Shown here in pieces: positions 1 to 64,000 of a stretch of DNA of 64,000 nucleotides. Under the pieces are notes generated by a model. That model had not been told where the DNA came from. It did not search any database and saw only the letters and a list, made by a program, of their open reading frames with translations. Within the stretch, counting starts at the first letter, position 1; each line of letters opens with the position of its first letter. The DNA is from an uncultured Clostridia bacterium (GTDB lineage: Bacteria > Bacillota > Clostridia > UBA1381 > UMGS1253). Both the position numbers and the translations under genes were made by a program. The DNA lies in assembly GCA_934457145.1 (NCBI GenBank), contig CAKSHP010000007.1, positions 5,162 through 69,161 on the forward strand, written 5' to 3'.

Positions 1-106
1 TTGCAAGTATTTTTTTAGATGCACTTCTTCCAATACCGAAAATATATGTGAGTCCGATTTCAACTCTCTTTTCTCTTGGTAAGTCAACACCAGCTATTCT
101 TGCCAT
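1..106 (-). CDS. rpsM: 30S ribosomal protein uS13, N-terminal 35 codons only (gene continues off the window start)
   Basis: Hand translation of the reverse complement from the ATG at 106-104 gives [35 protein letters not shown], the canonical S13 N-terminus. GGAGG lies upstream at 116-120. Confidence 0.85.
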
Positions 107-352
107 ACAATTTACACCTCCTGATTGGGATTAAAAAATTTCTTTTTGATACTGCTTTGCGTTTTAAAAAACGCTGCTGCCCATCTGTCGGGCGTAATAT
201 AGCCCTACACTAAAATGCGAAGCCACTGCATTTTAATATCCTTAGGCTTCAAAACCTGCGCAAGTTTATCCTTTCGGATACAGCCGCACTCCAGCAAGTT
301 ATACACAATTTAGTATGCGTACTTTTGAGCACATGGATTTTTCTCGGACTAA

Positions 353-490
<138 letters not shown>

Positions 491-519
491 TTACAAAAAA
501 GCGCCGACTATTAAAGTTT

Positions 520-551
520 CCAAAAAGCCTACACTTAAAATCCTTAAGTGT
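520..551 (-). terminator. Hairpin plus U-run downstream of infA (possible partial terminator or processing site between infA and rpmJ)
   Basis: The minus-strand RNA reads ACACUUAA-GGAUU-UUAAGUGU (8-bp stem) followed by AGGCUUUUU. Confidence 0.4.
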
Positions 552-645
552 GAAATAACCTTCACTCTTTGGTCTCACTGCTTTTAGCAGTTTAATTAAA
601 CAGACTTTCGTCTGTATAACTCAATTTTTACACCCATAGAAAGCC

Positions 646-864
646 TTATTTTGCTCTCCATGTAATTCTTCCCCTTGTTAAGTCGTAAGGTGATAATTCA
701 ACCGTAACCTTATCGCCGGGCAGAATACGTATAAAATTCATTCTTAATTTGCCTGAAATATGAGCCAATATTTTATGACCGTTTTCAAGCTCAACCTGAA
801 ACATTGCATTAGGTAATGCTTCAACAACAGTACCTTCGATTTCTATCATATCGTCTTTTGCCAA
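646..864 (-). CDS. infA: Translation initiation factor IF-1 (72 aa)
   Basis: The ORF contains [70 protein letters not shown] place the start at the in-frame TTG (864), which gives the canonical 72-aa MAKDD... protein rather than the 83-aa track ORF. Confidence 0.9.
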
Positions 865-967
865 GGATAAAACCCCCTTTTTTGTACTGTTCGGCAATTA
901 TAAAATCGCCCTTGCAGCGCACAGCTTTATGCACTGTCTTAAAAGCGAAAACAAATCCCGCCTAAAC

Positions 968-1246
968 TTAAATATCTTTTTGACAAAACTCTGCCAGTGC
1001 TCGTCTAAGCTCGGCATTGGATACCTTTCCGCTCGAATTTAATTTTTCTTTAATTGCTCCGCAAATTTCGTTAGTTAGCGCCAAATGCTTCATTTTCTTT
1101 TTCTTGGGTTTATCGAACTTACGTATATCTCCATCGCATAAATAAGCATACGCACCCTCAACAGAAACAACCACAAAGAAGTTTCCCTTGTCACGCCCCG
1201 CTTTTGAACACACAATGCTGCCTATACCAATATCCAAATAAATCAC
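968..1246 (-). CDS. KOW-domain protein embedded in the ribosomal operon (resembles archaeal/eukaryotic eL14)
   Basis: 92-aa ORF between map and infA. The segment GSIVCSKAGRDKGNFFVVVSVEG..YLCDGDIRKFDKPKKKKMKHL has the KOW G-R-D/K-x-G pattern followed by a basic stretch. Confidence 0.6.
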   Translation of the reverse strand: MIYLDIGIGSIVCSKAGRDKGNFFVVVSVEGAYAYLCDGDIRKFDKPKKKKMKHLALTNEICGAIKEKLNSSGKVSNAELRRALAEFCQKDI

Positions 1247-1254
1247 CTCAAAAA

Positions 1255-1998
1255 TTATCTCGTAAGAATTTCACATTCGCCGTCTGTTATCAGAACAGTA
1301 TGTTCATAATGAGCTGCAAGCGAACCGTCAAATGTGCACACAGTCCAGTCATTGTCCTCAACATACACATCATAGTCCCCTGCCGTAACCATAGGCTCAA
1401 TTGCAATCGTCATTCCCGAAAGCAGCCTCGGTCCTTTCACTCTGGTAACATAGTTAAGCACGCTCGGTTCCTCGTGAAGCTCTGCTCCAACGCCGTGTCC
1501 GGTGTAATCCCTTACAACTCCGAAACCGTTTTTCTCAACATAACTTTGCACCGCTTTCGATATTTCACAAATACGATTGCCTCTTTTGGCATATTGAATG
1601 CCTTCATAGAAGCTCTGCTTTGTAACATCAATAAGCCTTTGTGCCTCAGCACTTATTTTTCCGACCGGAAAAGTTTTTGCGCTGTCGCCGTGATAACCTT
1701 TATAGCAAGCCCCGATGTCTATGCTTATTATATCGCCGTCATGAAGCTTTGTGTTATCCGGTATACCATGTATAACCTGCTCGTTTACGGATGTGCAAAT
1801 CGAAGCCGGAAATCCTGAATACCCTAAAAACGATGGCTTTGCGTCATGGCTTTTAATGTACTCATATGCAATACGGTCAAGTTCCTTCGTTGTTATTCCG
1901 GGCCTTATAGCCTTTCTTAACGCATCAAATGTTCCCGACACGATTTTTCCGGCCTTACGCATATAGTCAACTTCTTTATGTGACTTTATCGTAATCAT
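1255..1998 (-). CDS. map: Type I methionine aminopeptidase
   Basis: 247 aa with the typical MAP fold motifs (DGDIISIDIGA, HGVG, IEPM, AHYEHTVLIT). Sits in the conserved adk-map-infA position. Confidence 0.95.
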   Translation of the reverse strand: MITIKSHKEVDYMRKAGKIVSGTFDALRKAIRPGITTKELDRIAYEYIKSHDAKPSFLGYSGFPASICTSVNEQVIHGIPDNTKLHDGDIISIDIGACYKGYHGDSAKTFPVGKISAEAQRLIDVTKQSFYEGIQYAKRGNRICEISKAVQSYVEKNGFGVVRDYTGHGVGAELHEEPSVLNYVTRVKGPRLLSGMTIAIEPMVTAGDYDVYVEDNDWTVCTFDGSLAAHYEHTVLITDGECEILTR

Positions 1999-2008
1999 TT
2001 TTTGCCTC

Positions 2009-2644
2009 CTAAAGACCTAACGTCTTAAAAAGCGCCTTTGTTATGTCGCTTACATCGCCGACACCCAAAACACACTTAAGTTTGCCGCAATCTTTGTAAT
2101 AATCCTTAATAGGTTCGGTCTGTGCATGATACACATTCATGCGATTTTTTATTGTTTCAACGCTGTCATCCGCACGAATTATAAGCTTTTCGCCGCATTT
2201 GTCACACACATCGCCCTTTTTTGAAGGATTATTTTTAATATGAAATGTTGCCTTACATTTCGGGCACTCGCGTCTGCCTGTAAGTCTTTCAATAATAACC
2301 TCATCCGGTACCTCTAACGAAAGTGCAACATCAATTGCATCAGGCATCATACGGTCAAGCTCTTCTGCCTGTTTAACCGTGCGCGGAAAACCATCTAAAA
2401 TGTATCCGTTTGCACAATCAGGCATTTGCAGTCTTTCTTTAACAATACCTATCACAACTTCATCTGTCACAAGCTCGCCTTTTTCTATAAAAGCCTGTGC
2501 GGTTTTTCCAAGCTCCGTGCCGTTAGCTATTGCTTCACGAAGCATTGCTCCGGTTGAAATGGTGGGGATTTTCGCAGCTTCTGCAATAAATGCAGCCTGT
2601 GTACCCTTACCGGCACCCGGAGGGCCTAAAAATACCAATTTCAT
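2009..2644 (-). CDS. adk: Adenylate kinase (Zn-lid form)
   Basis: GPPGAGKGTQ P-loop and a CPKC...CDKC lid. Start moved to the ATG at 2644 (MKLVFLGPPG), which has an AAAGGTGGG RBS; the track ORF begins at an upstream GTG. Confidence 0.95.
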   Translation of the reverse strand: MKLVFLGPPGAGKGTQAAFIAEAAKIPTISTGAMLREAIANGTELGKTAQAFIEKGELVTDEVVIGIVKERLQMPDCANGYILDGFPRTVKQAEELDRMMPDAIDVALSLEVPDEVIIERLTGRRECPKCKATFHIKNNPSKKGDVCDKCGEKLIIRADDSVETIKNRMNVYHAQTEPIKDYYKDCGKLKCVLGVGDVSDITKALFKTLGL

Positions 2645-2761
2645 TTTAAAACCCACCTTTTATTTAAGAAAATTTCATTAATTGTTCTGTCTGCTTTCGC
2701 ACACAACAGGCTTTGCCGGCGGCAAAGAGTTTATCGCATCTTTGCCGCAAAGCCCAAAATC

Positions 2762-4057
2762 TTACTCTAAAAATCCCTTATAATGACGCATCATCATCTG
2801 AGACTCAATCTGCTTAACCGTTTCAAGCGCAACACCTTCAACAATCAAAAGCGATGTGCCGCCGAGAGCGATTCCCGGTACGAGATGTGAAAATGCCATC
2901 GGCAAAACAGCAATTACAGCAAGGAAAAACGCACCTACTATAACAATTCTGTTCAAAACCTTAGCAATATAATCGCTTGTCGGTTTACCCGGTCTGATAC
3001 CGGGAATAAATCCGCCGTTTTTCTTTATATTATTTGACATTTCAATCGGATTGAACTGCATCGAAGTATAGAAAAACGTAAAGAATATAATAAGCAAGAA
3101 ATCAAGCACAGCATATACCCAACCGCCGTAGGAAATAGATCTTAAAATTCCTCTCCAGAATCCGGGCTCATTAATATTCACACCGCAAAACTGTGCGATA
3201 GTTGTCGGGAATGCTAAAATGCTTGTTGCAAAGATGATCGGAATAACGCCTGCCATAGCAACTTTTATCGGAATGTTTGTGCTCTGACCGCCATACATCT
3301 TTCTTCCAACAACTCTTTTTGCATACTGAACGGGAATGCGTCTTTCTGCGTTGTTCATAAACACAACGAATCCCAAAACAAGTATGATAACCGCAATTAC
3401 AGCAATCAATGCAATAGCTGTCCAAACACTGAAGTTATCGCCTAAGAATGTGTTGTAAAGAGTCATAATCATTTGCGGGCCTCTTGCAACGATACCTGCA
3501 AAGATGATAAGTGAAATACCGTTTCCGATACCTTTGTCTGTGATTGTTTCACCAATCCACATAACAAACGCAGTACCTGCCGTAAACGTGATTACAATCT
3601 GAACACAAGTCCAGAATCCCGGATTTTCAATAACTCCAACACCGAGGTTTTTCAATGTGAAATACAAACCAACAGCCTGAATTATTGCCAAAATCACTGT
3701 CACATAACGAACTATACTGTTTATCTTTTTTCTGCCTTCTTCGCCCTCTTTGGATAATCTTTCAAGAGCGGGGATGGCAACCGTCAAAAGCTGAATAATA
3801 ATTGACGAGTTAATGTACGGTGTGATACCCATTGCAAATATGGTTGCATTTGAGAACGCGCCGCCTGTAAATGTGTCCAAAAGCGAGAACACACCCATTG
3901 TGCCTTCCGCACCCATAAGTCCCTGCATTGCGTCAGCGCTGAGACCGGGTACCGGGATTGCACTTCCGAATCTGTAAACAATAAGCATAAATATTGTAAA
4001 CAGCATCTTTTTTCTTAAATCAGTAATTGCCCAGGCATTTCTTAATGTCTTTAACAA
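2762..4057 (-). CDS. secY: Preprotein translocase subunit SecY
   Basis: 431-aa polytopic membrane protein at the conserved position after rplO. TTG start directly after the rplO stop. Confidence 0.95.
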   Translation of the reverse strand: MLKTLRNAWAITDLRKKMLFTIFMLIVYRFGSAIPVPGLSADAMQGLMGAEGTMGVFSLLDTFTGGAFSNATIFAMGITPYINSSIIIQLLTVAIPALERLSKEGEEGRKKINSIVRYVTVILAIIQAVGLYFTLKNLGVGVIENPGFWTCVQIVITFTAGTAFVMWIGETITDKGIGNGISLIIFAGIVARGPQMIMTLYNTFLGDNFSVWTAIALIAVIAVIILVLGFVVFMNNAERRIPVQYAKRVVGRKMYGGQSTNIPIKVAMAGVIPIIFATSILAFPTTIAQFCGVNINEPGFWRGILRSISYGGWVYAVLDFLLIIFFTFFYTSMQFNPIEMSNNIKKNGGFIPGIRPGKPTSDYIAKVLNRIVIVGAFFLAVIAVLPMAFSHLVPGIALGGTSLLIVEGVALETVKQIESQMMMRHYKGFLE

Positions 4058-4507
4058 TTAAATCACCTCAGCCTTTCCTCCGGCCGCTTTAATCTTAGCT
4101 GCCGCAGATTCGGTAAACTTAGCCACCTTAACAGTTAACGGCTTTGTTACTTCACCTCTGCCGAGAATTTTAACACCATCTTTCACTTTTTTAATTATGC
4201 CTGCTTCCTTCAAAACGTCAGCTGTGATTTCAGTGTTCGCTTCAAATTTTTCAAGTACCTCAACGTTTACAGTAACATATTCTTTTGCAAATATATTGGT
4301 AAATCCTCTTTTCGGCAAACGTCTGTAAATAGGCATCTGACCGCCTTCAAATCCGGGTCTTACACCGCCGCCGCTACGAGCATTTTGTCCCTTGTGACCT
4401 TTACCTGCTGTTTTGCCGTTTCCGCTTCCCGGGCCACGGCCTTTTCTTTTAGCCACAAACTTTGAACCTTCTGCAGGTTGTAGTTCATCAAGTCTCATTT
4501 GCTGCAC
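4058..4507 (-). CDS. rplO: 50S ribosomal protein uL15
   Basis: 149 aa with a Gly/Lys-rich N-terminal region ([19 protein letters not shown]) typical of L15; operon position. Confidence 0.95.
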
Positions 4508-4526
4508 CTCCTTTATTATTCGAGTT

Positions 4527-4706
4527 TTAAATCTCCTCTACCTTAACAAGGTGAGAAATTTTGTTAACCATACCTCTTATCTGAGGATTATCGTTTTGTT
4601 CAACCGTTGCACGAATTTTTTTAAGTCCCAATGCATGAGCGGTTGCAATCTGATCATCTTTACGACCAATCAAACTCTTTTCAAGAGTAATTTTTAATTT
4701 AGCCAT
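4527..4706 (-). CDS. rpmD: 50S ribosomal protein uL30 (59 aa)
   Basis: Not in the ORF track. Hand translation gives [59 protein letters not shown] followed by a stop. Lies between rpsE and rplO. Confidence 0.9.
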
Positions 4707-4720
4707 TTCTCATTTCCTCC

Positions 4721-5224
4721 TTAACCCAACAACTCTTCAGGAGTCTTGCCTCTCATCTTTGCAACTTCCTCAACGGATTTAAGCGAAGCAAGACCTGCAA
4801 TTGTGGCTCTTACCACGTTTCTGGGGTTATTGGAACGAAGAGATTTTGTTCTGATATCTCTGATTCCAACAAGTTCAAGCACTGCTCTTGCCGGGCCTCC
4901 GGCAATAACACCGGTACCTTCTGCAGCCGGTTTAATAAGCACTGTGCCTGCACCGTACTTACCGATTACATCGTGCGGGATTGTGCCGCCAACCAACGGA
5001 ACAGTAATCATGTTCTTCTTTGCGTCCTCAATACCCTTTCTGATTGCATCCGGAATTTCAGCAGCCTTACCTGTACCGTAACCAACATGACCGTTTTCAT
5101 CGCCAACAACAACGAGCGCACTGAAACGGAATGTTCTACCGCCTTTTACAACCTTTGCAACACGACCTATATTAACAACTTTTTCTTTTATATCAAGTGT
5201 TGATGCGTCAATTCTTTCCTGCAT
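4721..5224 (-). CDS. rpsE: 30S ribosomal protein uS5
   Basis: 167 aa; [18 protein letters not shown] and GTGVIAGG motifs; operon position. Confidence 0.95.
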
Positions 5225-5241
5225 GGTATCCCCTCCTTCTA

Positions 5242-5595
5242 TTAAAAATCTAAGCCGCCTTCTCTTGCGCCTTCTGCCAATGCAGCAACTCTTCCGTGAT
5301 AAAGATAACCGCTTCTGTCAAACACAACAGATTCAACGCCTTTATCTTTTGCACGCTGTGCTACCAATTTACCAACTTCTTTAGCAGCGTCAATATTTCC
5401 GCCGTAAGTTTCTATTTCAAGGCTGGAAGCGGATACAATTGTTTCACCCTTTACGTCATCGATTAACTGAGCATAAATGTTTTTCAAGCTGCGAAATACG
5501 CTCAATCTCGGTGTCTGAGCTGTACCGGAAATCTTCTTTCTGATGCGAAGATGACGCTTCTGTCTTGCTTTATTGCTCGACTTTTTACTTACCAT
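5242..5595 (-). CDS. rplR: 50S ribosomal protein uL18
   Basis: 117 aa; [18 protein letters not shown] and [24 protein letters not shown] are classic L18 sequences. Confidence 0.95.
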
Positions 5596-5613
5596 AATTT
5601 ATCCACTCCTTTC

Positions 5614-6159
5614 TTATTTTTTACCGCCGGCTTTACCTTCTTTGCGTCTGATTGTCTCAGTCGCATACTTAATACCTTTGCCCTTATAAGGTTCAGGCGG
5701 TCTCTTTTCTCTTACAACAGCAGCAAACTGTCCAACGTTTTGTTTGTCAGCGCCGCTGATTATAATCTGGTTCGGAGCCGGAACAGCTATTTCAATACCT
5801 GCCGGAGCTTCCATTTCAACCGGATGAGAATAACCTAATGTTAATACAAGTTTTTTACCCTGCATTGCTGCTCTGTAACCAACACCGTTAATCTCAAGAG
5901 TCTTTGAAAATCCTTCTGTAACACCAAGTACCATGTTGTTAATTAAGGTTCTTGTAAGTCCGTGCAAAGATCTGTGATCTTTATCGTCAGAAGGTCTTTT
6001 TACTATAATATTTGCTGCGTCTTTTTCGATAATCATATCTTTGTGCAGCTTTTGTGATAAAGTGCCTTTCGGGCCTTTAACTGTCACTACATTTTCAGCC
6101 GCTAATGTTACTTCAACACCCGCAGGTATTGCAATAGGGCTTTTGCCTATTCTCGACAT
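5614..6159 (-). CDS. rplF: 50S ribosomal protein uL6
   Basis: 181 aa starting [17 protein letters not shown]; operon position. Confidence 0.95.
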
Positions 6160-6193
6160 CTTGTGTTACACCTCCTAATTCTTCGGCGCCGCA

Positions 6194-6592
6194 TTACCAA
6201 ATAAATGCTAATACTTCGCCGCCAATTTTCTCTGCACGAGCCTGTTTATCAGTCATTATACCTTTTGATGTTGAAATAATCGCGATACCCAAGCCTTTTA
6301 AAACTCTGGGAAGCTCTTCAACACCTGAATAAATTCTAAGTCCCGGACGCGAAACTCTCTTTATGCCGGAAATAACCTTAGCTTTGTTTTCACCATATTT
6401 TAAGGTAATTCTGATGATGCCCTGCTTTGAATCATCTATAACCTGAAAACCCTTTATATATCCTTCGTCCAATAAAATCTTTGTTATAGCTTTCTTCATA
6501 TTGGAAGCCGGAATGTCTACCGTTTCATGTTTTGCAGAATTCGCATTTCTAATACGTGTGAGCAAATCTGCGATAGGATCTGTAATTTGCAT
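6194..6592 (-). CDS. rpsH: 30S ribosomal protein uS8
   Basis: [17 protein letters not shown] is the canonical S8 N-terminus. Start placed at the ATG at 6592 behind a GGAGG; the track ORF begins at an upstream TTG. Confidence 0.95.
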
Positions 6593-6661
6593 TATTTTAC
6601 CTCCTTCCAAAATTCGATACCTAGCGGTTTTGACCTAACTGTCAACCTGCCGGATATTTTT

Positions 6662-6847
6662 TTACCAACTAGCCTTCTTAACACCGGGAATTTGACCCTT
6701 ATAAGCTAATTCTCTAAAGCAGATACGGCATATACCGTATTTTCTCAAATAAGCATGAGGTCTACCGCAGATTTTGCAGCGATTGTATGCCTGTGTGCTG
6801 TATTTGGGAGCTTTACGCTGTTTTAAAACCATTGCTTTCTTAGCCAT
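6662..6847 (-). CDS. rpsN: 30S ribosomal protein uS14, short type-Z Zn-binding form (61 aa)
   Basis: 61 aa with [23 protein letters not shown] (CxxC...CxxC). Confidence 0.95.
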
Positions 6848-6858
6848 AGTGTACCTCC

Positions 6859-7404
6859 TTAATTAGCAGAGGTGAACGGAGCACCAAACATGGTTAATAA
6901 CTCACGAGCCTCTTCGTCCGTCTTAGCGGTAGTTACAATGATAATGTCCATACCTCTGAGTTTATCAATCTTATCATACTCGATTTCCGGGAAGATAAGC
7001 TGCTCTTTAACACCCGTTGCATAGTTGCCGCGGCCGTCAAAAGAGTTTGCGCTGATACCTCTGAAGTCACGTACGCGCGGAAGCGCTACGTTGAAAAATC
7101 TGTCTAAAAATTCATACATTTTGTCTCTTCTGAGCGTCACCTTGCAGCCAATGTTCATGCCTTCTCTTAATTTGAAGTTTGCAACAGACTTTCTTGCCTT
7201 TGTGATAATCGGCTTCTGACCTGTTATAAGCGCCAAATCGTTTACAGCACTCTCAACTGCCTTAGGATTGTCTTTAGCTTCGCCAAGACCGATGTTTACA
7301 ACAATCTTGTCAAGCTTCGGAATCTGCATAACGCTTTTATATCCGAACTTCTGCATCATAGCAGGAGCTATTTCTTTTTTATAAAGTTCATATAATCTTG
7401 CCAT
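6859..7404 (-). CDS. rplE: 50S ribosomal protein uL5
   Basis: 181 aa; typical L5 sequence ([27 protein letters not shown]). Confidence 0.95.
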
Positions 7405-7428
7405 TGTCTAACCTCCTTTTACAATAGA

Positions 7429-7755
7429 TTAGTTCTCTAACGTCTCGTTGCATTTTTTGCAATATTTAACCTTTGAGCCATCGTCTAAGAACTTGTAACC
7501 TGTTCTTGCGGCTTTTCCGCACTTAGGGCAAACAAACATAACCTTTGATGCATAAATCGGCGTTTCCTTTTTAAGTATTCCACCCTGTTCGCCTTGTCTT
7601 CTCGGTTTTGTATGACGGGATGCAACGGATACGCCTTCAACAACAACCTTGCGCTGAGCGGGATTTGCGCTGAGCACTTTGCCTTTTTTACCTTTATCTT
7701 TACCGGACAATACCATTACTGTATCGCCTGTTTTAACGTGAAGTTTATTATTCAT
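7429..7755 (-). CDS. rplX: 50S ribosomal protein uL24 (with a C-terminal four-Cys motif)
   Basis: 108 aa; KOW motif VMVLSGKDKGKKGKV. The C-terminal region reads CPKC-x19-CKKC. Confidence 0.95.
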   Translation of the reverse strand: MNNKLHVKTGDTVMVLSGKDKGKKGKVLSANPAQRKVVVEGVSVASRHTKPRRQGEQGGILKKETPIYASKVMFVCPKCGKAARTGYKFLDDGSKVKYCKKCNETLEN

Positions 7756-7770
7756 TTTCTCGCCACCTCC

Positions 7771-8139
7771 TTATAATACTTCAGGTGCCAATGATAAAAT
7801 CTTCATGTACTCTTTATCACGAAGCTCTCTTGCAACAGGCCCGAATATACGAGTACCTCTGGGGTTCTTATCATCTCTGATTATAACAGCTGCGTTCTCG
7901 TCAAATCTAATGTGTGTACCGTCGTTACGTCTCACACCTTTAGAACTTCTTACAACAACAGCCTTTACTACGTCACCTTTTTTTACAACACCGCCGGGTG
8001 TTGCCTTTTTAACGCTGGCAACTACTACATCGCCTATATTTGCAAACTTCTTGCCGCTGCCGCCCAAAACTCTGATGCACATAATTTCTTTTGCACCTGT
8101 ATTATCGGCAACCTTCAATCTTGTTTGTGGTTGTATCAC
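7771..8139 (-). CDS. rplN: 50S ribosomal protein uL14
   Basis: 122 aa starting [27 protein letters not shown]. Confidence 0.97.
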
Positions 8140-8172
8140 GAAAACTTCCTCCTTCCTGTGAAAAAAATCTCA

Positions 8173-8433
8173 TTACTGAGCCTTCTCAACAATCGTTACC
8201 AATCTCCAATGTTTTTCTTTGGAGAGCGGTCTTGTTTCCATTACCTGTACTTTATCGCCTATTGCACATTCGTTATGTTCATCATGAGCCTTAAGCTTAT
8301 AAGTTTTCTTTACAATCTTACCGTAAAGAGGGTGTTTAACATTATATTTAATAGCAACAACAATTGTCTTGTCCATCTTATTGCTGACAACCGTGCCTAT
8401 TCTGACTTTTCTCTGATTTCTTACCTCTGCCAC
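8173..8433 (-). CDS. rpsQ: 30S ribosomal protein uS17
   Basis: 86 aa; [25 protein letters not shown] pattern. Confidence 0.95.
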
Positions 8434-8475
8434 AGTTATTTCCTCCTTTCACACTATAAAACAATGCTAAAAAAA

Positions 8476-8667
8476 CTAATTGAGTTCTCTTTCGCGGATA
8501 ATAGTCATAACCCTTGCGATGCTCTTTTTAACATCTGCAATTCTAACGGGATTTTCTAACTGGTTTGTAGCATTCTGAAATCTTAAGTTGAAAAGCTCTG
8601 CTTTAAGCTCACCCAATTTAAGATTCAATTCTTCGTTTGTTAAATCTCTAATCTCATTTGCTTTCAT
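8476..8667 (-). CDS. rpmC: 50S ribosomal protein uL29
   Basis: 63 aa; [31 protein letters not shown]. Confidence 0.95.
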
Positions 8668-9091
8668 TTGCAGACGCCTCCTCTTCCTCGCGCTTTACAA
8701 ACTTACACTTGATAGGAAGTTTGTGCATAGCAAGACGCATAGCCTCGCGCGCAATTTCTTCTGTTACGCCGTCGATTTCAAATAAAACTCTGCCCGGCTT
8801 AACAACAGCTACCCAATACTCGGGAGAACCTTTACCGCTACCCATACGTGTCTCGGCAGGTTTCTCTGTTACAGGCTTATCAGGGAAAATCTTTATCCAA
8901 ACCTGACCGCCTCTTTTTGTGTATCTTGTCATGGCAATACGGGCTGCTTCTATCTGGTTTGCTGTAATCCAAGCGGGTTCAAGTGCCTGCAAGCCATACT
9001 GACCGTTGCTTACAAAGTTACCGCGTGTAGCTTTACCTTTCATTCTGCCGCGCATTACTCTTCTGTATTTAACTCTTTTAGGTAATAACAT
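8654..9091 (-). CDS. rplP: 50S ribosomal protein uL16
   Basis: 145 aa starting [19 protein letters not shown]. Its 14-nt overlap with the rpmC start is ordinary translational coupling. Confidence 0.95.
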
Positions 9092-9093
9092 TA

Positions 9094-9762
9094 TTATTTG
9101 CCTCCTTCCGCTCTTTTCGCTCTCTTATTTTCCGGAAGAATTTCACCTTTATATATCCAAACCTTAACACCGATTTTACCGTATGTTGTGTTTGCTTCAG
9201 CAAAACCATAATCAATATCGGCTCTCAAGGTCTGCAGCGGAATTGTGCCCTCGTGATAATGTTCGGTTCTTGCAATTTCTGCACCGCCCAAACGTCCGGA
9301 AACAGCAGTCTTAATACCCTTTGCTCCCATTTTCATGGATCTGCCCATGCACTGTTTCATTGCACGTCTGAAAGAAATACGTCTTTCGAGCTGCGATGCA
9401 ATATTTTCAGCAACCAATACAGCGTCCATATCAGGAACCTTAATCTCAACAATATTAACATTAATATCTTTCTTGCCTGTCAATTTGATAAGCTTTGCTT
9501 TAAGCTTTTCAATCTCAGCGCCGCCTCTTCCGATAATAATACCGGGCTTAGCCGCATAAATATTAACAATAATCTTGTTATTTTTTCTTTCGATTTCGAA
9601 CTTCGAAACACCGGCTTCGTAAAGCTCTTTTTTCAAAAACTTTCTTATTTTATAGTCTTCAACCAATGTGTCGCCGAAAACATTGTCTTTGGCAAACCAT
9701 TTTGAATCCCAATCTTTAATAATACCAACTCTGAGTCCATGTGGATTAACTTTCTGTCCCAT
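9094..9762 (-). CDS. rpsC: 30S ribosomal protein uS3
   Basis: 222 aa starting [24 protein letters not shown]. Confidence 0.97.
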
Positions 9763-9777
9763 GAGTAACCTCCTCTC

Positions 9778-10113
9778 TTATTCCTTCTCTTTTACTACAA
9801 CTGTAATATGACTTGTTCTCTTCATGATTCTAAACGCTCTGCCCTGTGCTCTGGGTCTGATTCTCTTAAGTGTAGGACCCTGATTTGCATAGGTCTCAGA
9901 AACGTATAGCTTGCTTTCATCCATGTTGAAATTGTTTTGTGCATTTGCAATTGCAGATGCAAGTAATTTTTCTACCAATATCGAAGCCGACTTGGGAGTA
10001 TGCTTAAGTATAGCCATAGCTTCGCCGACCGGCTTATTTCTTATTAAATCAAGTACGATTGCAACCTTGCGGTTTGAAATACGAGCGTACTTCAATATTG
10101 CTTTTGCTTCCAC
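9778..10113 (-). CDS. rplV: 50S ribosomal protein uL22
   Basis: 111 aa; [20 protein letters not shown] and [21 protein letters not shown]. Confidence 0.95.
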
Positions 10114-10153
10114 TATTTGTTTCCTCCTTTCATCTGATGACGAAAAAACTCAA

Positions 10154-10426
10154 TTACTTCGACGATTTAGCGCCTGCATGACCTTTGTAGGTTCTTGTAG
10201 GAGCAAATTCGCCAAGCTTATGACCTACCATATCCTCACTAATGAATACCGGCACATGCTTTCTGCCATCATGAACTGCTATTGTATGACCAACCATTTC
10301 AGGGAATATAGTTGATGATCTTGACCATGTCTTTACTACGTTTTTCGTATTAGCCTCATTCATTGCAACGATTCTTTTCATTAATCTTTCTTCAACGTAA
10401 GGGCCTTTTTTAATGGATCTTCCCAT
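10154..10426 (-). CDS. rpsS: 30S ribosomal protein uS19
   Basis: 90 aa; [42 protein letters not shown]. Confidence 0.97.
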
Positions 10427-10467
10427 TCGATTTCCTCCTTCCGGTCAACATAAAACTTTATGCCAAA

Positions 10468-11298
10468 TTACTTTTCGTTTCTTCTCTTGATAATAAACTT
10501 ATTGGACTTGTTCTTTTTAGATCTTGTCTTAAGACCAAGCGCCGGTTTACCCCAGGGTGTTACAGGAGAAGGTCTGCCTATAGGAGACTTACCCTCACCA
10601 CCGCCGTGAGGATGGTCGCACGGGTTCATTACGCTACCGCGAACAGTAGGTCGCCAACCCATATGACGTTTTCTTCCGGCCTTACCGATTTTTATGTTTT
10701 CATAATCGAGGTTACCAACCTGACCGATTGTTGCCTTACAGTCAAGTCTTATCATTCTTACTTCACCGGAGGGCAAACGAACCTGCGCATATCCTCCGTC
10801 TTTAGCCATAAGCTGCGCTGCTACACCTGCACTTCTTACAAGCTGCGCACCTTTGCCGGGCCAAAGCTCAACATTGTGAATCATTGTACCAACCGGGATA
10901 TCTGCAATAAACATTGAGTTTCCGGGTTTAATGTCAGCACCGTTGCCGTTTTGCAGCACATCGCCCACTTTTAAGCCGAGAGGAGCAATGATATATTTCT
11001 TCTCGCCGTCTTCGTACTGTACAAGGGCAATGTTTGCACTTCTGTTAGGATCGTATTCGATCGTCAAAACAGTAGCTGTGCCTTCTTTATCTCTTTTGAA
11101 GTCGATTACTCTGTATTTTCTGCGATTTCCGCCGCCGCGATGACGTATGGTAATCTTGCCGTATGAATTTCTGCCTGCATTCTTTTTAATAGGTTCTAAC
11201 AATGAACGCTCCGGAGTATTTGTCGTAATTTCTTCGAAAGCCGACACTGTCATAAATCTTCTTGCAGGAGAAGTAGGATTATACTTTTTAATCGCCAT
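10468..11298 (-). CDS. rplB: 50S ribosomal protein uL2
   Basis: 276 aa; [14 protein letters not shown]...[16 protein letters not shown]. Confidence 0.97.
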
Positions 11299-11340
11299 CC
11301 TAATTTCACTCCTTATCTGTTAAATATCAGTTTTTTCACT

Positions 11341-11634
11341 TTACGCAATACCATCGAAAAATTCGATTGTTTTGCTGTCTTCCTTAAGCTTTACGATAGC
11401 CTTTTTATAGGAAGCGCGTCTTCCTTCGTTAGCGCCCATTCTCTTTTTCTTACCGTCCATATTGATGGTGGTAACTTTCATAACGCTTACTCCGAAAATT
11501 TCTTCGATTGCTTTTGCAATCTGAATTTTATTTGCACCTTTGGCAACCTTGAAAGTGTACTTGCGGTCTGCCATCATATCCATCGAACGCTCTGTAACAA
11601 CAGGCGCTATAATTATATCATGAGCAAATGTCAT
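11341..11634 (-). CDS. rplW: 50S ribosomal protein uL23
   Basis: L23-like sequence (IIAPVVTERS, KYTFKV). Start placed at the ATG that overlaps the rplD TGA stop (ATGA), rather than at the upstream GTG of the track ORF. Confidence 0.9.
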   Translation of the reverse strand: MTFAHDIIIAPVVTERSMDMMADRKYTFKVAKGANKIQIAKAIEEIFGVSVMKVTTINMDGKKKRMGANEGRRASYKKAIVKLKEDSKTIEFFDGIA

Positions 11635-12257
11635 AATGCGCACACCTCCTCAATTTTTTCAATAGCATCTTTTGCCACAATAAACTTTTTGTGGTTTAAA
11701 ATATCATAAACATTAAGCTCTCCAACGTAGCTTGCGTCTGCATTTTTAATGTTTCGAATTGAGCAGTAAGCATTTTTATCGTTTTGTGCAGTTACAACCA
11801 ACGCTTTTTCACTCACGCCGAGCGCAGCAAGCATTTTAACAGCAGCTGCGGTTTTAATCTCGTCAAACTTAAGATCTTCAACAACTATAATGTTGTCTTC
11901 TGCCGCTTTTGTTGTAAGAGCCATCTTCATAGCAAGCTTTTTAACCTTCTTATTCAAACGATAAGAATAGTCTCTGGGCTTCGGTGCAAAAACAACACCG
12001 CCGCCTGTCCACTGAGGAGCGCGAATGCTTCCCTGTCTTGCTCTGCCTGTACCTTTCTGTCTCCAGGGCTTAATGCCGCCACCGCGAACTTCCGTACGGG
12101 TAAGTGCACTCTGTGTGCCCTGTCTCTGATTGGCAAGGTAATTTACAACCACGTCGTGGAGCACTGATTTATTTACTTCTACAGCGAATATTTCATCTTT
12201 AACTTCAATAGTTCCTTTTTTATCGCCGTTCATGTTGTATAAATTCAATGTAGCCAT
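11631..12257 (-). CDS. rplD: 50S ribosomal protein uL4
   Basis: 208 aa; RGGGIKPWRQKGTGRARQGSIRAPQWTGGGVVF. Confidence 0.97.
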   Translation of the reverse strand: MATLNLYNMNGDKKGTIEVKDEIFAVEVNKSVLHDVVVNYLANQRQGTQSALTRTEVRGGGIKPWRQKGTGRARQGSIRAPQWTGGGVVFAPKPRDYSYRLNKKVKKLAMKMALTTKAAEDNIIVVEDLKFDEIKTAAAVKMLAALGVSEKALVVTAQNDKNAYCSIRNIKNADASYVGELNVYDILNHKKFIVAKDAIEKIEEVCAL

Positions 12258-12285
12258 TTACCTACATCCTCCTTTCTTCAAGCAT

Positions 12286-12915
12286 TTACGCCTTTACCGA
12301 ATTTTTTATAACAATCAATCCGCCCTTTGCACCGGGAATACCGCCCTTTATGCAAATGAGATTGTTTTCTTTATCAACTTTAACTATTTCAAGGTTCTGA
12401 ACCGTTACCTTGTCAACACCCATGTGTCCGGGAAGCTTCTTGCCCTTCATAACTTTTGAAGGATCCGAGCATGCGCCCATTGAACCGGAACCTCTGTGAT
12501 AACCGGAGCCGTGTGCCTTAGGACCGATGTGCTGACCGTGTCTTTTTATAGAACCGGCAAATCCTTTACCTTTTGAAATACCTGTTACGTCAATCTTGTC
12601 GCCTGCGGCAAATGTGTCTACTGCGATCTGATCGCCAACATTAAGAGCATTTACATCATCTAATCTAAACTCTCTTAAAAATCTCTTAATCGGAACGTCT
12701 GCCTTAGCAAAATGACCTTTCATAGGTTTGTTTGCAAGCTTTTCTTTTTTAGCAAGAAAACCAACCTGCACGGCGTCATAACCGTCTGTTTCAACAGTTT
12801 TCTTTTGAACAACAACGTTCGGTTCTGCGCTGATAACAGTTACCGGAACAACTTTTCCGTCTTCCATGAAAATCTGCGTCATACCGATTTTTGTTCCCAA
12901 AATTGCTTTTTTCAT
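12286..12915 (-). CDS. rplC: 50S ribosomal protein uL3
   Basis: 209 aa; [16 protein letters not shown]...[12 protein letters not shown]. Confidence 0.97.
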
Positions 12916-12990
12916 ATTCCTTTCGTCCTCCTTATAGGTTATTGGTTTGCAGTAAGGTCTGCAAACTTGACCCGCAACAGCAAATTACTG

Positions 12991-13302
12991 TTACAACTTA
13001 ATCTCGATGTCAACGCCTGCCGGCAAATCGAGTTTTGTCAGAGCTTCTATTGTTTTCTGAGTGGGAACGAGCACATCGATTAATCTTTTGTGTGTTCTCA
13101 TCTCAAACTGCTCTCTCGAATCCTTGTACTTATGAACTGCGCGAAGAATTGTTACAACTTCTTTTTTTGTGGGAAGCGGGATAGGTCCCGACACCTTTGC
13201 GCCTGTTCTCTTGGCTGTTTCAACGATCTTCTCTGCCGACTGATCGATTAAAGCATGATCGTAAGCCTTAAGTCTGATTCTGATTGTCTGAGTTGCTGCC
13301 AT
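12991..13302 (-). CDS. rpsJ: 30S ribosomal protein uS10
   Basis: 103 aa; [49 protein letters not shown]. Confidence 0.97.
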
Positions 13303-13395
13303 AAGTTTTACCTCCTTAAACGATTAAAATTTAGTTGTTCCATACGACAGCACGCACTTTCTAATTTACACCCTGCCGGGTGTTTCCGTATCCCT

Positions 13396-13440
13396 TTAAA
13401 TTAAAACCCAGATTTCCCGCCTGTCGGGCATAACCTGGGC
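13396..13440 (-). terminator. Terminator-like hairpin inside the long rpsJ leader (candidate attenuator)
   Basis: The minus-strand RNA reads CCCAG-N23-CUGGG, enclosing an inner CCCG-ACAGG-CGGG hairpin, and is followed by UUUUAAUUU. It lies about 95 nt upstream of the rpsJ ATG. Confidence 0.4.
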
Positions 13441-13621
13441 AAAACACGCACCAAAAGCGCAGCGCAGCATCGCTGAGCGCTCTTTTTCTCACAAGGGTGT
13501 ATACTATTAGTGCAGCGTGACTTGTCGCCCGGTTTCAAGAATCGGACATTCTCCACAGAAAAACCAAACTTTACAGTCTGCAACCTCCTGTTTCATCGTA
13601 TGCCTTGTCACAACGCTATCT

Positions 13622-13650
13622 ATTATACCGCATTTTCCTATATAAATCAA
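13622..13650 (-). promoter_or_regulatory. Sigma-A type promoter of the S10 ribosomal operon
   Basis: The minus strand reads TTGATT, a 17-nt spacer, then TATAAT. AT-rich UP-like DNA lies immediately upstream (13651-13715). Confidence 0.6.
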
Positions 13651-13835
13651 GCTTTTTTGCAAAATTAGTTTGAAAATTTATATAAAATTTTTCACGAAAT
13701 TTTATATAAATTTTTGTATATTTTGCACAATGTGTTTTTTATCCGCTACTGTTGTGTCTTATTGCTGTTTTTTGCTTATTTTTTATTTTGCTGCTAAAAA
13801 CTAAACAGTAAACAGACTTTTTCGTCCTGTACTTT

Positions 13836-13864
13836 TCATATACCTCCGCTCTGCATCATATAAA
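13836..13864 (+). promoter_or_regulatory. Possible sigma-E-like sporulation promoter for spoIIP
   Basis: TCATATA, 14 nt, CATATAAA, about 60 nt upstream of the spoIIP ATG. Partial match to the B. subtilis sigma-E consensus (kmATATT ... CATACA-T) as I recall it. Confidence 0.3.
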
Positions 13865-13922
13865 TATAACTGTATAAGCCTCTCCTTATAAAACCATTTT
13901 CAAAAGAAAGCCGGTAAATTTT

Positions 13923-15068
13923 ATGAAGCAAAAAAAATTTCATGCAGTATTAATAAGTAAATCTTCAATTATAAAATTCTTTGCACTGATTCTTTGTATC
14001 GGCACAGCTGTGTATTTTTCAAAACACATTTCTCTGCCGCGCCTTAACGAAAACAGTTTTTCAAAAATTGCAGACATTGCCCTTGACCTGTCGGTCCCAC
14101 GCACTAAAAATCAAAAACTCGATTTAGAGTTTAACTTTTTTGCAAAAACAGCAGTCCGCGCCGCCGGGCTTGAAATATTTTCGCCATACACTTCTTATGA
14201 AAACTATACAGATGCTCCATCTGCTCCGGACTCTCTGCCGTACACTCCTCTTGCCGACTCACCTTCACCGTCACCGAGCGCACCGCCTGTTACAGACAAT
14301 TCAAATATAGTAGAAAAAACCTTTTCGGGAAAGTATGCCGCAGTTTCTGTAGATAACAAAACAAATTTCACCATAGACACCTCAGCCTTGTTAAACGCGC
14401 CCTTTTCAATAAAACAGCCCGGTTCGGACCCGCTTGTATTAATAGTACATACTCACTCAACCGAAAGCTACACACCATCTCAAAATTATAACTACACCCC
14501 AACCTCAAACAGCCGTACCACCGATAAAAATTATAATATAATACGAGTCGGAGACGAATTTGAAAAAGGGCTTAGAGAAAACGGCATAAATGTTATCCAT
14601 GACACCTCTTTAAACGACTATCCTTCCTACAACGGCTCTTACAAAAAAACTCTCGGCGTTATTGAAGATTATTTAAAAAAGTATCCGTCAATACAAATAG
14701 TATTGGATGTTCACCGCGACAGTATGACCGCCTCCGACGGAACCAAATATAAAGTTTCAACCGAAATAGACGGCAAAAAGTGTGCGCAGCTTATGATAGT
14801 TGCCGGCACTTCTCAAGGCGGTCTGCCGCACCCCGACTGGCAGGAAAATTTAAAACTTGCCTTAAAATTTCAAAGCAAGCTGAATTCCGATTATAACAAA
14901 ATTGCCCGTCCGCTCTCTCTTCGCACGGAACGTTTTAACACCCATGCCACAAAAGGCTCAATGATTATCGAAGTCGGCACCGACGGCAACACGTTAGACG
15001 AAGCAATTTTATGCGCATCATATGCGTCAAAGTCAATTGCAGACGTTATAAAATCTCAGATTAATTAA
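13923..15068 (+). CDS. spoIIP: Stage II sporulation protein P (SpoIIP family cell-wall hydrolase)
   Basis: 381 aa with an N-terminal TM segment and a Pro/Ser linker. LVLIVHTHSTESYTP and VLDVHRDS motifs typical of SpoIIP. Confidence 0.85.
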   Translation: MKQKKFHAVLISKSSIIKFFALILCIGTAVYFSKHISLPRLNENSFSKIADIALDLSVPRTKNQKLDLEFNFFAKTAVRAAGLEIFSPYTSYENYTDAPSAPDSLPYTPLADSPSPSPSAPPVTDNSNIVEKTFSGKYAAVSVDNKTNFTIDTSALLNAPFSIKQPGSDPLVLIVHTHSTESYTPSQNYNYTPTSNSRTTDKNYNIIRVGDEFEKGLRENGINVIHDTSLNDYPSYNGSYKKTLGVIEDYLKKYPSIQIVLDVHRDSMTASDGTKYKVSTEIDGKKCAQLMIVAGTSQGGLPHPDWQENLKLALKFQSKLNSDYNKIARPLSLRTERFNTHATKGSMIIEVGTDGNTLDEAILCASYASKSIADVIKSQIN

Positions 15069-15072
15069 AAAT

Positions 15073-15123
15073 AAAAGGGCATATGCGGCAAACCGAAATC
15101 ATTTTGCCGCAACGCCCTTTTAA
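15073..15123. terminator. Bidirectional intrinsic terminator between convergent genes
   Basis: AAAAGGGC..GCGGCAAA-N-TTTGCCGC..GCCCTTTT, an extended hairpin flanked by an A-run and a T-run. Confidence 0.7.
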
Positions 15124-15150
15124 ACAGTACAACTTTCTAAAAACTCATTT

Positions 15151-16647
15151 TTATTCAATGACCGCCCTGCACATATCAACAGCAGGCATAATATTTTCCA
15201 AATCTCCAAAGCACATAACATAAACGCTTTTCGCTCCGCTTTGCAAAACACTCGCACTTGCGCTGCCGTTTTCAACCTTCGCTGTCTTCACTTCGATTAA
15301 CTTTCCTTTCGCATTGTACACGGCAAATACAGCTGTTTTGTTTTCCGCAAGCGATGAAAAGCAGGCCGTTATGTTATACTTATCTCCGCTTTTTGCCGCC
15401 TTTGCGCTCATTTTTGCAATAGCAGTCTTTTTTATTTCGGATTCTTCGTCGTTTGCGCCTCTCCTTAATTCAAAAAACACATAGTCGCCGTCTTTTTGAC
15501 ACGCAATTTTAAATCCGTAAATAGATTTTTCGCCGCTTTCGTAGCTGTACACGGTCTGAACATTTGAATTTAAATCAATTTTGCATATTTTATCCGGCGT
15601 GTTAAAATATATTTCTCCGCCGTAAACATCAAGTCCGCTAAACACTCCGCTCCAAAAATATCCCGGCTTATCCGCCACGCTCCACCTGTCCGTAAAGCTG
15701 TAAACACTCTCACGCACTCCGCTTGAATATGTATATGCTTCAATCGTTTTTTCAGTCTGGTTAATAAAAAGCCATTTTCCGTTGTAATACGGTATCTTGC
15801 TTTTTGCCTCAGACCAAAACGCATTTTCAAACTCCGTGTCACTCACAGTGTGTTTCATTTGAAAATCGTAATGTCCCGCAGCAGTTATACCTTCATCCGT
15901 AACTAAAAAATTATTGTGCATTGCTCTGCCGGCGCTGTCCGGCAGCGGATCGTCCCACGTCACATCAACATGATACCATTTTCCGTCAATCTTAACAATG
16001 TTCCACATGTGGTTCATATTTTCGCTTACCGCATAGTCACACTCTATTTTCAGCTTATCCATAACCGCTTTAAACGCAATCGAATATGCCTGGCAGACTC
16101 CGCTCTTCGTTTCAAAAAGCTCAAGCGGCGTATACTTTTCATATGTGGTATCGTATGAAAACTCCGTGCAAAAATAATCGTGCACGCTAAGCACCTTTTC
16201 CGCATCGCTCATTTCGTCTTTTGCACAGGACGCAGCCTTCTGTATCTCATCTTCAAAAAATGCCTTTTTTGCTTTCGCCTGTTCTTTTTCAAAAAGATAC
16301 ACCGGCCTTGCCTCAACAACTATTTTTGTGCTCGGTATGTATGAACACGGAAACGAACGCGCGCTCACATAAAACAGCTCCGGATTATCATAAACTATGT
16401 TGCTTGCAATTAACTGATATTCTTCAAGCGTCAGATTATAGCGGCTAAGGTTTATGCTTTCCTTAAAAGCTTTTATTCCCTCAATCAGCTCGCTTCGCGC
16501 AGCGTCTAAATTGTCTGCCTCCGCCAGTTCATACACCATTTGCGGCATCTTCGGTATCTCCACTGCCGCCTCTTTTGCGCTTGCCGTCATCAATCCGAAA
16601 ACGAACATCATAAAAAATGCCGTAAAAAACTTTTTCAAAAAATCCAC
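15151..16647 (-). CDS. Secreted transglutaminase-like (Cys-His-Asp core) protein
   Basis: Signal peptide MDFLKKFFTAFFMMFVFGLMTASA. GVCQAYSIAFKAVMDKL...HMWNIVKIDGKWYHVDVTWDD matches the transglutaminase-like C/H/D core. Confidence 0.7.
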   Translation of the reverse strand: MDFLKKFFTAFFMMFVFGLMTASAKEAAVEIPKMPQMVYELAEADNLDAARSELIEGIKAFKESINLSRYNLTLEEYQLIASNIVYDNPELFYVSARSFPCSYIPSTKIVVEARPVYLFEKEQAKAKKAFFEDEIQKAASCAKDEMSDAEKVLSVHDYFCTEFSYDTTYEKYTPLELFETKSGVCQAYSIAFKAVMDKLKIECDYAVSENMNHMWNIVKIDGKWYHVDVTWDDPLPDSAGRAMHNNFLVTDEGITAAGHYDFQMKHTVSDTEFENAFWSEAKSKIPYYNGKWLFINQTEKTIEAYTYSSGVRESVYSFTDRWSVADKPGYFWSGVFSGLDVYGGEIYFNTPDKICKIDLNSNVQTVYSYESGEKSIYGFKIACQKDGDYVFFELRRGANDEESEIKKTAIAKMSAKAAKSGDKYNITACFSSLAENKTAVFAVYNAKGKLIEVKTAKVENGSASASVLQSGAKSVYVMCFGDLENIMPAVDMCRAVIE

Positions 16648-16684
16648 ATCCCCTCAAGTCGCATTAATTAAAAAACACAAATTT

Positions 16685-17806
16685 TTACCAGTATCCTTTG
16701 GATATTCCCATTATTCTGCAAAGCGCCTCCGCAAAATAATAATCTCCGTAAATAAGCGACACATTAATATTAATTCCGTTTGGCATGTGTCCTGTTGCTT
16801 CGGTTATTATTCCTTCGCTTTCATATTCATATCTGGAGCTGTAATTTTTATAAAGTTCCTCAACAATTTTCTGTGCTGTCTCTTTGTAGCGCACATCTTT
16901 CGTTGCATCATACAGCTCCATAAAGCCGTTTGCAATTATTCCCGCTGCCGATGTGTCTCTCGGCACCTGACGGTTTCCTTTAAATATCATATCCCACTTC
17001 GGAATAAGGTTTTCCTCCGTAAGCTCTAAGAACTTTTGCGCACAGCCCTTTGATGTGTGCAAAAACAATTCATTCTTTGTAAATCTGTATGCCATCGCAA
17101 AACCGGTAATTGCCCAGCCCTGACCTCTTGCCCAGCAGGAAGTGTCAGAATATCCCTGATGAGTTTGCTCAAAGCGCGGTGTTCCGTCCGGATTAAACAC
17201 AAATGTATGCGCCGTTGTGTAATCATCTCTTACAAGATATTTCTGTGCAGCCGTTGCGTGCGAATATGCCACATCATAATATTTTTTATCGCCGAACATT
17301 TCATAACAGCGCCAGAGAAGAGGCAAATTATACATGCAGTCAATAATCATTCTGTATAAATTATTTTTTCCAAACTCGCTTTCTCCCCACTGATCCCATG
17401 CCTGTATGTACCCGCCGTCTTTTTTAAATCTTTCGCAAAGCGCATCCGCCGCTTTTTTGCAAATCTCTTTTGAGTGCTCATTTTTAAAGAGCGCATAATC
17501 AGCATATGCCGAAGGCGAGAAAAGCATTCCTATGTCGTGTCCCAAAGATTTTCCCTTTTCGTCTAAAATCTTTTCAAGCTTTACCAAAAGCTTGTCATTT
17601 GTATTTTTAAAAATTTCATCTCCGCTCATCTCATAGCAAAGATAATTTATTCCGGTGTAAAATCCGCCTGTCCAGCCGCAATTTTCACTTCTGTCATATT
17701 TTTTATTGTCTGTGCAGTGCGGAAAAGAATCGCCGATTTTCTCGCAGTTTAATCTCTGTTTTTTTAACACAAAATCCTTAATCTCATTTAACATAGCCTT
17801 AACCAT
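16685..17806 (-). CDS. Unsaturated glucuronyl / rhamnogalacturonyl hydrolase (GH88/GH105-type six-hairpin enzyme)
   Basis: 373 aa; IIDCMYNLPLLW and CWARGQGWAITGFAMAY motifs; no signal peptide. Confidence 0.75.
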   Translation of the reverse strand: MVKAMLNEIKDFVLKKQRLNCEKIGDSFPHCTDNKKYDRSENCGWTGGFYTGINYLCYEMSGDEIFKNTNDKLLVKLEKILDEKGKSLGHDIGMLFSPSAYADYALFKNEHSKEICKKAADALCERFKKDGGYIQAWDQWGESEFGKNNLYRMIIDCMYNLPLLWRCYEMFGDKKYYDVAYSHATAAQKYLVRDDYTTAHTFVFNPDGTPRFEQTHQGYSDTSCWARGQGWAITGFAMAYRFTKNELFLHTSKGCAQKFLELTEENLIPKWDMIFKGNRQVPRDTSAAGIIANGFMELYDATKDVRYKETAQKIVEELYKNYSSRYEYESEGIITEATGHMPNGININVSLIYGDYYFAEALCRIMGISKGYW

Positions 17807-17812
17807 CCTTGT

Positions 17813-19867
17813 TTATTTTTTTATTTTTATAATTTTTACTCCGTATGAACCCATTTCAATATACTCTCCGACTTCTTCGCCGGTCAAAATATCCGTTCCT
17901 TTAATATGCGGATGCTCTATCGTGCACTCGCTCGGGCTGTAGTTTTCTATAAATAAATATTTGTTTTCATCGTCTTCTCTTGTGTGCGCACTCAAATATT
18001 CATAAGGCTCAAAATCTCCCAAAGCGCGTTCAAGTGCAAGCTCATCAATGAGCTCTCTGTAAAACACATTCAAAAACGCTCCGCCCTCGTCGCGCATAGC
18101 AATATAATATGCCTTTCCTTTTCCGTATTCATTTACCGTCACAGCCGGCTCTCCGGCATAAAAGTCCTTGTTATAAGAACATATCGCCTTTGCCGAGGTC
18201 AGATGTATAATATCTAACATATCCTTTGCCCTATAGAAATTTCCTTTATATCCGATCGAATTTGTCACTTTCTGTCCGGGCCAGAAGCTTTCCGTTTCCT
18301 CGTCCCAGATTCCGAAAACATCTTTAAGCTTTCCTGCCGGAAATCCTCCCGTATAGCACAAATCGTTTTCGTCAACCATTCCCGAAAGATATGTCATAAC
18401 AGCGTTTCCCCCGTTTTTAACATAGCTTTCAATCTTTTCTTCAATACCTGATTTTATCATGTAAAGCATTGGCATAATAACCAAATCATAATTTTTAAAA
18501 TCATCATCTGCGCTTATAATATCAACGTTTACTCCGTTTTTCCAAAAAGGAGTGTAATGCTCGATACAAGTGTTAACATAATTTCTTTGTATGTTGTTAA
18601 ATCCTACAAATGTCTTAAGCGCCATTCTGTTTTCCCAGTCAAAAACTATTGCAACCTTGCTTTTAACCCGGCTTCCGACAAGTCCGTCAAGCTTCTTTAG
18701 CGCACTTCCAACCTCTGCCACATCTTTAAACACTCTCGTCTTATCCGTGGCACAATGGTCAACCACCGCACCGTGAAACTTCTCCGAACCGCCTCTGCCT
18801 TTTCTCCACTGGAAGTAAAGCACGCTGTCTGCGCCGTGAGCTATCGCCTGCATGGAAGAAAGCATGTGCATTCCCGGCTTTTTTAAACGGTTTACTTCTT
18901 TCCAGTTCACTAAGCTCGGCGTGCTTTCCATTAAATAAAACGGCTTTTTAAGCATACTTCTCATATAATCATGATTAAATGCCGCGCGCGCCGCCGTATA
19001 TTTTTCATCGCCGCTGTGCCACGCAGGATAGCTGTCCCAGGACACAAAGTCAAGCTCTTTTGCCCACTTTGCATAATTATACTTATCAAAATCGCTCTCC
19101 ATAAAATTAGTGGTAATAGGCTGCGACGCATATTTTTTCACCGCATCTCTTTCCATTTTCATAAAATCAAGCTGCATATCCGAACAGTATCTGTCCCAGT
19201 CAATATTAAGCCCCATAAAGCTGTTTTCTCTGCCGGCGCAGTATCCCGGCGCCTCAATTTCATCCCAGTCAGTAAACTCATGGCTCCAAAAATATGTCCA
19301 GTATGCCGCATTTAATTTTTTAATATCCGAATTAAATTTCTTTTTTAAATACTCGCGAAATCCCTTCACACAGTCTTCGCAATAACACTTGCTTCCGTAT
19401 TCGTTTGACAAATGCCACCCGATAACCGCCGGATGATTTCCGTATCTTTGCGCAAGCTTTTCATCAATAATTTTAACCTTTTGTCTGTATATTTCAGAGC
19501 AATAGCAATGGTTATGGCGATGCGAATACATCATACGCTGTCCGTTTTCCTCCGTCTGCATAACAGACGGATATTTTTTGACAAGCCATGCCGGTCTTGC
19601 TCCCGATGGTGTTGCCATGATAACTTTTTTCCCCGCGGCGTTTAATTTGTCAAGCACCATATCCATATAAGAAAAATCAAACTTTCCCTCCTCCGGCTCA
19701 TAAAGCGTCCATGCAAAAATTCCAACGCTGAACACATTGCATCCCGCCTTATCCATCAGCAAAATATCTTCATCAACAATCCCCTCATACTCCTTCCACT
19801 GATCCGGATTATAATCTCCTCCGTGCGCCATGTGCAAAAAGTTTTCAAGTGCATACACCTTTTCCAT
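17813..19867 (-). CDS. GH42 beta-galactosidase
   Basis: 684 aa; GWHLSNEYG (acid/base Glu) and LMESTPS (nucleophile Glu) motifs, with GH42 length and organisation. Confidence 0.85.
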   Translation of the reverse strand: MEKVYALENFLHMAHGGDYNPDQWKEYEGIVDEDILLMDKAGCNVFSVGIFAWTLYEPEEGKFDFSYMDMVLDKLNAAGKKVIMATPSGARPAWLVKKYPSVMQTEENGQRMMYSHRHNHCYCSEIYRQKVKIIDEKLAQRYGNHPAVIGWHLSNEYGSKCYCEDCVKGFREYLKKKFNSDIKKLNAAYWTYFWSHEFTDWDEIEAPGYCAGRENSFMGLNIDWDRYCSDMQLDFMKMERDAVKKYASQPITTNFMESDFDKYNYAKWAKELDFVSWDSYPAWHSGDEKYTAARAAFNHDYMRSMLKKPFYLMESTPSLVNWKEVNRLKKPGMHMLSSMQAIAHGADSVLYFQWRKGRGGSEKFHGAVVDHCATDKTRVFKDVAEVGSALKKLDGLVGSRVKSKVAIVFDWENRMALKTFVGFNNIQRNYVNTCIEHYTPFWKNGVNVDIISADDDFKNYDLVIMPMLYMIKSGIEEKIESYVKNGGNAVMTYLSGMVDENDLCYTGGFPAGKLKDVFGIWDEETESFWPGQKVTNSIGYKGNFYRAKDMLDIIHLTSAKAICSYNKDFYAGEPAVTVNEYGKGKAYYIAMRDEGGAFLNVFYRELIDELALERALGDFEPYEYLSAHTREDDENKYLFIENYSPSECTIEHPHIKGTDILTGEEVGEYIEMGSYGVKIIKIKK

Positions 19868-19878
19868 CTCTTTTCCTC

Positions 19879-21216
19879 CTAAATATCATTTTTTTCTTTG
19901 TATTTTATTGCAAAACTTTTAAGTTTTTCATTTTCGTTTTCGCATCTTTTTTCTATAACCGCATTTAATAAATAATTAAGCAAGTGCCCCGTCTGCTTTC
20001 CCGTAAAGCCAAGCTCTATTGCATCTCCGCCCTTAAAATCAAGCATCTTTAAATTATAGCATAGATTTTTTTCGATAACTTCATCTAAAATCTTGTCAAT
20101 TTCATCAATCTGTGCACACCTTTGCAGCGCATAGCTTTTCTCATGTGCGGCAGCGTCTGCTCTTTTTACCTCCAGAAGGTCTTTTAAATTTTCGCTGCCG
20201 ATTCTTCTCAGCCAGCGCAGCACGCTTTTTTCATTTGCAAAAATTCTTCCGTCGTGATAATTGACAAGCATTGCCGTTTTCTTTATCGTTTTATTATCAA
20301 AGCGCAGCCTTGTAAGAACCTTTGTGCAAATATTTGCCCCAATCTTCTGATGCGCATAAAAATGCCCTCTGCCCTTTTGGTCAAGTGTAAAACAATAAGG
20401 CTTTCCGATATCGTGAAACAGCATACAAAGCCGTATGCAAAGTTTCGGCTTTGCATACTCCACCGCTTTCAACGTATGAATAAACACATCATATATATGT
20501 GCTTCATTGTAAGGCAAAACGCCTTTCGTTTTTTCTATCTCCGGTATAAAAACCGCAAACACTTCGGAATACCTTTCAATAATTTTTGCCGCGTCTTTTG
20601 AAACTATAAGTTTTGAAAACTCTTCGCGTATTCTTTCCTGAGATATATTTTTTAAAAGCTTTTTCTTTTTTAAAATTGCCTTTTCTGTCTGTTTTTCTAT
20701 TTTGAATCCCAAAACAGCCGCAAACCTCAGCGCTCTTAAAATCCGAAGCGCGTCTTCTTCAAAACGCTCTTCCGCCTCTCCGACGCACCTTATTATTTTG
20801 CTTTCCAAATCCGCTCTGCCGCCGAAAAAATCGCAAAGTCCGTCTTTTTCGTTATATGCCATTGCATTTATCGTAAAGTCTCTGCGGCAAAGATCATCTT
20901 TAAGACTGTTTGTAAAGCTAACGTCTTTCGGGTGTCTGTTATCTTCATATTCTCCGTCAATCCGATAAGTTGTTATTTCTATAATATTTTTATTTGTAAC
21001 AACGCTCACGGTTCCGTGTTTGATTCCCGTTTCAATAACCTTAAAACCTTTAAAACACTTTTTAATCTGCTCCGGCAGCGCCGACGTTGTCACATCATAA
21101 TCATGCGGATTTTTTAAAAGCAGCGCATCTCTCACGCATCCGCCGACGGCATATGCCTCAAACCCGTTTTCGCAAAGCGTATCTATAGCCATTTTAACAT
21201 AGTCCGGCAAATACAA
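19879..21216 (-). CDS. cca: CCA-adding tRNA nucleotidyltransferase with HD domain
   Basis: 445 aa; GGCVRDALL..DYDVTT polymerase-beta motif, RDFTINA, and the HD motif LFHDIGKP. Confidence 0.85.
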   Translation of the reverse strand: MYLPDYVKMAIDTLCENGFEAYAVGGCVRDALLLKNPHDYDVTTSALPEQIKKCFKGFKVIETGIKHGTVSVVTNKNIIEITTYRIDGEYEDNRHPKDVSFTNSLKDDLCRRDFTINAMAYNEKDGLCDFFGGRADLESKIIRCVGEAEERFEEDALRILRALRFAAVLGFKIEKQTEKAILKKKKLLKNISQERIREEFSKLIVSKDAAKIIERYSEVFAVFIPEIEKTKGVLPYNEAHIYDVFIHTLKAVEYAKPKLCIRLCMLFHDIGKPYCFTLDQKGRGHFYAHQKIGANICTKVLTRLRFDNKTIKKTAMLVNYHDGRIFANEKSVLRWLRRIGSENLKDLLEVKRADAAAHEKSYALQRCAQIDEIDKILDEVIEKNLCYNLKMLDFKGGDAIELGFTGKQTGHLLNYLLNAVIEKRCENENEKLKSFAIKYKEKNDI

Positions 21217-21321
21217 ATTAAATTCCTCTTTTCATACCTATCTATTATAAGTATACCTTAAACCGCCATATATTGCAAGAACAATTTGTTCTTTTCCCCA
21301 TTTTTTCGGAAATAAAAAAAT

Positions 21322-21366
21322 AAACAAGGGCAAAATGTATATTTTTTTCATTTTGCCCCTGTTTAT
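21322..21366 (-). terminator. Intrinsic terminator after the HTH-desulfoferrodoxin gene
   Basis: AACAGGGGCAAAATG-N-CATTTTGCCCCTTGTT hairpin with flanking T/A runs. Confidence 0.6.
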
Positions 21367-21945
21367 TTAAACGTTTTTATAAAAAAGTCCGTGCTCTATA
21401 CACATATAAAACAGCGTTCCGCGTGCAAAATACGGCAAACGAAACGTCATATCTTGTTCGGGATAAAGTTTTTTAACAACCGCGCAGTCGCCTGTAACAA
21501 ATGCCGCAAAGCAAATATAATGCTCTTTTGTCATTTCGTGTACCGATTCAATAAGATATTCGTTTGCGTCTTTTAAAACTAAAACGCTGTGCTCATCATC
21601 TTCAGGCTTTGCCTCAAGCGCACAAAGCTTTTCCGCGCAGCAGCTGATGTTTGCCTCTCCTATCTGCCAAATAATATTTTTACACACCGGACACATATAA
21701 AACCTGACATTTTTAAGATTTCCGTTAACGTATTTATTCGTTTTCATACTTCCGCTTATAAGGCTCTGTGCGTCAATGCCGAGCGTGTCTGCTATTAGCG
21801 GCAGCATTTTCGTGTCCGGAATTCCCGCTCCCGTCTCCCATTTTGAAACTGTTTTGTCGCTGACAAACAGCCTGTTTGCAAGCTCAAGCTGCGTCATGTT
21901 TTTATCTGTTCTCTTTTTTCGTATCAAAGCGCCTATGTTTTCCAT
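21367..21945 (-). CDS. XRE-family HTH domain fused to a complete 2Fe desulfoferrodoxin (superoxide reductase-like) module
   Basis: The N-terminus IGALIRKKRTDKNMTQLELANRLFVSDKTVSKWETG is an HTH_3. It is followed by a desulforedoxin-like CPVC-x15-CC, then DEHS, VHEM, KEHY and CIEHG, which correspond to the four His plus Cys ligands of SOR centre II. Confidence 0.75.
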   Translation of the reverse strand: MENIGALIRKKRTDKNMTQLELANRLFVSDKTVSKWETGAGIPDTKMLPLIADTLGIDAQSLISGSMKTNKYVNGNLKNVRFYMCPVCKNIIWQIGEANISCCAEKLCALEAKPEDDEHSVLVLKDANEYLIESVHEMTKEHYICFAAFVTGDCAVVKKLYPEQDMTFRLPYFARGTLFYMCIEHGLFYKNV

Positions 21946-22040
21946 TTGTGATTTCTCCTTTCGTATTCATTATACACCACACGCACCGCTTTGTAAATCA
22001 ACGTATCGCAGAGTTTCGTTCAGACACCGGCTATAGATTA

Positions 22041-22069
22041 TTGACAAGCAAAATGTAATATGATATTAT
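22041..22069 (+). promoter_or_regulatory. Sigma-A promoter for the heparinase-like gene
   Basis: TTGACA, a 17-nt spacer, then TATTAT. An imperfect inverted repeat ATGATAT-N13-ATATCAT (22060-22086) overlaps the -10. Confidence 0.5.
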
Positions 22070-22103
22070 TTTTACATAAATATCATGCAAGCGGGGATAA
22101 AAA

Positions 22104-23774
22104 ATGTATAATAATTTTTCTAAAACACTTCCTAAAAATTCACACACCGAAAAGCTTATTAAAAACGTTAAAACAGCTGCCGTCTCTTATCTTAATTCAC
22201 CCATACAATCCCTTAAATATTCCGTATATGCAAACAACCTTAAAACCGGCGAAAGATTAGCATACGAGCAAATATATATAGAACACAGAAAGCGTCTGAA
22301 TGTCTTTTTAATAATGGCTCTCTACTCGCCCGACGAAATCTATATAAAAGAACTTTGCGATATTCTTTGGGCAATATGCGACGAATTCACATGGTGTTTG
22401 CCTGCACACACATATGTTGTGCAAGGTAAAAAAACTATCTCTGATTTTGAAACGGCAATCGACCTTTTTGCCGCAGAAACTGCATTTTATTTAAGCGAAA
22501 CAGTTTATCTTGTAAAAGACAGAATTGATTCTATGGTGCACAACAGAGTAAAAAGCGAAGTAGAAAGGCGTATTATAAATCCATATTTGTCAGAAAATTT
22601 AACATGGGCAAAAAACAATTGGTCGGGCGTCTGCGCTTCATCTATAGGCATTTCAATGATTTATTTTAAAATGCATGATGAATTCGAAAAAGCAAAGCCG
22701 AAACTTTTAAAATCAATCGACGATTTTTTAGAAAGCTATGACAATGACGGCTGCTGCAAGGAAGGCGCGCTCTATTGGGTATACGGCTTCGGATTTTTTT
22801 GCTATTTTGCCGAGCTTTTAAACGAATACACAAACGGCAAAACAAATTATTTTAATTTAAAAAAAGTTAAAAACATTGCGCATTTCGGAGAAAACATCTT
22901 TTTAAAAAATAATCACACCATTCCCTTTTCGGACGCACCCCACGAGCTTAATTACAATATAGGTCTGTTCACACTGCTTAGCAAAAAATATGGCACGCAT
23001 CTGCCGTCCTTTGACAACGAAAGTCTTTTCGGAGATGATGTAAGATACAGAATGTGCCACATGATACGCGACTTTTTTTGGTACGACGAAAGTCTGCCCG
23101 CAAGCCGTGATAAAACCGGATTTTTTTGCTACCTCGATGCAATGTGGTATATAAATAAAAAAGAAAATTACTCATTTGCCGCAAAGGGCGGAAACAACAA
23201 CGAACCTCATAATCACAACGACCTCGGTTCATTCATTTTATATGACAACGGCAAATATATAATAGACGACTTAGGCTGGCCCGTCTATGAAAAAGACTAT
23301 TTCAGCCCCGATGTCCGCTATGAAAATCTATGCGCCTCCTCACTTGGGCACAGTGTGTTTTCGTTTGATAATAAAGAACAAATCACAGGTGATGCAGGCT
23401 ATGCGGTGTTGCTTGAAGCAACCGAAAACTGTTTTGCGCTTGACCTGTCTGCTGCATACGAACCAAATAAAAAAATCACCCGAAAATTTCAGCTTTCAAA
23501 TAAAGAAATAAAAATAACCGATTTGCTGCCTTTCAAAGCAGCCGAAAGATTTGTTACAAGGCTAAAGCCTCAAATATTAAACTCAAGCACCGTAAAAATT
23601 GAAAATTGGCACATTAGCTGCAATGTCCCGTGTAAAATAGAAATTCAAGAAAAATTCTTTCATCCGAGAAACACAATTGTAAAAAGCTCCATGAAAGATA
23701 CCGAACGGGCATATTTAATCGACTTTATACCTATCAAATATAACGAAAACACAGAAATTCTGATATCAAAATAA
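22104..23774 (+). CDS. Heparinase II/III-like family protein (polysaccharide-lyase-like, cytoplasmic)
   Basis: 556 aa. NNEPHNHNDLGSFILYDNGKYIIDDLG matches the heparinase II/III C-terminal H-x-H-x-D-x-G-S-F signature. No signal peptide. Confidence 0.65.
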   Translation: MYNNFSKTLPKNSHTEKLIKNVKTAAVSYLNSPIQSLKYSVYANNLKTGERLAYEQIYIEHRKRLNVFLIMALYSPDEIYIKELCDILWAICDEFTWCLPAHTYVVQGKKTISDFETAIDLFAAETAFYLSETVYLVKDRIDSMVHNRVKSEVERRIINPYLSENLTWAKNNWSGVCASSIGISMIYFKMHDEFEKAKPKLLKSIDDFLESYDNDGCCKEGALYWVYGFGFFCYFAELLNEYTNGKTNYFNLKKVKNIAHFGENIFLKNNHTIPFSDAPHELNYNIGLFTLLSKKYGTHLPSFDNESLFGDDVRYRMCHMIRDFFWYDESLPASRDKTGFFCYLDAMWYINKKENYSFAAKGGNNNEPHNHNDLGSFILYDNGKYIIDDLGWPVYEKDYFSPDVRYENLCASSLGHSVFSFDNKEQITGDAGYAVLLEATENCFALDLSAAYEPNKKITRKFQLSNKEIKITDLLPFKAAERFVTRLKPQILNSSTVKIENWHISCNVPCKIEIQEKFFHPRNTIVKSSMKDTERAYLIDFIPIKYNENTEILISK

Positions 23775-23824
23775 TCTGCCGGAGCGGCTTAAAACTCCCT
23801 CAAAAAAGGGGTTTTAAAGCCGCT

Positions 23825-25264
23825 TTATTCTTCAGGCTTTAAAACATATTTTTTCATTGCCCCGTGTCCGCAAAATATCTTCCATTCCCCCGCACCGAGC
23901 CGCGAGAAAAGCGCTTTTCTTTCCTGTGCACAAAGCTTCGGATCCGTGTCCACCGAAGTCATCAATATAGGCGCATAACGGTTATATTCAGCCTGCTTTT
24001 CCGTCATGTCTTTAATATTTACAAATATGTCTCCGCTGAAAACTATGCGGTTTTCATAATCAATCAAAACCGACTCTCCGAAAAGATGTCCGCCCATTCC
24101 CTGATAAAGCTCAAAATGCAAATTGCCGAAATCAAAAAATCCCGTCCGCTCCAAAACCTCTTTGCCGCTGCCGCTTTTACCGACCGTCTTAATCTTTTTC
24201 GGATCAACCGGTTTGTATGAAGTCAGTATTTTGCAAATCTGAATGTATGGCTTATGCAGAGAATTTTTTTCGCGAAAACCGCCGCCCGTTTCATATTCCA
24301 TCTTCAAACACTTTGCCGACTCCTCACTTGCATAAACCGTGTCAAAATAAGGCAAAAGTCCGCAGTGGTCAACGTCTGCATGAGTTATAAAAACCTCTTT
24401 TTTCATATTCTCAAATTCCGGTATAAGCTTTGAAAACAGCTTTTTCATTTCATCCGCGCAATATGCATACCCCGTGTCAACAAACAAACATTTCCCCTCG
24501 CTCAAAATTATCGCACAGTTGCTTCCGCATGGAGGCTCAATTAAAATAACTCCCGTTTCTTCATTGATTTCGTGCATAGAAATTCTCGGTAAATAGTTTT
24601 TCCCTCTTGCCTGCGCCAAAAGCTTGCAAAAGCGGCTTATGCTGTCAAATGTGCGATACGGCGACACATCCGAGTCATCAAGCTGCTGCATCAAAAGATT
24701 TGTGTTCACCATAAGCGCCTCGCGCGAATCGCTTGAAATCTGCATAAGCGACGCAAGCTCATCAACGAAATGTATATAAAAAATACTGTTGTCATAAATT
24801 TTGTCCGCATGATTATAGTCTATAACCCGAACTTCGCAAAGCTTTTTTACCTCTTTTAAAAATTCATCAATTTTTTGCGCATCGTTTACCACAACACCCA
24901 TTTTAAAATACTGATAGTCCGAACCGTTCTCCTGTGAATTTATATAAGAAATATTAAAACTGAATTTGCTTATCAAATCCAGAATATCCGTAACGCTCCC
25001 CGGAATATCGCGGATTTTAAACTCCATAAGTATAACATTTTTTGCATTTTCGCCGCACCCCGTATACCCTATCTGTTCAAGCTTTTTTGCCGCCGCGTCA
25101 AGCTGTTCTTTTGTGCCCTTTGCATCTATAAAAAGCATATGCGAATCAACTGCCTTGTTATAGCTGACTCTCGTTATATTTACGCCAAACTCCGCAAAAC
25201 AGCGGCTCGCCTTTAAAAATGCACCTATGTGATTCGGCATAACCGTAACAAATGTTTTCTTCAT
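23825..25264 (-). CDS. Tandem ACT domains fused to an MBL-fold metallo-hydrolase
   Basis: Two ACT-like beta-alpha-beta-beta-alpha-beta segments at the N-terminus. VFITHADVDHCG is the HxHxDH-type metal motif. Start moved to the ATG at 25264, behind GGGGGAAG. Confidence 0.65.
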   Translation of the reverse strand: MKKTFVTVMPNHIGAFLKASRCFAEFGVNITRVSYNKAVDSHMLFIDAKGTKEQLDAAAKKLEQIGYTGCGENAKNVILMEFKIRDIPGSVTDILDLISKFSFNISYINSQENGSDYQYFKMGVVVNDAQKIDEFLKEVKKLCEVRVIDYNHADKIYDNSIFYIHFVDELASLMQISSDSREALMVNTNLLMQQLDDSDVSPYRTFDSISRFCKLLAQARGKNYLPRISMHEINEETGVILIEPPCGSNCAIILSEGKCLFVDTGYAYCADEMKKLFSKLIPEFENMKKEVFITHADVDHCGLLPYFDTVYASEESAKCLKMEYETGGGFREKNSLHKPYIQICKILTSYKPVDPKKIKTVGKSGSGKEVLERTGFFDFGNLHFELYQGMGGHLFGESVLIDYENRIVFSGDIFVNIKDMTEKQAEYNRYAPILMTSVDTDPKLCAQERKALFSRLGAGEWKIFCGHGAMKKYVLKPEE

Positions 25265-25350
25265 TAAAACTTCCCCCATGCTCCGCTTTGTTTTATTTTT
25301 TGCCTTATTATACTACAATCTTTTCACATTTTCAATACTGAGCCTTTCTT

Positions 25351-25797
25351 TTGGCAAAAAACAACAAAATAGGCTGGAAAAAAGGCATATATCCGTCAGA
25401 TACGCTTATCATGTCTGCCCTTGAAAACGGCGAATTATATACCTTAACCGATAACGGCGCAATCGCCGGATGCGTTATTTTAAATTCCTCATGCAATGAA
25501 GAATATAAAAACGTTTGCTGGAAAACAAACTTTTCTTCAAACGAAATTTTAGTTTTGCACGCCCTTGCCGTAGCATATAAATATCAGGGAAGCGGCAGCG
25601 GCAAAAAGCTGGTGTCTGAAATAATAAACTTTGCCCGTTTAGCCGGAAAAAAGGCGCTGCGTCTTGATATCCTTGCTAAAAACGCTGCCGCCCGCCGTTT
25701 ATACACCGGCGCCGGTTTTTGCTTTGTTCAGGCAAAAGATATGTTTTATGAAGACACCGGCACCACAAAATACGAATTATATGAACTTGTTTTGTAA
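25351..25797 (+). CDS. GNAT family N-acetyltransferase (TTG start; N-terminus looks short)
   Basis: YQGSGSGKKLVSEIINFA is acetyl-CoA motif A (Q/RxxGxG/A). A TGA lies only 4 codons upstream of the TTG. Confidence 0.65.
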   Translation: MAKNNKIGWKKGIYPSDTLIMSALENGELYTLTDNGAIAGCVILNSSCNEEYKNVCWKTNFSSNEILVLHALAVAYKYQGSGSGKKLVSEIINFARLAGKKALRLDILAKNAAARRLYTGAGFCFVQAKDMFYEDTGTTKYELYELVL

Positions 25798-25846
25798 TTT
25801 CTATATAAAAAATCCGGCAAAGTAAAAACAACCTTGCCGGATAATT

Positions 25847-27262
25847 TTATTTATAAATCCTGTCTATTACCGTAATCTTATTGTCTTTTGAAATATAAAG
25901 CTTATACGTCAGTTCATGTATCGCCGACTCTTCACTTTCAAAGCTTCGGCGATATCTTAAAGAAAGCACCGCATTTCCGGATCCGATTCCCTTTACCGAA
26001 AATCTGCACTTTCCTCCTCTGCCGACAATTTCTTCTCCTGCATCATCTGCCACATATTCGCTTTTAACTTCGATTTTGCTGCTGTCCGTCTGATAAACTT
26101 CCCAGTTATATCCCGTTGTCGGATTGGCTTCTATCTCAAAATTAAACTCTTCCATATCAGCTTCCGATAAATCCAGTTTCACAGCGCCGTCAGAGCCTGT
26201 ATACAAAATCTCGGTTTGCGGTCTGCCTAAAGCATAAGGTCCTGCCTGATACTGATTAAAATACATAACAAGCGAATCGTCCGTCAGATACCAGTTCACA
26301 TTTTCAGCCTCTTTAGCCACATTTTCTTTAATCTCTTGCGTGATTTCGATTTTGTCTGCTTCAAACTGCGCATAAAACGCATCGGCCACGTTTTTTTCAA
26401 TATCATCTTTATCAAAAACATCCTCTAAAGAAAGCTCTTTACACAAAATCATCTGAAATGTTTTAGACTCTAACATCTGCGTCGGATGCGCACCGCTTGC
26501 ATTTTCATAGTCATATGTTGTAATCGAAAGCAAATCTTTTCTGTTCGTTGTCACTTCATATGACAAAGAAAAATTCATAGGTCTGTATTCATCTTTCATT
26601 TCGCCGTACATTAATTTTGCATCCTTCGCAAATTCGTCGGTTATTTTTTTTATATAGTCCTCGGCCTGTGTGCGGTAGCTTTCATTTACCGTTTCAATAA
26701 AAGATGAGTTAAGCTCGCTTCCGCCCTGAATTATAGGGTAACTGCAACTTATATACATAAGGTCTGTTCCGTTATCAAGCGTATATGTACTATCCAGATT
26801 TCCGCTCTTTATCTCATATTGACCGCTCTTTTTTGAAATCTCCGCCGTTTTCGTGTCACTATTCCAAGCAACATCGCAGTTCAATCCTTCCGACACCGCT
26901 CTTAACGGCACCAATGTACGGTTATTTTCAATTTTTGCAGCAGCGTCTAAATCAATCTGTTTTCCGCCGACAAACATCTCTTTTTCGCCTATCGCCAAAA
27001 TAACGGAGTTATCGCCTTTATCTGCACAAACATACCCTTTCCCGTCATAACGCTGATACGATACCGCGCAGCCCAACGCCTCAAAAATCGCCCTTATCGG
27101 AACCAAAATCCTATCGTTTTCGATAACCGGGGAAACATCAAAATCTATTTTTTCGCCGTTTAATGTCACTTTTATGCCACTGTCTTTCATATCATCTGCC
27201 ATTCCCGGCGCCGACGCTGCAAGCATACCTATGCTAAGTAAAACACAAATAAACTTTTTCAT
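25847..27262 (-). CDS. Secreted fusion protein: 2x copper-amine-oxidase-N-like repeats + DUF4163/DUF3298 (RsiV-like) + chagasin-type (I42) inhibitor domain
   Basis: Signal peptide KKFICVLLSIGMLAASA. DRILVPIRAIFEALGC and NRTLVPLRAVSEGLNC repeats. ENASGAHP motif. C-terminal ANPTTGYNWE plus GRGG, as in chagasin/ICP. Confidence 0.6.
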   Translation of the reverse strand: MKKFICVLLSIGMLAASAPGMADDMKDSGIKVTLNGEKIDFDVSPVIENDRILVPIRAIFEALGCAVSYQRYDGKGYVCADKGDNSVILAIGEKEMFVGGKQIDLDAAAKIENNRTLVPLRAVSEGLNCDVAWNSDTKTAEISKKSGQYEIKSGNLDSTYTLDNGTDLMYISCSYPIIQGGSELNSSFIETVNESYRTQAEDYIKKITDEFAKDAKLMYGEMKDEYRPMNFSLSYEVTTNRKDLLSITTYDYENASGAHPTQMLESKTFQMILCKELSLEDVFDKDDIEKNVADAFYAQFEADKIEITQEIKENVAKEAENVNWYLTDDSLVMYFNQYQAGPYALGRPQTEILYTGSDGAVKLDLSEADMEEFNFEIEANPTTGYNWEVYQTDSSKIEVKSEYVADDAGEEIVGRGGKCRFSVKGIGSGNAVLSLRYRRSFESEESAIHELTYKLYISKDNKITVIDRIYK

Positions 27263-27289
27263 AAACATCAAACCTTTCAAAAAAATATT

Positions 27290-27955
27290 TTACAGTGCCT
27301 TTAAAAATGCGGCAAGCCTTTTTGCAATCTTAACGTGCCCGTCATCATTCGGATGAAGTCCGTCGGGAGCATATTTTTCCTTTATAAATTCAACATTCGG
27401 CTGAATACCGCTTACGGAATATAAATCCAGAATCGGCAAAGCATAATACTTTGCAACCTCTTTTATTATGTCAACATATGTTTCAAGTTTTGCAACATTG
27501 TATGCTTTTTCGCAATCGCCGCGCATATTGTTTTCATCAACTCTGTGCAAAGGCGTCATAACAACAATCTCAGCTTTCGGATATTTTTTTATAAGCTTTT
27601 CAAAAAGCACATGACACGCTCCGTAAAAAGTGTTGTCACATCTGTCGTCAAAAGTTCCTAAAGGTGCGTCGCCGTGGCCGTAATCGTTTGTTCCTCCAAA
27701 CACAACCACAACGTCTGCATCGTCTTCCATTTCATCGGCTCTGCGGCAAAAATCAAGGTCAAATCTCGGCTCTGCCGAGGGCTTTGTCTGCCTTGCGATG
27801 CGAGTTCCGCTTATGCCGTAATTTCGCGCACACGAAAGATTGTATTTTTCTTTTATCAAATTAAGATAAATTTTATCCTCGCTGCTTGTTCCGTGTCCTT
27901 CTGTAATGCTGTCGCCCAAAAAGTTAATCTTCTTTCCTGCAAGTTCCATTGTCAT
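27290..27955 (-). CDS. SGNH/GDSL-type hydrolase
   Basis: FLGDSITEG (block I), GGTND (block III), DGLHPN (block V). Confidence 0.8.
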   Translation of the reverse strand: MTMELAGKKINFLGDSITEGHGTSSEDKIYLNLIKEKYNLSCARNYGISGTRIARQTKPSAEPRFDLDFCRRADEMEDDADVVVVFGGTNDYGHGDAPLGTFDDRCDNTFYGACHVLFEKLIKKYPKAEIVVMTPLHRVDENNMRGDCEKAYNVAKLETYVDIIKEVAKYYALPILDLYSVSGIQPNVEFIKEKYAPDGLHPNDDGHVKIAKRLAAFLKAL

Positions 27956-27969
27956 CTTCCTCCGAAAGC

Positions 27970-28275
27970 TTAGTTATTTGCATATGAAAGTGCGTCTTCA
28001 AGCCAAAACACTCCGATATCGAGCGCCGACCACAAATTATCCCTCTGCGCTTTTTTTATCGGCTTGTTTTTAATGTTCATATATGAATCGTTTTGTTGCA
28101 GCGAAATAACAACTTTTCCCGCAACATCTATGTTTCCGACTTTCTTAAAATCGCTTAGTATAAAAGAAACAATATATTTGTCCCCGGGGTTTCCGTAAAA
28201 AATGTAATCCCCCTGTCTGACCAAAGGTTTATCTTTGTAAATAAAAAGTTTGCTCTTTTCCTGTTTAGCTGCCAT
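27970..28275 (-). CDS. Hypothetical protein (101 aa)
   Basis: Clean ORF tightly packed between nagA and the SGNH hydrolase gene. No motif recognised. Confidence 0.45.
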   Translation of the reverse strand: MAAKQEKSKLFIYKDKPLVRQGDYIFYGNPGDKYIVSFILSDFKKVGNIDVAGKVVISLQQNDSYMNIKNKPIKKAQRDNLWSALDIGVFWLEDALSYANN

Positions 28276-28342
28276 AACAACTCTCCGTTCCGCCGTCCTG
28301 CTTCGGCTTTTATTTTTTTGCAGGTTTAATTTATCTTATAAC

Positions 28343-29473
28343 TTAATTTTCAAAACGTTTTCCGCCTATAAACACATCTGTAAGCGAAAACTCTTTATCA
28401 ACTGCAATAAAATCTGCATCGCAGCCTTCAGCAATTTTGCCCTTGTTTTTCTCGTCAATCGCTTTTGCCGCGTTAAAGCTTGCCATTTTAACTGCATCCT
28501 GTTCGCAAATTCCCCATGAAATAAGGTTTTTAACACATTTAAATATAGGAGCTGTTCCTCCGCATATTGTGCCGTTTTTCAAAAGCGCAATTCCGTCTTT
28601 AACAATTATCTCACTGCCGCACTCGCTGTAAATTCCGTCAGGCAGTCCGGCCGCCATAACCGAATCGTTTATAACAATAAGCCTGTCTGCACCAAACATT
28701 TTATATGCCATCATAACAACCGTCTTATCAACATGAAGCCCGTCGCATATAAGCTCTGCCATAGCGCCGCTTTCAAATGCCGCCGCAATAAGGCTTAACT
28801 TTCTGTGATGAATTGAAGGCATCGCGTTAAAAAGATGCGTAACCTGTGTTGCACCGTTTTCAAACCCTTCTTGGCACTTTTCATAATCTGTTCCGCCATG
28901 CCCCAAAGATATTTTAACCTTGTCTTTATGCGTTTTAACAAACTCCATTGCTCCGTCAAGCTCGGGCGCAAGTGTCACAAGACGTATATTTCCTCCCGCC
29001 GCTTCATTTACTTCATCAAAATCAACTTCTTTCGGCGTACGAAGCCAGTCTGCTCTGTGAGCGCCTTTATAATCCGGGTTAAGATAAGGCCCCTCCATAT
29101 TTATTCCCAACAGGTTTGCGCCCTCTGTGCCCTTTTTCATGCTGTCGTTTATAAGCTTAACATAATGTATAAGGTCTTCTTTTAAATAGGTTGCCGGTGC
29201 CATAAGATACGACGTTGTGCCCGTTGATGCAAGATATTTTCCTATTTCGTTATACGCTTTGTGGTTTGCATTTGTAACATTATATCCGACCGCACCGTGC
29301 ATATGTATGTTTATCAGTCCGGGAAGAATTTTTTTGCCGCTCATATCACAAACATCTTCGCCGCAAATATCAATATCTTTTCCTATTTTTTCAAACTTCC
29401 CGTCTTTTATATAAACATCAGCGGCCTCATATTCAAACTTGTCATTTAAAATAACCGCATTTTTCAAAAGCAT
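28343..29473 (-). CDS. nagA: N-acetylglucosamine-6-phosphate deacetylase
   Basis: 376 aa amidohydrolase; GLINIHMHG, HLFNAM and DADF motifs typical of NagA. Confidence 0.85.
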   Translation of the reverse strand: MLLKNAVILNDKFEYEAADVYIKDGKFEKIGKDIDICGEDVCDMSGKKILPGLINIHMHGAVGYNVTNANHKAYNEIGKYLASTGTTSYLMAPATYLKEDLIHYVKLINDSMKKGTEGANLLGINMEGPYLNPDYKGAHRADWLRTPKEVDFDEVNEAAGGNIRLVTLAPELDGAMEFVKTHKDKVKISLGHGGTDYEKCQEGFENGATQVTHLFNAMPSIHHRKLSLIAAAFESGAMAELICDGLHVDKTVVMMAYKMFGADRLIVINDSVMAAGLPDGIYSECGSEIIVKDGIALLKNGTICGGTAPIFKCVKNLISWGICEQDAVKMASFNAAKAIDEKNKGKIAEGCDADFIAVDKEFSLTDVFIGGKRFEN

Positions 29474-29520
29474 TTTAAGTCATATCCTTTCTTTAATTAT
29501 AACTCTTATATCAGCATCTG

Positions 29521-30777
29521 TCAAACAGAACCTTTTCTGCATGCCACACAAATTCCCCAGCACACAAACTGCAGCGCAAAAATTGCCGCAATCGCCATCA
29601 TTGTAACAGACGTGTTATTCATTGTAATGCTGAAAATAACTATCGAAAGTATTTTCCCGAAATTAAAATAAATCTCTTTCACACTTGTCGTTTCCAAAGT
29701 TTTTTTGGCAAAAGCCGTGCCCATATCGGAAAGCACTCCGTAATATGTCAAATGCTGCGGAACATTTAACGCCGAAAGCAAAATCGCATTTACCGCCCCA
29801 AACACGAACACGCTCAAAACGCTTAGTCTGAAAACAAGCATAATCGCCGATGCAATTAAAATAACTATCGAAAACACCATCGCCGTATACGGATACTGCG
29901 CAATCTTAAATCTTGCAAATATAAAATTTGCCAAAACTCCGAGTGCCGCACACATTGCAACATACAGCCCTATAACGAGCATGCCCGCCGAAAGCCTGAC
30001 TAAAACAACCGGAATTAAAAACGCAACCGTAGCCTCCTTAAGCCCGCGAAACACATCAAAAAGCGAAACCGCAAAATATCTTTTATTGGTAAGCGATTTT
30101 ATCAAAACGCCCGCAAAATAGTTCTTTTTATTTTGCCCCCGCATTTTCGGCAGCATCGCGCATAAGAAAAAGCAAAAAACGCAAAAAAACGCACATAAGG
30201 CAAACACAATCGTGTATCCCACAACAGATCCGCCCATTATAACAGCGCCTGAAATAACCGGTAAAACAATTCCCGCCGCAACAGAAATTATGCTTTGAAA
30301 CATAATATACTGCTTTTTCGTTCCTCCGCTTATCATAACATCAACAAGCGAATTATAGCAAATATAAAAAAACGCAGTACTTATCCCGGACAGAAGCGCA
30401 AGAAGCGGAATATAATTTTGAATTTCTGCACGAAACGCAATCAAAACCGCATAAAACATCACGTGAAAAGCCGCGCCCATTGCCATACACACTCTGTATG
30501 TAAGTTTTTTTGCAATAATCGATATCACAAAACAAAACACAATCATGTTCACTGCCGAAAGCATATTATATTTCACAACTGCATATATTCCGTCGCTTAA
30601 AAGTATGTTTTTTTGCATTCCCCCGTATAAAAACGTATTCACAAAAACCGAAGAAAATGAAACCGCCGCAATCATACATGCCATAATCCCGAGCAAAATT
30701 CCCTGCTCACGCATCAGCAAACGGTTCGACAAGTACCTTGAAACCATCAGATTTATTCTGTTAAAAAATCCGTTCAT
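29521..30777 (-). CDS. MFS-type transporter
   Basis: About 12 hydrophobic segments. Start placed at the ATG at 30777 (MNGFFNR), behind a strong GGGGAGG RBS. Confidence 0.7.
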   Translation of the reverse strand: MNGFFNRINLMVSRYLSNRLLMREQGILLGIMACMIAAVSFSSVFVNTFLYGGMQKNILLSDGIYAVVKYNMLSAVNMIVFCFVISIIAKKLTYRVCMAMGAAFHVMFYAVLIAFRAEIQNYIPLLALLSGISTAFFYICYNSLVDVMISGGTKKQYIMFQSIISVAAGIVLPVISGAVIMGGSVVGYTIVFALCAFFCVFCFFLCAMLPKMRGQNKKNYFAGVLIKSLTNKRYFAVSLFDVFRGLKEATVAFLIPVVLVRLSAGMLVIGLYVAMCAALGVLANFIFARFKIAQYPYTAMVFSIVILIASAIMLVFRLSVLSVFVFGAVNAILLSALNVPQHLTYYGVLSDMGTAFAKKTLETTSVKEIYFNFGKILSIVIFSITMNNTSVTMMAIAAIFALQFVCWGICVACRKGSV

Positions 30778-30887
30778 ATTAACCTCCCCGGGAGTGTAAA
30801 ACCCAAGCCGGACAATTAGCCGTAAAGCGCACTGCAACATTTTTTGCACTGCGCTTTTGCCCTCTTGTTTTCACATCTCGGTACTGA

Positions 30888-31085
30888 TTATTTATTTTTC
30901 AGATACTCATTCATTTTTTCTACCATAGCGTCACAGTCTGCACCGTGTACCGCGCAGGCGTCTTCCAAAGATTCGCCTATAGCCGAAGGACAATGCAGAC
31001 AGTGCATTCCCATATTCATTAAAAACTCGCCGAGTCCCTCGTCAATTTCAAGTATTTGTGCAATAATCATGTCTTTTGTAATCAT
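30888..31085 (-). CDS. DUF1858-type small redox-disulfide protein
   Basis: MITKDMIIAQILEID...GMHCLHCP is the hybrid-cluster-protein-associated redox disulfide domain pattern. Confidence 0.6.
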   Translation of the reverse strand: MITKDMIIAQILEIDEGLGEFLMNMGMHCLHCPSAIGESLEDACAVHGADCDAMVEKMNEYLKNK

Positions 31086-31134
31086 AGTTAATCCCATCCT
31101 TTTTTTATTTTTAAATTCTTTTTTAAGAATTTAT

Positions 31135-33168
31135 TTACTGTTCATCTTTTTTTTCATCTGTGTCATTATCTTTGGTGTCTGTCGAAAAGCTGTCTGCCGG
31201 CATCTGATTTAAACTCTCCGAAGAATCTTTTCCATCAGCATAAACCGAAAATTCCGGTCTTTTTGCTTCATTTTCCTGCTGAATTCTGCGCACCTCAGCT
31301 GCCTCTTCTTCTCTTTTTTCGTTTTCTTTTCTTGTTTTAACAAGCTGTTTATATTCGTCTATCTTATTATTAAAAATCGCATCGAATTCCTCGCCCGTAA
31401 TCTTTTCGTTTTCCATAAGATACTCGGCAACCCGATTTAAAATATCAATGTTTTCCGACAAAATCTTTTCACACCGGTCAAAACATTCGCACACAATGCG
31501 CTTTATCTCGCTGTCAATCTGCGCAGCAACGTTTTCGCTGTAGTTTCTTGTGTGACCGAAGTCTTTTCCCAAAAACACCTCCTGCGACGAACCGTATTTT
31601 ATAGGCCCTATAACGTCGCTCATACCATACTGCGTAACCATAGATCTTGCAATTTCGGTTGCGCGCTCAATATCGTTTGAAGCGCCCGTGCTTATATCGT
31701 TTAGCGTCAGCTTTTCAGCAACTCTTCCGCCCAAAAGCGCCACAATATCTTCATTCATGCGCTTTTTAGACGAATACCATATATCCTCTTTTGGAATGTG
31801 CATCGTATAGCCTCCCGCCATACCTCTCGGTATAATGGAAACCTCATGCACCGGATCCTGAGTCGGCAAAAATCTGCTGACAACCGCATGCCCCGCCTCG
31901 TGGAAAGCCGTGAGTTTCTTTTCGTGTTCGCTGATTTTTCTTGACTTTTTCTCCGTTCCGACCGCAACCTTCATCATTGCGTCCTGCAAATCCTTGCTGT
32001 GAATTTGTTTTTCGTTGTTTCTTGCAGCTAAAAGCGCCGCTTCATTCATAAGGTTTGCCAAATCCGCACCTGTAAATCCGGCAGTTGATTTTGCAACCAC
32101 CGACAAATCAACATCGCTTGCAAGCGGTTTTCCCTTTGAATGTACTTTTAAAATTTCTTCTCTGCCTTTTGCATCCGGTGCACCGACAACCACCTGTCTG
32201 TCAAATCTGCCCGGTCTTAAAAGCGCAGGATCCAATATATCCGGACGGTTTGTTGCCGCAATAACAATCACTCCCATGTTATCGCCGAATCCGTCCATCT
32301 CAACAAGCAATTGATTTAGAGTCTGCTCCCTTTCATCATGTCCGCCGCCAAGACCCGCGCCGCGGTGTCTGCCGACAGCGTCAATCTCATCTATAAACAC
32401 AATGCTCGGACTGTTCTTTTTTGCCTGTTCGAAAAGATCTCTTACTCTCGACGCTCCGACTCCGACAAACATCTCAACAAAGTCCGAACCGCTTATGCTG
32501 AAAAACGGCACCTTTGCCTCACCCGCAACAGCCTTTGCCAAAAGTGTTTTACCTGTTCCCGGAGGGCCTACCAACAGCACACCTCTCGGAATTCTTGCGC
32601 CAAGCTCCGTAAACTTTTTCGGATTTTTCAAAAATTCCACAATTTCAAAAAGCTCGGCTTTTTCCTCGTCCGCTCCGGCAACATCGGAAAACAAAACCTT
32701 GTTTTTATTATCCGAAAGCATTTTTGCCTTGCTTTTCCCGAAGCTCATTGCCTTTCCTCCGCCCTGAGCGCGGTTCATAAAGAAGAAATAAAGGAATATC
32801 AAAAGAAGCATACTTCCGAGCATCGGAAGAATTGAAACCCACCACGGCTGTGTCTCGGGAGCTTTCGTGTCATACTTAAGATCTCCTTTTTCAACCTGAT
32901 TTCTTATATCCTCTCCCAAATCCTCGTTAAAAACAACCATGTTAGGTATTTCAACTTCAATTGTACTATCGGGATTTTTAAGCTGCGCCTGCGCAGTATT
33001 TCCGGTAATTGTAAGACTTTTTACGTTTTCGTTTTTGATTTCTTTTTGCAAATCCGAATATATCTTTGCAGTTGTCACCGATTTCGGCGTTGTAAACATA
33101 TATATCATTGCAATTATTGCGCAAAAAACAGCAACGTAAAATACAATTTTGCTCAACTTGCCCTTCAA
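31135..33168 (-). CDS. ftsH: ATP-dependent zinc metalloprotease FtsH
   Basis: GPPGTGKT Walker A, DEIDA Walker B, HEAGHA zinc site, N-terminal TM segments. Confidence 0.97.
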
Positions 33169-33274
33169 AAAATATCAGCTCCTTCAATTAAAAGGTCATA
33201 AGATGTCTGCCGATTTTCAATCCGCTCCACCGTCTGCCTTGCTATGAAACAAATCATTCGCTTCATGAAAACAT

Positions 33275-33303
33275 ATATTATCATAAACGCTGTTTAAATA
33301 CAA
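33275..33303 (-). promoter_or_regulatory. Putative sigma-A promoter for ftsH
   Basis: The minus strand reads TTGTAT, a 17-nt spacer, then TAATAT, about 100 nt upstream of the ftsH start. Confidence 0.4.
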
Positions 33304-33338
33304 TCATTTACCAAAATGTTTCACAAAATATTCATAAT

Positions 33339-33890
33339 TTATTCTTCATTTTCATAAACCGAACGCTTAAGTATACCAACATACGGAAGATTTCTGTGTT
33401 TCTGAGCATAATCAAGACCGTAACCAATAACAAATTCATCGGGTATTTCAAAGCCTGTGTATTTAACATCCACATCTGCTTTTCTTCTCGACGGTTTATC
33501 CAAAATAGTGCAAATTTCTAAGGATTTCGGATTTCTTTCTCTTAACATATCGGTTATGTACTTTAATGTCAGACCGCTGTCTATAATATCTTCAACAAGC
33601 AGCACATTTCTTCCCTCGATTGAGCAGTCCAGATCCTTTTCAATCTTTACAACTCCCGAAGACTTTGAAGAAGCTCCGTAGCTTGAAGCACACATAAACT
33701 CAATCTCAACCGGCAGGTCAAGCGCGCGCATTAAATCAACCGCAAACATAACTCCGCCTTTTAAAATCGTAACCACAATAAGGCTTTCGCCGGCATAATC
33801 CGCATTAATCTGAGCCGCAAGCTCTTTTATGCGTTTTTTTATCTGCTCCTCCGAAATTAAAACTCTTTCCACATCCTCATGAATATTCAT
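33339..33890 (-). CDS. hpt: Hypoxanthine phosphoribosyltransferase
   Basis: 183 aa; LLVEDIIDSGLTL PRPP-binding motif. Conserved tilS-hpt-ftsH arrangement. Confidence 0.92.
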   Translation of the reverse strand: MNIHEDVERVLISEEQIKKRIKELAAQINADYAGESLIVVTILKGGVMFAVDLMRALDLPVEIEFMCASSYGASSKSSGVVKIEKDLDCSIEGRNVLLVEDIIDSGLTLKYITDMLRERNPKSLEICTILDKPSRRKADVDVKYTGFEIPDEFVIGYGLDYAQKHRNLPYVGILKRSVYENEE

Positions 33891-35280
33891 CTTTGTCCTC
33901 CCCGGTATAACTTATTTGAAGCACCTTTTCGGTCTTCTGGTTTATTTTATATTTATCGCAGCGTCTCGCCGCGCAAACCCACAAAATTTCTTCTTCGCAT
34001 TCCATAACGGCAATTTTGTCTCTTTTTTCAAGCGGAATTTTTAAATCTATAAACAAATCCTTAAGCTTTTTTCTTCCCGCCTCGGTGTGTATAAAATCTC
34101 CGTTTTTTCTTGAGCGAAACAAAATCTTTTTCCCCTCTAAAAATCCGTAATCAAAATACGCGGAATTTTTCATTTTCTTTGCCGGCATAGCGTCTAAAAG
34201 CTTTGCCGAAATTGTCATTTGACATTCTTTTATATAAAGCGGCTTATCTATGCATAATTCATATTCAAAGCTTTCTTTTTTTTCTTTTTCGTTTTGCTTT
34301 TCAAAATAAATTCTTCCGCCGCGCAAACATGCGTCTATTCCGTTTTTCACGTTCACACTGCCGCTTTTTAAACCGTCAACCCTTTTTACCGCGTCAATAC
34401 CTATATCGCACATAGTTTTGCACGCTTCGCCCGCCGCTTTTCGGATTATACGAAAACGCAGCGACTTATGCAAATGCCCAAGCTCTTTTTTTTCAATAAA
34501 GGTTTTGTCTCCATCTTTAAATATGCACTGTTTTGTATGCTTTAATACTTCATTTTCTATAAAGTCGTTGTCGTTTTTTATGCTTTCGGCGCTTTTTGTA
34601 ATTGTTTTTACAAAATTCGGATTAAGGCTTTTTTCAATATATTTTATAAGCTCCAGACGAATTTTGTTTCTTGTGCAGTCCGCTTTTAAATTTGTGCTGT
34701 CTGTAACAAACTTTTGTCTCGATTCTTTTAAATACGTTAAAATTTCCTCTTTATCCATACACAAAATCGGGCGCACTATAAAAATGTTTTCTTCTTCTCT
34801 TTTCGGCTCTATTCCGCAAAGCCCCAAAAGTCCGCTGCCCCGGATATAGTTTCCTATCATCGTTTCGGCATTGTCGTTTTTGTTATGAGCGGTTGCAAGC
34901 GTGTCTGCGTTATACTTTTTGCAAACACTTTTTAAAAACTCATATCTGACCTCTCTTGCGGCAAGCTCTGTGCTTTGCTTTTTTTCTTTTGCAATTTTTA
35001 AAACGTCAAATTTTCCAATCTCCAAAGGTATCTGCATTTTTTGACACAAATCTTTGCAAAACCGTTCGTCCCCGTCTGCCTCGCCGGGCCGTATCATATG
35101 ATTAACATGACACGCCACAATATCATACTTTTTAATACTGTAAAGCGCATAAAGCAAACAAACCGAATCCGAACCGCCCGACAGCGCCGCAATCACTCTG
35201 CCCCCCGGCTTTATAAGATTGTTTTCATCTATAAATGAAGCCATCTTTTTTTCAAAAGCTTCTTTAAACGACTGTCTCAC
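33877..35280 (-). CDS. tilS: tRNA(Ile)-lysidine synthetase
   Basis: ALSGGSDS PP-loop motif; 467 aa; overlaps hpt by 14 nt. Confidence 0.9.
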   Translation of the reverse strand: MRQSFKEAFEKKMASFIDENNLIKPGGRVIAALSGGSDSVCLLYALYSIKKYDIVACHVNHMIRPGEADGDERFCKDLCQKMQIPLEIGKFDVLKIAKEKKQSTELAAREVRYEFLKSVCKKYNADTLATAHNKNDNAETMIGNYIRGSGLLGLCGIEPKREEENIFIVRPILCMDKEEILTYLKESRQKFVTDSTNLKADCTRNKIRLELIKYIEKSLNPNFVKTITKSAESIKNDNDFIENEVLKHTKQCIFKDGDKTFIEKKELGHLHKSLRFRIIRKAAGEACKTMCDIGIDAVKRVDGLKSGSVNVKNGIDACLRGGRIYFEKQNEKEKKESFEYELCIDKPLYIKECQMTISAKLLDAMPAKKMKNSAYFDYGFLEGKKILFRSRKNGDFIHTEAGRKKLKDLFIDLKIPLEKRDKIAVMECEEEILWVCAARRCDKYKINQKTEKVLQISYTGEDKDEYS

Positions 35281-35309
35281 GCTAACCTTCCTTTTTTACC
35301 AAACACATC

Positions 35310-36662
35310 TTACTGCTCTTCATCAAACTGCTTTTCCAAATGCATAAATTTAGTGTGCGAACCGTCCCACCAAAGCTTAATCGTTCCGGTTTCGCCGTTT
35401 CTGTGTTTAGCTATTATACATTCGGCAATGTTTTTGTCCTGACTGTCCGGATTATAATATTCATCTCTGTATAAAAAGATTACTATATCGGCATCCTGCT
35501 CAATTGCGCCCGACTCTCTTAAGTCCGAAAGCATTGGTCTTTTGTTTGTTCTCGACTCCGGTCCTCGCGAAAGCTGCGAAAGCGTTATAATCGGTATGTC
35601 AAGCTCTTTTGCTAAAATTTTAAGCGACCTTGAAATATCGGCAATCTCGTTTTGTCTGTTTCCGCTGTCGCCGCGGGAATTTCCCTGCATAAGCTGCAAA
35701 TAGTCAATCACAACCAAACCGAGGTTATGTCTTTGCTTAAGACGGCGGCACTTTGCCCTTATTTCCGCCACGCTCACAGCCGATGAATCGTCTATAAAAA
35801 TCGGCGCCTTTTCTATCTGTGAAAGATTTTCGCCTATTCTTATCCAGTCGTCGGCGTCAAGACTGCCCTCTTTAAGCTTTGTTCCGCTGACCATTGCCTC
35901 GCCGCATATAATTCTGTTTGCAAGCTGTTCTCTGCTCATTTCAAGGTTAAAGATAGCGGTTGTAACGCCGTTTCTGATTGCTGCATTCTGCGCAATATTT
36001 AGCGCAAAACTCGTTTTGCCCATTGCCGGTCTTGCCGCTATAAGTATAAGATCGCTCCTTTGCAGTCCCGATGTCATCTGATCAAGATAACCAAACCCCG
36101 TCGGCACGCCCGACACCTTGCCTTTTTTCGAGTTCATCTCCTGCATCATGTTAAAGCTGTCGCCGAGAACCTCGCGTATGTGCACAATGCCGTTTGAGTC
36201 CTTGTTTTGCAAAATATCAAATATCAGCTTTTCCGACTGTTCCAGCGCCGCGTTAACGCCCTCCGGCGCATCATAGCCCAAATTCATAATCGAGCCGCCG
36301 GCATTAACCAGTCTGCGCTGCAAAGCCTTCTGGGCAACAATCTCGCAATACTGCGTTATGTTTGACGTTGTCGGCACTCCTGCCGCAACCGAGGAAAGAT
36401 AATTAACTCCCCCCACTGCCTCAAGGTTTCCCTCCTGCTTAAGACGGTCTGCAACAGTAACAATATCTATCGGCGAATTTGAGTTAAACAAAATCTGCAT
36501 CGCCGAAAATATCGTTTTATTATGTTCAAAATAAAAATCATTTTCGCTTATAATTTCACTGACAGCTGAAATACAGTTTGAATCAATGAGAATTCCGCCC
36601 AGCACCGATTGCTCCGCCTCAGCGCTGTACGGCATTGTTTTGCCCATTGCAGCCTCCATCAA
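35310..36662 (-). CDS. dnaB: Replicative DNA helicase DnaB
   Basis: PYSAEAEQSVLGGIL N-terminus and ARPAMGKTSFALN Walker A. The start could be one of several Met codons in MMEAAMGKTM. Confidence 0.95.
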   Translation of the reverse strand: MMEAAMGKTMPYSAEAEQSVLGGILIDSNCISAVSEIISENDFYFEHNKTIFSAMQILFNSNSPIDIVTVADRLKQEGNLEAVGGVNYLSSVAAGVPTTSNITQYCEIVAQKALQRRLVNAGGSIMNLGYDAPEGVNAALEQSEKLIFDILQNKDSNGIVHIREVLGDSFNMMQEMNSKKGKVSGVPTGFGYLDQMTSGLQRSDLILIAARPAMGKTSFALNIAQNAAIRNGVTTAIFNLEMSREQLANRIICGEAMVSGTKLKEGSLDADDWIRIGENLSQIEKAPIFIDDSSAVSVAEIRAKCRRLKQRHNLGLVVIDYLQLMQGNSRGDSGNRQNEIADISRSLKILAKELDIPIITLSQLSRGPESRTNKRPMLSDLRESGAIEQDADIVIFLYRDEYYNPDSQDKNIAECIIAKHRNGETGTIKLWWDGSHTKFMHLEKQFDEEQ

Positions 36663-36684
36663 AAAATCCCCTTCCGAAAACCGA

Positions 36685-37134
36685 TTATTCGGCCTCTATC
36701 ACAACATTTAATTTTCCCACAATTTCGGGATACACTTTAACATCTATCTTCGTTGTGCCGATATGCTTTAATCCGCCGTCCGGCAAAACAAATTTCTTTT
36801 TGTCTATCACAATATGCTGCTGCATTTTAAGCGCCTCGGCAACATCTTTGCTCGTTACCGAACCGAAAAGTCTGCCGCCTTCGCCTGCCTTTGCACTAAG
36901 CTTAACGCTGAGAGTCGAAAGCTTGTTTTTAAGAGCCGTTGCCTCTTCAATCTCTTTTCCCTTATGATATGCCGCAGCCTCTTTTTTGCCCTCAATTGAA
37001 TTTATATTTTCATTTGTTGCCGCAACCGCAAGCTTTCTCGGAAGCAAAAAATTTCTTGCGTATCCGTCGGAAACTTCTTTAATATCTCCTTTTTTGCCCT
37101 GACCTTTAACGTCTGCCTGTAATATTACTTTCAT
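36685..37134 (-). CDS. rplI: 50S ribosomal protein bL9
   Basis: [36 protein letters not shown]. Start placed at the second ATG for RBS spacing. Confidence 0.93.
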
Positions 37135-37205
37135 TTTCTTCATACCCTTTCCTGCCGCCTTATATCATCTGCACTGTCCGCCGCAGATTTCAACGCAGCT
37201 TTTTA

Positions 37206-39242
37206 TTATTTCTCGCCTTTTTCTTCAAAATACTCAAAAATCGCGTCGGTCAAACGTTTTTTAACCTCCTCAAACGATTCTCCGCGTATCTGCGCTCCGG
37301 CAACGGTCATATGTCCGCCGCCGCCTATTTTTTCAAGTATAACCTGAACGTTCACTTTCCCCCACGATCTTCCGCTAACGATATTTGCCTCGCCGTCCTT
37401 TGCAATAACAAACGATGCCTCAACGCCTTCAATCTCCAGAAGCTCGTCTGCCGCCTGTGCCACCACAAGCCCGACATCTTCAATAAATCTTTCGCACAGC
37501 GCAAGCGCAATTCCCTTGCGCACAAATTTTGCACTGCCGACAATCTCCGAGCGGTTGTTATAGTGCGCCATATCAATCTGAAACATCTTTTTAACTCTCA
37601 CAGTGTCCACACCGTGTTTTCTTAAAAACGATGCCGCGTCAAATGTGCGCACGCCTGTTTTAAACGTGAAGTTTTTTGTGTCCATGCAAATTCCGGCATA
37701 AAGCGCCTCTGCCTCCGCCTTTGTAAGCGACACTTTGTTGTCCATATACTGCAAAAGCTCCGTGACAAGCTCGCTTGCCGAAGAAGCATAAGGCTCATGA
37801 TAAACCAAAGAGCAGTTTTCTATAAAATCGGTGCTTCTTCTGTGATGATCTATAAGCACTATCTCGCCCGCCATTGAAAGAAGCTTTTCATTTTCCAAAA
37901 GCGCAGGTCTGTGAACGTCAACTATAATAAGCACAGTGTTTTTGTCAACATATTCTTCCGCCTCCTGCGGAGAAATAAACATGTTGTCATAGTCTTCCTC
38001 CGCTTTGATTGCGTCAATTGCCGCGTCAACGGACAAATTATGCTCTCCGCAAACTATCTTTACAGGCTTGTTGCGGTTTTTAACCCCTCTTGACAAACCG
38101 ACCGCCGAACCTATAGAGTCCAGATCGGGTCTTTTGTGCCCCATAATTACAACCTTTTCGTCGCTTATGATAAGCTGTCTTAAAGCCTGAGCAATAACTC
38201 TCGACTTAACTCTTGTGCTCTTTTCATGTTCGTTTGATTTTCCGCCGAAAAAGTTAAACTGATTTTCGTCTTTTATAACGGCCTGGTCGCCGCCGCGCCC
38301 GAGCGCCATATTTATCGCATTTCTCGAATATTCATCGTTAACGTTTATGTGGTCGCCGCCGGTTCCTATGCCAACGCTTATCGTTGCGGCTGTTTTGTTT
38401 CCGACATTTATCTCGCGCACCCAATCCAATATTTCAAACTTTTTTTCTATAAGCGCCGCTAAATTTTTATGCTCAAAAAACATAATATATCTGTCGCGCT
38501 CCGGCTTTTTTAAAACTCCGCCGACAGGCTTTACCCATTCGTTCACCTTCTGATCGATTTTCGATATAAGCCTCGGCTTTGCCCAATCCTCCATACCGTT
38601 TAAAACATCGTCATAGTTGTCAATCATAATAATTCCTATATCGATTTTTTCATCGGTATACTTTCTTTTTATTTCTCTCTGCTCCGTTTCGTCAAGCCAG
38701 TAAAGCAAAACAAGATACTCGCCGTCCTTTTTGGAGTCGGGCTTTATTATACTGCCCATAACTTTATACACTTTTTCATTATATGTTACGTCAATCGAAA
38801 TGCCCTCATGCATTCTCAAAACGTCGCTCCATTTTAAGTCCGTCACAATTTCGGATATATACTTTTCAAACAGAACCTGTCCGTCAACGACTTTTGCAAA
38901 TCCCTGATTGTACCACGACACCTTTCCGTCCAAATGCGCCATAACCATAGGGAACGGAAAGTTTACCAAAGACTCTTTCGTCGCCGTGTCCATATGCGTA
39001 TTAAGCTGCATTGCATAGTCTGAAACATCTGCTATATGTCTGCGCTTTTCCATTATTTTAAGCACAATCAGCCCGATAAACAAAACTGCCTCTGCAAGCG
39101 CTAAATATTTCAGGCTTATTTCATCGCCCGATAAAAAATATGTTATAACTGCACAGATTAATATCCCCCATGTTACAACGGATGTCATCTGATAAATCCT
39201 GTTTACAAACTGTTTGTTTTTCTTTTTTGCGTCAGAGTTCAT
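37206..39242 (-). CDS. gdpP: GdpP/YybT-type DHH-DHHA1 phosphodiesterase (c-di-AMP phosphodiesterase family)
   Basis: Two N-terminal TM helices, a central PAS/degenerate-GGDEF-like region, HKRPDLDSIGS, DHHRR and GGGH motifs. Conserved yybS-gdpP-rplI-dnaB context. Confidence 0.85.
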   Translation of the reverse strand: MNSDAKKKNKQFVNRIYQMTSVVTWGILICAVITYFLSGDEISLKYLALAEAVLFIGLIVLKIMEKRRHIADVSDYAMQLNTHMDTATKESLVNFPFPMVMAHLDGKVSWYNQGFAKVVDGQVLFEKYISEIVTDLKWSDVLRMHEGISIDVTYNEKVYKVMGSIIKPDSKKDGEYLVLLYWLDETEQREIKRKYTDEKIDIGIIMIDNYDDVLNGMEDWAKPRLISKIDQKVNEWVKPVGGVLKKPERDRYIMFFEHKNLAALIEKKFEILDWVREINVGNKTAATISVGIGTGGDHINVNDEYSRNAINMALGRGGDQAVIKDENQFNFFGGKSNEHEKSTRVKSRVIAQALRQLIISDEKVVIMGHKRPDLDSIGSAVGLSRGVKNRNKPVKIVCGEHNLSVDAAIDAIKAEEDYDNMFISPQEAEEYVDKNTVLIIVDVHRPALLENEKLLSMAGEIVLIDHHRRSTDFIENCSLVYHEPYASSASELVTELLQYMDNKVSLTKAEAEALYAGICMDTKNFTFKTGVRTFDAASFLRKHGVDTVRVKKMFQIDMAHYNNRSEIVGSAKFVRKGIALALCERFIEDVGLVVAQAADELLEIEGVEASFVIAKDGEANIVSGRSWGKVNVQVILEKIGGGGHMTVAGAQIRGESFEEVKKRLTDAIFEYFEEKGEK

Positions 39243-39248
39243 TTTTAT

Positions 39249-40181
39249 TTATCTCCTTTCCGCAATTTTGCGCATATCCGCAAACGAATCAAAAATTCCG
39301 GTAACGGTCATTGCCGGCGAAAACACAAGCGCCGCAAAAACAAGCATAACATACATTAAAACCTTTTTTGCCCCGCTCTGCTTTTCTATAATAAATGCAA
39401 ACAGGCTTATTGCGCTCACATAATAAAAAATCATTATAAGAAAGAGCATGCAAAGCGCCGACGCACACACAACAACATTGTTCTTCGCCGCAAACATATA
39501 CACCAAAAACGAAACTGTCATAACCGCCGCACACATCTTGTCTGCCTTTATTTTCGTAAACGGCGCAATATAATCACACATTCCGCTCTTTAGCTTTTTT
39601 TCAATTTTCTTAACCACAGCCACGCAGACATACGAATACACACACGCCGCCGTAATTGCCGCAGCCGGCACCATACTCATAAACACAATATCAACTATCT
39701 GACTTATCTGACCCGTTGTGTACATATCCGCCGCGCCGCTTTGCTTTATAACATTTAAAACCTCGCTGCTTGCCGCGTCCGTAACCGCTCTTAAATCCGC
39801 CGGGCGCATTCCGTTTATGTCAAACGTCTGCCCGATTGCCAGCAAAATCATAACGGACACAAATATCCCCAGACAGCCGTATGCAACAATATACACAAGG
39901 CTTTTTTTGCCCCTTATCGCAAAATTTACTGAAAAAGCGCTCATGCATATAATAATGCCTCCGACATAACTAAACGATAAATTCACAAGACTGTCGGCCG
40001 CAAAAGCCAAAATTATGCTCACAATTATTGCCGCCTTGTTTGACTTTAACATACAGCAGCACACAGCCGCCGACGCACACGCCATACCTAAAATGTCAAA
40101 TCCGAACACCCCGAAAACCATCATCGACAGCAGCAAAAATGCATTAATCGCAAAAAATTCTTTATAGTTTTTATTATCCAT
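39249..40181 (-). CDS. DUF2232 (YybS-like) integral membrane protein
   Basis: 310-aa polytopic membrane protein immediately upstream of gdpP, as in Bacillus yybS-yybT. Confidence 0.7.
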   Translation of the reverse strand: MDNKNYKEFFAINAFLLLSMMVFGVFGFDILGMACASAAVCCCMLKSNKAAIIVSIILAFAADSLVNLSFSYVGGIIICMSAFSVNFAIRGKKSLVYIVAYGCLGIFVSVMILLAIGQTFDINGMRPADLRAVTDAASSEVLNVIKQSGAADMYTTGQISQIVDIVFMSMVPAAAITAACVYSYVCVAVVKKIEKKLKSGMCDYIAPFTKIKADKMCAAVMTVSFLVYMFAAKNNVVVCASALCMLFLIMIFYYVSAISLFAFIIEKQSGAKKVLMYVMLVFAALVFSPAMTVTGIFDSFADMRKIAERR

Positions 40182-40255
40182 AAATTATAACCTCTGTCCC
40201 GGCGCAGTTTTTTATGCGCCCAAGTCCTGCTTTTCCATAATTATACGTATTATAT

Positions 40256-40285
40256 ATTGTACCACACCGCAAGGCAAAATGTCAA
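40256..40285 (-). promoter_or_regulatory. Sigma-A promoter for the yybS-gdpP-rplI-dnaB operon
   Basis: The minus strand reads TTGACA, an 18-nt spacer, then TGgTACAAT (extended -10). Confidence 0.55.
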
Positions 40286-40346
40286 CTGTTTATTAAAGGT
40301 TTGCCCGCAGCTTAGAAAAATCTTTTGTTTTTCATTTTAAAAACGC

Positions 40347-40375
40347 TTGATATTGTTTTTGCTTTGTGCTATAAT
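40347..40375 (+). promoter_or_regulatory. Sigma-A promoter upstream of the DUF1273 leader
   Basis: TTGATA, a 17-nt spacer, then TATAAT. Confidence 0.6.
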
Positions 40376-40484
40376 AGCCTCACCGCCGATTTTACTTAAT
40401 ACCAAAATAAAATTCATTTGAAATTCTGTGTTATTGTAAAATTGTGTGGCAGCATTTTTTAAGCAAAGTCCGTGCGTTTTTTGC

Positions 40485-40520
40485 GTGCGGCACGTTTTTT
40501 ATCTGCCGCACATTTTTTTA
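40485..40520 (+). terminator. Intrinsic terminator-like hairpin inside the DUF1273 5' leader
   Basis: GTGCGGCA-11 nt loop-TGCCGCAC followed by ATTTTTTTA. It ends 22 nt before the ATG at 40543. Confidence 0.55.
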
Positions 40521-40542
40521 TCACAAAGGAAGCCACAAAATT

Positions 40543-41034
40543 ATGGACATAATAAATAACACCCTTCACCGCTGCTGCTTCACCGGTCACCGTCCCGAAA
40601 AATTAACCGTGTCCGAAAGCGAGGCAAAAGCGCTTTTAAAAAAAGAAATAAAAAATTCAATAGACAGCGGCTTTAACTGCTTTATCTGCGGAATGTCAAG
40701 AGGAATTGACCTATGGGCAGGGCAAATCGTTTTAAACTTTAAAAAGGAAAACGAAAATATAAAGCTTATATGCGCCTCACCGTTTTTCGGTTTTGAAAGG
40801 CGCTGGAGCGCATGTGACAAACGGCTTTATAACGAAATTCTAAACAGTGCCGACCTTGTAAAATTTGTCTGCCGTCACTACTATGCCGGCTGTTTTCAAA
40901 TAAGAAACCGCTACATGGTCGACAACTGCTCAAAAGTTATCGCAGCCTACAGCGGCGCCCCCGGCGGCACCAAGAACACCATTAACTACGCACTTTCAAA
41001 AAATATAGAGGTTGTAAACATTTTAGATATGTAG
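40543..41034 (+). CDS. DUF1273 / YpsA-like SLOG-family protein
   Basis: MDIINNTLHRCCFTGHRPEKL...GMSRGIDLWAGQ matches the DUF1273 pattern. RBS AAAGGAAG. The 196-aa track ORF extension reads through the leader and is rejected. Confidence 0.75.
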   Translation: MDIINNTLHRCCFTGHRPEKLTVSESEAKALLKKEIKNSIDSGFNCFICGMSRGIDLWAGQIVLNFKKENENIKLICASPFFGFERRWSACDKRLYNEILNSADLVKFVCRHYYAGCFQIRNRYMVDNCSKVIAAYSGAPGGTKNTINYALSKNIEVVNILDM

Positions 41035-41035
41035 T

Positions 41036-41079
41036 AAAAAAGTGCTGTTTTGCGCGAATTGCGCAAAACAGCACTTTTT
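41036..41079. terminator. Bidirectional intrinsic terminator
   Basis: AAAAAGTGCTGTTTTGCGC-GAAT-TGCGCAAAACAGCACTTTTT, a near-perfect 19-bp hairpin. Confidence 0.8.
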
Positions 41080-41080
41080 A

Positions 41081-42640
41081 TTATTTATATATAATTATTT
41101 CCTTTATCGCATTCCAGTTGCTCTTTGAATTTCCGTTACATTCTATCTTCACATAACGCGCCTTTTTGCCCTCTCCGAACGAAACATCCTCATATCCGGC
41201 ATTTGTTCCGCTCGTCTGCCCGTCATATACAAGCTCGAAATTCTGATTGTCGTCTGATAAATAAACCTTGTAATATGCAATTCTTTCATTGCCCTTGTTC
41301 CACATAACGGACGCCTTTGAAACATCTTTTACCTCGCCCAAATCATATGTTATCCATTTTCCTTTTCCCTCGCATGACCAAACGGTGTTTTCATCTCCGT
41401 CATAAGAGAAAAATCCAAACTCATCTGCCGCAAACTGATAATCATTAAAATAATCGTCCTTTATTTCCCATGCACCCTCAGGCACAGTCTGCTTTTTAAC
41501 GTCTGTGATAATGCTTGCCGTTTTCATATCCTGATTCCAGTAAACAAAGCATCCCAGGCTTTCGGAAATAAATCTTAAAGGCACTAAAAATCTGTTGTCT
41601 TTCAGCATGGGCGCAACGTCGGTTTCCGCTTTGCTGCCGTTTATATACGCAGTGTTTGAATTGTTTGTTATTTTTATTTCAATGCCGTCCTTCTTTGCGG
41701 TTGCCATCTGCGTATCCGCATCATAGTCAACATCTGCATTCAAAAGCTCAAATATTTTTCTAAACGGCACCATTATCCTGTCATTTGAAAGCTCGGGTGC
41801 CGTATCAAAATCAACATATTCTTTGTTAAGCTTAACCTCAATCGGCATCTCTTTATACAAAGGCTCGCTCAAAGGCGCCAAAGACCCTTCGGCATACTCT
41901 GTCGGCGTTTTAAACTCGCAGCCGTCGTCTTTTAAAAGCGCAATAATTTTTTCAAATTCCGCATAGTCTTCATCGGTCCATGCCGAAGGGTGTCCCTGCA
42001 AAACAAGATAATCGCGGTCAGTCTTTTGCTTATATTCTGCCTTAAAATCTTCAAACTTTGAAACAACCCCCGTTGCCGACTCAAGCTTTGCGCTCTCCGA
42101 TAAATACTTTGCGTTCGGGTTTTTGTTTTCCTTATCGGTTGCAAGCATAACCACCTTTATTTCCGGGAAGTTTTCAGCTAACATCTGCTGCGTAACCAAA
42201 GTTGAATTGTTATAAGGCGAACCGAATGCCGTAACGGTTATTCCGCAATAATCCTTTAAAATTTTCTGTGCCTTGCCGAAATCTATTGCCTGCTGCTCAG
42301 CACTGTTTGTTGAAAACTCCTCGCGCGCATGATAATATCCGTGGTTCCAGATTTCAACGCCTTCTTCATACCACGACCTCACTCTTTCATAATACGAATA
42401 AGGCGTCCCCCTGTCCAGCCTTGACACTATAATGCCAACCGAACACTTAACCTCAAGCTTTTTGCACTCGTCTATAATTTTTTGAAATCCCTCGATATTT
42501 GACGCACCCATATCGTCAAACTTTAAAATTATAACCGGTCTTTTCGTTTCGGTTTTTTCGCCTTCTTCGGCAAAAGCCACAAAGGAAAAACCGCACATAA
42601 TAACACACACCGCCAAAATAACACTTAAAATCTTTTTCAC
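41081..42640 (-). CDS. Secreted multidomain protein: polysaccharide-deacetylase-like domain + 2x copper-amine-oxidase-N-like repeats + F5/8 type C (discoidin) domain
   Basis: Signal peptide. VIILKFDDMG..WNHGYYH region. NDRIMVPFRKIFELLNA and DNRFLVPLRFISESLGC repeats. C-terminal discoidin-like ARYVKIECNGNSKSNWNAIKEI. Confidence 0.6.
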   Translation of the reverse strand: MKKILSVILAVCVIMCGFSFVAFAEEGEKTETKRPVIILKFDDMGASNIEGFQKIIDECKKLEVKCSVGIIVSRLDRGTPYSYYERVRSWYEEGVEIWNHGYYHAREEFSTNSAEQQAIDFGKAQKILKDYCGITVTAFGSPYNNSTLVTQQMLAENFPEIKVVMLATDKENKNPNAKYLSESAKLESATGVVSKFEDFKAEYKQKTDRDYLVLQGHPSAWTDEDYAEFEKIIALLKDDGCEFKTPTEYAEGSLAPLSEPLYKEMPIEVKLNKEYVDFDTAPELSNDRIMVPFRKIFELLNADVDYDADTQMATAKKDGIEIKITNNSNTAYINGSKAETDVAPMLKDNRFLVPLRFISESLGCFVYWNQDMKTASIITDVKKQTVPEGAWEIKDDYFNDYQFAADEFGFFSYDGDENTVWSCEGKGKWITYDLGEVKDVSKASVMWNKGNERIAYYKVYLSDDNQNFELVYDGQTSGTNAGYEDVSFGEGKKARYVKIECNGNSKSNWNAIKEIIIYK

Positions 42641-42655
42641 ACTAACCTCTCCTTT

Positions 42656-43420
42656 TTATTTTTTTATAAAATTAACAAACCTTTCCAAAACGCTTTCAAT
42701 GCGGTTGTCGCAATTTTCAAGCTCTTTTCTTGACGCCCCCTCCCATTCCGCACTTATATATGCATTATAATTATTTTCCTTTAAAATCTTCAAAACCTCC
42801 CTTACAGGCACTTCTCCTTCGCCGAAATCCGTGTAATCAAAGTCATGCTTTTGTAAATTGCGGCTTTTCTTTCCGTCCTTAATATGAACATGCGCCACGT
42901 ATTTGCCTATGTATTCCCATGTTTTTCTGACAGGCTCACCGTCTTCAAAAGGATGCATAACGTCCCATATAACAAAAACATTGTCTCTTTTAACATCGCA
43001 AAGAAGCTTTTTCAGCATCTCGCCCGTCGAAAATTCGTTATGCGTTTCAATCCATATCTGTTTTTTTGTACTATCGGCAATTTCTCTTATTGCCATAACA
43101 ATTCCGTCATAATCAAGCTTGTCTTTCTTTTCATTTTTCATAACCGCAAAGTTTCCCAAAAATATGCGTATCGCCTTAACGGAGGTGTCTTTTATTTTTT
43201 CCAAAACCTCTTTTGCCGCAGATATCTGATTTTTGTCATAGCCTTTAAGGCAAACCCCCGTGCCGATATCCGTTATGTTTAATTTTTCATCATAAACAAA
43301 CGAGCCGTCCTTTTTCTGCCTTATTTCAACAGCATCAAGCCCGAATTTATCGCAAAGCTCCTTTAGCTTTTTTGCATCGCAGTCCATGCATGCAAGCGTT
43401 GAAAAACAAAGTTTATACAT
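42656..43420 (-). CDS. Sugar-phosphate isomerase/epimerase (xylose-isomerase-like TIM barrel)
   Basis: 254 aa. WIETHNEF, VWDVMHP and HIKD segments are typical of AP-endonuclease-2/TIM-barrel family members. Confidence 0.65.
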   Translation of the reverse strand: MYKLCFSTLACMDCDAKKLKELCDKFGLDAVEIRQKKDGSFVYDEKLNITDIGTGVCLKGYDKNQISAAKEVLEKIKDTSVKAIRIFLGNFAVMKNEKKDKLDYDGIVMAIREIADSTKKQIWIETHNEFSTGEMLKKLLCDVKRDNVFVIWDVMHPFEDGEPVRKTWEYIGKYVAHVHIKDGKKSRNLQKHDFDYTDFGEGEVPVREVLKILKENNYNAYISAEWEGASRKELENCDNRIESVLERFVNFIKK

Positions 43421-43424
43421 TTTC

Positions 43425-44426
43425 TCATCCTCCCACTGTCATCCTTTTTGCATATTCTCCGCTTATCTCAAGAGGCGTTATTTTCCCGTCTTTTGCTTCA
43501 AGCAAATTATCCGCAAGCTTTATCGTAATATACTGTCTTAAATCAATCGTCGGTCCCGCCATATGCGGCATCGGATACACGTTTTCCATCCTTCTGAGCG
43601 GACTGTCTTTTTGCAGCGGCTCATTTTCATAAACATCTAAAACCGCGTCGAACCGGTTCTTTTCAAGCTCGCAAATCAAAGCCTTTTCGTCAACAATTCT
43701 TCCCCTTGCAGTATTTATAAAAAGCGCGCCGTCTTTTATTTTTCTTAGCTGCTCTTTTCCTATCATGCCTTTTGTTTTTTCGTTTAAAGCGCTGTGCAGA
43801 CTGACAACGTCACATTTTAAAGCTTCATCTAAGCTAACCTGACTTGCATTATACCTTTCTAAAAAATCTTTGTCTATCGCATGCGAAGAATAAATTTTTA
43901 TCTTTGCATCAAACGGCGCCAGTTTTTGCACCAAATGCCTTGCAATTGCCCCAAAGCCTATAATTCCGACGTTTCTTTTCAAAAGTCCTTTTGTATAATC
44001 TCCGCTTTGCGCCCAGCCGCCGTTTTTAACTTTTTTTATGTAGTCCGGCGCGCGCCTCAGCCCCATAAGAATATACATTACCGTTCCTTCTGCCACGGAC
44101 TGCGCATATATCTCATTTCCGCTGAAAACCCTGACGCCTTTCTGATACACCTCCTGCGAAACCAGGCTCGCAACGCTTCCGCCCGTATGCGCTATATATT
44201 TTACAAAAGTATCTTTTAGCATATCCTGCGTAATAAAAGCATGTCCCCAGCCCGTTATAACCGCATCGCAACCGCAAACCGCCTCTCTAAAGCTCTCTTC
44301 TGCAAGCTGTTTTTCGCCTTTTAAATAAGAAACCTCAAATCTTTTTTCAAGATACTTTCTTGCATCTTTGTCAATAAATGTATTAAAAACATCCGACTTT
44401 TCCGGTATCGAAACAAACACTTTCAT
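43425..44426 (-). CDS. D-isomer-specific 2-hydroxyacid dehydrogenase family protein
   Basis: GIIGFGAIARHL NAD-binding motif, INTARGRIVDE, and the His in MPHMAG. The start overlaps the kinase stop (ATGA). Confidence 0.8.
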   Translation of the reverse strand: MKVFVSIPEKSDVFNTFIDKDARKYLEKRFEVSYLKGEKQLAEESFREAVCGCDAVITGWGHAFITQDMLKDTFVKYIAHTGGSVASLVSQEVYQKGVRVFSGNEIYAQSVAEGTVMYILMGLRRAPDYIKKVKNGGWAQSGDYTKGLLKRNVGIIGFGAIARHLVQKLAPFDAKIKIYSSHAIDKDFLERYNASQVSLDEALKCDVVSLHSALNEKTKGMIGKEQLRKIKDGALFINTARGRIVDEKALICELEKNRFDAVLDVYENEPLQKDSPLRRMENVYPMPHMAGPTIDLRQYITIKLADNLLEAKDGKITPLEISGEYAKRMTVGG

Positions 44427-46057
44427 TTTTTATCTCCTCCGAACCAAACGTTAAAACGGCTGCCGCCGTCTATCCCCTCGCCAACGCTTATTTTTGCGCC
44501 GTTAAGCATTGCAATGTGTTTTACAATCGAAAGTCCCAGGCCGCTTCCGCCGATTTTTTTCGACCTGCTCTTATCGGCTCTGTAAAACCTTTCAAATATT
44601 CTTTCATAATCCGCTTTGTCAATTCCTATTCCGCTGTCTGCAACATAAAAGCCGTTCGGATAAACATTTATTATAACGCTTCCGTTTTCTTTGTTATACT
44701 TAACCGCATTTTCCAATAAATTATACATCATCTCTTTTATCTGCGAGCGGTTTGCCCAAACAAAAAACTCTTCTCCGCTGACCGTTACCGAAACGTTCTT
44801 TTTACCTGCAATATCTTTTATTTGCTCTGCCGTTTCCTTCGCCGTCTTAAAAAGCGCCACCTTTTCCTTTTCGGTTTCAAAACCGCCGCCCTCGTCAAGC
44901 TTTGAAAGCTCTGTAATGTCTTTAACAAGCTCAATCATGCGCCTTGTTTCCGTCTCTGCTTTTTGTGTAAATTCTCTTTCGGCGTCTTCTTTTACCATGC
45001 CGTTGTTTATAAGCTGCAAATAGCCGAGTATTGATGTTAGCGGCGTCCGAAGTTCGTGCGACACATTTGCGCAAAACTCCCGGCGCACTGTTTCTGCCTT
45101 GTATTTATCATCAATATCAACAAAAATCATAACCGCGCCTATACATCCGCCGCCATCTTCCGTCACGGGCGAAAAAAGCACTTCATACATCTTTTCGTCT
45201 ATTTTTAAAACCGAGGTTTTCGCCTCGTTTTTCATAACACACTCAAAATCATTTTTCAAAGCATCGTTTTTTGAAACATCAAAAAAGTTTTTGTTTTTTT
45301 CCCCGTTTATTTTAAATATCTGTTCGCATTTTTCGTTAATTAAAACGACGTTTGCGCTCCTGTCAAGCACCAAAAGCCCCTCATTCATGCTTTTTGCAAT
45401 AAATTTAAGCTGAAGCTTCTGCGCAGACAAACGGCTTTTTTGTCCCTGGATTTTCTTTGTCTGCGTGTTTATTTTGTCCGCCGCAGCCGAAAGCTCGCTG
45501 TATTCTGCGCGGCCGTCTGCCAGCTCGCCTACCGGGCGCACAATCCCCGCCGCCGCCTTGACTGCAATTATCATTGATAACAAATAAACCAAAAACACAA
45601 TTATAAACGCCGGCAATGCAAATGCAAAAAAGTCTTTCCAAACCTCCGAAAAATTCCGGCTCACTCTCACAATCCGCCCGTCATTAAGCTTTATTGCGCA
45701 GTAATACACCTTTGATTTAACAGTTTGCGAATATCTTGCCGCCTCGCCGATGTTATTTTGATTTGCCATCGCTATTTCCGGTCTGTTGCTGTGGTCGCCG
45801 GCAGCATTGCTCGTGTCGTAAACAACGTTTCCGCTTTGGTCGATTATGCTTATGCGCCAGTCGTGGCGCGCGTCACTTTGCGGAATTTCGCCGGGATTTT
45901 CGTTTAAAAACTGCTCTGCCATGTATGCCATCTGCCGCACACTGTTTTTAAAATCAGAGCTTTTGCTTGTATATGTAAGAGCCGTGACCGCCAAAAACGT
46001 CACTGCAAGAGAAAGAAAAGTCGCAAAACAAATCGTAGCATATATTTTTTTATACAT
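44423..46057 (-). CDS. Sensor histidine kinase (PhoR-like architecture)
   Basis: Two TM segments, the H-box HELRTPLTSILGY, an N-box, and the G2 box GSGLGLSIV. Confidence 0.88.
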   Translation of the reverse strand: MYKKIYATICFATFLSLAVTFLAVTALTYTSKSSDFKNSVRQMAYMAEQFLNENPGEIPQSDARHDWRISIIDQSGNVVYDTSNAAGDHSNRPEIAMANQNNIGEAARYSQTVKSKVYYCAIKLNDGRIVRVSRNFSEVWKDFFAFALPAFIIVFLVYLLSMIIAVKAAAGIVRPVGELADGRAEYSELSAAADKINTQTKKIQGQKSRLSAQKLQLKFIAKSMNEGLLVLDRSANVVLINEKCEQIFKINGEKNKNFFDVSKNDALKNDFECVMKNEAKTSVLKIDEKMYEVLFSPVTEDGGGCIGAVMIFVDIDDKYKAETVRREFCANVSHELRTPLTSILGYLQLINNGMVKEDAEREFTQKAETETRRMIELVKDITELSKLDEGGGFETEKEKVALFKTAKETAEQIKDIAGKKNVSVTVSGEEFFVWANRSQIKEMMYNLLENAVKYNKENGSVIINVYPNGFYVADSGIGIDKADYERIFERFYRADKSRSKKIGGSGLGLSIVKHIAMLNGAKISVGEGIDGGSRFNVWFGGDKK

Positions 46058-46074
46058 ACTCCAAACCTCTCTTT

Positions 46075-46749
46075 CTACTCAACAGTATAGCCAACGTTTC
46101 TTATGGTCTTAACATAGTCTGCACATTCTTCAAGCTTTTTTCTGAGCGTTCTGATATGCACATCAACCGTTCTCGTTTCGCCCTCAAAATCAGTTGCCCA
46201 GACAATGCTCATGATCTTGTCTCTTGAAAATATTTTCCCTTTGTTTTTGGCAAGCAGATATAAAAGTTCAAATTCTTTATATGTAAGGCTTATTTCCCTG
46301 TTTAAAACATAAACCTTTCTTTTTGAATAATCAATCTCCAAATCCCTTATTTTTATCACTTCGCCGGCAGCGTCCTTTGTTTTGCCGCGCCTTAAAACTG
46401 CCTTTATTCTCGACGTAAGCTCCAAAATGTCAAACGGCTTTGTAACATAATCGTCCGCTCCGCTGTCAAGACCTTTTATCTTGTCCATTCTCTCTGCCTT
46501 AGCCGTAAGCATTATAACGAAAATATCCTTTGTCTGCGGATTTGTTTTAAGTGTTCTTAAAATCTCATACCCATCCATATCGGGAAGCATAATATCCAAA
46601 AGTATAAGATCGCATTTTTCTTTTCGCAAAGCTTCAAAAAGCTGTTTTCCGCTTTCAAAACCTTTTGCCTCAAACTGCACTGTATTTAAAGCATACACCG
46701 TAAGCTCCCTTATGCTGTCGTCGTCTTCAACGCAAAAAATCTTCTCCAT
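46075..46749 (-). CDS. OmpR/PhoB-family response regulator
   Basis: DLILLDIMLPDMDG receiver domain. C-terminal winged helix with TVDVHIRTLRKKL and RNVGY. Confidence 0.9.
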   Translation of the reverse strand: MEKIFCVEDDDSIRELTVYALNTVQFEAKGFESGKQLFEALRKEKCDLILLDIMLPDMDGYEILRTLKTNPQTKDIFVIMLTAKAERMDKIKGLDSGADDYVTKPFDILELTSRIKAVLRRGKTKDAAGEVIKIRDLEIDYSKRKVYVLNREISLTYKEFELLYLLAKNKGKIFSRDKIMSIVWATDFEGETRTVDVHIRTLRKKLEECADYVKTIRNVGYTVE

Positions 46750-46827
46750 ATCCGTCTGCCCCCCTTTTTGTTAATTTTAGTTTACCATTTATTTACCTTG
46801 CTGTCAATCAAATAATTATCAAAAAAA

Positions 46828-46867
46828 GCAATTGTCACCCTAATTTCATTTTTAGGTTGACAATTGC
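46828..46867. promoter_or_regulatory. BirA-type operator (inverted repeat) overlapping the bioY promoter
   Basis: GCAATTGTCACCCTAA-N8-TTAGGTTGACAATTGC: 16-bp arms with 1 mismatch. The core TGTCACC..GGTTGACA resembles the Firmicute BirA box TGTTAACC-N-GGTTAACA. Confidence 0.55.
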
Positions 46868-46885
46868 TTTTAAATGTGATAATAT
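46857..46885 (+). promoter_or_regulatory. Sigma-A promoter of bioY
   Basis: TTGACA, a 17-nt spacer, then TAATAT. The -35 lies in the right arm of the inverted repeat. Confidence 0.6.
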
Positions 46886-46924
46886 AAATATGCTAAATTT
46901 TTATTCTGAAAGGAACTTTTACAA

Positions 46925-47452
46925 ATGAAAACAAAACAGCTCGTTTTATGTGCGCTTTTTTGCGCACTCACAATCATCTTTGCACAGCTAATTATCCCGA
47001 CAACCCCCGTGCAGTTTAGCCTAAGCATACTTCCTGTGCTTCTGTGCGGATTTGTTCTTTCGCCCAAATATGCGTTTTTTACGCAGCTTGCATATATTTT
47101 GCTCGGCGCGGCAGGGCTTCCCGTCTTAGGAAAATTTATGGGCGGACTCGGCGCGCTTTTCGGTCCGACCGGCGGCTATGTTTTAAGCTATCCGTTAATG
47201 GCGCTTGCCTGCTCGTTTATAGCCGGCAAAGCAAACACAAAAAACATTTTTATAAACTTTTTGTGTCAGATTCCATCGCTTTTAATCTGCTACATCGCCG
47301 GCTCTGCCTACCTTGCGTTTAATATGCATACTTCGTTTTACGCAGCCCTGGCGGCAGGTGTTTTTCCGTTTATATTGTTTGATATAATAAAGCTTGCCGT
47401 TTGCTCGCTTGCCGCATCGCTTTTAAAACATCACAAGGCGCTTGCAAATTAA
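46925..47452 (+). CDS. bioY: Biotin transporter BioY (ECF S-component)
   Basis: 175-aa membrane protein; GGLGALFGPTGGYVLSYPL is the BioY signature. Confidence 0.88.
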   Translation: MKTKQLVLCALFCALTIIFAQLIIPTTPVQFSLSILPVLLCGFVLSPKYAFFTQLAYILLGAAGLPVLGKFMGGLGALFGPTGGYVLSYPLMALACSFIAGKANTKNIFINFLCQIPSLLICYIAGSAYLAFNMHTSFYAALAAGVFPFILFDIIKLAVCSLAASLLKHHKALAN

Positions 47453-47589
47453 CAAAAATTTTTTCATTTCTCTTTAAAAAAAGAGCAAACCGATTTTTTC
47501 CGCCGGGTTTGACGCATCTTTACGCCAAGCCCCGCAGCAAAAAAAGTTTGCTCTTTTTTATTTTTGCATATCTTTTAACTTATCCATGC

Positions 47590-48201
47590 TTATTTATATA
47601 TAACCGTGTTTTTTATAATCGGAAAAAGATAATATAATTTTTTTATGTCACATCCCCAAAAGCCCTCAAATTTTGTCCATGTGTGCTCAGTAAAAAAGTT
47701 TAAATGAAGCGCAACTCCCTTTTGATCGGAAAACAGCTTCCTGTGCAGTCTCTGCGAAAAAAACAGTTTTCCGCAGTGCGGCTCAATAATCGTTGATACC
47801 GACGGCACCACGCTCACCTGATGTTTTCCAACTCTGTCCAGTTCCTTTATCACGGCGCAAAGCTTTTCCACAGGCTCAATATGTTCTAAAAGCCCGACCG
47901 TCACAACCAAATCAAAGCTTTTGTCCTCAAACGGCAGATTTGCAGCGTCCGCCTTATAAAAGGTCACATTTTTTTGCTTTATATCGCAGTCGTTTATATC
48001 AACTGCGCTTATCTCATATCTTTCATCATTTGCAAACTGTATAAAATCTTTTCCGTTTGCGCAGCCAACCTCCAAAATCTTAATTTTTTTATCTTTCGGC
48101 AGGTTTGCAAGCTCCATTATTTTTTCAAAACGTCTTTTTTTAAGCGCTGTTGCTCCGCTTCTTTTCCAAACTCCGTAAAAGGGAAGTTTTCCTATTATCA
48201 T
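47590..48201 (-). CDS. Class I SAM-dependent methyltransferase
   Basis: ILEVGCANGKD (motif I) and FDLVVTVGLLEH (post-II/III). Confidence 0.75.
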   Translation of the reverse strand: MIIGKLPFYGVWKRSGATALKKRRFEKIMELANLPKDKKIKILEVGCANGKDFIQFANDERYEISAVDINDCDIKQKNVTFYKADAANLPFEDKSFDLVVTVGLLEHIEPVEKLCAVIKELDRVGKHQVSVVPSVSTIIEPHCGKLFFSQRLHRKLFSDQKGVALHLNFFTEHTWTKFEGFWGCDIKKLYYLFPIIKNTVIYK

Positions 48202-48259
48202 TTAACCTACTCCTCGGTAATTTTATTTGCTTTTTCTTATAACTCCGTATTAAAAAGCA

Positions 48260-49363
48260 TTATTTTTCAAATTCTTTTGCAACATCTTCAAGCAGACTGC
48301 GGATTTTCAAATGCTGCGGACAAACTTTTTCACACTTTCCGCATTTAATGCATTCTGAAGCCTTTGCCCCCTCCTTGGTGTGAACGCCGTAATAGTAATC
48401 CGCGTTCCAGTCGTTATAAACCTTTTTTTCATTCATGCATGCAAACAAATCCGGAATTTTTATCTTTTTCGGACACCCCTCCACGCAATAGCGGCACGAA
48501 GTGCATGAAATAAAATTCATCAAAGAAAATATCTTGCAAACCTCGCCGACAGCCTCTTTTTCCTTTTCGTTAAGCGGCTTAAAATCTTTCATATAGCTTA
48601 CGTTGTCTTCCATCTGCTCCATATTGCTCATGCCCGACAAAACCATAACAATCCCTTCAAATCCTGCCGCAAATCTAACGGCATAGCTTGCCGTGCTGCC
48701 GCCGTTTAAATCATCTAAAACCTTTTTTGCGCTCTGCGGCAGATTAACAAGATTTCCGCCCTTAACAGGCTCCATAACAATAACGGGTTTTCCGTGCTTT
48801 CTGCACACCTCATAGCATTTTTTGCTTTCTATTGCCGGATCGTTGTAGTCAACATAGTTAAACTGAATTTGCACAATTTCAATCTGCGGATATATGCAAA
48901 GCATCTTATCAAGCACCTCCGCCTTATCGTGAAACGATATTCCGACATGGCGTATCTTTCCCTCGTTCTTCAAGTCAAATGCCGTTTCATATGCGCGGCA
49001 CTTTTTAAAATGTTCAAAGTTTTCCGCATTCTGAGCATGCATAAGATAAAAATCAAAATACTCCACTCCGCACCATTTAAGCTGATTTTCAAAAAAAGGT
49101 CTTATATCCTCTTTCTTTTTGAAATAAGGCGCCGTAAGCTTGTCCGTAAGTATATATTTTTCGCGCGGATAACGGCTCGCAAGACATTTGTTTATCGCCT
49201 TTTCGCTCTTGCCCTCAATATAGCCGTGCGCAGTGTCAAAATAGTTAAAGCCGTTTTCCAGAAAATAATCAACCATTTTAGTAAATTCAGCTTCATCAAC
49301 CTCCGCGCCGTTCATCGGCAATCTCATGCATCCGAAACCGAAATTCTTTTTAATCAAATCCAT
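48260..49363 (-). CDS. Aldo/keto reductase with C-terminal 2x[4Fe-4S] ferredoxin-like domain
   Basis: AKR N-terminal barrel (FDTAHGY, HVGISFH), followed by CTSCRYCVEGCP and CIKCGKCEKVCP. Confidence 0.8.
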   Translation of the reverse strand: MDLIKKNFGFGCMRLPMNGAEVDEAEFTKMVDYFLENGFNYFDTAHGYIEGKSEKAINKCLASRYPREKYILTDKLTAPYFKKKEDIRPFFENQLKWCGVEYFDFYLMHAQNAENFEHFKKCRAYETAFDLKNEGKIRHVGISFHDKAEVLDKMLCIYPQIEIVQIQFNYVDYNDPAIESKKCYEVCRKHGKPVIVMEPVKGGNLVNLPQSAKKVLDDLNGGSTASYAVRFAAGFEGIVMVLSGMSNMEQMEDNVSYMKDFKPLNEKEKEAVGEVCKIFSLMNFISCTSCRYCVEGCPKKIKIPDLFACMNEKKVYNDWNADYYYGVHTKEGAKASECIKCGKCEKVCPQHLKIRSLLEDVAKEFEK

Positions 49364-49439
49364 TTTTCACACCTCCGCTTTAATCACTTCTATAATAATT
49401 ATACATCATTTACCCGCAAAGTCAATACAAACAATATTT

Positions 49440-50216
49440 TCACCGAAGATTTTTCGGCGCCGTGCCGTAAATCTTTTTAAAACAATGGCTAAACGAATAC
49501 ACATCCGAAAATCCGCAGCAACATGCAATATCCGAAATTTTTCTGTTCGTGTTTTTTATAAGTATCTCCGCTTTGCTTAATCTAAAATCTCTTATAAATT
49601 CGTGCGGCGTTTTGTTATACACTTCAAAAAACAAACGTCTGAAATGCTTTTCGCTGATATTTGCGCTTTTTGCAAGCTCGCTTATTTTCAAATCCGCGCG
49701 CCGATAGTTTTTCTTTATATATTCAAGAGCATTTTTAATCTTTTCTTTCTTTTCTCCGCTTGCTTTTTCAAATGCCGAGCCGTTATAAATCATTCCTATT
49801 ATCTGTTTTAAAATTCCGCTGCACACCAAATTGCTCCCCGGCAGAGCCGCGCTGCATTCTTCAAGCGCCGTATAAAACAGCTTTTCATATTTGTATGTGC
49901 CGTCTTTGGCGCAAGCCGTTTTAAAAAACAAGCTCGGCTCTGGTATTTTGCTTTTTTTGTCAAAATTAAAATTCACCGCAATATATTCTGCCTGCTCGCA
50001 GCCGTATGCGCTGCTTTTGTCAACCGAACCGCGCGCTATATATCCGACCTGTCCTTCGCAAATAAGCTCATCTGTCCCCTCTTTTTCATATTCAAGCGTC
50101 CCTTTTGTAACAAAACATAAGCTTTCATGATTTCTGGGCAGTTTTGAAACATACGGTCTGCCTTTTTTAATTGTATCATAAAAAAACACCGCGTCGTCGG
50201 TATATATGTTATTCAT
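49440..50216 (-). CDS. AraC-family transcriptional regulator (cupin-like N-domain + HTH_18)
   Basis: The C-terminal ISDIACCCGFSDVYSFSHCFKKIYGTAPKNLR is the AraC signature. Divergent from the glycyl-radical enzyme gene. Confidence 0.88.
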   Translation of the reverse strand: MNNIYTDDAVFFYDTIKKGRPYVSKLPRNHESLCFVTKGTLEYEKEGTDELICEGQVGYIARGSVDKSSAYGCEQAEYIAVNFNFDKKSKIPEPSLFFKTACAKDGTYKYEKLFYTALEECSAALPGSNLVCSGILKQIIGMIYNGSAFEKASGEKKEKIKNALEYIKKNYRRADLKISELAKSANISEKHFRRLFFEVYNKTPHEFIRDFRLSKAEILIKNTNRKISDIACCCGFSDVYSFSHCFKKIYGTAPKNLR

Positions 50217-50329
50217 CGCCGCACCGCCTTTAATCTTTTTTTAATATCAGAAAATAAAGCACAATATGCCCCATTTGCTGCTGCCTGCCGTTATTATACC
50301 ATATTTCTTATAATAAATCAAATAAAAAT

Positions 50330-50393
50330 GTCCGTTTTAAACAAATTTTCGTCCTTTATAAACATTTACATTTTATCCTTTGCAATATATAAT
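50330..50393 (+). promoter_or_regulatory. Two direct repeats 21 bp apart plus a sigma-A promoter upstream of the glycyl-radical enzyme gene
   Basis: GTCCGTTTTAAACAAATT (50330-50347) and GTCCTTTATAAACATTTA (50351-50368). The second overlaps -35 TTTACA (50365-50370), followed by a 17-nt spacer and TATAAT (50388-50393). Confidence 0.5.
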
Positions 50394-50428
50394 ACAACTA
50401 ATTTATAATAAGCCGAAAGGAAAATAAA

Positions 50429-52552
50429 ATGGATAAAAGAATAGAAATATTAACTAAAAAAACCCTCGCCGGCGAAATGTATGTTAAACCGGTAAAAACA
50501 AACTATGACAGATGCGATTTGTTTTTAACGCCCGTACAAATGTCTGCAAAACGGGTGTGTGAATATATAAAAAATCAACAGCCTATGCTGACGCCCGAAA
50601 TGTGCTTTACGGGAGTTTTTAACTTTGACGGCAGCGTTGAAGGCGATGTTTTTTCCAGAACAGGTCACAAAAACTTTGCCGAAATGATGAAAAATTTTTA
50701 TAACAAACCCGTCGATAACCTTTTAACCTTTGAATGGCAGCATTCCGCAGGCGATTTCGGAAAAATTATTAACAAAGGTCTTTCGGGTATAAAAGAAAAC
50801 ATAGAAAAATCCAAAGAAGTTCATAAAAATAACCCCGAAGCGCTCGAGTTTTTAAAAACGCAGACCGATATCTGCAACGCTCTTATCTTCTGGGCAAACA
50901 AGTGCTCGGATATGGTAGATGATTTTTCAAAAACGGTGTCCTCTTTAGAATACAAAGAAAATTTAAAAAAGCTGTCTGCCGCTCTTAAAAAAGTTCCCGA
51001 AAACCCGGCTTCAAGCTTTTACGAAGCAGTATTGTCGTTATACATTTGCTTTAGCCTCCTTCCCGACAGTATAGGCCTAATCGACAGATACCTGTATCCT
51101 TATTATAAAAAAGACATCGAAAATAAAACGCTGACAGATGAACAGGTGCGCTGTTATTTGCAGGAACTTTTTTTAATGCTTCAGGCAAAAACCCGCATAT
51201 CGTCCGACAGATTTTACAGAGGCGGCGAATCGCATTTTTGCATCGGAGGTTATCTTGAAAACGGCGAGGACGGTTTTAACGAGCTTTCAAAGCTGATAAT
51301 CGACTCTCTTACCGAACTTCCGACCTTTATTCCGCAGATTTCGCTCCGCTGGACTAAAAAAACTTCGCACGAAGTTTTTTCCTATGTGTTAGACTGCGAA
51401 CGCAAAGACTCTGCCAAGCGCATAGCTTTCGTAAACGACGAACCCCGCATAAGAGGTCTTGAAAAATATACCGGCGTTTCTCATAAAGAAGCCGTAAACT
51501 ACACAATGATCGGCTGCAACGAAATCGCTCTGCCCGGCGGAATTGTTTTCGGCTTTGACCCTTTAAACATTCTCCGCTGCGTTTCAAACACTTTTTCCAA
51601 GCGCAAGTCCGACATATTAAATGCCAAAACCTTTGATGAGTTTTACGATATTTTTGAACAGGAAATGTTTTTCGACTTAGAAGAAGCCGACAAAATAGGC
51701 AAAGGCTTTCAGGCAGTGCGCAGCCGCGATGTAAACCTTGTAAGCAATATACTTATAGACGGCTGCATAGAAAACGCAAAAAGCGTAACGCGCGGCGGAA
51801 CACAAAAATATATCGCCGTAGCTCTGCTTATAGGTATTGCAAATGTAATCGACTCTTTGTCTGTAACAAATCAAATAGTGTTTAACGAAAAACGCGTCAC
51901 AATGGCGCAGCTTGCCAACGCTTTGGAAAATAACTGGAACGGATATGAAGAATTAAGAGCCTATATATTAAAAAACGGCAAATTTTTCGGAAACGACGAA
52001 CAGTCCTCAAACGATATTGCCCATAGATTTTTTAAAAGCCTTGATAAACATAACACAGCCGATAACTATTTAAATAAAAAACTTATTTTCGGAAACCTTG
52101 TCGGCTATAATGAACACCATAAATTTTTCGGAAATAACACAAAAGCCACCCCCGACGGACGTTTAAACGGCGAAATGCTCACATTCGGCATAGGTCAGAT
52201 AAACGGAAAAGACCGCGGCGGTCTCGCCGCGCTTTTAAACTCCGTTGCAGCCTGTGATCCGTACTGTATTTTAACAGGCCCGAGCGTTACAAACATTTTG
52301 CTTGACGACCGTCTTGTAAAAAATGATGAAAACTTTAAAAAGCTTGTTTATCTTTTAGAAACATATTTCAAGCTCGGCGGAACGCATTTTCAGCTTACAT
52401 ATGTTTCAAAACAGGATCTTATAAACGCAAAAAAAGATCCCGATAAATATAAAAGTCTCAGAGTCAGAGTATCCGGCTTTTCCGATTACTTCGTATTTTT
52501 AAACGAAGGTCTGCAAGACGAAATTATTTCCCGGACGCAGCATACAAAATAA
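50429..52552 (+). CDS. Glycyl-radical enzyme, PFL2/eliminase-like, unusually short (707 aa)
   Basis: The C-terminal RVRVSGFSDYFVFLNEGLQDEIISR is the Gly-radical motif (Gly683, codon 52475-52477). MIGCNEIALPG is a Cys-x-Glu loop (Cys363, codon 51515-51517). The Cys-to-Gly spacing of 320 residues is typical of GREs. Confidence 0.8.
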   Translation: MDKRIEILTKKTLAGEMYVKPVKTNYDRCDLFLTPVQMSAKRVCEYIKNQQPMLTPEMCFTGVFNFDGSVEGDVFSRTGHKNFAEMMKNFYNKPVDNLLTFEWQHSAGDFGKIINKGLSGIKENIEKSKEVHKNNPEALEFLKTQTDICNALIFWANKCSDMVDDFSKTVSSLEYKENLKKLSAALKKVPENPASSFYEAVLSLYICFSLLPDSIGLIDRYLYPYYKKDIENKTLTDEQVRCYLQELFLMLQAKTRISSDRFYRGGESHFCIGGYLENGEDGFNELSKLIIDSLTELPTFIPQISLRWTKKTSHEVFSYVLDCERKDSAKRIAFVNDEPRIRGLEKYTGVSHKEAVNYTMIGCNEIALPGGIVFGFDPLNILRCVSNTFSKRKSDILNAKTFDEFYDIFEQEMFFDLEEADKIGKGFQAVRSRDVNLVSNILIDGCIENAKSVTRGGTQKYIAVALLIGIANVIDSLSVTNQIVFNEKRVTMAQLANALENNWNGYEELRAYILKNGKFFGNDEQSSNDIAHRFFKSLDKHNTADNYLNKKLIFGNLVGYNEHHKFFGNNTKATPDGRLNGEMLTFGIGQINGKDRGGLAALLNSVAACDPYCILTGPSVTNILLDDRLVKNDENFKKLVYLLETYFKLGGTHFQLTYVSKQDLINAKKDPDKYKSLRVRVSGFSDYFVFLNEGLQDEIISRTQHTK

Positions 52553-52559
52553 CAAAAAA

Positions 52560-52612
52560 CCGGGCGAAATGCAAGCCAAAATCGGTTCGCATTTCGCCCG
52601 GTTTAAATTTTT
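52560..52612. terminator. Bidirectional intrinsic terminator
   Basis: CCGGGCGAAATGC-N-GCATTTCGCCCGG: a 13-bp stem preceded by an A-run and followed by TTTAAATTTTT. Confidence 0.8.
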
Positions 52613-52775
52613 ATATTATCTCATATTCCAGATTTTCATAGTGAAGCTTTGTTCCTATATCAATTCCGAACGGCAGGAGCGCCAAAGCAATAAACAGCTC
52701 CTCTCCCGTTTGACATTCCTTTAAAATTGCATATTCTCCCTCTATTTTATCAACAATATAATCTCTCGGCTCCAA
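52611..52775 (-). CDS. Small DUF3006-like protein (54 aa), not in the ORF track
   Basis: Hand translation from the TTG at 52775 gives MEPRDYIVDKIEGEYAILKECQTGEELFIALALLPFGIDIGTKLHYENLEYEII. GAAGGGG RBS. The pattern (vdkiEg.yAil.......l.......lp....G..l) matches DUF3006 as I recall it. Confidence 0.55.
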   Translation of the reverse strand: MEPRDYIVDKIEGEYAILKECQTGEELFIALALLPFGIDIGTKLHYENLEYEII

Positions 52776-52786
52776 AAATACCCCTT

Positions 52787-53335
52787 CTAAAAATTAAACT
52801 TAAACACTATTCCTATCACAGCCGACGCCGCTATATACACTATCGGATGAATTTTTTTAACCTTTTGCATCATAATAAACACAACCGCAGCTAAAATCAT
52901 TCCCTGCCAGAAAAAGTGCGGCGCCTCCGATTTAAAAAACGCAATCTTTATAAGGCTCACTCCCGCCGCAGCAATAAGCGCCGCCGATGCCGCTCTTAAT
53001 CCGTAAAACACGCTCTGCACGGCCTCGCTTTTTTTAAACTTTTCCAAAAACTTTGCCACAATCAAAATAATAACAATCGACGGAAACACCAATCCCAAAG
53101 ATGCCGTAACGCTTCCGAACGCTCCGCTCTGCAAATATCCGACATATGTCGACATATTAACCCCGAGCGGTCCCGGCGTTGCCTCCGAAACTGCAATCAT
53201 ATTTGCAATATCCGAAACCGTAATCCAGTTTGTCGTATAAGTAAGCTCATATAAAAACGGCAGCGTTGCAAGCCCTCCGCCGACTGCAAAAAGCCCGATT
53301 TTTGCAAACGTAAAAAACAAAACCAAAAATATCAT
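52787..53335 (-). CDS. chrA: Chromate transporter family protein (short CHR, second half)
   Basis: 182-aa membrane protein; FAKIGLFAVGGGLATLP motif. Overlaps its paralogue by 4 nt. Confidence 0.8.
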   Translation of the reverse strand: MIFLVLFFTFAKIGLFAVGGGLATLPFLYELTYTTNWITVSDIANMIAVSEATPGPLGVNMSTYVGYLQSGAFGSVTASLGLVFPSIVIILIVAKFLEKFKKSEAVQSVFYGLRAASAALIAAAGVSLIKIAFFKSEAPHFFWQGMILAAVVFIMMQKVKKIHPIVYIAASAVIGIVFKFNF

Positions 53336-53901
53336 TTGTTTTCTCCTTCCTTAAACGCCTTTTTGCCCTTTTTAATGCGCGAAACCGCAAATCCGGCAGC
53401 GCCCGACAAAACAACAATCGCCGCAGTCGGTACAGATGAAACAAACACCGCCAGAAGAAAGCATATCAAAAAAATCACAAGCGATATTTTATCAACAATC
53501 GCCTTTTTCCATATTTTCACCACAGCGCTCGCCACCAGTGCACACACACAAACTCTTATTCCGCACATCGCATATCTCACTGCTTCAAAATCCGCAAAAT
53601 TTGAAATAAACGCCGCAAGCACGGTTATAATAACAACCGATGGAAAAATAACCCCGAGCGTTGCAAATATTCCGCCAAGCATTCCGCACTGCTTGTAGCC
53701 GACAAATGTTGCCGTGTTAACGGCTATAACCCCGGGCGTACACTGCCCTATAGCAAAATAGTCAAGTATCTCTTCTTCGCTTGCCCAGTTATATTTTTCC
53801 GAAATCTCGCGCTGCAAAATAGGAAGCATAGCATATCCCCCGCCAAACGTAACGGCGCCGATTTTTGCAAAAACCAAAAACAGTTTTATAAGCTTTTTCA
53901 T
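53332..53901 (-). CDS. chrA: Chromate transporter family protein (short CHR, first half)
   Basis: 189-aa membrane protein; FAKIGAVTFGGGYAMLP..GQCTPG motif. Confidence 0.8.
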   Translation of the reverse strand: MKKLIKLFLVFAKIGAVTFGGGYAMLPILQREISEKYNWASEEEILDYFAIGQCTPGVIAVNTATFVGYKQCGMLGGIFATLGVIFPSVVIITVLAAFISNFADFEAVRYAMCGIRVCVCALVASAVVKIWKKAIVDKISLVIFLICFLLAVFVSSVPTAAIVVLSGAAGFAVSRIKKGKKAFKEGENK

Positions 53902-53927
53902 AAATATTCTGTACCTTTCAATATTTT

Positions 53928-55061
53928 TTATTTGTAAAGCGCTCCGTAAAGCTCGTTAAACTTTTCAACGTCTGCCAAATATCCGCTTCTGCCGAATTTT
54001 GTGCCTGTCTGTCCGGGCATGGTATCCGTTTTAATCGACTCTCCCTTTAAAGAAAACGCACATTTAACATATTTAACAGCCGACACAAAGCTTAAATTTG
54101 TGTCAACGTGATTGTTGTAAAAGTCAAGATACGCTTTGTTGTTTTTTATAATGTTTGCTGGCTTTGCAAGATTTAAAACAAGCGTTTTCATAAAGTTTTG
54201 CTGAACCTCCACGCGCTGCAAATCAGCTCTTGCATAACCCGCGCGGTATCGCAGAAGCTGCTCGGCATGGCTTCCGTCTAACACCTGCTTACCCTCTTTT
54301 AAATGAATAGACAAATTCTGCACAGGATCGTCATAGTCCATATCCTGAGGCACATAAAACTCCACTCCGCCTATGGAATCAACAATTGCATGAAGTCCGT
54401 CAAAATCAACCTTTGCATAATAGTCTATCTTAACTCCGAACTTATTTTCAATTTCATCTATCAAAAGACTCATGCCCATCTTTTCGCCCGCAAAATGATA
54501 AATCTCGTTTATCTTCATGCCGTGTCCCGAAGGCTGCGGATATTCTGCGCACATCTTTTCATAAGTATTGTCAGACACTGAAACAAGCGTATCTCGCGGA
54601 ATGGATATAAGCTCAATTTCGCTTTTCGCTCCGCTTTTTAAAACGCCAAGCATCAGCGTATCTGTTCTCGTTCCTCCGGCGTCCGTTCCCGCAATCAGAA
54701 AAACGGTTTTTTTAGGCGGCGAAATAAGGAAAAACAAAGCCGCCAAAACAGCAGCAAAAACAATAAAAAACGTTAAACAGCCCTTTGCCCTGTTTTTCTT
54801 TTTTTTCTTTTTGCCGTTTGGTCTTTGCGCTCTGTCATAATTTTTGCGTCTGTCATAATTTTCATCTTCATGCCTGTGATTTCTTTTGTGGTTTCGGTAA
54901 TCTCCTCTTCTGCGTCTTACGGGGCGGTCTTCATAATCATCATATCCGCTGCGGCCGTCTTGTTCGCCATAACCGTTTTCGCCGTCAAAATCAAAATTAC
55001 CGCCGTCATCGTCATCATCAAAAAAATCGTCTCTTATTTTTATATCATAATCTTTATCCAT
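53928..55061 (-). CDS. LytR-CpsA-Psr (LCP) family protein with a long charged cytoplasmic tail
   Basis: The catalytic domain RTDTLMLGVL...ISIPRD follows one TM segment. The N-terminal ~95 residues are Asp/Arg/Lys/His-rich and low-complexity. Confidence 0.8.
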   Translation of the reverse strand: MDKDYDIKIRDDFFDDDDDGGNFDFDGENGYGEQDGRSGYDDYEDRPVRRRRGDYRNHKRNHRHEDENYDRRKNYDRAQRPNGKKKKKKNRAKGCLTFFIVFAAVLAALFFLISPPKKTVFLIAGTDAGGTRTDTLMLGVLKSGAKSEIELISIPRDTLVSVSDNTYEKMCAEYPQPSGHGMKINEIYHFAGEKMGMSLLIDEIENKFGVKIDYYAKVDFDGLHAIVDSIGGVEFYVPQDMDYDDPVQNLSIHLKEGKQVLDGSHAEQLLRYRAGYARADLQRVEVQQNFMKTLVLNLAKPANIIKNNKAYLDFYNNHVDTNLSFVSAVKYVKCAFSLKGESIKTDTMPGQTGTKFGRSGYLADVEKFNELYGALYK

Positions 55062-55198
55062 ATGTAATTTCAGCCTTTCAAATAAACATCAAATAAACTA
55101 TACCACACAAGCCATATAAAGTCAATAACAATTAAGCATGGGCGCCGGCTGTTTTTCCTGCCGGCGCCTGCGGATTAAAATAACGCATAAAATATTTT

Positions 55199-56611
55199 TT
55201 AAAGTCTGCTTTTCGTTTTTGCACTTTGCCAAACAAAAAGCAAAAACAATAAAACCGCCGCTATAATTCCTAAAGGATAGGAAAATGCCGCCGGCAAACG
55301 AAATCCCTCTTTTGCCATAAGAATATATGTCACGCAAACGGCGCTCATAAACGCAGCCGGTATTGCCGAAACAAGAAAGCTGCATTTTTTGTTTTCCTTT
55401 ATCAGATACGCCGTAACGCACCAAAGCGAAATCGCCGCAAGCGTCTGATTGCTCCACGAAAAATACCGCCACAAAATATCAAAGTCCGTCTGCATAAGAA
55501 CCGCCGCCACAGCCAAAACCGGAACGGTCAGCAAAAGGCGGTTTTTTATTTTTTTCTGGTCAAGCTTTGTCCATTCCGCAAGAATAATCCTAACTCCGCG
55601 AAACGCAGTATCTCCCGTTGTAACAGGACACACAACAACCCCTATCACAGCTAAAATTCCGCCTATACCTCCCAAAAGCCCCTTAGAAATTTCATAAACC
55701 GTTCCCGACTGCCCCAAAAAAGAAATAGCATTGTTTAAACCGGCAGTGTCTTTGTAAAACGCACTGCCCGCCGCGGCCCATATAAGCGCAATAACCGCCT
55801 CCGCTATCATCGCCCCGTAAAACACGCTTTTTCCCTCATACTCATTTTGTATGCACTTTGCAACAAGTGGCGACTGCGTCGCATGAAATCCCGAAACCGC
55901 TCCGCATGCAACCGTCACAAACATAAACGGCCATATCTCAAGCCCCTGCGGATGCATGTTTTTTAAAGACACCTCCGCTATATGATACCCCTTAAAAACA
56001 ATTGCACCGATAATTGCCGCCGCCATCACTATTAAAACTATCCCGAACACCGGATAAAGTCTGCCTATAATTTTGTCTATCGGCATCAGCGCCGCAAGAA
56101 GATAATATATTAATATAACCGCACTCCAAAATCCCGCCGAAATTCTGTTTTGCGTTATGTTGGCCAAAAGCGCCGCAGGGCTTGTTATAAACACAGTGCC
56201 CACCAAAACCAAAAGTATAACAGAAAAAACTCTCATAATTCCTTTCGTTTTTTTGCCGACATATTTTCCCGAAAGCTCTGCAATCGAAGCGCCGCCGTTT
56301 CTTTCCGACATCATTGCTGTCATATAATCATGAACCGCTCCGCCTAAAACCGAGCCGAAAACTATCCATAAAAACACAACCGGTCCGAACACAGCTCCCA
56401 TAAGCGCTCCGAAAATCGGCCCCGTACCGGCAATATTCAAAAGCTGTATCAAAAACGCTTTTCCCCTCTTCATCGGCACAAAGTCCACCCCGTCGCCGAC
56501 TGTGTGAGCCGGAGTTTTTCTGTTATCCGGCGAAAATATTTTTTGCACAAAACCTCCGTAAAAAACATATCCCAAAACCAAAACCGCAATCGATAAAACA
56601 AAAGAAATCAT
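55199..56611 (-). CDS. cstA: Carbon starvation protein CstA family transporter
   Basis: 470-aa polytopic protein with the CstA-like N-terminal region (FLIQLLNIAGTGPIFGALMGAVFGP). Confidence 0.8.
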   Translation of the reverse strand: MISFVLSIAVLVLGYVFYGGFVQKIFSPDNRKTPAHTVGDGVDFVPMKRGKAFLIQLLNIAGTGPIFGALMGAVFGPVVFLWIVFGSVLGGAVHDYMTAMMSERNGGASIAELSGKYVGKKTKGIMRVFSVILLVLVGTVFITSPAALLANITQNRISAGFWSAVILIYYLLAALMPIDKIIGRLYPVFGIVLIVMAAAIIGAIVFKGYHIAEVSLKNMHPQGLEIWPFMFVTVACGAVSGFHATQSPLVAKCIQNEYEGKSVFYGAMIAEAVIALIWAAAGSAFYKDTAGLNNAISFLGQSGTVYEISKGLLGGIGGILAVIGVVVCPVTTGDTAFRGVRIILAEWTKLDQKKIKNRLLLTVPVLAVAAVLMQTDFDILWRYFSWSNQTLAAISLWCVTAYLIKENKKCSFLVSAIPAAFMSAVCVTYILMAKEGFRLPAAFSYPLGIIAAVLLFLLFVWQSAKTKSRL

Positions 56612-56726
56612 ATCGTAACTTCCTTATCTTTTTTTATTGCTATTTTGACCTGTCTTTTACATTTTATTCATGCCGCAAAAAAAGCCGCAGCAAAATATTT
56701 TTGCCGCAGCCTTTTTTGATTTTTTA

Positions 56727-57120
56727 TTAATAACCTGCCAAACCGTCTTTTATATATGTCACAACCGTTACATATTCGCTGTCGGTGTCATAATCAATCG
56801 CAAGCATATCATCGGTGCCGTTTTTTCTAAAACTTGCAGTGTATGTTCCTCCGGCGCCCGCCTCTTCCGTAGCATATGTAAATTTATCGGCTATTTTTGA
56901 GGCCGCCGTTTTATAAGACATATGCGCGTTTATTCCAAACAGAGTTGCAACTCTTGTGTCCGTTAAAATAACGTGATCTATGCCGCTGTCATCAAACATA
57001 ACGGTAAAGCCGGCGCCCAAATAGCTTAGCCTATAACGTTACCCATCTCACGATACAAATCGTTTAAGCCGTTTGTCTCGTCCGCACCAATACTTACCAC
57101 CCCCCTCTGGTAAAATTAAG
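56727..57120 (-). pseudogene. Probable frameshifted gene remnant of unknown function
   Basis: The 97-aa ORF (56727-57020) has no credible N-terminus or RBS. Immediately upstream, another frame reads ...GADETNGLNDLYREMGNVIG then a stop, and continues into the ORF after a frame change. Confidence 0.35.
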
Positions 57121-57225
57121 TATACCTTTTTTATCCTCCGTTTTCAAACGCGTAATGCCATGTATTATTCCTTGTAAAATTCTTAATAAAAATTAAAAAA
57201 CACAAGGCTATAAAAACAGATTTTA

Positions 57226-57867
57226 TTATAATCCGTTTTTATACTCTAAAATTTCTTTGTCTTTGTAGAGCTTATATGCCTCCAACAGTATCGACACTCC
57301 GAAAAACTGCTCCTGTACTCTGCTTGATTTATATATATGATACGGCGCAAACCCGTTTTGTGCCTTCGGAAAAATCGTTCTTCTCGGTATCGGATTTTCG
57401 CTTTTTGCCATTATAAAATACATATACTTGCCGTCCTCCGACGTGTAAGGCGTTGTCGGCAAAAGCTGCTCTTTGTAGTCGCTGCCCTTTTTCCCTAAAA
57501 AATTCAAATCCAAATTCACCGCAAACTCAGAAATATTTTCGTTTTCGGTTTGCGCCGATATTACCAAAGCGTCTTTTTCTAATATATACTGCGTTTTAAT
57601 AAGGTTTTTGCTGTCTTTGCACAATATCTCGTTTTCCGCCGTCTTTTGCTCAATGTCATACTCGCAAATCCGCTCGTGATAGCTTTCAAATTCCTCGTGC
57701 GGCATCGTTTTAATGTCGTCCGTCTTAAGCGTAAAGCACACTGCCCCGCATTTTCCCCGCTCATCTGCAAAATTAAACGTCCCGCCATTTGCGAAAAGCT
57801 TTTTAATTATTCCGTTTTCAACTTCTATTTTATAGCTTTCGTTTTCAATATTCATATCCTTGCCCAC
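57226..57867 (-). CDS. Hypothetical protein (213 aa), possibly a truncated fragment of a larger enzyme
   Basis: ORF with an uncertain start (GTG 57867 or ATG 57855), followed by ~200 bp of non-coding DNA. No recognisable motif. Confidence 0.4.
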   Translation of the reverse strand: MGKDMNIENESYKIEVENGIIKKLFANGGTFNFADERGKCGAVCFTLKTDDIKTMPHEEFESYHERICEYDIEQKTAENEILCKDSKNLIKTQYILEKDALVISAQTENENISEFAVNLDLNFLGKKGSDYKEQLLPTTPYTSEDGKYMYFIMAKSENPIPRRTIFPKAQNGFAPYHIYKSSRVQEQFFGVSILLEAYKLYKDKEILEYKNGL

Positions 57868-57907
57868 GCCGGTTTATTTTATAATTTATAATACCATAAA
57901 CCTGTCT

Positions 57908-57935
57908 TTATGTCAAACCTTAAGGTTTGACATAA
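57908..57935. promoter_or_regulatory. Perfect 28-bp palindrome carrying back-to-back -35 boxes of two divergent promoters
   Basis: TTATGTCAAACCTTAAGGTTTGACATAA equals its own reverse complement. Rightward: TTGACA (57927-57932), 17 nt, TAAAAT (57950-57955). Leftward: TTGACA (complement of 57911-57916), 17 nt, TATTAT (complement of 57888-57893). Confidence 0.6.
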
Positions 57936-58034
57936 GCTATAAAATATGCTAAAATAAAAAGTATGCTGACAAACGCAGTTTCTCATTAATACATATATTA
58001 ATATAAAAAACTTAAGAAAGGCAGAAAATATCAA

Positions 58035-59396
58035 ATGCAAAACGATAAATCCTTTTTAGCCACAAAACCCGTCGGCAGACTTTTGTTTGAACTTGCAATC
58101 CCGGCAATTGTGGCGCAGATTGTAAATATGCTTTATAATATTATCGACAGAATATATATAGGCCACATTCCAAACAGCGGCTCTTTGGCGCTCACGGGCG
58201 TCGGAGTGTGTCTGCCGCTTATCCTGATAATTTCCGCATTTTCGTCCTTTGCCGCTTCAGGCGGCGCACCGCGCGCATCAATATACATGGGCAAAGGCGA
58301 CACAGACACTGCCGAAAAAATCCTCGGCTCATGCGCATTTTTGCAAATATGTCTCTCGCTTGTTTTAACCGCCGTTATGTTTTTTAAAAGCAAAGACCTT
58401 CTTTTGATGTTCGGTGCCAGCGAAAACACAATTTCCTTTGCCTGTTCCTATATGAAAATCTACAGTGCAGGAACAATCTTCGTTCAGCTCACTTTAGGCT
58501 TAAATGCCTTTATAACCGCACAGGGCTTTGCAAAAACATCTATGATAACGGTCTTAATCGGCGCAGCTTTAAACATCATTTTAGATCCCGTATTCATATT
58601 TGCCTTAAACATGGGCGTAAGCGGCGCAGCTCTTGCCACCGTAATATCACAGGGAATTTCATGCATATGGGTGCTGTTTTTCTTAACCGGCAAAAAAACA
58701 ACTCTGCGCCTTAAAGCAAAAAACTTTCGCCTTAACAGTAAACTTGTTCTGCCTTGTATTGCTCTCGGTCTTTCAACGTTTGTCATGCAGTCGAGCGAAA
58801 GCGTTATTTCCGTTTGCTTTAATTCTTCGCTTTTAAAATACGGCGGAGACATAGCCGTCGGCGCAATGACAATTCTCTCCGGCGTTATGCAGTTTGCGCT
58901 TTTGCCTCTGCAAGGTATCGGCCAGGGCGCACAGCCGATTATAAGCTATAACTTCGGAGCAAAAATCTCCGAACGCATCAAAAAAAGCTACAAACTTTTG
59001 CTGACCGCCAGCCTTACTTATTCTTTCATTCTTTGGGCAAGTATAATGCTGTTTCCGAATTTTTATGCAAAACTGTTTAGCACAGACGCTGCCCTAATCG
59101 CCTTCACTGCGCGCGCACTTCGCATCTACTGTGCGGTTTTGTTTATGTTCGGTATCCAAACAGCCTGTCAAATGGCATTTGTTTCAATAGGCAGCGCCGT
59201 CTGCTCGATAATCGTTGCCGTAACAAGAAAATTTGTGCTTTTGGTGCCTCTTATATATATTATGCCGAATATCATCTCAGACAAAGTAACAGGTGTATAT
59301 ATGGCAGAACCCATAGCCGACGCAATCGCCGTCACATTCACGGCAGTCCTCTTTTACTTTAGGTTTAAAAAATCTTTGCGCAATCTTAACTCATAA
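58035..59396 (+). CDS. MATE-family efflux transporter
   Basis: 453 aa, 12 TM segments, with the typical MATE N-terminus (LLFELAIPAIVAQIVNMLYNIIDRIYIGH). Confidence 0.88.
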   Translation: MQNDKSFLATKPVGRLLFELAIPAIVAQIVNMLYNIIDRIYIGHIPNSGSLALTGVGVCLPLILIISAFSSFAASGGAPRASIYMGKGDTDTAEKILGSCAFLQICLSLVLTAVMFFKSKDLLLMFGASENTISFACSYMKIYSAGTIFVQLTLGLNAFITAQGFAKTSMITVLIGAALNIILDPVFIFALNMGVSGAALATVISQGISCIWVLFFLTGKKTTLRLKAKNFRLNSKLVLPCIALGLSTFVMQSSESVISVCFNSSLLKYGGDIAVGAMTILSGVMQFALLPLQGIGQGAQPIISYNFGAKISERIKKSYKLLLTASLTYSFILWASIMLFPNFYAKLFSTDAALIAFTARALRIYCAVLFMFGIQTACQMAFVSIGSAVCSIIVAVTRKFVLLVPLIYIMPNIISDKVTGVYMAEPIADAIAVTFTAVLFYFRFKKSLRNLNS

Positions 59397-59493
59397 ACAT
59401 ATTTTTAAACGGCTGCGCAGTATAAATAATTAAGTTTTATAATAAAAAAACGCCCGGCGTATCATAGCGCTGAGCGTTTTTTTATTTGTACAA

Positions 59494-59522
59494 GCATTAA
59501 ATTTTCCCCTTCGTCATACAAT
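59494..59522 (+). promoter_or_regulatory. Possible sigma-E-type promoter ahead of the small-ORF/spoIID gene string
   Basis: GCATTAA, 14 nt, CATACAAT. The -10 matches the B. subtilis sigma-E consensus CATACA-T exactly; the -35 match is partial. Confidence 0.35.
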
Positions 59523-59590
59523 GGTACAAACAAACGTTTTAGCGTTTGCAAATTTTTAGCCAAAAAACGGCAGAAAGGCTGAATATCTCT

Positions 59591-59827
59591 ATGAATAATA
59601 ACCCCGGTGAAAACAAAATAGATCCGCAAACGAAAAAAATGCTCGAAGATTTTGTAAAATCCGGCAAAGCCGATAAAATAACAAAAAACCTCGGCAATAT
59701 AGATAAAGCAAAGGTTTTGAAAATGTTTTCCTCCCTTTCCTCCGACGACATAAAAAAAGGTCTTGCCGGCGGAATGAAAAACATCGATTTTAAAAATTTA
59801 AATCAGTTTATGAAAGATAAGCATTAG
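59591..59827 (+). CDS. Small hypothetical hydrophilic protein (78 aa)
   Basis: ORF MNNNPGENKIDPQTKKMLEDFVKSG.... The start is ambiguous: TTG at 59546 or ATG at 59591. Confidence 0.45.
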   Translation: MNNNPGENKIDPQTKKMLEDFVKSGKADKITKNLGNIDKAKVLKMFSSLSSDDIKKGLAGGMKNIDFKNLNQFMKDKH

Positions 59828-59923
59828 AAAGTAAATCCCTGTGCAGTTTAAAAGGCATATTCTTTGTAATGCTTTGTAAAAACGCCCGTTAAGGCAATAA
59901 ACAAAAAAGGTTGTGATAATACT

Positions 59924-60301
59924 ATGCCGGACGCATCCCAAGCTCTTGAAATGCTTCAGCAGTTTCTTTCCGGTCCCGATGCAAAAGAAAAAATATCGCA
60001 GGCGTTAGACATTATGTCCGGCAGCGATTTTGATCCCGGCATCTTCTCCGGAGACTCCTCCGCCGGTGAAAAACTGCCTTCTTCTGATGATTTTTTAAAA
60101 GATATAGATCCCCAAAAAATCATTAAAATAATGTCGGCATTAAAAAAATGCGAAAAAACTCCCGATCCCCGAACGGATCTTTTGCGCGCATTAAAGCCGT
60201 ATCTGGGCACAAAAAAGAATTCACGCGCAGATAAAGCCATAAAAATCGCCGCAATGTTAAAATACGCACCAATGCTTGAAAATCTTAAAGATTTGTTTTA
60301 A
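59924..60301 (+). CDS. Hypothetical protein (125 aa)
   Basis: Clean ORF with a helical, charged composition. Conserved-looking C-terminal DPRTDLLRALKPYLG..R.DKAIKIAAMLKYAPML. Confidence 0.5.
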   Translation: MPDASQALEMLQQFLSGPDAKEKISQALDIMSGSDFDPGIFSGDSSAGEKLPSSDDFLKDIDPQKIIKIMSALKKCEKTPDPRTDLLRALKPYLGTKKNSRADKAIKIAAMLKYAPMLENLKDLF

Positions 60302-60368
60302 GACAGGTATCAGAAGTAAAACTCCATGCGGTTTTACTTCTGATATCTAAACCCAAAGGAGATAAAAA

Positions 60369-60665
60369 ATGTCTAATAAAAGTTACCGCTATAAAGATCC
60401 CATGCTTTCCTCATACGGCAAACACCGCCAAAAAACCTCTCATGCGCCTCAAAGCGAAAGCCTCCCGCCTCCTTCGGTTTTATCAAATCACTCCTCCGCC
60501 CCATCACTTTTCTCGCTTTTTTCAAAAAACAAATTAAAATCTCTCGACACCGACGACTATATCTTAATGGTTTTAATCTTTATGATTATAAAAAACAGCG
60601 ATGAACCGGACTGGCCTTTGATTTTCTCGCTGTTTTATATTTTGCTCGATGATAACGACGGCTGA
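60369..60665 (+). CDS. Hypothetical small protein (98 aa) with a C-terminal hydrophobic segment
   Basis: Strong RBS AAAGGAG 7 nt upstream. Pro/Ser-rich N-terminal half, then YILMVLIFMII...LIFSLFYILL. Confidence 0.5.
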   Translation: MSNKSYRYKDPMLSSYGKHRQKTSHAPQSESLPPPSVLSNHSSAPSLFSLFSKNKLKSLDTDDYILMVLIFMIIKNSDEPDWPLIFSLFYILLDDNDG

Positions 60666-60699
60666 CTTCTGCCGTCCGCCTAAGAAAGGTTTAATAAAT

Positions 60700-61725
60700 A
60701 TGCTAAAAAAACTAACGGCGCTGATTTTGTTTTTTTGTGTGATTATGCTTTTGATACCATACTGTTTCTGCGCTTTTTTAAAGCCTGTAAACCCGGGCGC
60801 GCTGCCTTCGGTAAGCAATGCTTTTTCAAATGATGCGCAAAACGAAAACGAAGCTGTCTTGGTATCAAATAGTTACCGCGAGCCCGAAACGCTCAAATCA
60901 TATATCACGGATAAAAACGAAGTTTGCGAAATAAATTTTGAAGACTATATAAAAGGCGTTGTCGCCGCCGAAATGCCGGCAGCTTTTGAAAAAGAAGCCC
61001 TAAAAGCGCAGGCAGTAGCCGCCAGAAGCTACATTCTTTCCAAAATGCAGTCAGGCACCAAACACGAAAACGGCGCAGACGTTTGCGACAATCCGTCCCA
61101 CTGCAAAGCATATCTGCCCCCCGATAAATTAAAGCAAAAGTGGGGAGATGAATTTGACAGCTTCTATGCAAAAATCTGCGAGTGCTGCGATGAAACAAAA
61201 AACTGCGTTATGCTCTACGACGGTAAAATAGTAAATGCCCTCTTTCATTCCACAAGCAGCGGCAAAACAGAAAGCGCGCGCGACGTATGGGGCGGCGATG
61301 TTCCGTATCTTGTTTCGGTCGCAAGCTTCGGCGACGAGCTGTCGCCCAGGTATCATTCAAGCACCGCCATGAGTATTAACGAATTTAAACAAAAACTTAA
61401 ATCCGCCTATCCCGATATTTACTGGAAAGACGGCGAAAACCTCATAGGCGATGCGGTGCGCAGCGAAGCCGGCGGTATAATTACTATGAATATCGCAAAC
61501 ATAACCCTAAGCGGCAGCGAACTAAGAAATATTTTCTCTCTGCGCTCAACTCATATCGATTTTGACATAACAAACGACACCGTCACCTTAAACGTCACCG
61601 GCAACGGCCACGGTGTCGGCATGAGCCAGTACGGCGCAAACTATCTTGCCTGTCAAAACAAAACCTTCACAGAAATCCTTAAAACCTACTATTCCGGCGT
61701 GGAGGTAGTAAGGCTAAACGGATAA
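60700..61725 (+). CDS. spoIID: Stage II sporulation protein D (SpoIID lytic transglycosylase family)
   Basis: Signal/TM MLKKLTALILFFCVIMLL; ALKAQAVAARSY and GHGVGMSQYGA motifs. Start moved from the track ORF (60649) to the ATG at 60700. Confidence 0.88.
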   Translation: MLKKLTALILFFCVIMLLIPYCFCAFLKPVNPGALPSVSNAFSNDAQNENEAVLVSNSYREPETLKSYITDKNEVCEINFEDYIKGVVAAEMPAAFEKEALKAQAVAARSYILSKMQSGTKHENGADVCDNPSHCKAYLPPDKLKQKWGDEFDSFYAKICECCDETKNCVMLYDGKIVNALFHSTSSGKTESARDVWGGDVPYLVSVASFGDELSPRYHSSTAMSINEFKQKLKSAYPDIYWKDGENLIGDAVRSEAGGIITMNIANITLSGSELRNIFSLRSTHIDFDITNDTVTLNVTGNGHGVGMSQYGANYLACQNKTFTEILKTYYSGVEVVRLNG

Positions 61726-61749
61726 TTCTAAGCATTAATAAATAACATA

Positions 61750-61790
61750 AAAAAATGATGGCAAACAGCAGCTTGCCATCATTTTTTATT
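61750..61790. terminator. Bidirectional intrinsic terminator
   Basis: AAAAAATGATGGCAA-N8-TTGCCATCATTTTTT. Confidence 0.8.
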
Positions 61791-61799
61791 ATCTTTTTA

Positions 61800-64000
61800 T
61801 TACAGCTTTGTTATTATAACTTTCATTTCCTCTGCCTGCCATGAAACATCTGCGCCTAAGTTTTCGCAAATAAATCTGAGCGGAGTATATGTTCTGTCGT
61901 TTTGAGTAAACGCAGCGCTGTCTAATTTTTCTTCTTTACCGTTCACATATGCAATATCCGAACCGATATAAATAAGTATTAAAACATCTTCACCGCCGTT
62001 TTTACCCGTGATTGTAACAAGCTGTTTTTCGTTGTCCCATGAAACATCTGCACCTAAATTTTCTGCAACAAAACGAGCAGGAAGCATCGTGCGGTCGTTT
62101 ACAACTATCGGAGCAACATCATTTACCTCAACTTTTCCGAACACCAAAGCCTCTTTTTCGCCTATCGTCAAAATAACCTGATCTTCTTTGGTATAAACCT
62201 TAGTCCATGCAGCATAAAGAGTGATGCTCTTTGTAACCTTGGATTCAAAATCATATTCTTGTGTAAGCTCTTTGTCTGTATACCAGCCCGCAAACTCATA
62301 TCCCTCTTTTACGGGATTTTCAGGCTTAACAGCTGTTTCATTCTTTTTAACGCTCTGCGTTGCAATACCTGCAGCGCCGTTTGTCTCAAAGCTTACGCTT
62401 ACATAAGCGCTGCCGACCGACACACCGCTGCCGCCGCCCGATGATGAAGATCCGCCGCCGTTTCCGCCTACCGATGATGACTTAAACGAAATTACAACCG
62501 GATTGTTTTTAAGCTCATAATTATCGTTTGCACTCACAAGCACGCTGTATTCTTTCTTTGCCTGAAAAGCACCGCTTAATGTGTAAACCGTGTTGTCCTT
62601 GCTTGCCGAAACATCGCTTATCTCAACATCCTTGCCGTCCAACGTCACTTTAAAGTCATCTTTTGTAAGATTTGCTATCGGCTTATCAAGCTTAATCTTT
62701 AAATATGTTTTCTTGCCCTCAAGGTCTGAAAGCTTAACTGCAAGCTTTGTTATTGTAACGTCTGCGCCGCTGCCGTTTTCATATTCATAAGATATTTCAT
62801 AGTTATTATCCTGCGCACCGCTTATTGTCACAGCGTCTTCATACGTTCCGACTGCGCTTTCTTCGTTTACGTCGCTTCTGTACTCATATTTTTGCAAAAC
62901 ATCCAAAACGCTTTCGTCCTCGTCGTTTACAAATCCTGTATACTCATACTTCGGCGCCGTATTTGCCTGCAAATACTCGCGCGTAACGTCTAATGCCTTA
63001 ATCACAAGCAAAGCCTTGTTAATCGTAAACACAGCTTTGTTTTCGCTTATAATAAAGTTATAATTGCTATCTTCTGTAAGCGATTTTCCGTCCTTTACGA
63101 AAATCGTCATTTCATATTCTCCGGCAGGAGCCTTTTTGTTTAATGCGTCTGCCTCGGTCGAAACTCCGAAGATTTCATAAAGCTTGTTTTTATATTGCTC
63201 GTCTGCCATGTCAGACTCAAAAAGTCCCTCAAGCACAAAGTCCGGATTTTCCTCGCCGTATGTTTTCTGAGCGTCCTTAGCCGTTACAGTTGCATTTGCC
63301 TTGTTGATATACATTGTTGTATTTCCGCTGCCCTTGAAGCGATCGTCGCTTGCGTAAATGCTGTAGCTTACAGCATACACGCCAACGTTTTTAGCCTCGT
63401 TTACAGCGGCGTTAGTAACAAGCGTGTAAGTTATATCAACATTTTTGTTTTCGCCCGAAAGCACCGGAACAAAATCTTCATTATCCGATGTCAAAGCTAT
63501 CTGCTGCACCTGACCGTTATACGTCTTTACTAAATCGGAAGCCGTAAGCATAACAGTTTTTTTGTCTGCCTCAAGCGCAAATTCCGCCGTGATACCGCTT
63601 GCATAATTAGTATCGTCAATCTCAGCTCTTACTGTTGTCTTTCCGCTTCTTATAATTTTAACAAGTCCGTTTTCGTCAACCGTTGCAATGTTTTCATCAT
63701 CGCTTGACCACTTCACCTTAGGAGTCTGATTTCCATAGTACGCGCGCAGCGTGAATATGTCTCCCACAAGCACATTTTTGTTTGCACCCGTTATATAGAA
63801 GCTTCCTCCCGACGCACCTGTTATAGTAAGAACCGCCGAATTGTCATAAACAAACTTATAGTTGTCGGCTCTTCCTCCCGAAATCGTAATAGGATACTCT
63901 CCCGCGTTGCTCAGTGCATTTGCCTTAACCGTTGCCGCAGGCTCTAAAAGAAGTGAATTTTCATCTTCTCCGTAAACAAATCCCTCGTAAATAAGAGTAA
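61800..64000 (-). CDS. Large secreted/cell-surface protein, C-terminal part (Ig-like Big_2, repeated beta-rich modules, Listeria-Bacteroides-type repeat, 2x copper-amine-oxidase-N-like repeats); N-terminus off-window
   Basis: The reading frame stays open from 63773 to the window end (no minus-strand stop codons in frame), so the track M at 63773 is internal. VKWSSDDENIATVDENGLVK is a Big_2 domain. EGYEFAGWYTDKELTQEYDF is the Flg_new-type repeat. NDRTMLPARFVAENLGA and NDRTYTPLRFICENLGA lie at the C-terminus. Confidence 0.75.
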   Translation of the reverse strand, partial: TLIYEGFVYGEDENSLLLEPAATVKANALSNAGEYPITISGGRADNYKFVYDNSAVLTITGASGGSFYITGANKNVLVGDIFTLRAYYGNQTPKVKWSSDDENIATVDENGLVKIIRSGKTTVRAEIDDTNYASGITAEFALEADKKTVMLTASDLVKTYNGQVQQIALTSDNEDFVPVLSGENKNVDITYTLVTNAAVNEAKNVGVYAVSYSIYASDDRFKGSGNTTMYINKANATVTAKDAQKTYGEENPDFVLEGLFESDMADEQYKNKLYEIFGVSTEADALNKKAPAGEYEMTIFVKDGKSLTEDSNYNFIISENKAVFTINKALLVIKALDVTREYLQANTAPKYEYTGFVNDEDESVLDVLQKYEYRSDVNEESAVGTYEDAVTISGAQDNNYEISYEYENGSGADVTITKLAVKLSDLEGKKTYLKIKLDKPIANLTKDDFKVTLDGKDVEISDVSASKDNTVYTLSGAFQAKKEYSVLVSANDNYELKNNPVVISFKSSSVGGNGGGSSSSGGGSGVSVGSAYVSVSFETNGAAGIATQSVKKNETAVKPENPVKEGYEFAGWYTDKELTQEYDFESKVTKSITLYAAWTKVYTKEDQVILTIGEKEALVFGKVEVNDVAPIVVNDRTMLPARFVAENLGADVSWDNEKQLVTITGKNGGEDVLILIYIGSDIAYVNGKEEKLDSAAFTQNDRTYTPLRFICENLGADVSWQAEEMKVIITKL

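Follow-up and report, generated by a model that had tools for sequence, protein, structure and literature searches.

There are two groups of described proteins with which the protein reported here can be compared. The first is the two-iron superoxide reductases (2Fe-SORs), e.g., those of D. baarsii (2ji1), D. desulfuricans (1dfx) and T. pallidum (1y07). These have two domains: a desulforedoxin-like domain (Dx) with four cysteines (Cys4) at centre I, and a β-sandwich with four histidines and one cysteine (His4Cys) at centre II, where the Lys of the EKH motif reportedly draws in superoxide and helps to protonate the peroxo intermediate (Lombard et al. 2001, cited in PMC3116461). The spacing of the centre II ligands published for SORs is H-x19-27-H-x5-H-x40-63-C-x2-H (PMC11980386). 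The second group is the HTH-Dx-SOR class of SORGOdb, in which an N-terminal helix-turn-helix (HTH) is followed by Dx and SOR, and which comprises 19 proteins for which no function is given (Lucchetti-Miganeh et al. 2011, PMC3116461). That paper does not deal with the DNA sites or the targets of these proteins, nor with whether the catalytic Lys is kept.

The DNA analysed here, referred to as the window, is a single stretch of 64 kb. The first-pass annotation of the window reported an XRE-type HTH domain fused to a complete two-centre desulfoferrodoxin, stated that an HTH-Dx-SOR class had been listed in bioinformatic classifications of SORs, and knew of no functional study. The class is indeed listed in SORGOdb (PMC3116461), and the window protein has the order of domains by which the class is defined, the likeness being one of architecture only. 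The literature searched contained no functional study either, and a search that combined 2Fe-SOR with DNA binding found nothing. Two regulators that were considered as members of the family were rejected: OseR of C. difficile is a Spx/YusI protein, and TrtA of T. denticola is an XRE protein of 104 amino acids without a SOR module.

Compared with the 2Fe-SORs, the window protein has the same two-domain fold and the same Cys4 and His4Cys positions. It differs from them in sequence (about 20% identity), in having DEH rather than EKH and HEM rather than HPM, in a spacing of x13 rather than x15 at centre I, in the presence of a DNA-binding domain, and in scoring below the Pfam and TIGR thresholds.

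The gene and its SOR-like module

The positions of the features discussed are collected in Table 1. As the gene has its own promoter and is followed by a terminator hairpin with a U-run, it is read as monocistronic. Around it are a divergent heparinase II/III-like gene and genes for an ACT/metallo-beta-lactamase protein, a CCA-adding enzyme, glycosidases of GH42 and GH88 and SpoIIP, as well as the S10 ribosomal operon. Contigs from gut metagenomes carry the same protein amid identical surroundings. The host is a spore-forming gut bacterium related to the Clostridia.

Table 1. Features of the locus (positions in the window; SOR, superoxide reductase)
Feature	Position	Strand	Basis
HTH-Dx-SOR-like regulator ORF, 192 aa, stop codon included	21367..21945	-	ORF list; profiles and fold
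XRE/HTH_3 DNA-binding domain, residues 8-60	21766..21924	-	Pfam HTH_3, E 1.7e-10, 41.2 bits against a cutoff of 23
Desulforedoxin-like centre I domain, residues ~80-113, Cys85/Cys88/Cys102/Cys103	21607..21708	-	hhalign to D. baarsii SOR
SOR centre II-like β-sandwich, residues ~114-192	21370..21606	-	hhalign; Foldseek; family conservation
RBS AGGAG, 9 nt 5′ of ATG	21955..21959	-	sequence reading; GGAGG-rich columns of the family
Promoter of the HTH-Dx-SOR gene, TTTACA (-35)-17-TATAAT (-10)	21969..21997	-	11 of 12 consensus positions, sigma-A-type
Predicted operator, minus-strand TCTGCGATACGTTGA, 6-3-6 palindrome	21998..22012	-	family consensus TCTACG-N3-CGTAGA
Terminator hairpin with U-run	21322..21364	-	RNA fold -25.5 kcal/mol, z -6.4, equalled by 0 of 200 shuffles
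Inverted repeat ATGATATT-N11-AATATCAT	22060..22086		8-nt arms, 100% complementary; 11-nt spacer

The N-terminal HTH_3 domain that had been described by the first-pass annotation was found by the profile search with a score above the Pfam gathering score. Its recognition helix reads VSKWE in all of 121 homologues, and in a structural search with an AF2 model of the window protein (Foldseek) the domain matched the controller protein C.BclI (2b5a_B, TM 0.75).

As judged by profile alignment and predicted fold, the last 115 residues of the protein form a desulfoferrodoxin that has diverged. Profile searches had been proposed for both parts of the protein; the search with HTH_3 was positive, whereas neither of the desulfoferrodoxin models (PF01880 and PF06397) matched the window protein at E ≤ 1. 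The model TIGR00320 gave 29.6 bits against a cutoff of 146.9, i.e., below the threshold of the curated family, and phmmer against PDB sequences gave marginal matches (E 0.05-0.1). Some relatives exceed the Pfam Desulfoferrodox (PF01880) threshold of 22.2 bits: P0207 with 24.9 bits and P0208 with 24.5 bits. When an alignment of 121 family sequences was used as the input for hhalign, the family profile matched D. baarsii SOR over 112 columns (probability 97.9%, E 4.2e-13). Residues 5-97 of the D. baarsii sequence used agree with the alignment to the PDB sequence. In this comparison, C85, C88, C102 and C103 pair with the Dx cysteines, and H119, H136, H142, C182 and H185 correspond to H49, H69, H75, C116 and H119 of D. 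baarsii SOR. The residue correspondences proposed earlier for centre II were therefore correct for all five ligands, and the misalignment of the His and Cys ligands that had been considered as a possible outcome is the opposite of what was found.

The AF2 model (pLDDT 92.5) leads to the same fold. Its best PDB matches in Foldseek were all 2Fe-SORs (2ji2, 1y07, 1dfx and 1vzg), with E between 9e-9 and 1e-7 and TM of 0.74-0.79 normalised to the SOR chain; the matched region is a Dx domain followed by an immunoglobulin-like β-sandwich.

The description of the module as a complete two-centre desulfoferrodoxin thus holds for the nine ligands and the fold, and does not hold for the residues around them or for the scores of the curated models. 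Where D. baarsii SOR has Glu47-Lys48, the window protein has D117-E118 (within the motif D117-E118-H119), so that the Lys that attracts superoxide and protonates the peroxo intermediate is replaced by Glu. Two of the four intervals between the ligands (x16/x5/x39/x2) are slightly below the published SOR ranges. The cysteines of centre I had been described as CxxC-x15-CC; their actual spacing is CxxC-x13-CC, which is shared by 188 of 194 family members. In short, the window protein has the fold and the ligands of SOR and is not a bona fide SOR by either the curated thresholds or the EKH motif.

All four cysteines of centre I are present in 193 of 194 sequences of the family. In centre II, H2 is present in 193, H3 in 190, Cys in 187, H4 in 172 and H1 in 151, against a mean column identity of 54% in the family alignment; the full His4Cys set is retained by 137 of 194 (71%), i.e., centre II is altered in 29%. 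The residues that take their place are mostly Glu, Asp or Cys, themselves metal ligands. At the Lys48 position, the family has E in 84 members, N in 25, A in 19 and K in only 8. To judge from these columns, the family appears to have retained the metal site of centre II and not the second sphere of SOR, and centre I is essentially invariant. There are also a few members that lack centre II altogether, e.g., L008 (Aequitasia blattaphilus) and P0003. In L008, the operator described below is still perfect; together with a few others that keep the operator without centre II, this means that centre II cannot be essential for the predicted DNA binding.

Members of the family are about 194 amino acids in length and have the same architecture. 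The first search gave 306 clusters at E ≤ 1e-3, and the C-terminal domain alone gave 571 representatives at 50% identity. Stand-alone versions of the domain, 116 amino acids in length, begin at the internal Met of the family, so that their genes may have been called too short. The family occurs in gut and other anaerobes; in GTDB it was found in at least 585 species genomes, which span the Oscillospiraceae, Lachnospiraceae, Peptostreptococcales, Negativicutes (Sporomusa and Pelosinus), Desulfosporosinus and Treponema. The cultured hosts include Enterocloster lavalensis, Lacrimispora, Anaerocolumna aminovalerica, Acetoanaerobium noterae and Treponema ruminis.

A palindrome on the promoters of the family

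A conserved neighbourhood was sought by clustering about 900 ORFs from 80 genome loci and by comparing the immediate neighbours with Pfam. None was conserved: the most frequent neighbour family occurs in no more than 4 of 74 loci, and in the majority of the family's loci no accessory gene lies close by. The divergent heparinase-like gene, on whose promoter the first-pass annotation had placed a possible operator, is among these unconserved neighbours. Since the neighbouring genes were not conserved, the upstream regions were examined.

These regions share a palindrome. A perfect CTACG-N3-CGTAG was counted in 8 loci, whereas shuffled sequences never gave more than 3, and TCTACG-N3-CGTAGA with up to 3 mismatches is present in 62 of 76 family upstream regions versus 30 of 687 control segments. 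Nearly all of the sites lie 62-115 nt 5′ of the start codon. Alignment of 67 promoters on the motif gave aAc-TCTACG-gAG-CGTtGA, with TTG (-35) adjoining it at a fixed distance, then 17 nt, TAtaaT (-10) and a GGAGG RBS; the TTG-17-TAtaaT layout of the window promoter is thus one that the promoters of the family keep. An exact match was found in 25 of 80 independently retrieved genome loci, almost always between -60 and -130 and on the sense strand, and a 17-mer version in metagenome contigs gave 120 loci, in 66 of which it is directly 5′ of an HTH-Dx-SOR gene. The two halves of the operator are reverse complements of each other, and a distance of 9 bp separates their centres, which is what a dimer of an XRE protein would need; the site as a whole is centred about 43 bp 5′ of the inferred start of transcription. 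A dyad-symmetric operator of the kind expected for an XRE regulator is therefore associated with the gene, and the window protein is predicted to bind it.

In the window, the operator directly adjoins the TTTACA -35 hexamer, and its centre is at about -43 from the inferred start of transcription. Its score with the position weight matrix (PWM) is 17.7 versus a family median of 19.9, and it has G in place of A4, a position at which the consensus is strongly conserved. It is the sole match with one mismatch or fewer within the 64 kb; the best other PWM match, at 31210-31226, has a score of 13.9, which is at the level of chance. In 390 kb of Acetoanaerobium noterae (about 15% of the record), no site of 15 or more was found beyond the regulator's own operon. 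Viral contigs gave three operator matches (one phage sequence), which lack the promoter layout and were attributed to chance.

The role of the protein as a regulator is backed by this conserved palindrome on the family's own promoters, in so far as sequence can indicate it. The most economical reading of the site in the window is autoregulation, i.e., that the protein would bind in front of its own gene.

A different operator had been suggested by the first-pass annotation, namely the inverted repeat on the side of the divergent gene, which it called imperfect. The arms of this repeat are in fact perfect, and it overlaps the -10 box of the promoter of the heparinase-like gene (TTGACA-17-TATTAT, 22041-22069). 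For AT-rich DNA, such a repeat is roughly at the level of chance. It bears no resemblance to the family operator, which sits elsewhere in the same intergenic region, and it is not conserved in the family. The sole close relative, L207, is identical over 22060-22086, which makes this comparison uninformative; in its contig the true operator is covered by a stretch of N.

Partner genes and fusions

In many of the remaining metagenome matches, the same combination of operator and promoter precedes genes other than that of the regulator. It is found 5′ of CatA-like acetyltransferases (PF00302; L125, L132/L139, L164, L181/L203 and L096), of DUF2087 genes, of a gene for a small GIY-YIG-like protein without a Pfam match, and of a gene for an FMN_red flavoprotein with a CxxCxxC motif. 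The best match of the chloramphenicol acetyltransferase (CAT)-type proteins is CatA, with 197 bits, which is under the NCBI equivalog cutoff of 270. No function for DUF2087 was found in the literature.

When the partners were searched for with tblastn against all loci, direct operon linkage with the regulator was found in 16 loci. The regulator is followed by CAT in L024, L042 and L109, by FMN_red in L012, L016, L056, L082 and L135, and by the GIY-like gene and then DUF2087 and/or CAT in L066, L121, L150, L157 and L199; the GIY-like gene precedes the regulator in L015, L017 and L115, with DUF2087 also 5′ in L015 and L017. Among cultured hosts, the regulator shares an operon with the GIY-YIG-like gene in Anaerocolumna aminovalerica and Acetoanaerobium noterae, and with a CAT gene in Vallitalea maricola. 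Some partners are fused to the regulator itself: DUF2087 in P0167, a TipAS antibiotic-recognition domain in P0207 (96.9 bits), and an LCM-type methyltransferase in L022, L046 and L064 (by Pfam) and in L062, L075 and P0171 (by homology).

The partners are small-molecule-modifying enzymes and drug-recognition modules. Genes for rubrerythrin or flavodiiron proteins were not found among the immediate neighbours or in the linked operons, and a canonical desulfoferrodoxin (Dfx) within 5 kb was found in only two loci (3-5 kb away), both without the operator site. Outputs of this kind resemble the detoxification of xenobiotics more than they do classical defence against reactive oxygen species. Within the window itself, neither a partner gene nor another convincing operator site was found, and thus for the organism of the window only autoregulation can be proposed.

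Candidate mechanisms and comparison with known regulators

The reading proposed here, which is held with moderate confidence, is that the window protein is a one-component regulator that contains iron, forms a dimer and regulates its own gene, with the SOR-like module acting both as sensor and as dimeriser. The module would be occupied by iron and would dimerise as the 2Fe-SORs do, placing the two HTH domains on the two half-sites, whereby the protein would control its own promoter. In other genomes, the regulator would also control those genes for CatA-like acetyltransferases, FMN-reductase flavoproteins, DUF2087 proteins and GIY-YIG-like proteins that are co-transcribed with it or bear the operator. 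The iron module would serve to sense and not to reduce superoxide efficiently, because Glu stands in the place of the Lys and the sequence of the domain no longer reaches the thresholds of the SOR family. The signal step could be either oxidation of the open Fe(II)His4Cys site or the binding of a ligand to it. A carboxylate of Asp117 or Glu118 might ligate Fe(III), as Glu47 does in SOR, and the loop, together with the domain that follows the HTH linker, would move and thereby alter DNA binding or the contact with RNA polymerase. Natural SORs without the Glu remain active, and loss of the Lys in SOR lowers catalysis and does not abolish it; enzymatic activity of the module may therefore persist.

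The signal is probably an oxidant or a redox-active xenobiotic. A more specific form of this reading, which is put forward tentatively and considered less likely than not, would make the Fe(His)4Cys site a receptor for superoxide, or for redox-active or nitroaromatic xenobiotics and their nitroso and hydroxylamine products, that switches on drug-modifying enzymes from the operator at -43. The enzymes meant are the CatA-like acetyltransferase, the flavin reductase and the methyltransferase.

Other readings of the same features have to be weighed against the autoregulated iron-containing sensor. The protein could be a bifunctional trigger enzyme, i.e., a working superoxide reductase in which the HTH merely sets its own level of expression. 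All nine metal ligands are present and aligned with those of SOR, the fold matches that of the 2Fe-SORs, and some relatives (P0207 and P0208) pass the Pfam Desulfoferrodox threshold; moreover, the record of Acetoanaerobium noterae contains a family member and no canonical Dfx at E ≤ 1e-8, so that the fusion might be its only SOR-like protein. Nevertheless, this is considered unlikely, given the Glu at the Lys48 position, the rarity of Lys there in the family, the frequency with which centre II is altered, and the failure of the Pfam and TIGR00320 models to recognise the protein. Regulators are low in copy number, which is ill-suited to an enzyme, and the partners are acetyltransferases, flavin reductases and TipAS rather than the electron donors rubredoxin and NROR. 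The dispensability of centre II where the operator is perfect (L008) might be taken to point the other way, i.e., to a module that is only a metal-stabilised scaffold for dimerisation, in a protein that regulates itself constitutively and independently of any signal, or that is controlled via extra domains of the TipAS type or via partner proteins of the DUF2087 type. The invariant site of the family is centre I, and it is this site that in 2Fe-SORs lends stability to the small Dx domain where the two subunits meet; separate ligand-type domains have been appended in some members (TipAS and DUF2087). Yet three of the ligands of centre II (H2, H3 and Cys) are conserved far above the mean column identity, and the substituting residues are mostly metal ligands too, a pattern that speaks for a metal site still kept at centre II; a mere scaffold is accordingly given little credence.

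Two further alternatives concern the signal and the site. The predicted combination of an HTH with a mononuclear Fe(II) site that is open to solvent would also suit a sensor of iron availability, which, like Fur or DtxR, would bind DNA or not according to whether Fe(II) sits in centre II. Neither the linked genes nor the immediate neighbours, however, include genes for the uptake or storage of iron, and this reading is held to be very improbable. Equally slight is the chance that the palindrome is the site of another regulator or a promoter element, with the HTH-Dx-SOR protein binding elsewhere. The association of the operator with the family is purely positional, but the element stays with the gene from phylum to phylum as all of the neighbours change, more than half of the metagenome matches (66 of 120) are in front of family members, and the dyad symmetry and the distance between the half-site centres fit a dimeric XRE protein.

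To our knowledge, strict anaerobes are without the enterobacterial SoxR and OxyR. The family bears on the sensing of oxidants and redox-active drugs by such bacteria; the existence of the class is in itself unsurprising. What appear to be new are the operator, the geometry of the promoter, the partner genes and the pattern of degeneracy at centre II. If the iron site is the sensor, the family would be a clear case of an antioxidant enzyme that has been re-used as a signal receptor, and redox chemistry may be linked to antibiotic-modifying enzymes in gut bacteria. Should the site be a receptor for superoxide or xenobiotics, as tentatively put forward above, then this would be a new class of regulators with a mononuclear-iron sensor, and one that is common among those gut anaerobes in which SoxR and OxyR are missing. 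The 15-bp operator, the fixed promoter geometry, the list of partners and the cultured hosts make the family experimentally tractable.

The proposed regulator can be compared with several known systems. With PerR, NorR, SoxR and FNR it would share a concept, by analogy, in that an iron centre bound to the protein reports an oxidant to a DNA-binding domain; the folds and the DNA-binding domains of these regulators are unrelated to those of the window protein, and none has a SOR-type Fe(His)4Cys site. With regulators of the TipAL/Mta type, some members of the family have the TipAS domain in common (P0207), whereas TipAL is of the MerR type rather than XRE, and the window protein has neither a TipAS domain nor a downstream enzyme.

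The position of the operator has its counterpart in lambda CI at PRM and in the controller proteins C.BclI and C.AhdI, which are likewise dimers with an XRE HTH and have a palindrome that abuts the -35 of their own promoter; unlike the window protein, they are without a metal-binding sensor domain. Lambda CI at PRM and the controller proteins of restriction-modification systems are activators, and the centre of CI-bound OR2 is at -42, similar to the position of about -43 in the window. By this analogy, the site resembles one for activation. By another, the loci resemble those of the inducible repressors ArsR and CsoR, as the regulator comes first in the operons and the promoter is intrinsically good (TTG and -10), which would suit repression. 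Many loci of the family are likewise organised as in the detoxification operons of ArsR and CsoR: a regulator first, and then an enzyme that modifies a drug or xenobiotic.

Promoters and operator-like sites

Two genes neighbouring the regulator gene in the window are listed in the table; the promoter of the one encoding the 556-aa protein is strong and includes an extended -10 element (TTGACA-17-TATTAT). The weak operator-like match lies within the 3′ end of the FtsH open reading frame, with a DUF1858 gene about 125 nt downstream of it, and by chance about 0.4 matches of this kind would be expected per 64 kb.

Features in the window and at surveyed loci (L-numbers)
Feature	Location	Strand	Remarks
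556-aa protein gene	window 22104-23774	(+)	sole domain match, weak, to heparinase II/III C-terminal
ACT-domain and metallo-beta-lactamase-fold protein gene	window 23825-25279	(-)	
Weak operator-like match ATTCTTCGGAGAGTTTA	window 31210-31226	(-)	PWM score 13.9
Second self promoter and operator, near-identical copy	L066 7946-8100		Anaerocolumna aminovalerica
HTH-Dx-SOR-like protein with C-terminal LCM-type SAM methyltransferase (PF04072)	L022 615-2075; L046 5947-7452; L064 5983-7482		

Elsewhere, in metagenomic loci L132 and L139, the operator stands ahead of a CatA-like acetyltransferase (CAT) family gene together with a -10 box at the usual spacing, but TTG is absent from the -35 position; of the promoters seen, this one alone would seem to require activation. 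In Acetoanaerobium noterae (loci L209-L216), a strong site (score 21.1) is followed by a GIY-YIG-like open reading frame and then by a family member. The record concerned, NZ_CP154629.1 (2.63 Mb), is evidently a chromosome despite its PLSDB label of "plasmid", and yielded no canonical desulfoferrodoxin at E<=1e-8.

Apparent duplication, decay and possible rearrangement at operator-promoters

The second operator-promoter of Anaerocolumna aminovalerica is followed by a truncated remnant comprising the first 18 codons of the regulator, and a DUF2087 gene lies downstream, an arrangement that looks like promoter capture through duplication. Contigs from human-gut metagenomes (L094, L098, L136, L187-L190, L197, L198) carry two operator-like motifs, ACTCTACGGAGCGTAGA and ATTCTACGTTGCGTGGG, 24 nt apart, and after these comes an apparently decayed HTH gene. 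At L161 (637-1188), an operator-promoter leads into the start of the HTH (MTQKQLADKM), which RCC1-like repeats directly follow; this junction reflects either rearrangement of the gene or a chimeric assembly.

Short and fused forms of the regulator

Five family sequences of about 116 aa (P0123, P0128, P0137, P0141, P0150) appear to be a stand-alone, diverged Dx-SOR-like domain. All of them start at a Met inside the GNMKRTKFYVCP segment of the family, and for this reason they may be truncated gene calls instead of genuine short proteins.

The regulator is also found joined to further domains. The methyltransferase fusions are about 490 aa long, with E-values for PF04072 down to 1.5e-42, and L062, L075 and P0171 are additional variants with this C-terminal domain. 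In P0207 (324 aa) the regulator is joined to a TipAS antibiotic-recognition domain (96.9 bits), and in P0167 (295 aa) to DUF2087 (89.5 bits); both fusions link the family with modules for responding to drugs or xenobiotics.
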